Positions 1 through 64,000 of a stretch of 64,000 bases of DNA are shown in pieces. The position numbers and the translations under genes are program-made. Under the pieces are notes generated by a model, which did not search any database, was not told where the DNA came from, and worked only from the letters and a program-made list of their open reading frames with translations. Origin of the DNA: Haliotis rufescens (lineage: Eukaryota); NCBI RefSeq assembly GCF_023055435.1, contig NW_025964376.1:868001-932000 (forward strand). Direction: 5' to 3'. Within the stretch, counting starts at the first letter, position 1; each line of letters opens with the position of its first letter.

Positions 1-2464
1 CAATCGTCAGCACATGATGATACACTCACTAACAGTACGAAACATGATGAAACGCTCTGAAACACATGGTGACACGCTCGCTAACTGTAAGCAACACCTG
101 ACACACTCACTAACACGTCTTGTAACGCATGATGACACGCTCGCTACATTAGCGGCACAGTCTCACAGTTGACTTTCGCTGACTCTCTGGTGTTCACGTG
201 TTCACACAACATGAAAACTAGTCTATAAAATCTCATATTAACAAAATATAATTCTCTCAGGAATACTTAGCCTGTCTCACAGACCCTAGACTAACATTTA
301 GTCTATGAAATCTTATATCACACAATACCCTTCTTGACTCTAAAAATAAAAAAAATTCCCGATGCTGATTTCATAGAGCCAGCTAGCGCTGACTAGAATT
401 GCTTTTGTATGCGTTTTTAGATATTTTTTTTTCTTAAAATAAATATATTCCACATTCATGGTGCGGGACTACCAAGACCCTAAAGAAGAAACTTAAAAAG
501 GAGTTCAACACAAGTCAAGAATGATTTGGCTTGCCTAGATTGCCTCAGCTGCCTGCCTGAAATTAAGGATTGTTTGAGGCTCCATTTGGATTTTATTCTT
601 TTTATTTTGTAGATATAGATTTGTAAAAAAGATAACTTTATTTCTGGGACCAAATGTCAGTCTAAGGAATACTGAACCACCGGATGACAGGCGTAATGTT
701 ACATGTTGGTTACATCAACATAAGCCATTCTTGAGTTTGTTGACCGTTGACCTTTGCCTGTCATGGAGCTGATTATATGGTAAATTTAACCTTGCTGTAA
801 AATAAACCAAATCACGTGGGTAATTAGCGCTGACATCTGGGGTCGTTATCGTTGGCATGTGTTGGCCACGCAATAGGCTTAAATGTCACTACTTTAGGAA
901 GTGTGTGTTTAGATCACCGTGGAACAGTATTGCCAAGGACATGATTTTTTGCGATGAGTTTTTTGCAAGGAGTTTGAAATAGATTCTTAGATTCTGCATG
1001 TTTGATGTTTGGACATAAGAACACAATCTGTATACACATGATCTGGGCTACGTCACTTCTTCGTTTGGCCCCGAATGTTTGTGAGATAAATCGAGGTCAA
1101 AACTTTTAAAAAGTTGAGAAAATGTTATCTTGGTAAAGTAACTTTAAAATTAAGCTATGGATATTGTGTCTACAATATCTACATCAGCAGGTGTTATAAA
1201 CATACTCAATCTGGGCGCACATACTGCTTACGCTGAGCCCTGAACATGGATGCATACGTACCAGGTTAAAATCGTCAAGCAATGGCTTCAGCTAGGGAAA
1301 TCAGCCAATTTTCTTTTCTTTAATTGAATTGATTAAATGCCATCGGCAATTTGCTGATGGCGTTTTTTTGCAGGACGGATTTAGTCCTGCTTAATTCCAG
1401 TCTCCAGAACTGTTTCGATTATATGTCTGACGGAATTTACGAAAACTAGAATTATGCACCAATACACCACAAGCATCAGTTAATTAAATCCCTGCAAATC
1501 TATATCATATGATCAAGTTTACCATAGCTACAACGGTATGACGCTGACGGTATGATATAAGCTACAACGAACCCTCGTGGGATAATTGTTGAAGTCAGCA
1601 TAAATGATGACAGCAGCATCGTTCGTTCTCGCAATCATCCTTCAAGCCGATTTGAGACTGACGATATGTACACAATCGCAATCTGTCCACGCTCACTTCA
1701 CTTGATTCTAAAATTCAAACATCGAGGTACAAAAAATGGAACAGCAAATCCTAGCGAGGAAGGCTCTCCGGAAAACTACTTTAAAACTTTTTTCATGATT
1801 TGTTAAGGTCATTAATTTTAAGATGTGTTTTGAAACTAGAGTCAGGGATAGTCAATACGTGCACCTGTTTTAATATATGAGCGCTAAGTAGCATAGTCAC
1901 ATAACTTGTTTTGTGTTTTGGTATGAATTAATCTGAACCTCGTCTTGTGCCAGGCGCGAGCCCGTTACCGGAGACTGCCGACTTTGGGAAAATTAATTAG
2001 GCATAAGTTAAGTCGGTGGAACTGGTCCGTTCATTAGATGAATAGCGTTATGGCTGGCGGTAGAACTAGGCCGTGTAATGTGGAGTGTGATACAGGATTG
2101 CTTCGATGCATCAGAGAGCTGTGTACATGAGCTTTTCACGCTACACTGAAACTGTATGAGAATATATCAAATGTCTCGTAAATTAATGTCTTCAACACCA
2201 ATGAGCCGCAATGCGTATAAACGGCTATCCTAGTCTTTGACAACAGCTAAAGTGCCATTATGACATCGCTGTTAATTTGGACAAGGAAACAGCTCCTTCT
2301 ATTGTTAAAACTAAAACCCAAAGGGTTTCTGTGAGAAATGTGTATTTATTCCGTTACGCTGCAATTTCAATAATTTCATCGTACAAACGAATAATGGGGT
2401 GATATACATTTGGCTATACTTTAGCTTCATGATCATCTTCGTTCTGTTTGTCAGTCGTATGCCA

Positions 2465-2999
2465 GACCGCCTCCGTGGTCTAGTGGTAGAGCGTCCGCCC
2501 GGAGAGCGGAAGGTCTTGGGTTTGATCCCCGGCCGCGTCATACCAAAAGACGTTAGAGGATGGTACTTGTTGTTATCCTGTCTGGCGCTTGGCATTTAGA
2601 GGCTAAAATAAGAACTGGTCGGTTCAAGTGTACTGTGTACTGTGTCTGAGTGGGATTTCGTGTTGAACTGCGGCATGGTATCTCAGTAACATCGCTTTAT
2701 AAAATCGGCATTTGTCNNNNNNNNNNNNNNNNNNNNNNNNNNNNNNNNNNNNNNNNNNNNNNNNNNNNNNNNNNNNNNNNNNNNNNNNNNNNNNNNNNNN
2801 NNNNNNNNNNNNNNNNNNNNNNNNNNNNNNNNNNNNNNNNNNNNNNNNNNNNNNNNNNNNNNNNNNNNNNNNNNNNNNNNNNNNNNNNNNNNNNNNNNNN
2901 NNNNNNNNNNNNNNNNNNNNNNNNNNNNNNNNNNNNNNNNNNNNNNNNNNNNNNNNNNNNNNATCTTGAACGCGACGTTAAACCCAATTCCACCTCACC
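2465..2999 (+). mobile_element. SINE family A copy interrupted by an assembly gap
   Basis: Near-identical to 62247-62605 on both sides of the N-run. Confidence 0.8.
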
Positions 3000-3514
3000 C
3001 CAATAATATTCCATCATCTTTCACAATACATAAGTAGGATCTGTTACAGAATGTGGAAAAAACGGGATCCAGATTCTAAGAGTACTTTCACCTATTGCAA
3101 TATTCTGTGCCCTTTTCACATTATTGCTTGATAATCATCGCAGTTGTCACTGTCAGATTGATGGGAATTCTGCTGGAGGCTTTAGCCACAAAGCATCTAC
3201 AAAGTATGCGCCGTGTTGAGATGCAGACAGTAATAGATGTTTCACCTGCCTTCCAGACACGTCTTCGACCATTTCATGCGGGCTTTCATGGTTATCAGCT
3301 GTTTTGAAAGCATGCCAAACTTCCGACTTCTCTTGTGGAGTGGGTGAAAATATTTTCATAGTTATCTAAGATGGGCTGATTGATATATGTGCCCTGACAA
3401 AGTCCTCGCGTGATTTCTTACCAATTATCTCCCTTGAATTTGTAATCCGTATTGCTCGTATTTCTCATTCGTATTAGACTCAAATGATGAATCCCTTTTG
3501 ATGATTTTTTTCAG

Positions 3515-3605
3515 ACCTACACACCAACCGGTTTTGATACTTTCACATCCACCTATAATGTATCAGAGACCTACAGGATACAGATCAGCATATGGGATAC
3601 ATCAG
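3515..3605 (+). CDS. Rnd: Rnd/RhoE-like Rho GTPase, internal coding exon (switch I to G3 box)
   Basis: tttttcAG acceptor and G|gtaag donor; 91 nt; reads TYTPTGFDTFTSTYNVSETYRIQISIWDTS(G), matching Rho switch I (YxPTxF) and Rnd-type WDTSG. Phase 1 joins the exon at 22697. Confidence 0.9.
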
Positions 3606-5103
3606 GTAAGAGTAACCTCCTCTTTGTGAAATGCTCGCTGTTACACAGGTCGTGTGAAAATGGCAGTAATACCCATGATGTTGATTCTCAAACATAAGGG
3701 GTCCCAGTGTCATGTATGACATGGATTATGAAAAACATATGTCTACTGCAACCATTAATGCATCTCCATTCATCAAGATGCACATAATTTGTTCTTGGGA
3801 GGTGTTGGTTTCAATCCAAGGGACGTTTATTTCACAAGTCATACACCTAATGAGTTAGAGGTACAGTGGCGAGGGAAATTAAGCAGATAGCCACGTATTG
3901 TGTTTGTCTTTAATCATAGTAATTGTAGGCCTTGTGGAGGGGGTCAGGAAATCAACGCTGTGGGGGTTGACGTCACATGTTCTAAGCATTAGCAGAGATG
4001 AGGACTATTCTGTAAGGAATGTCATGTTTCCTGCAGACTAAAGCACGGGATCGCGAACATGTTGGCTACATTCTGGGAACATGCAGGTGTTCGCTGGTTT
4101 TAATAGACCCAAACTATTATCTAGCTTGATAGATAAACGGGCTAGTTTGACACGGGGAGATAGTGTCACAAGACTATGTACGATGTAAGCAATGTTGTCG
4201 GAATTGGGTTACACAATATTGGAAGAAGTTTTATGTTTGGTTGAAGTGGACATGCAGTAAGTTCGTATTAACATTCAAAAGTATGTTTCGTGTCATGTTC
4301 AAGGAAATAGCATTTTGTAACATCGACTTAGGTATGAGGGTTCATGTAGGAACAATTACCCCCCCCCCCCCCCCCCCCCCCCCCGACCCCCCCATTAAAA
4401 AAACAAAACAAAAACAAAAAAGCCCAGCCCTGCTCAATCCACCACAACCCCCCCCCCCCCCCAATGCACTTCTTGCCATACCCAGCTCTTCGCGCGCCTC
4501 TGGTTCTGAGGTCCAGGTGGTTGCTAATGGTTTTGCATGACGTGTAAATGTTACAGCAGATTACTTCACAGTGGGGCTGACTTATCTCCTGTAGCTTCTA
4601 GACACTTGTACAACACTCAAGGGGATTGTCAATAAAAATTCCAGAGATTTCAGTGGGCAAGGTAAACAAAATGTTCTACAACTGAGGCGAGATGTCAAAA
4701 TATGCCGACGTTTTCAAACCTGGCAGACAAATAGTGAAGATGGATGCATTTCTACAATGCGTTGTATAACGTTCCTTTCACATACCAAGACTTTACTCAA
4801 GCGAATCCACAGCAACTGAAGAAACAAAGGGTTGAACGTCCGAGTGGGTCTGGTATGCTGGTGTTCGAGTTATGGAATCTGTATTTTAATCCGTTTTTTG
4901 TCGACGGGCAATGACCCTCAGTGTATGAAGAAATACACAGCTACTTTGAACTTTTAGCGTTACCCGAACAATGTTTTTCGTGCCTTCCGTTTTTTACCTT
5001 GAAAATACTTTCTTTGAAAATGCTTATCCTGAAGCTGCGAAAACGTAACGTTAAAATCATTACACAACAAAATCCCGGTCTCATTGGACTTAGAACACTT
5101 GTC

Positions 5104-5351
5104 GCTGTGCCATGTGGGGGCTATGCACCGCGTTGCTTGTGATGCAAATTGTGTGAGTGGCGGGTATTGACAGTAGAGCTGGACGTGCTTACCCTATCCG
5201 CGAACACCCGGTGTCACGATTGTACACATGTAGCTGTGCCATGTGGGGGCCATGCACCGTGTTGCTTGTGATGCAAGTTGTGTGAGTTGTGGGTACTGAC
5301 GGTAGGGCTGGACGTGCTTACCCTATCCGCGAACACCCGGTGTCACGATTG
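5104..5351. repeat. 129-bp tandem duplication
   Basis: GCTGTGCCATGTGGGGG...CCCGGTGTCACGATTG starts at 5104 and 5233. Confidence 0.85.
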
Positions 5352-6634
5352 ATTTTCAGCAATCCATTCATTTATGTTTTTGTTTACCTTTTACTCTTAA
5401 ACTTGGACTTGTGTCGGCAGATAATCGAAACTGATTTTTGTCTGGCGTTGACGTTTTAAACAGTGGCCAGCTAGAGGGCAGTGTGCTTGTTCGGCGTGTC
5501 CTGGTGGAATATCGCTCAGACCTGTCAGAATGATGCCATGAATGGCAGTGGCACAGTTCACGTGCAGTTCGGCAACGCTGGTGGTGTAGAGTAGCTGGCT
5601 TGTGGCCTCAATCGGTAAATTTGGGTTTCGGTCCTGCCCCACAATGAAACACATGTGATAAAGCATATCGTGTTGTCATATCAAGTACCTCGGAATCGTA
5701 CAATGGACTCCGTTTTTAGTAGATATTTCTTATGATTTATGAAAGGGTCGTGTGGCTTGTGCTTTTTCGAAATACAAAACGCCTCTCTTCACCCAGCAGC
5801 GAATGGGTACCCGGTAGACCAGATCGTTGTGTGATATGCAATGGTTTTATGGTAGTCCGCAAACTGAGCATGCATTAAACGAAGCTCTAACCGTTTAGCT
5901 CCGAGCATTCGTTGGTACGATGTTATGTTAATACACATTTATTTGCGTAATGAAGAGCATCGATAATACACACACGCGAATACCATATCTGACCACATAA
6001 CATCAAGTATTACTATCAAGGCTGTCTGTGGTCTACAAACGTACTCTTGTTAGAAGTAGCTATATGTGGTACAGTAACGTAATCTGGCCTTCACTGTTGA
6101 CCTGTTGGCGGAGGACCTAGCCTACATACAATGTTTTATTAAGAACAATTGTGAAGACAACAACTTCCTCACTGCCTGGAGACTGCTGGAAAGCGGATCT
6201 GGATCATCATTTCCTGACAAAATCCCAGGAGATTTAGGAATACAATAAACACAGGATCGGACTAGGGTATAAATTGAAGCCTTCCCTTAGCCAAATAAAT
6301 TGGATTTTTTTCAGATGCGCAAATCTGCCAATGTGGTATTAAGGATCCCCGCACCGTGAAATTAGCAAACATAATTAATTTTTTGGGGTCTGGCTCTTTA
6401 AACATGTTAAATGGATTTCTTCTTATATTAGGAAGTCTGATTCCAGTTTGATGAGCAGTGGTGTTTTTCTTTTTGGAAACACGGTTTTGTTCAATGAGAT
6501 CATGAATTAAGAGTTTATTTTAATAAAAGGATTTCTCAATTCTCAAATGTGGTTTGTATCGATTTCGTAGGCAGCAAGCGTACTGGTGATGGTTTTGGTT
6601 CGTTGTTGTATTCTCCTGGGTCCAGAGGTCGATT

Positions 6635-6829
6635 GACTGACATTTAGTCTCTGAAATGAACTATTTTACAGAAAAAAACAGTTATGAAATTAATTACGAA
6701 ATATAATAAAAAAAGAGCGTAGAGACTTTCTTCATTTTCAGATATTGCAGTAATCTAGACTTTCCAAACATTATAGACTTGCATGGGCTGTATTGGATAT
6801 ATTTGTTTCAGGGTCTGTATGACAGACTA
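6635..6829 (+). repeat. Interspersed TAGTCTG-terminated repeat (putative non-autonomous DNA element)
   Basis: Similar copies at 14215-14408 and inverted at 17524-17697; the end GGGTCTGTATGACAGACTA is the inverse of TAGCCTGTCTCACAGACCC at about 268; related sequence near 268-480 and 21155-21335. Confidence 0.55.
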
Positions 6830-9800
6830 CGAGGTAGAATAGGTCCTCGGTCCTCAATGTGCATATTGTGGCAGTAAAGCTGTCCAGTATTCCGTGCTTG
6901 TCCCCCTAATTCCAAAGTTGTTTACCTAGTCTGTGTCATCGTTCTCATACTAGAAGTCTATGGTTTGCCTGACCCTGACCCCCGAGAACAGTGTGGTGTT
7001 ATTGTTGGTGGAATACCATGAAGCGGAGTAAACCAACATGCACTCCCTCACTCTAGGTTCCTAAAATGTGTTGTGTTGGACTCTCTATACGGGTGCACAG
7101 CTGTCACAGATTTTGCGAAATATCAACATGATTCATAATCAAGCATGTCTGGTATCAGTCTGGCAACAGACCTAATGTAAGAAGGGCGATGGGGTAGCCT
7201 GGTGGTCAATACCCGGGCTCGATACGACACATGGGCGCAACGTGTTAAGCTCATTTCTTGTGTCCATCGCCGTGCTATTGCTGGAATATTGCTAAAAGCG
7301 GCGTAAAACCATACTCCCTCATTTACTAATGTAATAAGGAAGGACAATTAAAAAACAGTTCCACCCGTGCAGGTTCGGTAGACATTCCGATTTCTGGGAT
7401 AGTATCCTGATTTGATGACGTCTATTAATTATCAGTATCTGTTCTCTTGAAACCAAGTGCCCCAATCATACCACAACAACATCTCCAGCCAATTTCAAGG
7501 GAGGCATGTGTGGTTTCTACACCCCTAAACACTTGACCTTATCTCCTGGCAAAGGGGAAGACCTGTTCTGTGTATGACATACCGTCGAGTTGAGCAAACA
7601 ACATCAAGTGGCTTGACTTGAAATATGTTCTCACGGAAATATCACCGTGTCCTGCCCAGCATATTTTTCCTGTGAAAAGATTCTTTGTCATAGAGACCAC
7701 TCCAAAGCACTCCAACTGTCTAAACTATGTCAGATAAAACCCGATTGCAGACCGTCTCTGCACGATATTTATGTTTTATCTTGGCGATACCACAGTGGTT
7801 GTACCGCAAGGAGATAGGTTTATAGCCTTGCTATTAAATTAAAACATGATAAACCCAGCCCTCAGCTGTTTAATGAACCCCGGATAAAATTTTATTTGGT
7901 TAATAGAAATATGCATGGTTGAGATTATCCGATGCGTCAGTTTTGCAATTCTGAGAGAATTGATGACGTCCGTGCTACACCGAGTACCTGGTGTTTTGTG
8001 CATTGCTTACAACACGTGTACCACCAAAACAGTTGGAAGTTGTATGTGTGGTGTGATGCCAGATTTTTTTTATGATCACCACTGCCACTGTGTCATTGCA
8101 ATATCGCGGTAGAGCAAATATTATGTCTTTGTATATGTGTTTATGAAATGAAAGTCTATCCAACAAGGAAAGGTTTGAAATTCTCAGAATTAGTCTCTGG
8201 CTCTTCCGTCAACAGTTTCAGGTTCATTCAACAGAACAAAAGCTTCAGTCAAACTAAGATATCCGTCTTGCCCCAATTAGCATTACTTCGCCAATGTTAA
8301 ACATGAACAAATCACACCAAGGTATTGTTGTCCAACCCCGATGAAAGCCTCGGTGATACGTGCCACAACATTAGGATCCCTTGCCCGCCCCATAACGACC
8401 CATTGTTTCACAATTGAGACAGTCTGCGGATTATTACAAAAATGTTCACGGGTGGCTGCTGAATGTGGACTATTTCAACGTTTTAGGTAGCAAGCAAAGG
8501 CTGAAAAAAGGACAAACCCCTGTGTAACTGCTCTCAATGATTTCGGCAAATAAAACTGCACTTTTGCAATCTATTCAATATTCTCCCGACCATTGTGTAT
8601 GATTAATCATATTCTAGGCGTCAGTGTTGACATTTTATTTTACGGCTTGACCCTTAAATGCGGCCAGGTTTCCTGTCAAACGAAGCCAGACCTATCGACA
8701 CATAGCCACATAGCCTGTGCCACGAATCTCTTGCTGTCAGTCAAGGCTGTGCTTACAAGGCATATTCTACTGAAGGTCAGAAGGCTCACATTATGTGTCG
8801 TGCTCTTATACAATTAAGGATTGACACAAACCTAAATGGCCAAATAAAATCAAACAATGGCTAATGGTTTTACAACAGGACTATTAACTGTGTCCACAGA
8901 AAAGAACAAACAAAAGACAAATCATGTCAAACTGTATAATTGCCTGAGGGTTCAGTGATGTCCATGGGTCTACAATGGCCAGATGGGCCTTGTCAGAATG
9001 ATTAGGCATCAGTTTCAATGACGGTCGGCATTTGGTCCGACCAACCAATTGTTTATTGTTTTAACTATACAAGTGTATGTTTGACCTGTATTTTGGGGGC
9101 AGTTTATGACACTAGCTGTAAACAGATAAAGGCGAGCCTTCGTCAAGCCAGACCCAACGGTATCATAAACTGCTGTCTCAACCAGACAAAATGAAAGTGA
9201 AGAGTGTCTATCGCAAAGCTTCCGGTAATAATTTCCCACAGGGTAAACAAATAAAAGATTCCCCCTTTTCATATCGGACACACGGGGATTTGTATATGGT
9301 GGCCAGCACCGCATTGCATGGATACAGGTTCCCCGAGTAAACAGCAATCGCAGCCCTGTTTATGTTTCCACCCTCTATCTCTAGTCTTTGAAGAAAGCCA
9401 TTTAATTTGCTGACAAGGAATTTGACAATTTGGACACTTCTATCTCCACATGCCTTATGTTATCTTTACATTTTATTATCGGCCTACTAGATAAAATGAT
9501 TTTTGTAAATATTTACATATCGGTATTCCAACACAACCAAACATAGAGTGACACCGCATCAGAGAACGAGAAGACGCATAAAAGGATTAGACATTTCAGA
9601 AAAATAATCATATTCTTCCTGCCCGTCACAATATACATGTGTGCAATATATTGCTTAGGCCCCCGACTGTTTGAAAGGGTGAAGGTTAAGTTTCTTCAAA
9701 TATGCCCCTGTGTTTATGTCTGTGTCTTACTCTTTTGGTTAGATAACCATTTCCTATCTATGACAGCTGAATGAACTACATGAACATAGCGCCTGTGTTA

Positions 9801-12800
9801 TCACATTGCCGTGACATTGCACCTCTTATTAAGACTTATACCCCTTCAGCTGGAGAATAATGGAATACTGTATCGTCAACAAACAGGGCCCGTTCTTGTT
9901 ACCAATATCTCCATCTGCCCCCCCCCCCCCCCCCCCCCCCCCCGTCTCTGGCTTCCTGTTCATCTTAGCAACCAAATGCCACACGGTTCCCGTGTTGCCC
10001 CGCCCTGGGTGTAATTCGAGCCCGGTCTGTTCCTATGCACAATCTGTGCCAATCACGATAGGAATTATTCACTGTCAAACGAGCATTAACAATAGCGGTT
10101 GTCAGAGTCTACCTCCCCGGTCCATCCCTTCATAGTCGTTAGTCAATATCAGACAGACATATTGGGAATATTTTACCCAAGGCTGAAAATGTAATTTGAG
10201 AAATCGATTATTTGGTTTATTGTCGTATTAATTCTACAAGATCGGCAACATGTATTGACCAGAATGTCTACTATTCAAAACGGCAAGAAATCCAAGTCAC
10301 AGTCTCGAAAATGTTAAACTTTTAAAATTATTAAATAATTAATGTTGGCTAGATGTTTAGAAGTTCATCTCATACATGTTATTTACGCAATTGCAATAAA
10401 ACAACTCAAAACTGTACAAATTGGATTTCGACAGACTGATTAATGAATATTTGTTACGCCGAAAGTATAACTATAAGCTATACGCTAAAAAACCCTTTCC
10501 ACAAACATAAGAAATCTCCGCCGTAGTCACGTTGAAATTTATTATTTTTTGTATTCAGTCACTTAAATAGTTCCACAATCCCAGTCTTTCTGTAGTAAGG
10601 TCAAACTCATGCAATCTGCAGTCATGCCTGTTTACTGCAATTACGGCAAGGAAACCCTACAATTCCGTCTTTTGTGCCAGGAACGATCACAAGTAAATGT
10701 CACGGAAGTCACATGCTGACGTGAAATCGATGGCGAACTTCATCAAATCTGACCACTCCAATATTATGACGCCTCTGGCTAAAATAACAGGAAAGAGGAT
10801 TATGGTTTTGACAGCAGTAATGGACGGCTGATAGAGCCATGGGCCACATTCTGACCGGCGACTTGAAGTATTTCTCCTCAGCTCTGGAATTTCCCCAGTA
10901 GCGGCGAGATAGTTAGCCCTCTTGTCCTCTGCCCTTATCTATTTCCTATTACACATGTCTTACTCTCGTCATGTTTAACCTCGGGGTTATCAGAAGGATG
11001 CGGAGTTTGCCCCATGTTATCAGTGTTCCTGCGAACGCCACAAAACAATGTGTCATGAACTCTGAAAGGCTATTTCAATCCATCAAACTTTTCTTATCCC
11101 GTGTGTCATTTTGTTTGAAAAATCAGGATATGCGCTATCACAATCATTCGTTCATATGTATCTGGTAAGATTGAAATAACGTTTTAATAAAATGTATCAT
11201 AATTTCGTTATATGAGTTTGAGTTACCCTGCGGACTTCGTGTATAGGTTCCTAGATATACATCTGTGGTTAAACAGACTGTCCTTTTCTGTTGACTAGAT
11301 GATTACACACATGTGTCTTGCTCATGATCATTTCCATTGTGCTAGTAATTCCCCAGACTACAAGTACTCATTCCAGCATATTGTTCCTCTGATGGCGACT
11401 ACCGACAAAGACATCCCTTGGCACTGTCTCGGGAAGACAACTTAGGAATAAAATCTCCATCTATCCTGGGATAAATGTCTGTTATTCTGAAAACTGACAC
11501 CCGGACTTAACGGGATTTATCTATGTATCGTTTTCCAGATGCCTGTTTCCGAGGGTAAGCTTTGTTCTACTGTATGGGATGACGTTTGCATTTGTCAACT
11601 CATCCATCAAAGAGTAATAGCACCGCGCTCCTGACTACAGCACTTGTTTGTGGCGGACACTGATCTTATTCAGGCTGTATCTATTATCGGCTTAAATATA
11701 TACCAAATAGTACATATTCTTTGGAAACGATGAATAAATGAATTTTCTTATTTTGGTCCATATGCATGATTACACCTTCAGAGAAATCTTTTTTTGTATC
11801 GCGCCGACAGATGCATCGTCGATTGACACATTGAGAGTAGACACGGTGTTGTCAAATATTTGGATTAATTCGAATAGAACACGTCGCATATCTTCCGCCA
11901 AACTGAACTGAATATAGTTTGCCTGGCTGGACAGTTATGTCCGCAAGGTGGTATTTTCTTTCAGTCATCTGTTAGTTCAATGCTTCAGTGCGTGTTACTG
12001 TAAATCTGAGGTATTGTTTTGGAACTGGGCTTGTGACGAACGATGTATCACTGTGTATTTAACTATTATTTAATGTACATCTCATTTCGTTATATTTTCA
12101 TTCTATCTATTCACCTTCTTTATGATTGTGGACCCATGTTTTTACGTATGGTGAGAGATGTGTACGTAACTGTTACGATTGTTATCTCATTACCTGCGGA
12201 AGAAGTGCTGTCTTTCGCGCCTGTTTTTGGAACCCTGGTGGAAAACGTCGAAGATGAAAATCATTGGTAATGTCAGACGATGTGTCAATGTTTTTACATG
12301 ACTGGATGATAATGGTTTTAGGTTATTCGGTCGTATGAAAGTACGCCCGTATGTTTTATTATAAGACAAATGTAGATGGTAATATTACCCATCATCCTCA
12401 CACGTTTGACAGCAATTTTGTGAGAGTCGGAACGAAATGTATTATCATACGTATGCTGATTCTGGGCATTACTTTTGTGTTGTGTTGTGTGGTGTTGTGT
12501 TGTGATGTGATGTGATGTGATGTGTTTTCTCCAGGCCCCATTGCTGGATTGTCTCAACACTATATTCGCGTACAGGACCGGTACGGTTTAATTACAAGTA
12601 CTGTGGAACAGTACTCTTGCACTCCATGAGGGGTGGTGGGAATGGCCCAGAGGTTAAAGCGGTCGCTCGTCATGCCGAAGGCCCAGGTTTGATTCCCCAC
12701 ATGAGTAAAATGCGTGAAGCCCATGTCTAATGTGTCCCCTCTGTAATATTGCCTAAAACCATACTTCCCCAAGTGCTTAGTATTCTTCCCACCCTTGACA

Positions 12801-15800
12801 CGTACTCGCTCTCTCTCTCACACACACCATGCACACATTACGTTGATCGATGCTCATGATGTCAATCAGGGGATTGTCTATTGTTGAGTGCGGCGTTAGA
12901 CATAAAACAACACATACTAGTAAAATACTTATTACTGTTAATCTGAAACACGCTCATTCGTTTTTTCTTTCCCTTTACCCGTCTTGTTTTAACCAGTATA
13001 TGTGTCACCTGATCACCAACACGATGACAATGTCTCATCACTCAAGACGTATGTGTAGGAATGTCATTATTATTTTCATCAAATATCGGAGAAGATAATT
13101 CATGACTTTTATAACGTATGCGAATGGGTTTTTTCAACGGATGTATAAAAGCAATCTCTTTTTGAGAGATCGGTCTTACAGTCCATTATTTACTTCATCA
13201 CGAACGTTCAGTCCACTAACAACTATATTTCACATCTCCCTAACGTAGACATGAGAACACTAAATAAATACTGCCCTCAGTTGCCCGAAGGCAATTGATC
13301 TGTCGGTGTTAATTTCAACACTTTTTCTTAACCCTGCCTTCACCCCACGGCGATATTATCTAATGATGTGTCTAGCGTCAACTCTGTCACATTAGATAGC
13401 CTGTAACTTTAAGGGGCAATTTGAGGTTTCCCAGTGCAACAACCTTTCGTCGTTTCATAGGAAATTAAAGACGCCATGAGCTCCTCGACTTGCCGGACGC
13501 TATCCTACTAAGTGGCAGAATATAATACTACATCTTACAGTCTTTCCTCGCGAAACATGTACCCAATTATCAGTTGCCTAAGGACGTTCGTTATACCTTG
13601 CGTTAGGTTTACGTCGTGAAATGAATTAGATATCTAAACCTTTCAGCAGTTTAGAAGGTGTCAGTTTAATATGGTTAGAGTGTTTATCTCAAAGATAACG
13701 TTAAAATGTATAATGTGCATCTCGTTTCAAATTGATACGACCCGTACGGGTTGTCTTACTAGTTAAATCGGGAGCCAGTGATGAATATGAAGGTAGAAGG
13801 GCTTCGTGAAATGTTTTGCACCAACTACCTCTCATGATAATTAGAACCGTAGCCTCCCACAGACACCTTAATTAAGCCCTGAGATAAGCACACCGCCTAC
13901 GTCACGGTCAAGGCGGTCTGCTACTGGGCCACTACAGGGTTGTTGATTAGGCCCTAGCTTGTTTGTTGATACTGCGTGGTGTTATTATATGCACCGTTGC
14001 TGCCATAATCACCCACAGATAGATAGGTATTCCATCACAGCGTCATATGTCCCAGTTAACCCTTGCTAAAATCTAGTTATGATATCCTTGCTTAGCCATC
14101 TGATTAACGAGTCAAAAGGTGTTTGTATTTTCAGCTGTTGAGGCATGATTTTGGAAGATGTGCTGACAGTTTGGGTGAATCAATGCATTAATGTTGCATT
14201 GAACCTTATGTATGGACTAACATCTAGTCTCGGAAATGAACATGTCTTACAGAAAAAAAATAGTTGTAAAATTATCTATATATAATAAAAAGGACCCCAG
14301 AGATTCTCTTCATGTTCGTGAAACTGCAGTACTATAGACTTGCCAAACATTATACTCTTGCCTGGGCTGTATTGGATATATTTGTATGAGGGTCTGTACG
14401 ACAGACTACCTCATCTACATCTGCTACCCTCCATCCCCGAGTGAGGAATGTGAGTGAGTGAGTGAGTTGGTGTGTAACGCCCTTTAGTATTACATCTTCG
14501 CCACGGCCTGTCTGCGTCATGCGGAAGGACATTCCAGCGTGGATAACTCAGTAGATGCTCACCAAAAAAGCAATGACGAATCTGGGACGAAAACTGGGAC
14601 GAATCTGGGACTCGAACCCAAGATCAATGGATATTGGCATCTCTGTTGGAAGTTTTTGAGTCTTAGAGCCCAGGCCGCAGATGTCTCGTGTCATTCTCTC
14701 TCTGTTTTGCCTCTGTGATTTAACTCTGATCCTGAGACTATTATGACTATTTAACATGTGTAGACTTATGACTAAAAGTATTGGAACCTCCAAGCAGAAA
14801 GCATTTGGCAAAATTAGGCGACCAAATTAATCGCAACGGAATTGTCTCATTTATTGTAACAATGTTTGCACGCTCGTACGACCGCCGAGTAAAGTTGATG
14901 TAACGATAGACACGAGTCCGCAGTGAATCAAATACACAGGGCGTCAGGTGACTAACTTGACACTCTGTCAACAGCGTAATTTGCTGGTAACGTTCTAGTT
15001 GCCTTGCTGTAGCATTACTCCTTCTAAAGTCTCTCAATGTGATGTCAATGCCTGGCCCGTAACACACTTGAATTCCCCCGATTTGTCTGCATGGGTATTT
15101 GCTCTTAGTTGAATCATTCCGTCTGCTAGCCGGAGCAGGTGAGAAAACAGTCGTCTGCAACCTGTTGTGCGAGTCGAGCAGCGCCACCTATATGCATATC
15201 TGTTGCCATGTGGCGAGCACAAGGCGAGGAGAGAATCAATTTTCGTATTTGCATGCTTATACAAAATTTCTATGAGGTCGTTTTTTTCGCGTGGCATTAG
15301 CACCAAGGACATATAAAGTGTGAAAACACACGATGATATCTCAGAACTTGCGCAGAATTAATGTCTGAATGACACAAGATTGTAAAGAGGTGTACGCGTG
15401 TGCTTACAGACGCTTAATGGTTGTTTAAGAGCGTTGGCAGGAATGTATTAATCCCCATGTCTGGTGCAGACCGCTTCCCTGGTCCAGTGAATAGTAAGAG
15501 CGTCTGCACGGAGACCGAAAGGTTATTGGTTCGATCCTCTGGCCGAGCCATACAAAAGACCTTGAAAACTGATAGTTGTTGTTACCCTATTCGGCGCTCG
15601 ACATGAAAGGGATAAAACAAGGACTGGTCAGCTCGGAATCCGTATAATGTGTCTGAGTGAGGTCGCCTTGTTAAATGGTGGGATGATACAAGATACAAGA
15701 TTTTATGCGTGAACGTCCCATGTAGAAACAGTGACAATATGCTTTGAAGTATATAAACAGATACATAATAAGTCAGGATAACAATACAAAGTACCAATCA

Positions 15801-18800
15801 AACATATTATGTTGTGACCTAGGATCACCTATAATAAGAATTTCAGATTTATTTGAAGTTGTGTACATTATAGCAGATTATTTCCATGTTACCTGGTTCA
15901 TTATTTGAAAAAAGTGGACTTAATATTTCAGTAATGTTAAGGTTTCAAAATTATTATTTTTTAAGGAAAGGGAATTAAAGCGCCTTACATTTGAATATTC
16001 TGTACAAACATCAGCTACTGTTCTCCATCTTCATAGACTGAGCAGTAATCACAGATACGTTATTCCAAAGGTGTAGGTGGTAGGTGACATATCTGTGATC
16101 TAGCACTATAAAACCGACCTAATTCACACAGGTGCATTCATATAAGTTCAATAATCTGTAATGCAACCTAAAACCCCATTTCGCCTCATCTTGTCTGGTG
16201 CGATGAGAAACTCTCTTTCTGCTGTGAAATTATAGATGTATTACATTTGATCATCCACATATTCAGCACAGTCAGTATCAAGGTGAAGTAAGATCAGGTT
16301 TCAATGTTTAATTTTCATAGCTATGGCTGAACCTAATGACCGACTGCACGATTACCTCGTCGATAATATGCATGACCGCTTCATCTGGTTTTAACATCCT
16401 ACCAACACACATGTATATATGTTGAAACACTTGCCATTCCTATCAACCGTCCTGTATATGTCAAACCGTGAGAACTGCCTACAACAACAATATGAACGAG
16501 CACTCACGATGATATATCTCTCACGGAACACGCGAACCATGACTACACATTTCATATACCGACAATTGACAGTGACTCATGGGATATTTACCTGTGATCT
16601 GGGCTGTGTTTTCCCAACATATTGAATGCATGAGCTTTTAGAATAATTCAACGCTTGAGATAATGTGACAAGTCTACCGCTTGAGCTAGGAGAAAGATAC
16701 AATTACCTACAGTCAAATGTTGTGCTGGAAAGTAGACATTTCGACCTTCCTGCTTCTTGTGAAGCAGTCACCCCGAACGCCTATATGTGTCGGCCTGTAT
16801 ATACATCTGTCATAGAACACGTGGTTCAGAATGTCGGGTGTCAGTGTATGTTGATGTATGTGTCAAAAGGTCGTATATCTTTCGGGATGGATGGAAATGA
16901 ATAACTCTTTTTTGTCAGTTCGACCTATTGAACATGATGGTCAGGTGAATTTGAGAGACACCTTTAAACAGTGAAATATTTGAATGTTTTGATAAAAGAT
17001 ACGGAGAAAGAATAACGCCTTGTACATACGTATATACTTTTGTCTTTTTTAAGTTGTCGATGTAATTTTGTGTGCGACGGTTGCTTTGTTATATTGATAT
17101 GTATGTGTAGATTGGAAAAATAATATTCTATTGATAGTGATTCATAAAGACATACCTGTGATGTTGGTGGAAATAGCCTTGTCGCTTATATTTGTATACA
17201 TTCCGAATTCAGACTGCCTGTCGTTTTATCTACATGACCCATGGTATTTGAAAGTTTACCTTAATCATGGTGTAAGCCGCCGAGGCATAGTTGAATATGT
17301 TCAGAAGTGGATTAATAATCCCTTTGAAATTAATTCAGACCTATGAAATTCGTGACAATTCAAAATGAGCTACACCGCAACTATGTCGCCGATGAATTGC
17401 ACGTCACGTAGAAGTCAACATTCCTCGCAATCCAAACACGTCAAATCTAGATCTGAACGATGAGAGGTCTTCTCACACAGGCGGTTGGAGTGAATTGTGG
17501 AGGATATCTCGGCGCGGTAAAATTAGTGTCTCTCAGACAGACCCCAAAGTTAAAATATCCGAAAAATCCCAAGTATGTCTTCACCGCAAGTCAGTTTCTA
17601 AAAATGAAGACATTCTCTGGACTTCTTTCTCTTATATATTGAAACACACACCAAAAAAAAAAAATAATTACTAGATTTTCATTTCAGAGACTGACTACAA
17701 ATACCACCACTAATACAACACAAAAGCGCCAGAAAACATGTTCGTGATACCAGGCAGCATGTGGTGTATTAATCCTGTTACATGACCTTACCCGATTGAT
17801 AACCCAATAAACAAAGATATGTTTGCGCTTAATACTATCCCTCTGCATAACCCAGAGCGGTTGGGTAGCCTAGTGATTTAAGTGTTCGCTCATCACGCCG
17901 AAGGCCCAGGTTCGATTCCTCTTATGGTTACAATGTGTGATATTGCTGGAAACCATATCCACTCACTCCCTCCTGTCTGAATTTTAAAAATCAACCACTA
18001 AATGATGGCTTCACTTGTGACACAGTGCTCGATGTCACGGAATGCAAATATGCATTGCTATTCATATTTCCCAATAGCCGATAAAGTGCTTCAAGGTACC
18101 GCCACCCTCAAGTGCAAACTCAAGCAAGCTCTCCAGCACCACCGCTCAAGGGCTTGGATGACACGGTCATATGTAGCCTCATATCTTGCTATCACTCACG
18201 TTATTCAACTTTAATGCTCCATCATCATGCGATCCCTAATGATCCTTGTACTGGTTGCGTATAGAATTACGTCTGTCTACCACCGTTTCAAATAATTAAT
18301 TCTCTCTGTTGAAAAATTCAGACTATGAAGTGATAATATTTCACAGTCGCTAAGATTTTATGAAACTGATAGTCATGCGTACGGCCTGTGGTAACATCAG
18401 ATCCTCGATCGGGGCTGTATAGGAATAAGACGCACCCCAAGGACAATAAATATTAGGGTATGCCTCTATGGCTTTAATTTTTTGTGATATAACTGAGACA
18501 TTCATAACTGTTGACTCATCCGCCAAGGTGGCGTTTTACAACCCCCACCCTTGTTGGACGGGAAATACTCCTTGGCCATAATTAGAAATAATATATTAAC
18601 AGGACTGCAGTCGTTTATAATCTCTTTGCATCAATGGTTCATTTTAATTGAACGAAGTGCCATCCAAGTGATAGTTCTACACTTTCATTAGTTTCATATT
18701 TTGCTCCAGTGGTCTGTTAATGGTAATGCTGTTTAAGTAGGGTTCATTGGCTACGTATTTTGATAACATTGTTTAAACCATGTCACCACAGATCTATCTA

Positions 18801-20686
18801 TCTAATGACAATAAACTCTTGAATATGTCTATCTTTAGGCGATGTCGTAACAAAATATTATTGAAAATGACAGTTATTACCCCATTCTCCACCAACCCTG
18901 ACAATGAACCTAAACACACGGCTTTTTAACCACATTCAGTCCAGATCGATGTACTTGGGTTTTCTCAAAGTCAATTTGTTGCCAGAAACTCATGTCGTAA
19001 ATGAACCTCGTGGGCAAAATGAATATGTCCCTCGTAAAGATTCTAATCATAAGAACATATAAACGTCACAAGTCATTGACTTTTGTTGCATACTGACAAA
19101 GTCGTAGCTCTGCACAACGACTGTGAAATATATTTGATGGAAACCAATCTAAATTGTAAAAAATAGCCATCTGTATTCCACGCCTGAAAGACATGTTATG
19201 AAAAGAAAATTAGGAGAGAAATGTTTTGTGTCATAAAAGGATCCCATAGACAATATGTTAGTCTAATAAAGATGTACATTGATATGACAGATGGATTCAT
19301 TCTCAAATTCTAGAAAGAATATGTTTCAACAGTATATTGTCATTCGTGGCATATCGTCTGAGTTAATAGCAGGATAATATTTGAAGCATACTCACATGTT
19401 AGATTTTTGAGAGAAAAAATCAGTGAAAAGGTATGGAGTGAGTTAATGTTGAATTACGGCACAGTAAACGCTTTCCTAGCAACATCATGTTGTTTAACGC
19501 GCCGGTCTGTAAATAATCGAGTCTGGACCAGACAATGCAGTGATTGATATTATTAGCAACGATCAACGCAATTTGGATACGATGACATGCATCAACCAAG
19601 TCGGCGAGCCTGACTACCCGATCCCGTTAGTCGCCTCTTACGACAAGCATGGGTTGCTGGGATTCTAGCCCGTATCTTCACAGGTATGGAAATGCAATGA
19701 TACATGACCAATCAGATAGAACGGAATTCTGGAAATACTGGTGAACATTTGTTCAGTGACAAGCTTATCTGTTTGATTAGGTCTCCTCTCTGCAGGAACG
19801 CGATGTCGCCCATCACCCCATAAACAAGACCGCCGATCGTGTGTTCGAATCCCACATATCCCCGATGATTTGCCTGATCTGTCAGTTCGATGTGTAAACG
19901 TTTTGCTTCGTCACTTCAAACTTTCCTTCCAGACTTTCTGGCAAGCCATAATATAACAGAAATCCAAATCGCAAGCTGGAATCGAATTTGATACGGACCC
20001 AGGATATATAAGTTTAAACAGGCTTAATTATAGCTCGAACACAAACACCATTGTATTTACCATATTTCACAACGTATAATACTCAAATTCTTTCTGACTG
20101 CTATTTCTTCGATCCTGAAACACAAATTTGATTCATGTTTCTCCTTCTTCTTTTTCTTAGCTATGCTAAGAATGAAGAGGCCAATGTCATTTAAATCAGA
20201 TCTTGGTTCTCGATACCGGTAAACAACAATTTGTTTATGGCGGTAGCGAGAACTAAGATCTGATTTTAATGAGACTGATGCAAAGGCTCGCTTGTTTGTA
20301 GATTTCTGGTTCATTTTCAAATTTAATACGTTCGTCTTTCACATGGAACATCCGTAAATATACGCGAACAGTGCACGTGTAAATGCATCGCCACACGCGT
20401 GTATCGCGTCAACTTACGTCATAGCCTGGTATGAAAGACTGATTCCTTTCTGTAAACTGACAACAACAGTTGGTTTCTTTAGTCCTGCCTCAACATGAAG
20501 GCTACGTATTTAGAACACTTCGTTTGAAATATAATCTTCAAAGACGATAACCCCTTTCAAATGGGGTTGCGGAAAATCAGGTCCCAATGTGTTTCGAATC
20601 AGCATCATGTTATGTAATTTGAGCAAGATGTGTTACTTTGCCGTGTAAGACAAGTTGGACGAGAACATGCTTTGTGATCGGAGAGA

Positions 20687-20782
20687 CGGAGAGATAAGGG
20701 GTGGGCATATAGAGGTTTCGGAGAGATAAGGGGTGGGCATATAGAGGTTTCGGAGAGATAAGTGGTGGGCATATAGAGGTTT
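20687..20782. repeat. 32-bp tandem repeat x3 followed by a G/T-rich tract to about 21155
   Basis: CGGAGAGATAAGGGGTGGGCATATAGAGGTTT starts at 20687, 20719 and 20751. Confidence 0.9.
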
Positions 20783-22696
20783 ATAGTGGATGGTGAGTGG
20801 AGATGGTTGTGAGGTCGGAATGGTTGGAAGAGGGTGTGGGGTGGGAGTTGGGGTGAGGTGGGCTGGGAGATGTTGGGATAAGGTTTGTGGGAGTGTTTGG
20901 GGTTGAGTTAGTGAGAATGATTGTTGGGATGTGGTTGGGGGGAGGCTGTGGGTGAGGTGGGAGTGGTTGTGAGGATGAGGTGAGCGTTCACTGCAGGGTT
21001 AATAAGGCGTGGAATGGATATAGGGCGTGAAATGGATGTGGGGTGAAATGTGGGGCTGGGATATGGGGAGAAAGGCTATGAGGGTGAGGTGAATGTTGTT
21101 GCAGTGTTGGGATGAAATGGGTGTCATTGTGGAATGGTATGGGAGTTGGGAGGTAGACTAACACATAAACTATGAAATATTTTATTACACAATACATTTC
21201 TCTCCTCTAAAATTAAAACAAATAATTTACCTGATGCTGATTACTTGTGGAATAGAGTTAGAGTTGGCTTGATAGGCTTTTATATTAATCTAGATTTGAT
21301 TTTTAATATGCATAGTTCCACAGTCATGGTGCACGACGATAGTGGAGGGTGGGTCGGTAATTAGAGACATAAAGGTGGCCACCGGTATATATGTTGAAGA
21401 AGGTTTGCAGTATTTTTTGGAATCCGAATTAGTTGCGTTGTGAAGTACAAGCTATACCAGCATGCGGTCTACTTTGCTGCTTACTGTTATGGGAGTAAGG
21501 AAAACTAGCCGTCAGCTAAGGACGCTTCCCAGCTTATCTTGTGGGCAGCCATGAAGTATTGCACAACCTCCCGAGTTACCCCAGGGAATAAACAAATCCA
21601 CACCCATCAATTTGGCACAGTAACAAACCCAAAGATCTTATTTATGTTCACTTATGCCCCGAGGGCAGCCACAGAGAATTTCCGCCAATGTTACTTGTTC
21701 CCTGGCATCTGTCGTTTTTATAATTGAATGACCTGGCGCATCATCTCATCATGTCGACGTTTGGAAGTATCGCGTTATCTATCTGGAATGTTGACTTAGC
21801 GAGAAGCGGTTTTATTTGTTCTGCTTAGTGGCGGTTGGATGAATACGTGTTAAACACCTACAACAACTTTGGCTATTAAAATGTTAATGTTTCAATGCCA
21901 CCCCGTCGTCAACAAATATCTTCTCTCAAACTGTTGGTGGCCCTAGGATAGTGGTTAGATCATTCGCTTGTCACGCCACAGAGCTGTTCTGATTCCCGTC
22001 GTGGTGTGTGATATCCATTTATGGTGTCCCTGGAGAAATGCTGGAGAAATGATGTGAGCTCGCTCACTCACTCACAAACAAAAAAACAACAGTGAAACGA
22101 ACAAGGGATATAGTTCTATGGATATACAACATCTTTCTTACAGTGAATGCGACGTTTCGGTATAGATACTAACACTGTTATTAAGCAAGTGATGTGTCAT
22201 AAACGGGGAACCCCCAAAATTGCGGACTCGTGAATATTGTGGAATGATCATGAATAACATGTGTCCAGATCAACTAATCATGTATACATAATAATGTCCA
22301 ATTGATTACCGACAGTCTTGCGTAGAGTTTCTTGAATAAGGTTTCATAGTTTCCCTCTAACTTATCACGAATAATAGGTCTCCAGCAACCCATACTTGCC
22401 GTAAAAGTCGACCTTGCTAGTCCTAAGAGGCGGGCGACTAATGGGATCGGGTGGTCAGGCTCGCTGACTTGTTTGATGCATGTCATCGTATCCCAATTGC
22501 GTGGATCGATGCTCATGTCAGTCATTGGATTGTCTGGTCCAGACTCGATTATTTACAGACGGCCGTCATATAGCTGGAATATTGCTGTGTGCGGCGTTAA
22601 ATAACAAACAACCAACCAAACAACAACAACTCTAACATATCACAATCGACTACGATTCCGAATACCGAATAAGATTGACTATTGTTGGTATTTCAG

Positions 22697-22806
22697 GAGA
22701 TTCCGGGTACGACCGGGTCCGACCCTTGTCCTACACAGACGCAGATCTCATCATGGTGTGTTTCTCAGTCGCAGACCCAGAGTCCATGGAGAATGTCGTG
22801 TCAAAG
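22697..22806 (+). CDS. Rnd: Rnd/RhoE-like Rho GTPase, internal coding exon (switch II)
   Basis: tttcAG acceptor, AAG|gtgag donor; 110 nt; (G)DSGYDRVRPLSYTDADLIMVCFSVADPESMENVVSK, the Rho YDxxRPLSY motif. Confidence 0.93.
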
Positions 22807-23398
22807 GTGAGTTCAGCATGGCCTATAATAGTTGCTATATCAATGAAACATTGCCAAGTCGACAAATGAAATTGGAATTGGATTCCGAATCAAAATATGT
22901 TTCAGTTCCCATGCTTGACCCGTGAAGATCCAGGTTAAAATAGATCTTCAGTAACCCATGGTTGCCATAACAGGCGACAATGCTTGTCGTATGAGCTGAC
23001 GTTGCCGGTGGGTCGGTGGCTGGCTCTGCAACATGGCTGATCATGTATACACTTGATAAAGTCCAATTAATAAATTCTATCCATTACTAGATGACCCGGG
23101 GTAGAATAAGTCTTCAGCAACCCATGTTTGCCGTAAAAAGCGACTTAGCTTGTCGTAAGAGTCGACTTACGGGATCGGGTGGTCAGGCTCGCTGACTTTG
23201 TTCATGTCATCGTATCCCGATTGCGTGGATCGTGGCTCATGATGTCAATCACTGGATTGTCTGGTCCAGACTCGATTATTTACAGACCGCCGTCACACAG
23301 CTGGCATATTCCTGAGTGCGGCGTTAAACAACAAATAAACATTCCTAGAGTATTAAATGGCATGGCATCATCTCAACTAGATGTAATATTCGTTTCAG

Positions 23399-23533
23399 TG
23401 GTTACCCGAGGTGCGAGAACATTGCCCCAAACAACCTCTCATGTTGGTGGGCTGTAAAACAGATCTACGAAACGAGATAAAAACTGTCCCACCGAGCAAA
23501 GACAAGACGCCGTCAATAGTATCATACGACCAG
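23399..23533 (+). CDS. Rnd: Rnd/RhoE-like Rho GTPase, internal coding exon (G4 box, Rho insert)
   Basis: tttcAG acceptor, CAG|gtgag donor; 135 nt; WLPEVREHCPKQPLMLVGCKTDLRNEIKTVPPSKDKTPSIVSYDQ with Rnd-type GCKxDLR and VSYDQ. Confidence 0.93.
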
Positions 23534-24478
23534 GTGAGTTGTGTAATGATACGTGTTCGGAGACTCAACTCCGAAATAATGAGACTGTTAGACACGCTGT
23601 TGACGAATGTGTGAACCAAATAGCGTGAGATGCCACGATTCCCCAGTGGTCCTTCTTGCCTGGTATCGATCCCCAGTAACATGTGCTGGTCGCAAGAAAC
23701 GACTTAAATGTATCTGGTGGTCAGGCTCTGATACTTTGCTGATTATGTGTCATCGCTGCCACCATAGATCGTCGGGATGTGTCCCAAAACGTATATTTGG
23801 GTCCTCCTTTCGAAGAAGAAAATTGTCTTGTAGCGTTGAACGAAATATATTCCGTCAGACTGGATGACCATTATCTTAAACATCAGCGCTCTTACACTGA
23901 ATAACGAATGTTAGGGGTCATGAATACTTTTTGGAATATTATGAACTTTTACCAAAAAAATTGCTTAATATATTCATGATCCCTAGCTNNNNNNNNNNNN
24001 NNNNNNNNNNNNNNNNNNNNNNNNNNNNNNNNNNNNNNNNNNNNNNNNNNNNNNNNNNNNNNNNNNNNNNNNNNNNNNNNNNNNNNNNNNNNNNNNNNNN
24101 NNNNNNNNNNNNNNNNNNNNNNNNNNNNNNNNNNNNNNNNNNNNNNNNTAGTTTTGGTACAAGTTAATTTTGTTTAGTAAGGTTATTTCGTCATACCTTT
24201 GATACATCTCGACCTTCCTCTGTCCTTGATAAACATATGTCCGTGTAGATAATGACATGTGTTAAAGTCACAAGAAAAAGACACATGCTTGATCAGTATG
24301 TGAAGTAAAATCTGCTTATTGTACGACGATAGTATTTAGATAATTGAATATTTTTTGTAGTAAGAGATCATTTCCCAAAAGTAAATTTGCCTTCGAATGT
24401 AGCAAGGAATCTTTCCCAATGTGTGTGAATGGAATCAGATATCAATAGAATCATGACGCATTACACTCTTATTTTCAG

Positions 24479-24727
24479 GGTTTAAAGACGGCCAAACACA
24501 TCGGGGCCCTTGTATATTCCGAAACAGCATCGAAAACGTCGCAGAGAAGTGTCAATGACGTCATGGAGGTTGCCGCACTGTCGTCAGCCGGGACAAAAGG
24601 CAATACACCTGAAGCTACCAGTTTTCGCCGTCAGAGGTCCTTCATTCGCCGGAAACGGTTCAGTGGTATGAACGAGGCCAAAATGCATTTGCGAAAAGAA
24701 GCGGCCAAAAGCTGCGTGGTCATGTGA
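24479..24727 (+). CDS. Rnd: Rnd/RhoE-like Rho GTPase, terminal coding exon with CAAX box
   Basis: ttttcAG acceptor; GLKTAKHIGALVYSETASKTSQRSVNDVMEVAALSSAG...RQRSFIRRKRFSGMNEAKMHLRKEAAKSCVVM*; the end closely parallels vertebrate Rnd3 LRKDKAKSCTVM. Not in the ORF track. Confidence 0.93.
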   Translation, partial: GLKTAKHIGALVYSETASKTSQRSVNDVMEVAALSSAGTKGNTPEATSFRRQRSFIRRKRFSGMNEAKMHLRKEAAKSCVVM

Positions 24728-25576
24728 TCCTGTGCACAGAGACAGCTGAACTTTAATTTAACTTATTTATAATGCATCTCAGTTCATAGTTTTCAACCAT
24801 GAACCGCTCAGGCATTTGCGTACTGACGTCACTAATGCTCATCGGACTGAACCTGTGTACACGTTTTCGTCATAAATAGTGACGTCATAATGACGCATGG
24901 AACACGTCATCAAAACGTGTAGTGAAAAACACTAGCCATAATTCACAACTTGTTTCCACTTACTTTGAAGCATATTATTGCTTGTATCAAAGATCTCTTT
25001 TGGATACGTCACTTGAACTTGTGTATGCGTCATTGATTTATGTGTAGCCCGCATTTTAATGGCTTATCTGTCAGAACTGCACTTTTGTCACGTTTCAAGC
25101 TCCACAAAACCCGCTTGCAAGCCGGAGAAAATATATCTCTCTCCTTGTGGCATTGTATGAACCAGTATGTGTACTCGTCATCACGTTTTGTGTACTTGTC
25201 ATCGAAATGTGTTCTCAGCTGTGATATTATCGCAAATCCAAACCCAGCAAGTATTCTTGCCCACGAAACGAACACAGGTGATGACGTCATCAGAAAAGAA
25301 TAGCAGAACGTATGACGTCATCTGAAAATGTTTATAACAGGTGCTTTGTTGTTTCGTTTTGTTTTCTCACTCGTTGTCTTCAAAGAAGGCATAAAATTGA
25401 CTGTGGAATCTAGTGCAAAGACTGTATATAGGGATGATGTTTGAGATAAGTGGGAGTTACCATGTGAGAGAATGAATGAGCTGTTGAGTGAGCTGTTGGG
25501 TGAATGACATCGTTATGTATTTCATGGAAGTTCGTTTCTGTTTGTAATACCTAAACGACATAATTCTTTAAAAAAG

Positions 25577-25582
25577 AATAAA
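25577..25582 (+). terminator. Candidate polyadenylation signal of the Rnd gene
   Basis: AATAAA about 850 nt after the stop, followed by T-rich sequence and just before SINE-dense DNA resumes. Confidence 0.45.
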
Positions 25583-28184
25583 ACGTCTTTTTGAAAACCA
25601 TATTCTTTGTTATATGTTTTGCATGCATTGGGCCCCAGAAACAACCGTCCAGATATCAGAGTCTTCTGTTTCCTTTGGGGGCACGGGCAGCCCCGTCGTC
25701 TAAGGCGCCGGAATTTGCTGTGCATAGTTTTGTCCCTTTGGCACGCCAGAAACACGATCTTCGAATCCCGGTCCGCCCCGATAATGTTGATAGTGCTCGT
25801 GGGTTTCACCAAAGTGGTAAACGTTTAAGACCTGCATCACGTCGGGATTTCCTCCAACCACACCGTGATGTAACTGGAATACTGTTCAATTCGAAGTTAA
25901 ACCTAACCCACTCTGTTTCCTCTGCCAAATTCTCCAACCTGATATTGTGGCAGGCACTTAATTAGTTTCGGACAAGGGGTGGAGGGATAGCCTTCGCTAA
26001 AAGCAAGTGCTCATCAGACTAAAGATTCGGGTTCGTTTCCTACTTGCACATGGATTCCAAGTCCTGGTGTCCTCCGACGGTATGTTGTTGGAATATTGCT
26101 AAAAGCGGTGTAAAACTATTGTCATTCATTCCATTATTATTTGCACTTAAATGGATCGATTACAGGCTTCATGCCTTTAAAACTCGAATAGCTCATGTGT
26201 TTTAACTCTGCGACCCAGAACGTAAAGTTATTTCAAATCACAACCAACCCACATCTGCCAATACTTGTATATTGCTGATATATTAACCAATGGAAAGGAC
26301 TGGTTGCAGTCGAAACTCACGGCGGAACTGCTTGTCCTAATCTGCATCTGTGTGTGTAGCTGCTTGTGCTAGTCCGAACTGATGCCGATTAATATTGCTA
26401 GCATTGTGAGATACCATGCCACAGTTTAACATGACTACCCCACTCAGACACAGTATACTGATTCCGAGCCGACGAGTCTTTGTTTTAGCCACTTGATGCC
26501 GAGCGCCAGACAGGGTAACAAGAAGTACCATCTTTTAACGTCTTTCGGTATGATGCGGCCGGATCTTCCGTTCTCCGGGCCGGCGCTCTACCACTAGACC
26601 ACGGAGGCGACCCCACTGATACGAACAACATTGTAAAGCCACCGCGTCTTGAGATAAAGTATACGAACACCACTGAAGTACAGACGTGTCTTTGGATGAT
26701 CAATTGAAGTTGTTGTTGTTTGTCGTTTACCGCCGCACTCAGCAATATTCCAGCTATATGACGGCGGTCTGTAAATAACCGAATCTGGACCAGACACATT
26801 AAGTGATTGATATCATGAGCATCGATCCACGCAATTGGGATACGATGACATCCATCAACCAAGTCAGCGAGCCTGACCACCCGATCCCGTTAGTCGCTTC
26901 TTACGACAAGCATAGTCGTTATTTTTTCGGCAAGCATGGGTTGCTGAAGACCTATTCTACCCCGGATCTTTCATCCGGTTGATGCATGTCATCGTATCCA
27001 AATTGCATGGATCGACGCTCATGATGTCAATCACTGGATTGTCTGGTCCATACTTGATTATTTACAGACCGCCGTCATATAGCTGGAATATTGCTGAGTG
27101 CGGAGTAAACAAACAAAATGTGTGATTCCACGCTCTTGGAAGCCACTGGAGCCTATGTGGAGCCCATTGGTGTACTTCGTGCAACCACCACGCTCACCCA
27201 TTCCTGCTTCATCACTTGATAATACAAAATGACGGGACCTCTTTTCAAACAGATGTACACATGATGGGACTGAAAATATCCACAAGGAAGGCCTATTCTT
27301 TTGTCAGAATCGAATGTCATCAGATACTGATACATGCGCCAGCAACTGAAGTTCTGATACAATGAGGAAATTGTATGCCCCTGTATTGTACAATAACCTC
27401 TCTCTATATATACAACACCACCAGGAGTTAAATCCCATCTCTCCAAATCATGTCATGGTGTCTTGGACAAGACGGAAAATGGTAGCATCTCGCAAAACAT
27501 CGTACAATAGAGACCTACGAGTTAGGGATTGGATTTAATGGAGCGGGAGTGAAGTCAAATTCACATTGAGACTGAATAACCGTATAATTGCCAATTGCAT
27601 CGATTTATTCATGGCAATACGACACGATATATGGGGGTGATGCGTGAAATTTGGAGATACGGCATTGCACTCCTGTGCCTTGTAATAAACACAGCACACA
27701 ATTTCATTATTTTAATCCGAACTTTAGATGTGAGTGACGGCTTGTAACTCCCTGATGGAGAGCGGGTTCGGTGCCGCGTCTACTGTTCCAGCAATTTCAC
27801 GGAACGGTACAGAGAATGGACTCCACATACAGTACCTATATGGGGATTCAAACCCGATGCTTTGACTTACCGCTTTTTGGACGGTGGGATTGCCGAGTGG
27901 TTAAAGCGTTTGCTTGTCACGCTGAAGACCCGGGTTCGAGTCCCTTCATTGGTACAGAGCGTGAAGCCAATTTCTGGTTTTCCCATACTGAAATATTGCT
28001 AAAAGCGGGGTAAAACTATAGTCACTCACACACTTGACGCTCAAGACATTCGGCACCGTAGACCTCGCGTTTAGAGAAAAATAGAGAAGTTATATAAGAC
28101 CAGAAGCTCTTGGAAGCAGGATTGAAACGCACATTAAATGCGTTTTACTGCTCTCACACAGCAATAAAATGGCTACATAATGTA

Positions 28185-29866
28185 TACTGAACCGCAAAAG
28201 AAACGTCACCCCAAGTAGCATTGCATGAAAAGTTGTCATTTAAATATCTGGGTATTTTTTTGTCAACGTTTCTAAATTTAACATTACCTTGTCCGGAAAA
28301 ATGAAATTAGATGATAATAAAACCAAAGCAGATGACAACAAAACCGATCACCCATGGTAACCCGATGCATTTGAGTTCCGTACAAATTGAAATGCACATG
28401 CGTTCACCCATTTCTTGCCCTATAAAAATCCACTCAGATCGGAAAACATTCATTCGTTATTGAATTGCTACCACATGCCAAGATTGAAAAGAATCAAGCC
28501 CTTGGACGATTGCAAGCTGTACAAAACGCCCGGCAAGTACCCAATGCATTTCAAGTCCACGTAAGGACCATATACATGCTTTAGCAACGGTACCAGACCA
28601 CCAACAGTACAGATGACCGACCACGTCGTGGAAGACCAAGGGTCACTACCCGACATCAGGATCGTCAGATTGTGAGACAGCATCTTCAAGATCGCTTTGT
28701 TACTGCTGCGGAAACTCCTCGACAGTCCATGGGGACACACCAGCGACACACTAGTGCGGACACCGTGCGTCGACGATTGAGCAGAATGGCATAAGAACCA
28801 TGCAGTGGCCTGCCCTCAGTCCCGATTAAAATCCCATTGAGCACCTGTGAAGACTGAATGACGTCCGTCCAAGGCCGACAACTGCAGCTGAACTGCGTAA
28901 GGCGTTCCTCAGAGTGTGAGCGGAAACTGCTCGACAGTCCATGGGGATACACCAGCGACACATCAGTGCGGACACCGTGCGTCGACGACTGAGCAGACAC
29001 CTCCACTGTCACAGACCACACCGAGGACCCATTTTGACACCACGTCATCGTCGGGACGGTCTTCAGTGGGCAACACAGCAACAGCATTGGCGCCACCAGC
29101 AGTGGAAAAGAGTCCTCTTCTCAGACGAGAGCCGTTACTGTATCTCAACAGCAGATGACAAAAAGAGTGAGAGTCTGGCGACGCCGTGGGAAACGTTTTT
29201 CGGATGCTTGTGTTGTTGAGAGATCCTCGTGGGGTGGTCAGAACATCATGGTGTGGGGTGGAAATGGTCTTGAACAGAGGGTCGGCCGAGTAGTCTTCGA
29301 GAGCATCGGTCCAGGGAGAGGCAATGGTGTCACAGCAGCTCGGTACATTGATCAAGTCTTGAGACCACACGCCATACCTCATTTGGCACGTCGCCGCAAC
29401 CACGAGTTTCAGCATGATAACGCCCGTGCCCACACTGCGAGAGCAACAAGAGACATCCTCCAGCAGAATGGCATAAGAACCATGCAGTGGCCTGCCCTCA
29501 GTCCCGATTAAAATCCCATTGAGCGACTGTGAAGACTGAATGACGTCCGACCAAGGCGTTTCTCAGAGTTTGAGCTCAAGTGCCCATGACCTTCATCAAC
29601 TGCCTCATCCATTCCATGTATCGACGTTGCACGGCAGTCATCAATGCACATGGCGGACACACGAGATACTGACTTGTGATGCCATTTTCTCAGAGACTAG
29701 TGTTGTGTTTCACTTTAAGAACATTTGACACTTTAATTTCAACCTTGATGATCAGTTCTGCCAAGTTTCATCCTTTTAATATGTCTCAAAGTAAGTGTTA
29801 CAGTGTTTGGACAAATACGGTTTCTCATATATCTATCCATGGTGACGTTTCTTTTGCGGTTCAGTA
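28185..29866 (+). mobile_element. Tc1-family DNA transposon (DD34E), decayed and internally rearranged
   Basis: Perfect 26-bp TIR TACTGAACCGCAAAAGAAACGTCACC at both ends, TA flanks; transposase remnants MPRL (28475), RPRRGRPRVTT, VLFSDESRY, IMVWGG, FQHDNARAH, WPALSPD*NPIE. Confidence 0.92.
28475..29670 (+). pseudogene. Tc1 transposase pseudogene
   Basis: Motifs split across frames (ORFs 28941-29219, 29155-29511), with frameshifts and an in-frame TAA in SPD*NPIE. Confidence 0.85.
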
Positions 29867-31291
29867 TATAAATATATGGAAACTTAGATCTGACACTCCA
29901 AAACCACAATTCCAAATGTTTCTCGACCTGTGAGCTCAACATAAATAGTGTTGGATAGACATATCTGTATAAGAATACAAACAGAAACCAGTGCATCCCG
30001 GCCAGTAGACTCCACAAGCAAATAGTCAGCTTGAAGTAATAAATGAGTATGGTTTTGCGCCAATTTTATCAATATTTAAGCAATATTATGGCGGGGGACA
30101 CCAGGGAAGAGAAAAGGGCGTCACAAATTGCCACCATGTGGGAATCGAACCTGGGCATTCGGGGTGAAGAGCGAACACTTTAACCACTAGGCTACCCTAC
30201 CGCCCCACAGTTTGAAGTAAGTGATATGAGGGCGTATATATCATGCCATACATTATTGTACTAGTTTCTGTGTTAGGGGATTGTTCTAAATGTCAGAAGA
30301 GATAAAGTGGGAATGCGCCACGAGCGTGTAAATTTTCACGCCACTCGATATTTCCTTTTAAAAATATAGCACATGCGTAGGTAATAGATCATTGGGGCAA
30401 ATGCCCTGCTAAGAATAAATCAGCGGAAGTGCATATGCAGGCACCAAGGTGAAATGCATTTGCCATGCAAACATCTTGGTGCATATTCAAGTGGCGAGAT
30501 GAACAGTGTTCTACACAAAACGGCCACTGTGTTTATCTGTATGCCTCTGTAACCCCACTCGGAAAGCCATCCATTAACGTAGGGACGTACCTTACAGCGA
30601 CCTATCCCACGTGTGTTATTAACGTCCAGGAGAATAACATGTGACGTGTATTGTTTATGACCACCAGACGTGGCTTAAGAGAAAAGTAATTAGATTATTG
30701 ACTCCTTTTGTTTACTTCTTGCAACCGACAGTTTCCAAACAAACTTTTTAGTGGTTGTGTTGTTGTCTTTGAGGAAAGAAATTGTGGTTTCAAGGTTCTG
30801 TTCATTGAGTGCACAGGACTGCCTGTGTATCTGTGTCATAAGTCCACCTTTGGTAATATCGCGTTTGTTTGTTGATTACGGCGTGTACTAAGTAATACTG
30901 CATCCGCAAGAGGTCGTCCTGAAATCGATTCTGACCATCCGAGGCATTACTAGTTGCTGTACTAGCAACTACTAGGTACTAGTTTGTGTACTAGTTGCTG
31001 TAAACCAAGTCTAACTGGAATCATCACAGGCGCTTTTAATCCGTAAGCGAGGATTTTTCTAAGAAGGGTTCGATCCCCGGCCGCGTCATACCAAAAGACG
31101 TTAAAAGATGGTACTTGTTGTTACACTGCCTGGTGCTTGGCATTAAGGGGCTAAAACAAGGACTGGTCGGCACGGAGTCAGTACATTGTGTCTGTCTGTG
31201 TCTGAGTAGGGTATTCATGTGGAACTGTGGCATAATTTCTCAGTTGGCACGCACTATAAAATCGGCATCAGTCCGGACTAATACAACCAGG

Positions 31292-31356
<65 letters not shown>

Positions 31357-32157
31357 GCGCGCATGTACGTCGCTAAAGTGCAATAATCTTTGACGTGACG
31401 TTACGCCCCGTTTCACCTTACCTGTAACGAAACGTCGAATTGAAAGAATATACTGAAGTTGTTTTCTTGATAAAGAAAATGTCCCTTGGTTTAGGAGCGT
31501 ATAGTTTCTGTGTTCCGTGCAGATAATGTTTGTTTGTTTGTTATTTAATGCTTCACTCAGCAATATTCCAGCTATACAACGGCGGTCTGTAAATAATCTA
31601 GTTTGGACCAAACAATCCTGTTGTTGACATCATGATCATCGATCTACGCAACTGGGATACGATGACATGCATAAAGCTATTGACCGAGCTAGTTAGTGGC
31701 CTCTTAAGACAAACACGGGTTGCTGATTCTGATCCGGATCTTCACGGTTAAGTTATGCCTGTACTGAATCAGCGGCGTATTGCCGTGTTGTTGTATTCCT
31801 ATCTTCCCTGTTTCTCTAGGCTTGTTTTTATTTTGATCTTTCATATTTTGACAAAGGTATGGTTCTTATAGCATCGGGACAATCGAAATTGGCTTAAAAA
31901 TAGTCATATAAAGCCACCTCTTCTGACGAAGGATATTTAGGAGTACTGGAAAACACAATAAGCTTGAACTCTTTAAATTTTCAATTGTCTACACTTGGCT
32001 ACACATTGTGCTTGATTAGATAAGTGAGGGTTCACCGCCGCTCTAGACATTATTTCAGTTGTCGCCATGCACAGGAGTGGAGGAAAACCCCAAGAGTCGA
32101 ATGTCATAGATCTTTACGTTTTGATGAAACCCACGAGCACCGATATGGTGTAGTCAG

Positions 32158-33042
32158 AGGGCACACTGTCCAAAGCGTGCCCCAACACTGCACACTGAAC
32201 CGCCCGTGCACCTACATACTGTAAGAGTAACACAGGGCACACTGAAACACCAGTGCCCCTACATACTGTAAGTGTAACACAGGGCACACTGAACAAATCG
32301 TGCCCCTACATACTGTAAGAGCAACACAGGGGCACACTGAACCACTCGTGCCCCTACACACTGTAAGAGCAACACAGGGGAACACTGAACCACACGTGCC
32401 CCTACATACTGTAAGAGTAACACAGGGCACACTGAAACACAAGTGCCCCTACATACTGTAAGAGCAACACAGGGCACACTGAACAACTCGTGCCCCTACA
32501 TAATGTAAGAGCAAAACAGGGCACACTGAACCACTCGTGCCCCAACATACTGTAAGCGTAACACAGGGCACACTGAACCACTCGTGCCCTAACATACTGT
32601 AAGAGCAACACAGGGCACACTGAACCACTCGTGCCCCAACATACTATAAGAGCAACACAGGGCACACTGAACCACCCGTGCCCTAACAAACTGTAAGAGC
32701 AACACAGGGCACACTGAATCACTCGTGCCCCTACATACTGTAAGAGCAACACAGGGCACACTGAACCACCCGTGCCCCAACATACTATAAGAGCAACACA
32801 GGGCACACTGAACCACCCGTGCCCTAACAAACTGTAAGAGCAACACAGGGCACACTGAATCACTCGTGCCCCTAGATAATGTAAGGGCAACACAGGGCAC
32901 ACTGAACCACTCGTGCCCCAACACACTGTAAGAGCAACACAGGGCACACTGAACAACTCGTACCCTAACATACTGTAAGAGCAACACAGGGCACACTGAA
33001 CCACCCGTGCCCTAACATACTGTAAGAGTAACACAGGGCACA
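32158..33042. repeat. 44-bp minisatellite, array 1 (about 20 units)
   Basis: Unit CAGGGCACACTGAACCACTCGTGCCCCTACATACTGTAAGAGCAACA-like, directly repeated. Confidence 0.95.
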
Positions 33043-33381
33043 TTTATTTTTTTATTTTGATCTTTCATATTTTGACAAAGGTATGGTTCTTATAGCATCG
33101 GGACAATCGAAATTGGCTTAAGAATAGTCATATAAAGCCACCTCTTCTGACGAAGGATATTTAGGAGTACTGAAAAACACAATAAGCTTGGACTCTTTAA
33201 ATTTTCAATTGTCTACACTTGGCTACACATTGTGCTTGATTAGATAAGTGAGGGTTCACCGCCGCTCAAGACAATATTTTAGTTGTCGCCATGCACAGGA
33301 GTGGAGGAAAACCCCAAGAGTCGAATGTCATAGATCTTTACGTTTTGATGAAACCCACGAGCACCGATATGGTGTAGTCAG

Positions 33382-35506
33382 AGGGCACACTGTCCAAAGC
33401 GTGCCCCAACACTGCACACTGAACCGCCCGTGCACCTACATACTGTAAGAGTAACACAGGGCACACTGAAACACCAGTGCCCCTACATACTGTAAGTGTA
33501 ACACAGGGCACACTGAACAAATCGTGCCCCTACATACTGTAAGAGCAACACAGGGGCACACTGAACCACCCGTGCCCCTACACACTGTAAGAGCAACACA
33601 GGGGAACACTGAACCACACGTGCCCCTACATACTGTAAGAGTAACACAGGGCACACTGAAACACAAGTGCCCCTACATACTGTAAGAGCAACACAGGGCA
33701 CACTGAACCACTCGTGCCCATACATACTGTAAGGGTAACACAGGGCACACTGAACCACTCGTGCCCCTACATAATGTAAGAGCAACACAGGGCACACTGA
33801 ACCACTCGTGCCCCAACATACTGTAAGAGTAACACAGGGCACACTGAACCACTCGTGCCCCTACATGATGTAAGAGCAACACAGGGCACACTGAACCACT
33901 CGTGCCCCTACATACTGTAAGAGCAACACAGGGCACACTGAACCACTCGTGCCCCAACAAACTGTAAGAGCAACACAGGGCACACTGAACCACCCGTGCC
34001 CTAACATACTGTAAGAGTAACACAGGGCACATTGAACCACTCGTGCCCCTACATACTGTAAGAGTAACACAGGGCACACTGAACCACCGTGCCCTAACAA
34101 ACTGTAAGAGCAACACAGGGCACACTGAACCACTCGTGCCCCTAGATAATGTAAGAGCAACACAGAGCACACTGAACCACTCGTGCCCATACATACTGTA
34201 TGAGCAACACAGGGCACACTGAATCACTCGTGCCCCTAGATAATGTAAGAGCAACACAGGGCACACTGAAACACCCGTGCCCCTACATACTGTAAGAGCA
34301 ACACAGGGCACACTGAACCACCCGTGTCCTTACAAACTGTAAGAGCAACACAGGGCACACTGAACCACTCGTGCCCATACATACTGTAAGAGCAACACAG
34401 GGCACACTGAACAACTCGTGACCCTACATACTGTAAGAGTAACACAGGGCACACTGAACCACTCGTGCCCATACATACTGTAAGAGCAACACAGGGCACA
34501 CTGAACCACCCGTGCCCTAACAAACTGTAAGAGCAACACAGGGCACACTGAACCACTCGTGCCCCTAGATAATGTAAGAGCAACACAGGGCACACTGAAC
34601 CACCCGTGCCCCTACACACTGTAAGAGCAACACAGGGCACACTGAACCACCCGTGCCCTAACAAACTGTAAGAGCAACACAGGGCACACTGAACCACTCG
34701 TGCCCATATATACTGTAAGAGCAACACAGGGCACACTGAACCACTCGTGCTCGTGCCACTACATACTGTAAGAGTAACACAGGGCACACTGAACCACTCG
34801 TGCCCCAACATACTGTAAGAGCAACACAGGGGCACACCGAACCACCCGTGCCCCTACATACTGTAAGAGAAACACAGGGCACACTGAACCACTCGTGCCC
34901 ATACATACTGTAAGAGCAACACAGGGCACACTGAACCACCCGTGCCCTAACAAACTGTAAGAGCAATACAGGGCACACTGAACCACTCGTGCCCCTAGAT
35001 AATGTAAGAGCAACACAGGGCACACTGAACCATCCGTGCCCCTACACACTGTAAGAGCAACACAGGGCACACTGAACCACCCGTGCCCTAACAAACTGTA
35101 AGAGCAACACAGGGCACACTGAACCACTCGTGCTCGTGCCACTACATACTGTAAGAGTAACACAGGGCACACTGAACCACTCGTGCCCCAACATACTGTA
35201 AGAGCAACACAGGGCACACTGAACCACCCGTGCCCCTACATACTGTAAGAGCAACACAGGGCACACTGAACCACCCGTGCCCTAACATACTATAAGAGCA
35301 ACACAGGGCACACTGAACCACCCGTGCCCTAACAATCTGTAAGAGCAACACAGGGCACACTGAACCACTCGTGCCCCTACATACTGTAAGAGCAACACAG
35401 GGCACACTGAACCACTCGTGCCCCAACAAACTGTAAGAGTAACACAGGGCACACTGAACCACTCGTGCCCCATACATACTGTAAGGGTAACACAGGGGCA
35501 CACTGA
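33382..35506. repeat. 44-bp minisatellite, array 2 (about 48 units)
   Basis: Same unit; preceded by a duplicate of the flank that precedes array 1. Confidence 0.95.
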
Positions 35507-38147
35507 TCACTTCTTGAAGTGAATTCCTGTGAAAATAGCAACAGAACATGGAGGTGGAATACAGTCAGTGTGTGCGTGAATAAAACAGATATTTAACAAG
35601 ACATTTTATTTAATTGTATATTTGCACATAGTTTGAAATAATATACAAATCACCTGCACACGTGCCGTGGTGGCCTTGCCATATGACGACCCGGGCAGAT
35701 GTTTACTGATTATATCGTATTTCGTAATCAGTTTCTTTCACATCAGGTGAAAGCCACGTGAGATAACGTGAGACCGGATGTACACCTCCGCTGTCACCTG
35801 AAGAAATATATACCGTCGTCCCTCGTGAGCTTTCCGTTCTGTGGAAAGGAGATAAGATATCAAGGTCCCCCTTTTAAGGTTTAACACACCATATGGTCAC
35901 GGCAACAGAGCACACCGGAATTGTAGTATTTTCTTGAGCAGTCGTGTAACGGAAGAATCCGGAAATGAGGTCTATCGTCACGGATGCGCATGTTTCAGGG
36001 CGCTGCGCTTCATTTCCGTGAAAGCACGCATAGCGGATGTTGACGTCTTTGAATCATACAACACAATTTTCGACTTTAGACTTGGTTGGGGTAAGAGATG
36101 ACATACTGTCTCAGTAACATACACTTCACCAGAAAATGTGTTTGATTTCTTCCTTCCAACGTACGACTGCCGCACTTGATCAAATTTCCGATAAACAGAA
36201 TCGCGTCAGTCTCCCATATGTCGTCAGAGTAGGAAATTATTTTTTTCATGTTCAGATTCATTTTCTGAAATGATGCGAAGTTATGCAGATGCCATATATC
36301 AGTGAAAGATTATGAAATGTTTCCAATAATACTGAAATATATATTCATAAAATGGAGTTATTGTCTATGCCCTGGTGGCCTTTGCCTGTCTAGCATAGAC
36401 ATTATGATTAATTCCACGTCTGAAACTGGTACATTAATTGTCTCTGATTATTTAGAGTATCATTCACTTTTAAACTGCTTGCCGTAAGCGGCAGCTAACG
36501 GGATCGGGTGGTCGGGTGGTCGGGCTCGCTGATTTTTCACAGTTGTGCCCCTTGGTCGTCCAAGGATCCTGTTTACGTGGTTCAATCCGAGGTTCGTAAA
36601 GATTAACATCCCAGGTTTGTCAGCACCACAGTACACTCCTACGATCTGTTTCCTTATGTATCTGACATTTCATGACATGACTGTACAGCCCACTCGCTCA
36701 TTTCTCCATCACCCCTAGCTCCCTACCTCATCCCCTATGACCCGTGAAGATCCGGGGTAGAATAGGGGCACCAGAATTGGGCTTCACACATTGTACCCAT
36801 GTGGGGAATCGAACCCGGGCCCTCGGCGTGACAAGCAGCCGCTTTAACCACTAGGCTACCCCACAACCCCTTACAAGCAGGTAGTAATGAGGATGTAATA
36901 AAGAGGCCCGACCTGACGCGTACTGGGCAGATCCGTGAAGATTCCGGGGTAGAATAGGTCTTCAGCAACCCATGCTTGTCGTAAAAGGCGACTAACGGGA
37001 TTGGGTGGTCAGGCTCGCTGACTTGGTTGATGCATGTCGTATCCAAATTGCGTGGATCGTACTCATGATGTCAATCACTGGATTCTCTGAGTGCGGCGTT
37101 AAACAACAAACAAACAAATCCTCATCCTTACCCTATTCCCTCAATGTTCCCTCAATGTGCTACGTGCAATTACCCATTACTATATTACGTGCTGACAGTA
37201 CACTGCCGTGAAACCATCAAGTGTCCATCTTACATTAGCCTCAGGTGTTGGAAGATGGAAGCTGGCTTAAACTCGCCTCTCACCTCCTTCCACAGGCCGC
37301 TCTTTGATCCATGTTTATTTCCTGTTACTTTCGTTAACTAGGTCAACGTTAACAAGAAATATCCCATTATCGATAAAAGATCAAAGTATAGAGGCAATTT
37401 GCACTTATTTTTTATTGTAGCTCTTTGTCAGAAACACGAGTTAACACGAGTCTCTTGATGCTTTGGCTGGTTTATAGCGGAAGAGTTTGTCGTTTGTTTG
37501 TTGGTTAACGCCACATGCACTCAGAAATATTCCAGCTACATGACGGCGGTTTGTATAAATTCGGGTCTTGACCAGACAATCCAGGGATTGATATCTTGAG
37601 CATGAGCCCACGAAATTGGGATACAATGACATGCATCAACCAAGTCAGCGAACATGATTCCGTTTGTCAGTTAGGGTTCTTTTTGATGGAATGTCGTCAA
37701 CGTGTAACGTCAAATATGAAACTCTAGATGGGTACCAGGGTGGATTGACTCGTACGTGTAAGCGTGAGCGCCGCTTTTAACAATATTTCAGCAATATCAT
37801 GGCGAGCGACACAAGAAATGGGCTTCACACATTGTACCCATGTTTGGATTCGAACCCGGGTCTTCGGCGTGACGAGCGAACGTTTAACCACGAAATTACC
37901 CCACCACCCCTCGACCACATGCTGGTTGATTGCTGTCACCGATAACCCGACGTCGTGAATCGTTGTTCACAATATCAATCACTGGACTGTCTTGTCTAGG
38001 AACGATTTTTTTCTGACAGCCGTCATATAGCTAAAATATTGTTGAGTTCGGCGTCAAACGACAAACAAACAAACAAACAAACAAACTAAGGAATGCATGA
38101 CTTTGCTTTGAAACCAGTTTGAACAGTACTTCATTTTAATCACACCG

Positions 38148-38425
38148 AGGGGGCACGGATGGCCCAGTCGTCTAAGGCGCCGCGATTCGCTGTGCAGAGT
38201 TACGTCCCTTGGGCACGCCAGAAACCTATGATTGTGGGTTCGAATCCCGGTTCGCTCCTATTATGTTTCTAGGTTTGTCAGCACCACACCCGTGCTCGTG
38301 GGTTTCACCGAAAGGTCTGAGACCTGCATCACTTCGGGCTTTCCTCCCACATTAAGCTGACACGCCGCGATATAACTGGAATATTGTTAAAAGCGGCGTT
38401 AAACCCAACTCACTCACTCACTCAC
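38148..38425 (+). mobile_element. SINE family B, full length
   Basis: TSD CACACCG; same head, body and tail as the other B copies. Confidence 0.85.
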
Positions 38426-38466
38426 CACACCGTGTCGGCTTTATGTGGCAAGAAAGCCTGTGGTGA

Positions 38467-38628
38467 GTGAGTGAGTGTGGTTTAACGCCGCTTTTAGCAA
38501 TATTCAAGCAATATCACGGCCCGGGACACCAGAAATGGGCTTCACACATTGTACCCATGTCGGGAATCGATCCCGGGTGTTCGGCGTGACGAGCGAACGC
38601 TTTAACCACTGGGCTACCCCACTGCCCC
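38467..38628 (-). mobile_element. SINE family C (short, tRNA-Asp-like head)
   Basis: TSD CCTGTGGTGA; head GGGGTAGCCNAGTGGTTAAAGCG...CTCGTCACGCCGAAGACCCGGGTTCGATTCCC. Further copies near 7185, 12630, 17857, 21935, 25975, 27880, 30045(-), 36765(-), 37762(-), 40492, 40850, 52934, 61297(-). Confidence 0.85.
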
Positions 38629-39334
38629 CCTGTGGTGATGAGGATCCCACTCGTTTACCACTTCGGTGAAGTCCAAAAGAACCGTTAAGGACAATGACCG
38701 ACACGCCCAAGGGACAACGAAGTCACTAACACGATTCAGCCATTCTTAGCCAACACCGAGTGTCTGTGCATATGGTTAATACAACCAAGCCGTACCTGAC
38801 ACAGGTTGTAGTTGGCAGTCGATGGAGATGTGTCACCGTGCATCGAGAGCCCCGGGGTCTCCAGAATCAGATTCCTCAGTTCGTTACCTTGATCCTGATG
38901 TGGAGTAGCCTGACTAGCGAGCATCCAGGGGGACTACATGCAGGGGGATGCAGCTAGGTCAAGGTGACATTTCATGTTTGGCAGACATCGTATTATCTGT
39001 TTGACTGACATTCTAGAAGTTGGTGATTAAGTAAGAAAGTAAGTATTACTTTAAACTTTATACTACGTTACTTCTCTTTGTCTGTTTGTTTCTGTGTTTC
39101 TTTGTTTATCTCCGTAGTCATCAATATCCAATCTATGCTGCAGAAGTATATGATTGTGGATTCGAATCCCGGTTCGCCCTGATTATGTTTCTAGTAGGTT
39201 TGTCAGCACTATACCGTTCTGGTGGGATTCACTAAAGGGGTAATCGTCTGACACCTGCATCACTTCGTGCTTTTCTTCCGTGATACTATGGAATACTGTC
39301 GGTGTTAAACCTCCCTCCGTCCCTCCCTCCCTCG

Positions 39335-39552
39335 ATATGACTGCGTCCTGTCAATAACTCCCTCACTCACTCTATATGACTGCGTCCTGTCAATAACTCC
39401 CTCACTCACTCTATATGACTGCGTCCTGTCAATAACTCCCTCACTCACTCTATATGACTGCGTCCTGTCAATAACTCAATCACTCACTCTATATGACTGC
39501 GTCCTGTCAATAACTCAATCACTCACTCTATATGACTGCGTCCTGTCAATAA
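39335..39552. repeat. 39-bp minisatellite (5-6 units)
   Basis: Unit CCTCACTCACTCTATATGACTGCGTCCTGTCAATAACTC. Confidence 0.92.
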
Positions 39553-39765
39553 CCGATCCTGGGCCAGACAAACCAGTGGTTGATAGTATGAACATTAGCA
39601 CACGCTGTCGGGGATGATGAAGCCAGCATCCGAGCCTGGCAACCCGATCCAATGTAGTTGCCTTAAAGCCTCCCGTGGAACCCCTCACACGGTGTCTAAC
39701 CAAGGCCATCACCTAAAGTTTCCATTTCCATGCCCCGTTGACAAGCGGTATTTCTGTGCTGTACG

Positions 39766-39857
39766 ATGTATGTATGTATGTATGTATGTATGTATGTATG
39801 TATGTATGTATGTATGTATGTATGTATGTATGTATGTATGTATGTATGTATGTATGT
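39766..39857. repeat. (TATG)n microsatellite
   Basis: Perfect tetranucleotide run. Confidence 0.97.
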
Positions 39858-39872
39858 CTTATGCCTTATGTT

Positions 39873-40150
39873 GGCACGGGTGGCCCAGTTGTCTAAGGCG
39901 CCGCGATTCGCTGTGCAGAGTTGCGTCCCATCGGCACGCCAGAAACCTATGATTGTGGGTTCGAATCCCGGTTAGCCCCGATAATGTTTCTAGATTTGTC
40001 AGCACCACACCCGTGCTCGTGGGTTTCACCGAAGTGGTAAACGTCTGAGATCTGCAACACTTCGGGCTTTACTCCCACATTAAGCTGACACGCCGTGATA
40101 TAACTGGAATACTGTAAAAAGCGGCGTTAAACCCTACTCACTCACTCACA
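39873..40150 (+). mobile_element. SINE family B, full length
   Basis: TSD CCTTATGTT (39864-39872, 40151-40159). Confidence 0.87.
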
Positions 40151-42236
40151 CCTTATGTTATTTTAGACTGTTATATAAACATATATAGGTAACGCTGTCT
40201 GTAATAGTAATACCCCATGTTTGGGGTCACGTTAATCCGCCCAGTAATCGTCATTAATCCAACAGTCTGGTAAGTAGCATCAACTGATTCACATGGCATG
40301 ACATTCACACAAGTCGAGATGAGAACCCATGCATCTCCAAACATTTGACCGCTTGTCAGCCTGCCGTGAATGACCACGTACCTCCATCGTTGTCTGGCCT
40401 GGAGGCACGGGAGCATCTGTGACTATGCTGCTCTGCCCACTCCGCGTCAGGTAGGGCCTCTTTATCACATCCTCATGACTACCTGCTTGTAAGGGGTTGT
40501 GGGGTAGCCTAGTGGTTAAAGCGGCTGCTCATCACACCGAAGACCCGGGTTCGATTCCCGACATGGGTACAATGTGTGAAGCCCATTTCTGGTATCCCCC
40601 GCCGTGATATTGCTTTAATATTGCTAAAATTGGCGTTAAACCATACTCACTCACTCAAATGCTTCTCATAAGAGGCGACTATTGGGAGTTGATTACATTG
40701 GCTTGTGTTTCTCACGCTACCAGTGTGCCCTGCGAGACTCCTCTACATGCTGACGTGATACACAAGAAATTTGAATATTCCTGACTGCGGCGTAAACAAC
40801 ATTCATTCACACATGAGAAGCACATGTCAATCTGCAGAAATGTAGAGCAGTCGGGTAGCCTAGTGGCTCGTCACGCCGAAGACCCGGGTTCGATTCCCGA
40901 TATGGGTACAATGTGTGAAGCCCATTTCTGGTGCCCCTCGTGGAATATATATTTATGGAATAGTGCTAAAAGCGGCGTAAAACCATACTCACTCACTCAT
41001 ATAACCTCAGAGACCCTTCAAATTCTTTCATGCTTATTATGAGTTCTCCAAAATTGAGAATACCCCTTCCTCATAGTCTGAACTACAGGTAGGCGAAAGA
41101 ACAAAGCTGTTGTCCTCGTAGTAATGTTCAACATAAAAACATTTCAATTTCCAATAAGTAATTGTTTCCTACATGCATAAAAAACGATATTAATTTTAAC
41201 CAAACCTAAAACTTACAAATTTGACCTGTATTCAACATACATGTTCACTTAGGCGCTTGGGTTCAGATTCGAATCTTGAGATATATCTCCTCAATACCTG
41301 CTCGTGCAGCACATGCCTATAATCTCCACCATCACCTCGTGTGGCAGGCAGGATTTTCTTTCAAGCTTAATTCGCTTTCCAGATGCCGGACATCATACCT
41401 TGATATGCTTCAGAAGCTGCAAGTCGAGACTCCATCTGATACCTTTGTGATGGGGCCGATAGCTACAGTAGCTGACACTTCTCGACACAGTTGATAACGC
41501 GAGCTCCCAACATGTGGAACCTCTCCACACAGACTGCCGAGAACTCACGATAGTAATCGAACACACGCTGCAGTTTCATCAGGCATTCGTTGTCTCTGCT
41601 CATAGCTAATAACATGGCCCCATCGAGCTGAGACCGTCATATAGACTATAGTGTGTACCGCGTTTTTGTGTGTAAAAAATCCTGCTTATGAAATATTTTG
41701 CACCAGATTTTCTAATTTGAAATGTAAGTTGATACATTTAAGATTTGGTTCTTTTTGATATTTTAAGCCAAATAATGAGTTAACCTGCTATGATGACAGA
41801 TGTGTAATTAACGCTACAAGCTATTAATGTTATTCTTGGCTCATTTTCTTTCCCGGGTAACATGTCATCCAATATAAACACAAATCATGTACAAACTTTG
41901 ATAGGCTCGTAATGTTAACCTAACCTGACTTATTCGCTAAACTATTCGCTCTAAAATAGAGATACTCTTTTACAGCTCTTATACTCCGCAGTTCTTTCTC
42001 CGTACTGATATGGCTAGACTGTCAACCAGATTCTACAGAATAAATTATGAAAGGAGTTCAGCTCAAATCTAGAATCTTTCATTTCTAGGACTAAATAACC
42101 ATCCTTTCATACGTTAATAACGTGTTTGGTAGATCACAAACCAGCCATTGATATAGTTAATAACGTGTTTGGTAGATCACAAACCATACAAGCATGTTTG
42201 GTAAATCCCAAACCAGCCATTGATACAGTTAATAAC

Positions 42237-42513
42237 GTGAGTGAGTTGGGTTTAACGCCGCTTTTAACAGTATTCCAGTAATATCGCGGCGTGTCAGCTT
42301 AATTTGGGAGGAAAGCCCGAAGTGATGCAGGTCTCAAACGTTTACCACTTCGGTGAAACCCACGAGCATGGGTATGGTGCTGACAAATCTAGAAACATAA
42401 TCGGGGCGAACCGGGATTCGAACCCACAATCATAGGTTTCTGGCGTGCCGAAGGGACGCAACTCTGCACAGCGAATCGCGGCGCCTTAGACGACTGGGCC
42501 ACGCGTGCCCCTT
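42237..42513 (-). mobile_element. SINE family B inserted into a degenerate ~44-bp tandem repeat
   Basis: TSD CAGTTAATAA (42226-42235, 42514-42523); flanks 42110-42680 repeat ACAGTTAATAACGTGTTTGGTAGATCACAAACCA-like units. More diverged B copies at about 25677-25890 and 39150-39310. Confidence 0.85.
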
Positions 42514-44792
42514 CAGTTAATAAAATTATTGGGTAGACCACAAGCCATCCATGGGTACAGTTAATAACATATTTGATAGATCACAAACCACCCAGGGATA
42601 CAGTTAATAACGTATTTGATAGATCACAAACCATTCAGGGATACAGTTAATAAAGTGTTGGGTGGATCACAAACCGGTTATTTATACCGGTGGTATGTTA
42701 AAAACCGAAATCATCAAGTTGAAGTTGAGGCATATGCAATATTCGGTTATTTAAAACAAAATAAGAAATATACAATGCCTAATAGATGCATAAATTCTAA
42801 GGTTACCAAGGTTTATTTTTATAAGTGATTACCAAGTAGAATGTTTTATAAAGGAGTGACCGTTACACATACGTCAGAGCATCCCTTAAATAACAGTACA
42901 CCTGATAGAAACTACCGCTTAGAGTGACAACGATGTGTTTTTTCTGCGTACATATGAGAGGAAAATCTAGTTTTCTAACTCTCCCAATCAAACGATTTAT
43001 TCCCCGTCTGCAGGAAATTGAATGCCGTAAAAGTTTGCCATCAATCGATGTTGTTCGCCTAAATCCAAAATGGCGGACAATCACTTTGTAGTCCTGTCTG
43101 ATGATTTCCAGTATATATTTGTATTTGGACCGAGGCTTTCAACCAGAAACTCATGCCACACTGACAAACTACTCCGAAAGATAATCAAATCAGGAGATTT
43201 ATCCACTACTGTGAGGACAAAAACCGTGCCGCCGTTCCACACCCAAACACGATGGCATGTCCAAATTCAGTTATCTTCAAAACATGCATTTATGTGCCAA
43301 ATTCTGATATACTTACTGCAAGGAAAAACCATCAGGACTTAAAAACGAGATAAATTATCCAGGCCTTAAAAGGTTTGAAACACAGCATTTTTGATTTATA
43401 CAAAAACTTTATTCTGCACACAGTTTGACTTCAGCATCTCTTGACCTACTTGATGGTTGTATGAGTTGCTTCTAGCCTCTGCCAATCTTTTAAACCTATT
43501 TGCATTCACGCGGATAATCTGATAAACCCCAAATCCAATTATATTATTCCATTTTAACGCCATTTACCATTTGTGTCATTATCTAATTTCACCACCGACT
43601 GCTTGTCGATTCCTGAAGAGAATCAAGAATGTTCTGAAGTGCAAAAAATCCTGCAACGCAACTCTAGTCTGTGCTCTAGTGTTGTGACGAGTGAGTGATT
43701 GAGCGAGTGAGCAAGCGAGCGTTTGTCAACTAGGTCAACGTAAACAAGCAATATCCCATTATCGATAAAAGAGACAATTAGCACTTAGTTTTTATTGTAC
43801 CCGCTTTGTCTGAAACACTGACAACGTGAGTTTCTTGTTGCTTTGGCTGGTTTATAGCGGAAGAGTGTTTGTCGTTTTTTCATTTGTTATTTAACGCTGC
43901 ACGCAATATTTCAGCTAAATAAGGACGGTTTGTACATAATCGAATTTGGACCAGACAATCCCGTGATTGACATCATGATCATCGATCTACGCAACTGGGA
44001 TACAATGACATGCAATACTGACTACCCGATCCCGTTCGTCGCCTCTTGCGACAAGCATGGATTGCTGAAAATTCTAACCCGGATCTTCACGGATGGAGTG
44101 AGTGAGAGTATGAGTGAGTGAGTGAGTGAGTGAGTGAGTTGTTTCAGTAACTATGAACATGAGATGACCTATTTTGCTTCGTTGTTCCGAGTGTTGGGTT
44201 TGTGTGATTGAGGAGGAAAGGGCGGGGTGTCTCGGAAATACACATCTGAGGTTCATTTAGCCAATAAAGCACAGACAAATATACAGCTCAATCAGTATTA
44301 CAGAGCTTGTACTCTCGGCCAATCAGCCGGCGTTCCCGACGGAGCATTAACGTGGTGGTCTGCAGCATTAATTATGTTCGTCCGTCTCCGTCCGTCTTCC
44401 TGGCTCTATGAGCCCCAGGCCCTGGGGGATTCCTGGTAAACTTACCACAGGCTGTATCCATGGGGTTCCGGTTTAAACCGTGTCCGTACTAACGTACGCC
44501 TGCAGTCAGAGGCGGACAACCTGTTCGAGTGGTCAGGTTCTGAGACGTGATGACATCCGTGTAATCGTACCCCCACTGGATGGAAAATGCTCATGATATC
44601 AATCACTGGTGCTGAAGATTGTTGCTCATGCCCTCTGTCACTGGTTTGTTTGGCCCAGACTTGATTATTTCAATGGCGCCGTGAAATATTTGGAATACTG
44701 AATAGTGAGTCGTTAAACAACAATCACTCAGTTACACCGGATCTGCGGTTAAGTCCACATTGGCGATTGGCTATGGCGACCCATCTTCCCGG

Positions 44793-45315
44793 GGCAAGTG
44801 ATTTAAATGACTATAAAAATCCAGTTTCCACCCTTGGTGAACAAGGCTTGAATTTCGTGCCTCGATCGTAGCTCCATCAGTGGATATTACGAGTTATGTC
44901 CCTTCTATGTCCCTCCTGTTGGCTGAGATTTTACCACTCATATCACTTACATTTGCTTCAAACAAAATGGCGACGCCCTGCCACGACGCACTGATTCATG
45001 CTCAAAATCTATACAGTAATAAAACGGGTCATACTTCACGAAGTGCATCAAATTGTGTACCTTGAATAAAGACACGAAAAGATTAGGAAAATATCTGTCG
45101 ACGCCGAGTTGACGGTGTCCATGCTTTGTAAATCCTGCAGTCGACTGAAATCTGCACGTTGAAATCCATTTTGTTTACGAACCGGATGTCTAGTTCGTTA
45201 CCCGATTTTGAGACTATGCATAGACTCGTTAGTCCAGCCAAAATACATCTCCGGAATTCCAACCTAGTTCGACAAGGGTGGAAACTGGACTTTATAGTCA
45301 GTTAACTCCCTTGCC
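44793..45315. mobile_element. MITE with ~50-bp imperfect TIRs
   Basis: GGCAAGTGATTTAAATGACTATAAAAATCCAGTTTCCACCCTTG...GAAC at left; inverse GTTCGACAAGGGTGGAAACTGGACTTTATAGTCAGTTAACTCCCTTGCC at right. Confidence 0.75.
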
Positions 45316-45755
45316 TAGGAAAGGTGACCGTGCCCTCGCGTGATCGTGATATTGTTGATGTTAACTAACACTTAGTCTTTGATAATATATAAATGTTATA
45401 AGTTTAAAGCATAATTTCTAGATTATATAGATGATAAGAACAAGTTGTCCCTATAACAGAATGCCGCCCTCAGATGTACTGTCCGCTTATCTCGACTTGA
45501 CTATTATAAGGATAGAATTACTACACATCCAAGGACTTATCTTTGAGTACAGCTTTAGAACAAGCTTGGAGCCCAGAACAATGCTTTAGCCGTGGCAATC
45601 TTGCCACATCATTCTAGACTTGAGTTGGAGTCACTTGGTAAAGTTATTCTCTTGGGTATGCGAGACAAACTATTACTGAAACATTTTAGATCTTTTGACT
45701 CTACTGTGAGAACGGGCTAGGTTGAATGCCGATGTGAACATCATGTTTAGTTATA

Positions 45756-47051
45756 CCAGGGGTGTTCATTAAAGATTTCCCCTAAACCACTTAGGGTTAT
45801 CATATTTGGTTGAAATTTCACATGTGTAATGATACATGTATCTATGGGTTATGTCTGAATTTGCAGCACCGAACTATTAATCTTACCACTTTTACAGGTG
45901 TTATGATCGAGCAGGGTGTGACAATGGAGCCAGTAGAATACCGAGCAGTGATTAGGTTTTTATATTTGAAAGGTCGCACACCAAAAGAAACTTTCGATGA
46001 AATGAAAGCAACTTATGGGGAAGAGCCCCATCATATGACGTTGTTAAACACTGGCATCGTCAGTTCAAGTGTGGTCGGACATCTGTGGAAACAGCTGCCA
46101 TTTCTGGTCGCCCCCATTCAGCCATTGATGAGGACACTATCCATCAAGTGGAGACCGCCATTTTGGCAGACCGACGTATAACTGTTCGCCAGTTAGCACA
46201 AGATGTCAAGATCAGTGTAGGGTCTGTGGAAAAAATCATCCATGACAATTTGAACATGCATAAGGTGTCTGCACGATGTATTCCCAGGTTGCCCACACCT
46301 TTCCAAAAGCAGGAACGAGTCAATTGCTCAAAGGATCTTTTGGACATGTGCCAAAAAAAAAACCAGGCAAACTTTTTTGACAGACTGATCACACAGGATG
46401 AAACATGGGTCCATCACTATGATCCTGAGACTAAAGTTCAGTTGATGCAATGGAAGCATGTGGAGTCACCACCCCCAAAGAAGGCACGTGTCCAACCCTC
46501 TGCAGGCAAGGTCATGCTCACAGTGTTTTGGGACCAGCACGGAGTAAAGATGATGGATTTCTTGGCAAAGGGTACCACAATTACAGGAGCTTATTATGCT
46601 TCACTGCTGCGGAAATTGCGGGACGCTATCAACCTTAAGAGGCGTGGCATGCTGACCATGGGTGTCCGTCTCCTACAAGACAATGCTCCAGTACACAACT
46701 CTCATGTTGCCCGGACAGAAGCGCGGTCCCGTGGCTATGAAATCCTTCCACATCCTCCTTACTCTCCTGACCTTGCACCATCTGACTTCCACCTCTTTAC
46801 AACCATGAAGTTATTTTTGAAGGGAAAACGTTTCACAGATGATGAAACACTGATTTCTGACGTCAAGTCCTGGTTTGAGACGCAAAATGAGGGCTTTTAC
46901 ATGCGAGGTCCCCATAGTTGCATAAAATAATGGGAGAAGTGTGTAACTCTTGGTGGTTCCTATGTGGAGAAAGACTAATACCTATGCCAAGTTTCATTCC
47001 ACTAGGTCCATCGGAAGTGGGTCAGGGGAAATCTTTAATGAACACCCCTCG
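45756..47051 (+). mobile_element. mariner-like element (DD34D), about 1.3 kb, irritans/Himar1-like
   Basis: 37-bp TIR C(C/G)AGGGGTGTTCATTAAAGATTTCCCCT...CCACTT with 3 mismatches, TA duplicated on both sides. Subfamily assignment is from motif resemblance only. Confidence 0.95.
45924..46978 (+). pseudogene. mariner transposase pseudogene
   Basis: MEPVEYRAVIRFLYLKG start; 1-nt frameshift near 46025; ITQDETW, QDNAPVH and YSPDLAPSD with 34 residues between the last two D; premature TAA at 46928 before WEKCVTLGGSYVEKD*. Confidence 0.92.
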
Positions 47052-48683
47052 TATCATTCTATCTCTGCATGATGTTAGGGGACAAACCAGCCATGGTCTC
47101 CGTGGTGATTACAGTCAGAATAGGTCCCCAATGTGTATCGTGAGAGCTGAGAAATAACTAGGATCGAGTAGACAGTAAACATGCCCTGGCTGAGCGTGTA
47201 TTATTGCTTGTATCAAATATTTGCCTGGTCCAGACTCGATTATTTACAGGCTGCAGTTATATACGAGTAGCTGGAATATTGCGTCGTAAACCAACTCGCA
47301 CTCAATCCCAACGGAAGGGCCATTGGGTAGTCTAGTGGTCAAAGTGTTGGCTCATTGAGGTTTGATTCCCCATATTTGAGGTTTGATTGCCGTGGAATGC
47401 GGTATTAGACCCAACTCACTGACTCACTTAATCCGTACATGATAAAAACAGAGACATTTCCCACTTTGTTGAAACACACGACCTCGTTCTCGTTATGATG
47501 CTGACAATCCTTGGATGATAATTTGGGATATGGCCCATCTTTTAATTCATACCTATTATCATTAATTAGGTTTTGGCTTTCGCTGACGCCCCCACTATCT
47601 TCCCCTGGTACATATCTAAGCGCATCGTAAACAAACTCGACACAATACCAGGTGACAGCGCATTCCATCATCAGCACCGATGAATACTTACCGCACAGGT
47701 ATAATCAGCTTCACATTTTCAATTGATATTAAATGTATTCTTTGTTTCAGTTTCTGTCTTCAGACAGTATCAGTTTCAATATGCCACAGTGGTTGTAGTC
47801 TGGTAGTCGTCTCATAAAACGACACAGACATAGTCTCTGCCAATATGGAGTTGTGGTGAACATAACGTCCGTCGTGCCCGTTTCCAGAATGTCGTAAACA
47901 TGTCGTAAAGTAATCATCAGACTGGATGTTGGCTTTTTTCGGTGGGGCATTGGCTTTCAGATCGGTTTACGATCCGATTCACTTTTCGTCATTTATAGAT
48001 AACAACCTTTTTTTCAAATCTCAAAACACGCATATCACGTAATACTCGATAAATGACACTTAATGCCATGACGAAATGCAATATGGTCGTGCCATAGACA
48101 CGATGAAGCTAATGAGTTCTTCAGTTATATTGGTTTTATACAAACACTGCTGCCATGACGTTGGTTGACGTTGGTGATTTTTGAGACGCATGATGTGAAA
48201 CATTGAACTTGTTGTAATATGTAGCTGTTGTTTCCGTGTGAAATGCCAACCATTTATATGTGTTCTCTGAAAGGACGTTGGGCCCAGAATATGCCTAGAT
48301 TTCATGGTGATGGGTGATTTACATGGTTATATTTCATGGTGGTGTACACTGTATACTCTCCAAACCAAGTAGGAGATCATGAAATATAAGGCTAAGAACG
48401 GCCGTCAGAACAAAAAGCCAGCTTTGTTAAACGCCTGCCAGAGATAGAGCGGTTTCGGAATCAAAACCTAACGCCTCAACATACCCAATTCAAATGTGCT
48501 CGTAGGTAGGGTGTCATTCTTGATGTTGACACTTCAGTGAAATGTCGTCAAATCGCTCTGAGCATTAGTATTGTTCATTTTGATCCACAGTAACACGTAA
48601 GGCCTCTACTGTTGTTTTAATGCAGTGTATGTGATCAGATTGGGAATGCGTCGTCTGCAACGTGAACAGCGCCTAATTTTTTA

Positions 48684-49397
48684 AGCTCCCTTTAAACAGG
48701 GCTACGATCTTTGTGCCACCTTTGAGCGATCAAAAACTGGCCAGAAAGCTCAATGGTCGCCTAAACCTAGAAAATCACGTTTCTATGTAACTGCTCCAGC
48801 AGTTGTTCAACGGTAACTGCTCGAGTTGTTCAGCGTCTGCAATCACAATAAAACAGTGCAGGTACACGCCCTCTATTTATAGGCAGACTGAGGAGGCACT
48901 CCAGGTAGCTTAAAGAAGGCAGAAAAGAGGCAGAAGCATTGCCATGGTGTCTCAAGCGTTGCCGTGGTCGCCGAATTGAGGCACGGCGGTCGCCACAGTG
49001 ATCGTTCAATCAACACTGTTGGTTGCCCAAAGGAGTCACATGGGAGGCAGAAGCATCGCCCAGATTGACGGGAAAATATTGCAGCAGAACGCATCCATTA
49101 CCTGGCAACCACCCTGCCTTCATTCTGCAACAACGGCAATGCTTGTGCCTCCCTTCTGGATTCTTTGAGCCACTTTTGAGCAACCAAACTCCTCGGCGAC
49201 CTTTGTGGGACTGTTTTGAATATGTTCATAAATTCACGGCGACTATAACGTCCATGGCGATATCTGAACCTCCTGTTTACCACCTTGGAACGACCTAGGC
49301 AACCGTTCTGCCTCCTTTGAGCCTCCAACGACGACCTGGCAAATTGTATGGTCGCACACGGGAGTCACGAAGGTCGCCGTCCTGTGTAAAGGCCCCA
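48684..49397. mobile_element. PIF/Harbinger-like non-autonomous element
   Basis: Degenerate TIRs (CCTTTAAACAGG / CCTGTGTAAAGG), TTA on both flanks, internal inverted GAGGCAGAAGCATTGCC repeats. Confidence 0.55.
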
Positions 49398-50081
49398 TTA
49401 GGGGTGTTGGCATGCATCAAACTTGTAAAATTCAACGGGAGGCAACCAATATATTCAATGTGTCCAAGTCTCTGATTTGCTGACTTTGGACCTAAGTTTA
49501 ACATGGATACGCATCTCAGCCACAGTATATCGACTGAGGGCCGACCAGTCCTTGTTTTACAGCCTTAACGCCGAGGGCCAGGCACAGTAACAACAACTAC
49601 AATGACCATCCTTTAATTCGGTTGCTATGACGCGGTCCGCCGACCTTCCGCTCAACTGGCAGAGGCATTATCCTTTACACCACGGTGGCGGTCTTCATTG
49701 CGAACTAACACTTAGGATTACACAAACTGTCGGTTTCGCAGGGGAACTTCATCCAGCACAATGACCTAGTTCAAGTNNNNNNNNNNNNNNNNNNNNNNNN
49801 NNNNNNNNNNNNNNNNNNNNNNNNNNNNNNNNNNNNNNNNNNNNNNNNNNNNNNNNNNNNNNNNNNNNNNNNNNNNNNNNNNNNNNNNNNNNNNNNNNNN
49901 NNNNNNNNNNNNNNNNNNNNNNNNNNNNNNNNNNNNNNNNNNNNNNNNNNNNNNNNNNNNNTGCCATCATAATATTCAATGTTAGTATTACATGTCGTCT
50001 TAATTTTTAACCCAAGCATGGCATATGATTTTAGTAATCGACCATCGTAATACATGCCATTGCAATGAAATCCAATTGCCG

Positions 50082-50875
50082 TGACCTCTGACATACCTCT
50101 GACACGGGTATGACCAGTTGGACAAGGCATGACCTCTGACATACCCCTGACATGGGTATGACCAGTGGGACAAGGCATGGCCTCTGCCATACCCCTGACA
50201 CGGGTATGACCAGTGGGACAAGGCATGGCCTCTGCCATACCCCTGACACGGGTATGACCAGTGGGACAAGGCATGACCTCTGACATACCTCTGACACGGG
50301 TATGACCAGTGGGACAAGGCATGGCCTCTGACATACCCCTGACACGGGTATGACCAGTGGGACAAGGCATGGCCTCTGACATACCCCTGACATGGGTATG
50401 ACCAATGGGACAAGGCATGGCCTCTGACACCTCTGACACGGGTATGACCAGTAGGACAAGGCATGACCTCTGACATACCTCTGACACGGGTATGACAAGT
50501 GGGACAAGGCATGGCCTCTGACATACCTCTAGCACGGGTATGACCAGTGGGACAAGGCATGACCTCTGACATACCCCTGACACGGGTATGACCAGTGGGA
50601 CAAGGCATGACCTCTGACATACCTCTGACACGGGTATGACCAGTGGGACAAGGCATGACCTCTGACATACCTCTGACACGGGTATGACCAGTGGGACAAG
50701 GCATGACCTCTGACACGGGTATGACCAGTAGGACAAGGCATGACCTCTGACATACCTCTGACACGGGTATGACCAGTGGGACAAGGCATGACCTCTGACA
50801 CGGGTATGACCAGTAGGACAAGGCATGACCTCTGACATACCTCTGACACGGGTATGACAAGTGGGACAAGGCATG
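50082..50875. repeat. 48-bp minisatellite (about 17 units)
   Basis: Unit TGACCTCTGACATACCYCTGACACGGGTATGACCAGTGGGACAAGGCA, with 2- and 11-nt deletion variants. Confidence 0.95.
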
Positions 50876-52887
50876 CTTCGCAGACAGCTGGTGCACTTTT
50901 CATGCGACGAAGCCCTAAGTGATTGGCATTTGCGATCATAATAACATGGGTCCCCGACACAACGGAAACTCTTCTTCATGGTGAGGCTGGTTGTTTTCAA
51001 ATATCTGCTGAAGTTCGGAATAACTAAAATATCAAATCAAAATATGTCATACTTTTGTTCTCTCAGAAGGAACATACTTCAATGTTAATCATATAGCAAC
51101 AATGTCTAACAATGTAACAACTTACCTTGTTGCAGATTAAATAACAATGTAGTTGCTTGTATAGTATTTGTTTACTTTAGGCTTATTAAACTATATTTCT
51201 TATTTTTCACGACCTGCCCGTCTCTTAAATTGTCCTAGCTTATATTTTTTTACATATTTTTAAGCATTGTTAAGAAACGACTATTTCACGTTAAATTCGT
51301 TTCACATTCGTTTGAAAACACCAGTCTTTCAACACAGGGAAACTGGCTGTGGTCAAGATGGTCCGTCCCTCAATACGTCCGGTCCCTGTTTGGTTTAAAG
51401 GGCCCCAGTCAGGACCAGCTAGTTTCAAATGACCACAGTTTAAAGAATACAATGTCTCCTTGCATCGCGCGCTAAAAACACGACGTTCATCTGATTTAAA
51501 TCCAATCAACATTAACAAGCATTACCGAGGACACATTATGGTCACTTTGTAGAGTCTTTAGATGCAGAATGTGCAACAAGGGCTGGAATATAACTACAGG
51601 CATCCGCGAGGAGGTCTTCTGCCCGTACTTTAACGGTTATTAGTAATACTATTTGCGCCAAATGTTCCGTGTAAATCATTGGAGATGCCAAAGAAGAAAA
51701 TGGGACTATTCTTCTTAGTATTAATCAATAGACGTCTGTGAAGTTAAGGCTTTGGATTATTCTAGAGTTTCATTTAATATCTCATGTCACAGTTAATATA
51801 AAACTCTCAAATTTCAAATTCCATATAATGTCTTCAGTTATTATATTCCTGGGCCTCATGCTGTACAGTATTGAACCTTTGGTATTTAGGTAGGTTACAC
51901 ATGTTCTGTGCTACGAGGCATTCTGACCTCAGGCATTATCAAATCAGATTTTATCACGAAGCAAGGCAATTAATTAAAAATGCTTTGAATACTTCAAACG
52001 TATAACATATAGAACAGGAAAAGATACTACGTTAATAAACACAGTTCTGCGGGCAGTGCCAACCGAAGCACTATATTATATTGTCAATGGGATAATTGAT
52101 AATTTGCAGCACGAACGGAAACATTTCGACTTATTAGGTTTCCAGTGTACCTCCATCCTTCTCCTAACACGTTGCCATGGTAGGGATGAATCCTTATTGC
52201 TCATGGGTGTTCGAGATGCATTTCACTTTATTTTGAGCTTTGGTAAGAGGAAAGATTCCGAATCGATAAGGTTTTACGTGTTTTTGTGTGTCGCTCTTTA
52301 AGTGTTGTCTTCGCAAATTTTGTGTGTTTGATCTGTTTTTCTATGTTTTTATAGAGGTTAGTTTTTTGTAGATTAGTCTCTTGGTGCAGTTTCTACAACC
52401 TTTCAATGAATTTATGGATCAAAGCGAGTGAGGGATTCGATTAATGCCATTTTAGTAGCACTTTCGCGTGATCACGAAGGCAAATGTTACCCACGTTTAG
52501 AATCCAAACCGGATTTTCAGTTACGAGCAAACAGCTGACTGTCCCATAACCATGCTACTATTTTCATGATGACGATGATCATGATGGTTATGATGATGCT
52601 ATGGACAATAGTGTTACTCATAATACAGGTGAGCTAGTAAATAAGCACATGGCACAATGTGCTACCTCGTGTTCTAATGGATAGAGCGTCTGCCCGGAGA
52701 CCGGAAGGTCTATGTTTCGATGCCCGATCGCATCATACCTAAATACGTTTATAGGAGATACTTGTTGTTACCCTGCCTGGCGCTCGGCATTAAGGGAATA
52801 AGGAGCGTCGGCTCGGAGTCAACTTAATGTTTCTGTGTGGGGTATTCATGAAAACGACATTCGTCCTGACCAGTACAAGCAGTCACA

Positions 52888-52931
<44 letters not shown>

Positions 52932-55759
52932 CGAGGTGGTTAAAGTATTCGCTCGAAACGCCGAAGACCGGGCTCGATTCCCTTGTGTGACGCTCAATTC
53001 AGGTGTGGCCTGCCGTGATATTGGCGGAATATTTCTAAAAGCGGCATAAAACCATACTCACACATTCACTCCTGCATAGCCCCAACTGCATTTACAGCTT
53101 TCTAAAATCTACCACTGAAGGATTGCCTCATATGTTCTATTCAAATATCCACATCACTGGCGACTCAGGACTTCGTTCCAACAAGCGACAAACCCAATAC
53201 AAACACGCTAAGCAGCGGAGAGAGTCATATCGCTAAGATGGCTGTGCAGAAGGGCGCCCTGTTATCTGTCATGAAGTACCTTCTAACGCTTGTTGTTTTG
53301 TTCCATGTTAACGGAAACATCGTTATCTTAAGCATCCGGAGGTTTTATCAGAATGTCTCTGCAATCAGGTGGCCACACACTCACTACACAAGGCCACTGA
53401 AAGTTCGCAACGAGACAGGTTTATTCATATTTTTGGAACAAACAAGTCAGTGACCACAAACATACCAAACAATGACCCATTGTCCGAGCGCAAGGTATGC
53501 ACCAATGCCAAAAACGAAGGAATGCTTTATGTTCAAGTGCGATAATGTTGGTATTAATTTAATTTGTACCACAGAATTGCAAACAGCAGATTTAGGTATG
53601 AAAACATGTTTTTGTCCGCGGACAACGAAAAGTAGTTACAATGGTATGTGGTACCGAAATTGGTACTGAACTTTATGTCTTACAGATTCCTTCAAACCAA
53701 TAGTGTTCGTTTGTTGCTTAACGCTGCCCTCAGCAATATTCAGTCTATAAGACGACAGTCTGTAAAAACAGTCTGAAACAGATAATACAGTGATTGACAT
53801 CATGAGCATCAATCCACGCAACTGGGATACGATGACTGCATCAACCCAGTCAGCGAGCCTAACAACTCGATCCTGTTGATCGCCTCTTACGACAAGCATG
53901 GGTAGCTGAAGTCCCGTTCCCACCCGGACTTTCACGGGTGCAAACCAATAGTGAAGCGTCCTCGATTACCGGTGTATTATATCTTCAATCTATTTTGATG
54001 AATACCCTGGCCCCTTTTCCACACAAGCGACCGCAGCAATGAGGGGATCGTACTCCCATACTTTATCATAGACTTACGACTGTCGTAAGTCTGTCATCGC
54101 TTTATGGAACGACCGGTTTGCTGCGGTAACATCGTTTGTGAAATGACGTTACTCGTTCTCCGTACCTATCAGCATCCTCGCTCAGTACTTTCTCTCACAC
54201 ACGAAAGTAATTTGATTGGACGGTTTTTTGTATTGTCATGTCATTCGAATCGGACGCCAACGGAAACTTTGTTGTGGAATTGGTGCAGGTATTTCAAATT
54301 GCAGAATGGTGATATAATATACTTGATTATCGAAATCTTGCTGTATGAACTACGGATATAAACTGTGACCATTGGAAGGTTGTCTATGGAAAATAGACTG
54401 AAAATAGTAAGTACGGAAAGGTTATCGATCGGCTGTGGCAGATTAGTTGATACAATGCTTTTACATCTCTCTGTATGAGATAATGTTTCAAAACTAATGA
54501 GTGCTTGAAGAACGTTAATGCAAAACCTGAGCATTTTACCGTCTGTCACCTGAAGATTTATCACTGCAGGGATGAAAGGATATCCACATTATTTAAGAGA
54601 TTGTAAGTTTAAAGCTTGAAATTCTATAATACAATTATGAAATATTCTATTTCCAAATTGAAATTGGATAAGATATTGTGGTATCTAAAAATTCCAACGT
54701 TTCGGATTTATGGAAACCCCTTTAATCTGGACAGTACTGCTTTGAGTCACAAATCTTTTCAAATTTTCTAATTTTTGTAAATCATTATTGTTCGGTGTAT
54801 ATAGGTACACGTTCCTAACAGTGTATGACCGGAAGGCAGAGTATCTAGACTAACGAAGTTTTATTGTATTACTCGTATTACATGGTATTCGTATTCGAAG
54901 TGATGAGCGCCCGGGGCGCTCTCAAAATTCAGAAATAGGGGGCTCTTATTAGAATTAGAATTTGAAAAAAATCGTAAGATCGTTAATTTCGTAGTCTATC
55001 CCAGACAAACTAGTGATTGATATTATGAACAACGTCCAAATGTAATGTTATACGATGACACGAAATCAAGAAAGGTCACCGAGCCTGATTACCCAATGCA
55101 TTTAGTCACCTCGTGGGGCTTGCGGGACCTTTTTAAACCTGGAATCCCCACGAAGTGATTTTCAAGTGTTATACGTCCAAATCATTAAATATCTTTACCG
55201 ACTTTCACAAACACAAAGCTGTATTGCAAGAACACATTCCAGGAAAATCTCCAATACTGCTCTGATTAACCCAATGTGAACGGTACTAGTATGCGGGAGT
55301 ATGTGCTGATTGGAAGCAAATGACTCCACGTGGCCTGCGGGAATGCAGCTGATATACTATCCCGTGTCACGTTTCCCAGCAGCAGATATACTCACGCCGT
55401 TAAGTCACCGGGTGAAGATACGGGTCCTCGCAGTTTTGGCAAGGAGGGGATCTTTATCAGGATATACAATTTCCGTTTGAAATTATTAACAGTACTGAAA
55501 CCGCTTGCCAATTTTCAATACCACGTGTCTGAAGTTCGCAGCGGTTCGTTCTAAGTTTAACCTAACCAGCAATAAATGCAACATACATTAAATAACGAAC
55601 TCGCTGCAGGTTAGGATTGAGTTAAGAAACTGAATAACTCAACAGTCATTGGATGATGGACCATTCCATCATTGCATCTGTTATACAAAGACTGAACGAA
55701 CCTCTGCCTGGTTAGGTTTCAATTGTCCCAAACAATGGAGTTCCAGCTGTTGGAAGATG

Positions 55760-56012
55760 GACCCGTGAAGATCCGGAGTAGAATAAGTCTTCAGCAAACC
55801 CATGCTTGCCGTAAAAGGCGACTAACGGGATCGGATGGTCAGGCTCGCTGACTAGGTTGATGCATGTCATCGTATCCCAATTGCGTGGATCGATGCTCAT
55901 GTTTTTAATCACTGGATGGTCTGGTCCAGACTCGATTATTTACAGACGGCCGTCATATAGCTGGAATATTGCTAAATGCGATGTTTAACAACAAACAAAC
56001 AAAACAAACATT
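55760..56012 (+). mobile_element. Family D short retroelement without tRNA head (probably LINE 5'-end-derived), full length
   Basis: TSD TGTTGGAAGATG(G) (55748-55760, 56013-56025); starts GACCCGTGAAGATCC; (CAAA)n tail; no A/B boxes. About 20 copies or fragments, e.g. 19490-19685(-), 22372-22630, 23093-23340, 26710-26972(-), 31528-31748(-), 36929-37118, 43870-44093(-), 53705-53939(-), 59570-59828(-), 59915-60135. Confidence 0.85.
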
Positions 56013-56274
56013 TGTTGGAAGATGGTATACCAGTTAGACACTTGAGATGGCTGGAGAGATTTTAACGAGTTATGAGATTAACTTTATATGACTGGTGAAC
56101 ACACAACCTTTTGAGTAATGCACGGGTTAGAATCTGTGCCTGCTAACCTTTGCTGCCTGAGAGAGCGACAACATGGATCGGGCGGTCAGGCTCGGTGACT
56201 TGGTTGATCGTGGGCAGATGACTGGCTGGGGCCAAAATAACCCGTTGACCGCAAAGTAATGTGTTTTCGCCCGC

Positions 56275-57530
56275 AACACACAAACACACACACACACGCA
56301 CATGCACACACACGCACATGCACACATACATGCACACAGACACATGCATGTATACACACTCACACCCATAAGCTCATACACAGGCACACACATACATACA
56401 CTCTCTCCCTCACACACTCACACACACATGCACACATACATTTATACACTCACACTCATAAACTCACACACTCATACATACATACCCACACACTCATGCA
56501 CACGCACACTCAGACATACACACATACATACACTCTCTGACTCACACACATGCACACATACATTTATACACTCACACTCATAAACTCACAAACTCATACA
56601 TACATACCCACACACTCATGCAGACGCACACTCAGACATACACACATACATACACTCTCTCCCTCACACACTCACACACACATGCACACATACATTTATA
56701 CACTCACACTCATAAACTCACACACGCATACAGACATACCCACACACTCATGCACACGCACACTCAGACATACACTCTCGCCCTCACACACACTCACACA
56801 CATACATACACTCTCCCTCACACACACATACATATACACGCACATACACACTCATACGTGGATTAACGGCGGAGTGAGAGCCTTATATTGAANNNNNNNN
56901 NNNNNNNNNNNNNNNNNNNNNNNNNNNNNNNNNNNNNNNNNNNNNNNNNNNNNNNNNNNNNNNNNNNNNNNNNNNNNNNNNNNNNNNNNNNNNNNNNNNN
57001 NNNNNNNNNNNNNNNNNNNNNNNNNNNNNCACGCACACGCAAACATACACGCTCTATCTCACACACTCACACCCTCTCTCACATTCACACACAAACAACA
57101 TGTTCACACATACATACATACATACATACATACATACATACATACATACATACATACATACATGCAAACACACACATACACACACATGCGTGGATTCACG
57201 GCGGAGTGAGAGCCATATACTGAAAGCCCNNNNNNNNNNNNNNNNNNNNNNNNNNNNNNNNNNNNNNNNNNNNNNNNNNNNNNNNNNNNNNNNNNNNNNN
57301 NNNNNNNNNNNNNNNNNNNNNNNNNNNNNNNNNNNNNNNNNNNNNNNNNNNNNNNNNNNNNNNNNNNNNNNNNNNNNNNNNNNNNNNNNNNNNNNNCAAT
57401 ATCACACACATACTCTCTCACACACATACATACACACACATACACACTCACATACACTCTCTCTCACACTCACACATACACTCTCTCATACACTCACATA
57501 CACATACATACAGACTCACACACACACGCA
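56275..57530. repeat. Compound CA-rich microsatellite with higher-order repeats and N-gaps
   Basis: (CA)n/(CATA)n/(CT)n mosaic; explains the His/Thr-rich ORFs. Confidence 0.92.
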
Positions 57531-60500
57531 NNNNNNNNNNNNNNNNNNNNNNNNNNNNNNNNNNNNNNNNNNNNNNNNNNNNNNNNNNNNNNNNNNNNNN
57601 NNNNNNNNNNNNNNNNNNNNNNNNNNNNNNNNNNNNNNNNNNNNNNNNNNNNNNNNNNNNNNNNNNNNNNNNNNNNNGCACCTTTACTTGCCAACGTTTT
57701 TTTTTTTAGAAACTGTAGCATCTGAACTCAAAATAATTGGGAAAAGTATGGGGTGAAATATGTATGACTGGTAACTAGAATAGATTCTGCCGCGACAGCG
57801 GAATACTTTGGGCCTCTGCCCCTTGGGGGACTGAGCCCACTCAGTGCGTTATTTATATATCAGGGAAACAAATTGACGTTCAACCGCCAACTTCTCAAAC
57901 AAGCCTTTTGCCGTCGGTCTTTAATGAAAGCCTAGTGACTGAGGAAGATTTAATGTACATTCGTTGGCGGTTAAAAGTGTTGGAATCCCCTTGTTCCTGG
58001 TCAACGTTGCCAGGAAGTCCGTTTAGACCCCCTGGCCTAGGTCATCGTTAGATTTGGTTAGACTCTTGTCTTTATATTAAATATATTTAACTTTGTCTAG
58101 CCCACGTAATTATTGATCACAACCCATGTGATAGATCCAGAAGAAAGCAGCGTGTTCATATATAATCTTGTGGGGATCTTTTCCCGGGGTGAGGTAATTT
58201 TGCATCTGAAGTGAAGTATAGGATGAATCAGAAAACCACTCGAAATTTAAGTTAGGTTTTGGGTTGCAAAAAACGAAGGAAGAGGGGCAGAGGAAAGTAC
58301 TGCTGGGTCTGCTTAAAAATACTCATAATCTGAATTGGACCTGCGGATCTTCATTATCAGTGCAGTCGATAACAACAGCAGGGGTGGAAGGTGTGCTCGA
58401 GGGCTGCACGCGAGTCGATGTGGCATGAACTCCACGTGCATCGCATCGCACTCCACCGCGATCCCCTCCTCAATGGAAATGGATCTTTCCTTTGCACGTG
58501 GAACGTCTATTGTCCCAAAACTCTCTTTCTCAACTTGTCTAACAGTAAGATCGGAGATCCCTCCTCGGGGGTTTACAAGCACAATCATATCCAAGAAGAA
58601 GTGCTATTTTATCTTAACCTCAAAATAATATTTTAAAAGGGTGTCAATTATTGGACTAAACAAAGAAACGAGGTGACTTGTCCCTTTACGTATACGCTTG
58701 ACTGGTTCCCTGATCATTCCGCAGGTGCAGCACGAAATTCCCGTTAAAAATGAATTCACGTTTATTTCTATCAAGTGTGAAGAATGTCACGTTGTGGACA
58801 TTTTTTGACGTGAAAATGTTCCTGCAGGAATGGCAGATGGCTGTCTATTGGAGAAGATGGCTTGTGAAAAAATGCCATAAAAGAAACGTTTCTGGTAAAC
58901 ATACGCTTCATGGATCGTACAAGTTACCGTCTTCAGCGGAAGTACAGGGTATACCCACAGCTCGGTTATGATGTGAAGACAATACGGATGACAGCAGCTG
59001 ATGGTGCGGCTATCAGAAACCTCCCAAGATAACATATGAAGAAGGGTTCATTATTTAACATGTTTAACATGTTGTCTCAATGACATTTTATTCACAGGAA
59101 ACTGGCACTTTTTTAATGTTTTAGGTTTACAATTCGCCGATCACGACAAAACAATGCCGCTGGGAAAATAGAAATGACATTTAAATAAAAAAGTAAACCC
59201 GATCGATCTTTGTTTTTATATAAAAAAAGAATACGATACAGATCTTACGCAGCGTTGTAAGCACCTGCGCAACGTAATTCGATTATATACTGAAGTAACA
59301 TAATTCTGGACTGTTTTAATAAGCTGTATCAAAGATAACACGAGTTACTTTCTCCCTTTTACCATCAACATACATGTATTACGATCAGCTGGCGTAATCT
59401 TCGGAATGGACAAGATCATACAATAGATCAGAACGCAATAAAATAACACGAGCACCTGTGTTAGATATGTCATCTAACGGAAATTGTCTTTGAATGTGTT
59501 GCGGCAAACTGAACATGATAATGACTTCAGTATCCACATTTTATGATGAATAAAGTGGAGTCTTACTGTTTGTGGTTGTTGTGAAACGTCACACTCAGCA
59601 ATATACCAGCTATATGACGGCGGTCTGTACATAACCAAGTCTGGACCAGACAATCCAGTGACTGACTTCATGAGCAATAATCTCCGCATTTGGGATAACT
59701 GAACAAGAAGCAACCAAGTCAGCAAGCCTGACCACCCGATCCCATTACACTCCTCTTACGACAAGCATATTCGCCTCTTACGACAAGTATTGATTGTTGA
59801 AGACCAATTCTAACCCGGATCTTCACATGTTGAAGTGGTACTAAAAGAATTGAAATATTGTGAGCATAGGTTTTTTAAATATACTATTTCGCTTCAAATG
59901 GCCTCTTGTTAAAGTCGCGACTTTGCTTGTCGTAAGAGGCGACTAACGGGATCGAGTGGTCAGGCTCGCTGACTGGGTTGATGCATGTCATCGATCCCAT
60001 ATTGCGTGGCTCAATGCTCATGATAATAATCACTGGATTGTCTGGTCCAGACTCGATTATTTACAGACCGCCGTCATATAGCTGGAATATTGCTGAGAGC
60101 GGCGTTAAACAACAAACCAACCAACCAACCAATCAACACAGCAACCTTATCACATCCACTACAAGGTCAAGGGCGAAAGTAAGGGACGTTATTCAAAATG
60201 ACAATGAGGTAATTTTGATGGAACATTCAGCATTCAAGATGCGCATCTATATCTAATATACAGTGGGTCATTTTGACAATACTGCTTATTTTGTTATGTT
60301 AATGTCAAAAGTCAAATGACTGATGAAAACCCCACCTTCACGACTGGTCATACTGAAAACACAAAATATTTCATGAACAATCTTTAGGCCATACATTACG
60401 GACAATGCGTTGCCGTGCCTGATGTCACAACACCGAATGAAACGGTGACGTCACATCAAGGGAGATAACTATGGCGCTTCATGCCTTCGACTAAAACTAA

Positions 60501-60953
60501 CTCCAATTAATGAACCTATTTTCTTTGAAAGTGAAAAAGTTAAGGATCAGCCGAGTCTTTCATGTTACTATAGTTAATCCATAACAGTTTAACAATAGTG
60601 ATATAAAAGAATCGGATGTTCCTTTTAGCAGTATAAACGGTTATAACAAAGCCCTCGGCTTATGATGATAGAGTAGCGAATGCCTCCTGCCCGACAACCC
60701 CGTCGCTTTGCAACAAAGAAGCCTGGCCCAAATGCCAGAGCTGACAATCTTAGTAATAACTATGAAGTCAGCCCCTTTTGCAGAGCATGTTGAACTTTGT
60801 CTGAGCTGATGGGTTATGATACAGACCGCAGACACATGCTGGGTCTTATTGTCAGACAAAGGCTTGTGTAAATCCTTCAGGCTTTCTGTAGACTGCATTT
60901 TCTACACTTCCGCTCACTGACGCCGGGTCACTTGCTGGAGATGGCGGTCTTGA

Positions 60954-61237
60954 GTGAGTGAGTGAGTGAGTTGGGTTTAACGCCGCTTTTAACAGTATTC
61001 CAGTTATATCGCGGCGTGTCAGCTTAATGTGGGGGGAAAGCCCGAAGTGATGCAGGTGTCAGACGTTTACCACTACGATGAAACCCACGAGCACGGGTAT
61101 GGTACTGACAAACCTAGAAACATAATCGGGGCGACCCGGGATTCGAACCCACAATCATAGGTTTCTGGCGTACCCAAGGGACGCAACTCTGCACAGCGAA
61201 TCGCGGCGCCTTAGACGACTTGGCCACCCGTGCCCCC
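60954..61237 (-). mobile_element. SINE family B (tRNA-Leu-like extended head), full length
   Basis: 13-bp TSD ATGGCGGTCTTGA (60941-60953, 61238-61250); head GGGGCACGGGTGGCC...TCTAAGGCGC...GGGTTCGAATCCC; (CTCA)n tail. Confidence 0.88.
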
Positions 61238-61507
61238 ATGGCGGTCTTGAAGAAGTAAAGGCCGCATCGCGACTTGTGATACCCCATACAACAGAATGAG
61301 TGAGTATAGTTTTACGCCACTCTTAGCAATATACCAGCAATAAAACGACGGGGGACACCAGAAAGGGGCTTCGCCCATTCAACCCATGTGGGAAATCGAA
61401 ACCGGACCCTTGGCCTGACGAGCGGACGCTTTAACCACTAGGCTACGTACAACCGCCCCCAGAAGAAATGTTGTGCTCTGTGGGCTGTTGATATTTCTAT
61501 ATGAGAA

Positions 61508-61794
61508 AGGGGGCACGGGTGGCCCAGACGTCTAAGGCGCCGCGATCGATTCGCTGTGCAGAGTTGCGCCCCTTGGGAATGCCAGAAACCTATGATTGTG
61601 GGTTCGTATCCCGGTTCGACCCGATTATGTTTCTAGGTTTGTCAGCACCCTACCCGTGCTCGTGGGTTTCACCGAAGTGGTAAACGTCTAAGACCTGCAT
61701 CACTTCGGGCTTTCCTCCAACAATGAGCTGACACGCCGCGATATAACTGGAATATTGTTAAAAGCGGCGTTAAACCCAACCCATTCATCACTCA
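61508..61794 (+). mobile_element. SINE family B, full length
   Basis: TSD CTATATGAGAA (61497-61507, 61795-61805). Confidence 0.88.
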
Positions 61795-62246
61795 CTATAT
61801 GAGAAGGGTTTTAATTGTTGCATCTGATCTAAGGCAAGTTTCACGTCACATGCCATGGGCACCTAAAGCACAAAGGCTTTACAACCAAATTATTATGACA
61901 TCATGATAAATGACGTTAAGCAGCTAAAGGACCGATTTTTAGGTAGTTGCGTCTCTTAGGCGTGTCAGAATCCCACTGTCGTAGTTACGAATCACAGATG
62001 CGCCCTGATTAAAATGCTTTGTGTTTCACTACCATACCCATGTCACTTTGTTTCGCCAAAGTGGAATACGTCTAAAACCTTGGACTCAGCTCCACCATCA
62101 ACGCCCTGATATGTCTGAAATATCGTTCAAATTTGGGTTAACCCAAGTCACTCACTGATCACCCATTGCCCACATTTACCTAGCCTTAATAACGTGGTAC
62201 AGAAAATACTGTTATTCCCTTCTTCTTTTTTTCTTTTTTTTTTCAA

Positions 62247-62605
62247 GACCGCCTCCGTGGTCTAGTGGTACAGCGTCCGCCCGGAGAGCGGAAGGTCCTG
62301 GGTTCGATCCCCGGCCGCGTCATACCAAAAGACTTTAAAAGATGGTACTTGTTGTTACCCTGTCTGGCGCTCGGCATTAAGGGGCTAAAACAAGGACTGG
62401 TCGGCTCGGAGTCAGTATACTGTGTCTGAGTGGGGTATTCGTGTTAAACTGCGGCATGGTATCTCAGTGAGCTAGCACTATAAATCGGCGCCAGTCAAGA
62501 CTAGTACAAGCAGCCACACACACACACACACATGTGCATGCACGTCGCTATATAAGTGCAATAATCTTGGACGCGACGTTAAACCCAATTTCACCTCACC
62601 TCACC
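62247..62605 (+). mobile_element. SINE family A (tRNA-derived head, V-domain-like body), full length
   Basis: A box GGTCTAGTGG and B box GGTTCGATCC; body GGACTGGTCGGCTCGGAGTCAG...TGTGTCTGAGTGGGG resembles the V-SINE domain; (CACCT)n tail; imperfect TTT(T/A)TTTCAA TSD. Other copies at about 15469-15690, 26340-26611(-), 31066-31420, 49500-49693(-), 52667-52890. Confidence 0.8.
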
Positions 62606-63048
62606 TTTATTTCAAACAAATTCTGTATTTCATATTTAAACCACAACGTCTTTGGTAAGTACAACTTTGTAGAATTACAGCCCTGTGTGAAGCTTTACAT
62701 ATATGAGATATACTTACGGATTGTGTTATACATCAGTCAGTCTTTTTTTCTTAATCCCGAGAAGGTCATTGGCCTATAGTACATGTATGCAAAGTAGACG
62801 TGGGTGCATGGATGCAATAGAATACACATTCTATTACATTCTACACATAACCATGATAACTGCTAAATAACGTCATGTCGTTGAGAAAGTACAATCTTTC
62901 TGGGCTATTTAATTGTGACAGTATATTTCCTCTTCAGATGTTAATTAATTGTGAGGACCATTGAGGACCATTGAAAGTGAGGACCATTGAACAAAGAGCC
63001 CCCCCGTGGGAATTCCGGGCTAGAATTGTCCCCTTGCAACATATCTGA

Positions 63049-63494
63049 TATCAGTCCCAGACGAATTCTGCGGAAAGATTGCAGAAAATGCGACTTTTCG
63101 GTGAAATGCCGAAAAATCGCGGATTTTGCCTTTTTTCATTAATCAATACACTATTTTAATTATTCTAAGCCTTCTCTGTAGAATTTTGCACACGAATGAT
63201 GCTCAAGCATTTAAGCAATAAAACGAACTTTGAAATAAATAGTTTTCACTTTTAAACGTTCTTGTGGTATTATGACTACAAAGGGTTGACATGTTAAACC
63301 AAACATGAAATCATTATATCTAAATGAAAGACATCAAAATTTGTAAAGAAAAAAGTGAGTTTGTATTAGTTTTCGAGTGGGAAATTGTTATGTTTTTACG
63401 ACATAAATTTGGTAATTTTACCCCAAAATGTTGGTACTTCTTACCGCAGAATTATGTGTGATAATTTTACCGCAGATTTCGCCTGGGACTGATA
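63049..63494. mobile_element. MITE with ~26-bp TIR, nested in an old family D copy
   Basis: TATCAGTCCCAGACGAATTCTGCGG ... CCGCAGATTTCGCCTGGGACTGATA; flanks ATATCTGA / ATATCTAC are a possible degraded 8-bp TSD. Confidence 0.75.
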
Positions 63495-64000
63495 ATATCT
63501 ACGAACGGAATATCAGGCACGTATGTTTCGGAAACCTCAGTGGGTGTGGCTGTGATTTAAGAGTGTGTTTCGCGTTATCTTTCTTGAACAGTATTAATAT
63601 GAAAAAACGATAACAAGAAACACCTGGTGCTTGCCAAATAAAGTGCGACAAAAACGTGTCATATTTCTAAACTCCAAATTCGGTAACATTACACCATGGC
63701 TGAACAGGTTTTAGTTATCAAGAATGGCACAAGCTTATCGCAATTACGACAAGACCGTCAACAAGTTATTTTAAACCGGTCGATCGGTACATCGTGAAAG
63801 AAACATATTGTCTTGAAAAAACAAACTTAGGACGATGAGTGATAGGTACGGTGTTATTGAGACCGGCCATTGACGCAGATGGCACAGTTACAATACAACG
63901 TCAACACTGACTGTGTTTCATACATCATGGACGGACAAGCTTTATTCTGCAAAATACCTTATCTAGATGTTTCAGTTTGTCCACAAAGAACACTTTGTAG

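Follow-up and report, generated by a model that had tools for sequence, protein, structure and literature searches.

INTRODUCTION

What is the structured head of a short, tRNA-less retroelement for, and why do the copies begin precisely there? The question is raised by a 253-bp SINE at positions 55760–56012 of a 64,000-nt stretch of Haliotis rufescens DNA (contig NW_025964376.1; this whole stretch is referred to below as the window). The first 73 nt of this copy, from 55760 onward, form its head, which is predicted to fold as RNA; an initial annotation had seen there a covarying pseudoknot at the exact 5′ end of the element and a candidate 5′-processing ribozyme. SINEs of this type were described in molluscs as LP-SINEs (Hdi_LP, Hmi_LP, Lsa_2, Oco/Oed_LP and Sgl_LP; Matetovici et al., PMC4758252). 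Their head of ~70 bp is common to the 5′ domain of Nimb-17_LMi, I-3_DR and RTE-9_CPB, and the same paper proposes that it is a promoter, noting the parallel with the 77-bp promoter/ribozyme of trypanosomes (PMC4758252). The role of the LP head has been open since 2016. We found no description of its fold, of its core letters or of a link with viruses in a literature search that took in few subscription papers and left out figures and preprint supplements, so that an earlier description is possible.

RESULTS

A tRNA-less LP-type SINE that begins at its structured head

The copy under study is bounded on both sides by a 13-nt target-site duplication (TSD), in agreement with the sequence and the element start given in the initial annotation. 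Its parts, and the other heads recognized in the window, are as follows.

55748–55760, plus strand: 5′ target-site duplication, 13 nt, whose last G doubles as the first base of the element
55760–56012, plus strand: LP-type SINE copy, 253 bp, with structured head, body, LINE-like tail and (CAAA)n end (type as in PMC4758252)
55762–55777, plus strand: stem A of a predicted 5′-terminal H-type pseudoknot, 55762–55765 with 55774–55777
55767–55792, plus strand: stem B (S1 in the initial annotation), 55767–55773 with 55786–55792
55799–55829, plus strand: 3′ hairpin domain, consisting of stem C, an internal loop, stem D and a 7-nt loop
55799–55803 with 55825–55829, plus strand: stem C, weak in the SINE family of this copy
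55808–55811 with 55819–55822, plus strand: stem D, capped by a 7-nt loop (55812–55818) of T-loop pattern
55955–56012, plus strand: 3′ tail, resembling the 3′ ends of I/Nimb-type LINEs of the genome, followed by short tandem repeats
56013–56025, plus strand: 3′ target-site duplication, 13 nt
36929–37004, plus strand: best-preserved other head in the window, a head-model match
19618–19687, 44026–44096, 53867–53941, 59758–59832 and 26881–26982, minus strand: other head-model matches
22916–22989, 23082–23156, 63000–63084 and 47096–47166, carrying no minus mark: other head-model matches

No tRNA was found in the copy, and it contains no mismatch-free A or B box of RNA polymerase III, only matches with one or two mismatches at unfitting places, as expected for the element without tRNA and Pol III boxes that had been annotated. 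Elsewhere in the window, positions 62251–62322 give a weak Rfam tRNA match (30.7 bits) that is not called by ARAGORN and is probably a SINE head. Further hairpins (GUCAG/CUGAC and others) can be seen by eye in the SINE body, between 55828 and 55935.

The copy resembles the LP-SINEs in being tRNA-less, TSD-flanked and about 255 bp long (255 bp for Hmi_LP in the supplement of PMC4758252), in sharing its head with LINEs and in ending with short tandem repeats. The scallop LP heads of supplementary figure S2 of that paper have the same core, and stems A, B and C fit them by eye (PMC4758252). The copy is thus very likely an LP-SINE, an assignment based on length, anatomy and the core of the scallop heads. 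The LP-SINE paper differs in taking the head as a likely promoter, and its accessible text presents no structure, virus link or HDV-like leader (PMC4758252).

The core 18-mer of the head has 12 matches in the window versus 0 in 100 shuffles, and a head model gives 18 matches in the window at E up to 1. The whole genome (G000) holds 23,648 exact matches to the core 18-mer (0 for the reversed control) and 15,148 to the 5′ block of the main head. The head with a G/C-shifted S1, which had been pointed out in other copies, is a genuine older subfamily with 324 matches. By contrast, the variant at 53938, cited initially as covariation evidence, occurs a single time in the genome against the 15,148 matches of the main head. 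An exact 17-mer was also found at at least 120 metagenome loci, spread over several unrelated repeat families.

The 5′ ends of the SINEs were surveyed in 92 core matches from 90 loci selected by the core alone, 50 of which retain the 5′ block. The base just before CCCG is A in 42 of these 50 copies and the base before that is G in 32, the sequence being mixed further upstream; in the 11 copies with a good TSD, the gap between TSD and CCCG is GA (4 copies), A (5 copies) or longer (2 copies). These biases and gaps place the SINE start 1–2 nt upstream of CCCG, i.e. of stem A, and most SINE families with this head open with a purine. The last hairpin module, annotated as single in some copies and tandem in others, is indeed present once in 26, twice in 63 and more often in 3 of the 92 core matches. 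A group of 52 copies with a damaged head and common upstream DNA proved to be a passenger within a larger repeat.

The head is predicted to fold into a 5′-terminal pseudoknot followed by a T-loop hairpin

Besides S1, the initial annotation had drawn a pseudoknot stem S2, between the S1 loop and the downstream ACCC, and an outer stem. All candidate stems were submitted to a partner-permutation test on 29 diverse heads, one or two per family, picked by hand with the exclusion of rows lacking an intact 5′ part. With the heads split by sequence anchors (7 of the 29 placed by hand) and with statistics that ignore relatedness, partner specificity was highest for stem B (z −10.9), followed by stem A, which pairs the 5′ CCCG with the S1 loop (z −3.8), and stem C, which pairs CCCAU with the 3′ end (z −3.5). 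S2 (z +0.4) and the outer stem (z +0.9) showed no preference for their own partner over shuffled ones, although both can be drawn on copy 55760 and the outer stem is included in its nested minimum-energy fold. A subset of 22 heads gave the same outcome. When the six viruses described below were taken alone, B, A, C, S2 and the outer stem ranked at 1, 10, 40, 52 and 347 of 720 permutations, counts that leave stem C and S2 indistinguishable among these viruses.

A 12-row alignment, restricted to heads in which stems B and A are not separated by an additional base and aligned on sequence only, had 95.7% of its cells paired, versus 67.3% after shuffling and 36–48% after sliding. Double changes affect all 7 pairs of stem B; in stem A, 36 of 36 cells are paired, with one double change, found in 3 rows. 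Energies favored A plus C in 22 of the 29 rows and S2 plus the outer stem in 7, including copy 55760 and its family, for which S2 plus the outer stem is a possible alternative fold. In copy 55760, stem A has 3 of 4 pairs, with a one-nucleotide loop (U at 55766), and stem B 6 of 7; stem C is weak or missing in several homologues.

The pseudoknot consensus thus consists of a stem of 4–5 bp, one U (25 of 27 heads), a stem of 7 bp and a crossing loop that varies in length and ends in AGAAU (AGAAUA at 55780–55785 in copy 55760), then the hairpin. The pseudoknot is frequently followed by N-G-Y (G in 16 of 27, the following pyrimidine in 25 of 27). The loop letters are conserved beyond what pairing requires; since the homologues were collected via the core word, the invariance of the core is partly built in. 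Altogether, the head is predicted to open with an H-type pseudoknot, right at the 5′ end, followed by a hairpin with a T-loop-type loop, and the two may dock onto each other. Of the original proposal, covariation, S1 with its compensatory changes and a pseudoknot at the exact 5′ end survive, but the strands that had been taken to form the pseudoknot are probably wrong.

A LINE family carries the same motif behind an HDV-like leader

Two full-length LINEs of the genome (APE, RT and RNase H) bear the motif, with 73–75% identity to the SINE head over 64 nt. In both, the TSDs put the start of the LINE 57 nt ahead of the motif; the intervening leader is located as follows.

L248:1424–1481 (G000:C168), also in L322 and L323: HDV-like leader, compact, 58 nt, almost no P4, at the exact LINE 5′ end

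The leader family, which belongs to an autonomous LINE of the I/Nimb type, has about 800 copies by pattern. Its anatomy comprises P1 (7 of 7 pairs, opening with a G-U), P2 (7 of 7), P3 (3 of 3), an L3 with the sequence UCCUCGU, and P1.1; J4/2 contains a C in 77 of 84 copies, the other 7 not being scored, and the TSD junction lies at G1. It matches RF02682 with an E value of 0.0015 and 28.5 bits, under the gathering score of 44. From this anatomy and from the copy ends, the leader appears to be an HDV-like ribozyme that would cleave itself. One member, L322 (G000:C2:22557500–22566500), is a full-length LINE with a TSD and two uninterrupted ORFs, of 453 and 1229 aa when counted from stop to stop.

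To find where LINE copies begin, we used 84 of 827 matches, picked on the motif and drawn from the first 100 listed: 82 start with the full leader, 2 with a partial leader and none at the motif. Conversely, the motif or its 5′ part follows the leader in 30 of 30 loci picked on the leader. The absence of LINE copies starting at the motif suggests that the motif neither cuts nor starts RNA there. An HDV-like descriptor applied upstream of core matches gave 31 of 31 hits in the LINE versus 0 of 96 in SINEs and 0 of 142 in the other matches. A search for other LINE families with a core variant returned 30 loci, all SINEs.

The motif lies about 620 nt ahead of the first Met of LINE ORF1. Its 7-nt loop reads U-A-N-R-A-G-G, which is the T-loop pattern, in all 79 scored copies; one copy picked on the leader has a U at position 2. 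A T-loop is also described for class 3 exonuclease-resistant RNAs (xrRNAs; PMC12397905). The UAA that follows stem D is altered in 50 of the 79 LINE copies; that selection on the motif relaxed once the LINE had gained a ribozyme is only a guess.

None of the listed motif holders is on record as RNA. Small-RNA runs from a related organism, which are uninformative on 5′ ends, contained 21 reads on the SINE body, none on the head and, in one of two runs, an antisense pile of 85 reads on the LINE motif. In one run of this related organism, the LINE pseudoknot is covered, at L322:8078–8107, by one antisense small RNA species, abundant and about 29 nt long.

The motif is present in RNA viruses and in a DNA virus

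Eight viral scans, relaxed patterns included, revealed the whole motif on seven viral contigs that correspond to six distinct viruses: five RNA viruses, assigned through RdRP or capsid Pfam matches, and one DNA virus. RdRP_3 occurs in two carriers, a tombus-like genome that also encodes a noda-type capsid and a second contig; RdRP_4 marks a toti-like genome. Two further contigs, related to each other, have an A21 capsid, another has an S-domain capsid, and the last carrier is the 212-kb contig of the DNA virus. In the five RNA viruses, the last stop codon is followed by stem A at a distance of 6, 11, 24, 74 or 100 nt. The viral stems are unlike those of any SINE and the SINE body is lacking, which argues that these sequences are not host chimeras.

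Contig L156 (IMGVR_UViG_3300012776_000087) carries two diverged motif copies in tandem at its end; it encodes a capsid ORF, then a 1217-aa ORF without Pfam or PDB match, and owes its RNA-virus status to the capsid match and the database label. On the 212-kb contig, the motif (L325:6955–7029) stands without a SINE body between two same-strand ORFs.

Among 196 relaxed viral matches examined, 10 passed the pseudoknot filter, 5 of which were already known and 5 were rejected by eye; the relaxed scans added no variant members among the matches listed. L157 and L159 contain the core only and not the whole motif, and the remaining viral matches are attributable to chance. Bacterial occurrence was likewise rejected: all 13 matches in prokaryote genomes come from a symbiont assembly or from metagenome bins, and those that bear the motif have animal-repeat-like flanks and are attributed to contamination. 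Several prokaryote bins (L309–L321) hold contigs or inserts resembling animal SINE or LINE DNA.

Comparison with known ribozymes and xrRNAs

Rfam 15 gave no match to the motif, as had been anticipated, either on the locus (E up to 10) or on 20 loci homologous to it (E up to 2). On the locus and the 20 homologues, hammerhead, twister, pistol, hatchet and twister-sister were sought through family models and cores, and none matched. The pistol ribozyme consists of P1, a pseudoknot of 6–7 bp, an A-rich crossing loop and P2/loop 3. The motif recalls it by a P1 with a 6–7-bp pseudoknot and by the A-rich crossing loop, but has no P2/loop 3 between this loop and the 3′ strand of the pseudoknot and no Rfam match. 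HDV-like ribozymes are 5′-terminal in the retroelements R2, RTE and Ingi/L1Tc (Ruminski 2011, as cited in PMC5786205). The nested double pseudoknot of this type, with P1, P2, P3/L3, P1.1 and the catalytic C in order, is absent from the motif, again with no Rfam match, whereas one such ribozyme lies directly upstream of it in the genome's LINE.

As a functional class, xrRNAs stall Xrn1 or other 5′–3′ exonucleases and enclose their 5′ end in a ring of about 15 nt. Like xrRNAs, the head has at least one covariation-supported pseudoknot. The folds specific to the individual xrRNA classes (a three-way junction; P1/P2 with L2B; the coremin hairpins), as delimited by the available published descriptions, were not found in it. 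Class 3 xrRNAs of Tombusviridae and Solemoviridae (PMC12397905) come close in combining a pseudoknot and a T-loop and in their location in viral UTRs, and the N-G-Y of the head loosely recalls their AGY motif (PMC12397905). Their T-loop, however, is within the P1/P2 apical loop, whereas in the head it is borne by a distinct hairpin, downstream of a 5′-terminal pseudoknot; the likeness is one of architecture. Coremin (xrRNA-C, PMC10321173) similarly consists of a small H-type-like pseudoknot with a one-nucleotide L1, followed by a required hairpin, but is much shorter, with a non-canonical stem 2 and other conserved letters, and occurs in plant viruses (PMC10321173).

DISCUSSION

The SINE copy belongs to a known kind and carries a real RNA module that we have not found described and that is shared with viruses. 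A single function must be compatible with SINEs beginning at the motif, with a LINE whose copies begin at a ribozyme ahead of it, and with viral 3′ UTRs. We tentatively favor the idea that the head is a new kind of RNA resistant to 5′ exonucleases that sets the 5′ ends of the SINEs, because a passive block of this sort fits both the SINE ends and the position in viruses. The viral motifs, 6 to 100 nt past the last stop codon, are placed as xrRNAs are, which need a pseudoknot, are located in 3′ UTRs and often come in series (PMC8374639; for the location, also PMC10321173). SINEs devoid of tRNA promoter and ribozyme would be copied within read-through transcripts; Xrn-type enzymes would shorten such a transcript until they reach the first stem A pairs, where the head would act as a roadblock to 5′-to-3′ degradation in the manner of viral xrRNAs; an I/Nimb-type LINE would then recognize the common tail and retrotranspose the trimmed RNA. 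In viruses, the module would leave a protected 3′-UTR RNA. The LINE itself is compatible with such a block since ribozyme products carry a 5′-OH and Xrn1 uses 5′-OH RNA poorly. With still more reserve, we suggest that the head represents a new xrRNA class that has passed between RNA viruses, a DNA virus and retrotransposons in several groups of animals, so that a host decay enzyme would carve the SINE 5′ end with no need for a promoter or a ribozyme.

Several observations stand against an exonuclease block. No xrRNA class has the topology of the predicted head, and Xrn1 was not stalled by plain H-type frameshift pseudoknots, whether or not a hairpin had been added (PMC10321173). With none of the 84 LINE copies starting at the motif, nothing points to stalled LINE RNA. 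The block also gives no clear reason for the LINE to retain the motif behind its ribozyme.

This retention in 84 of 84 copies, at a distance of about 620 nt from the first Met of ORF1, would fit an element for cap-independent translation or for the binding of ribosomes or other factors, which would help uncapped LINE RNA and viral RNA and bring SINE RNA near new LINE protein. 3′ cap-independent enhancers and the targeting of Alu to ribosomes through SRP are known, and the motif sits in the 3′ UTR of the tombus-like and toti-like viruses and, in the DNA virus, ahead of an ORF. We nevertheless regard this explanation as rather unlikely: it accounts neither for SINE families starting exactly at stem A nor for a head that replaces the tRNA head (PMC4758252), and we see no variable loop suited to long-range pairing.

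The sharp SINE 5′ ends would fit ribozyme cleavage, and in the SINEs the copies do begin at the motif as a 5′-cleaving ribozyme would have it. A new class cutting just 5′ of stem A, with the corrected fold, would also agree with the strongly kept core, for which the relaxed viral scans brought no variants among the matches listed, with the occurrence of ribozymes at the 5′ ends of LINEs and in the UTRs of viruses (PMC5786205, PMC13725137) and with the report that three Repbase LINEs open with this domain (PMC4758252). However, the LINE end is occupied by an HDV-like ribozyme distinct from the motif and none of the 84 LINE copies begins at the motif, although masking or inactivity of the motif in this family is conceivable; in the five RNA viruses, a cut would detach the 3′ end from the rest of the genome; and no Rfam ribozyme matches. 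The proposal of a 5′-processing ribozyme is thereby weakened to the point where the module probably is not one, and a new cleaving class seems unlikely.

An internal DNA promoter, as published for the LP head (PMC4758252) and as kept in reserve by the initial annotation, either alone or doubling as an RNA element like trypanosome Pr77, would suit the 5′ position of the head and the purine with which most of the SINE families start. We consider it improbable: the covariation of the stems and the occurrence in RNA viruses, which a promoter leaves unexplained, require a role as RNA, a single fixed geometry cannot yield starts at −1 in the SINE and −57 in the LINE, and there is no clean A or B box. 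More improbable still is a mere binding site for the element's own polymerase or a host protein (for packaging, template selection or RNA stability, with no nuclease or ribosome involved), which would explain the conservation of loop letters beyond pairing needs but sits badly with carriers that have unrelated polymerases (RT, RdRP_3, RdRP_4 and those of a DNA virus).

The head of the LP-SINEs is thus a conserved RNA fold, absent from Rfam and shared with viral UTRs, and the LINE with an HDV-like ribozyme ahead of the motif provides a natural control for its function. Should the head drive translation or cleave, it would be a new RNA class all the same. If it blocks Xrn1, SINE 5′ ends could arise by a third route, and an xrRNA outside of viruses, still being sought according to a 2021 review (PMC8374639), would be in hand; and if it is indeed an exchanged xrRNA, a cellular genome would contain tens of thousands of copies of such an RNA.
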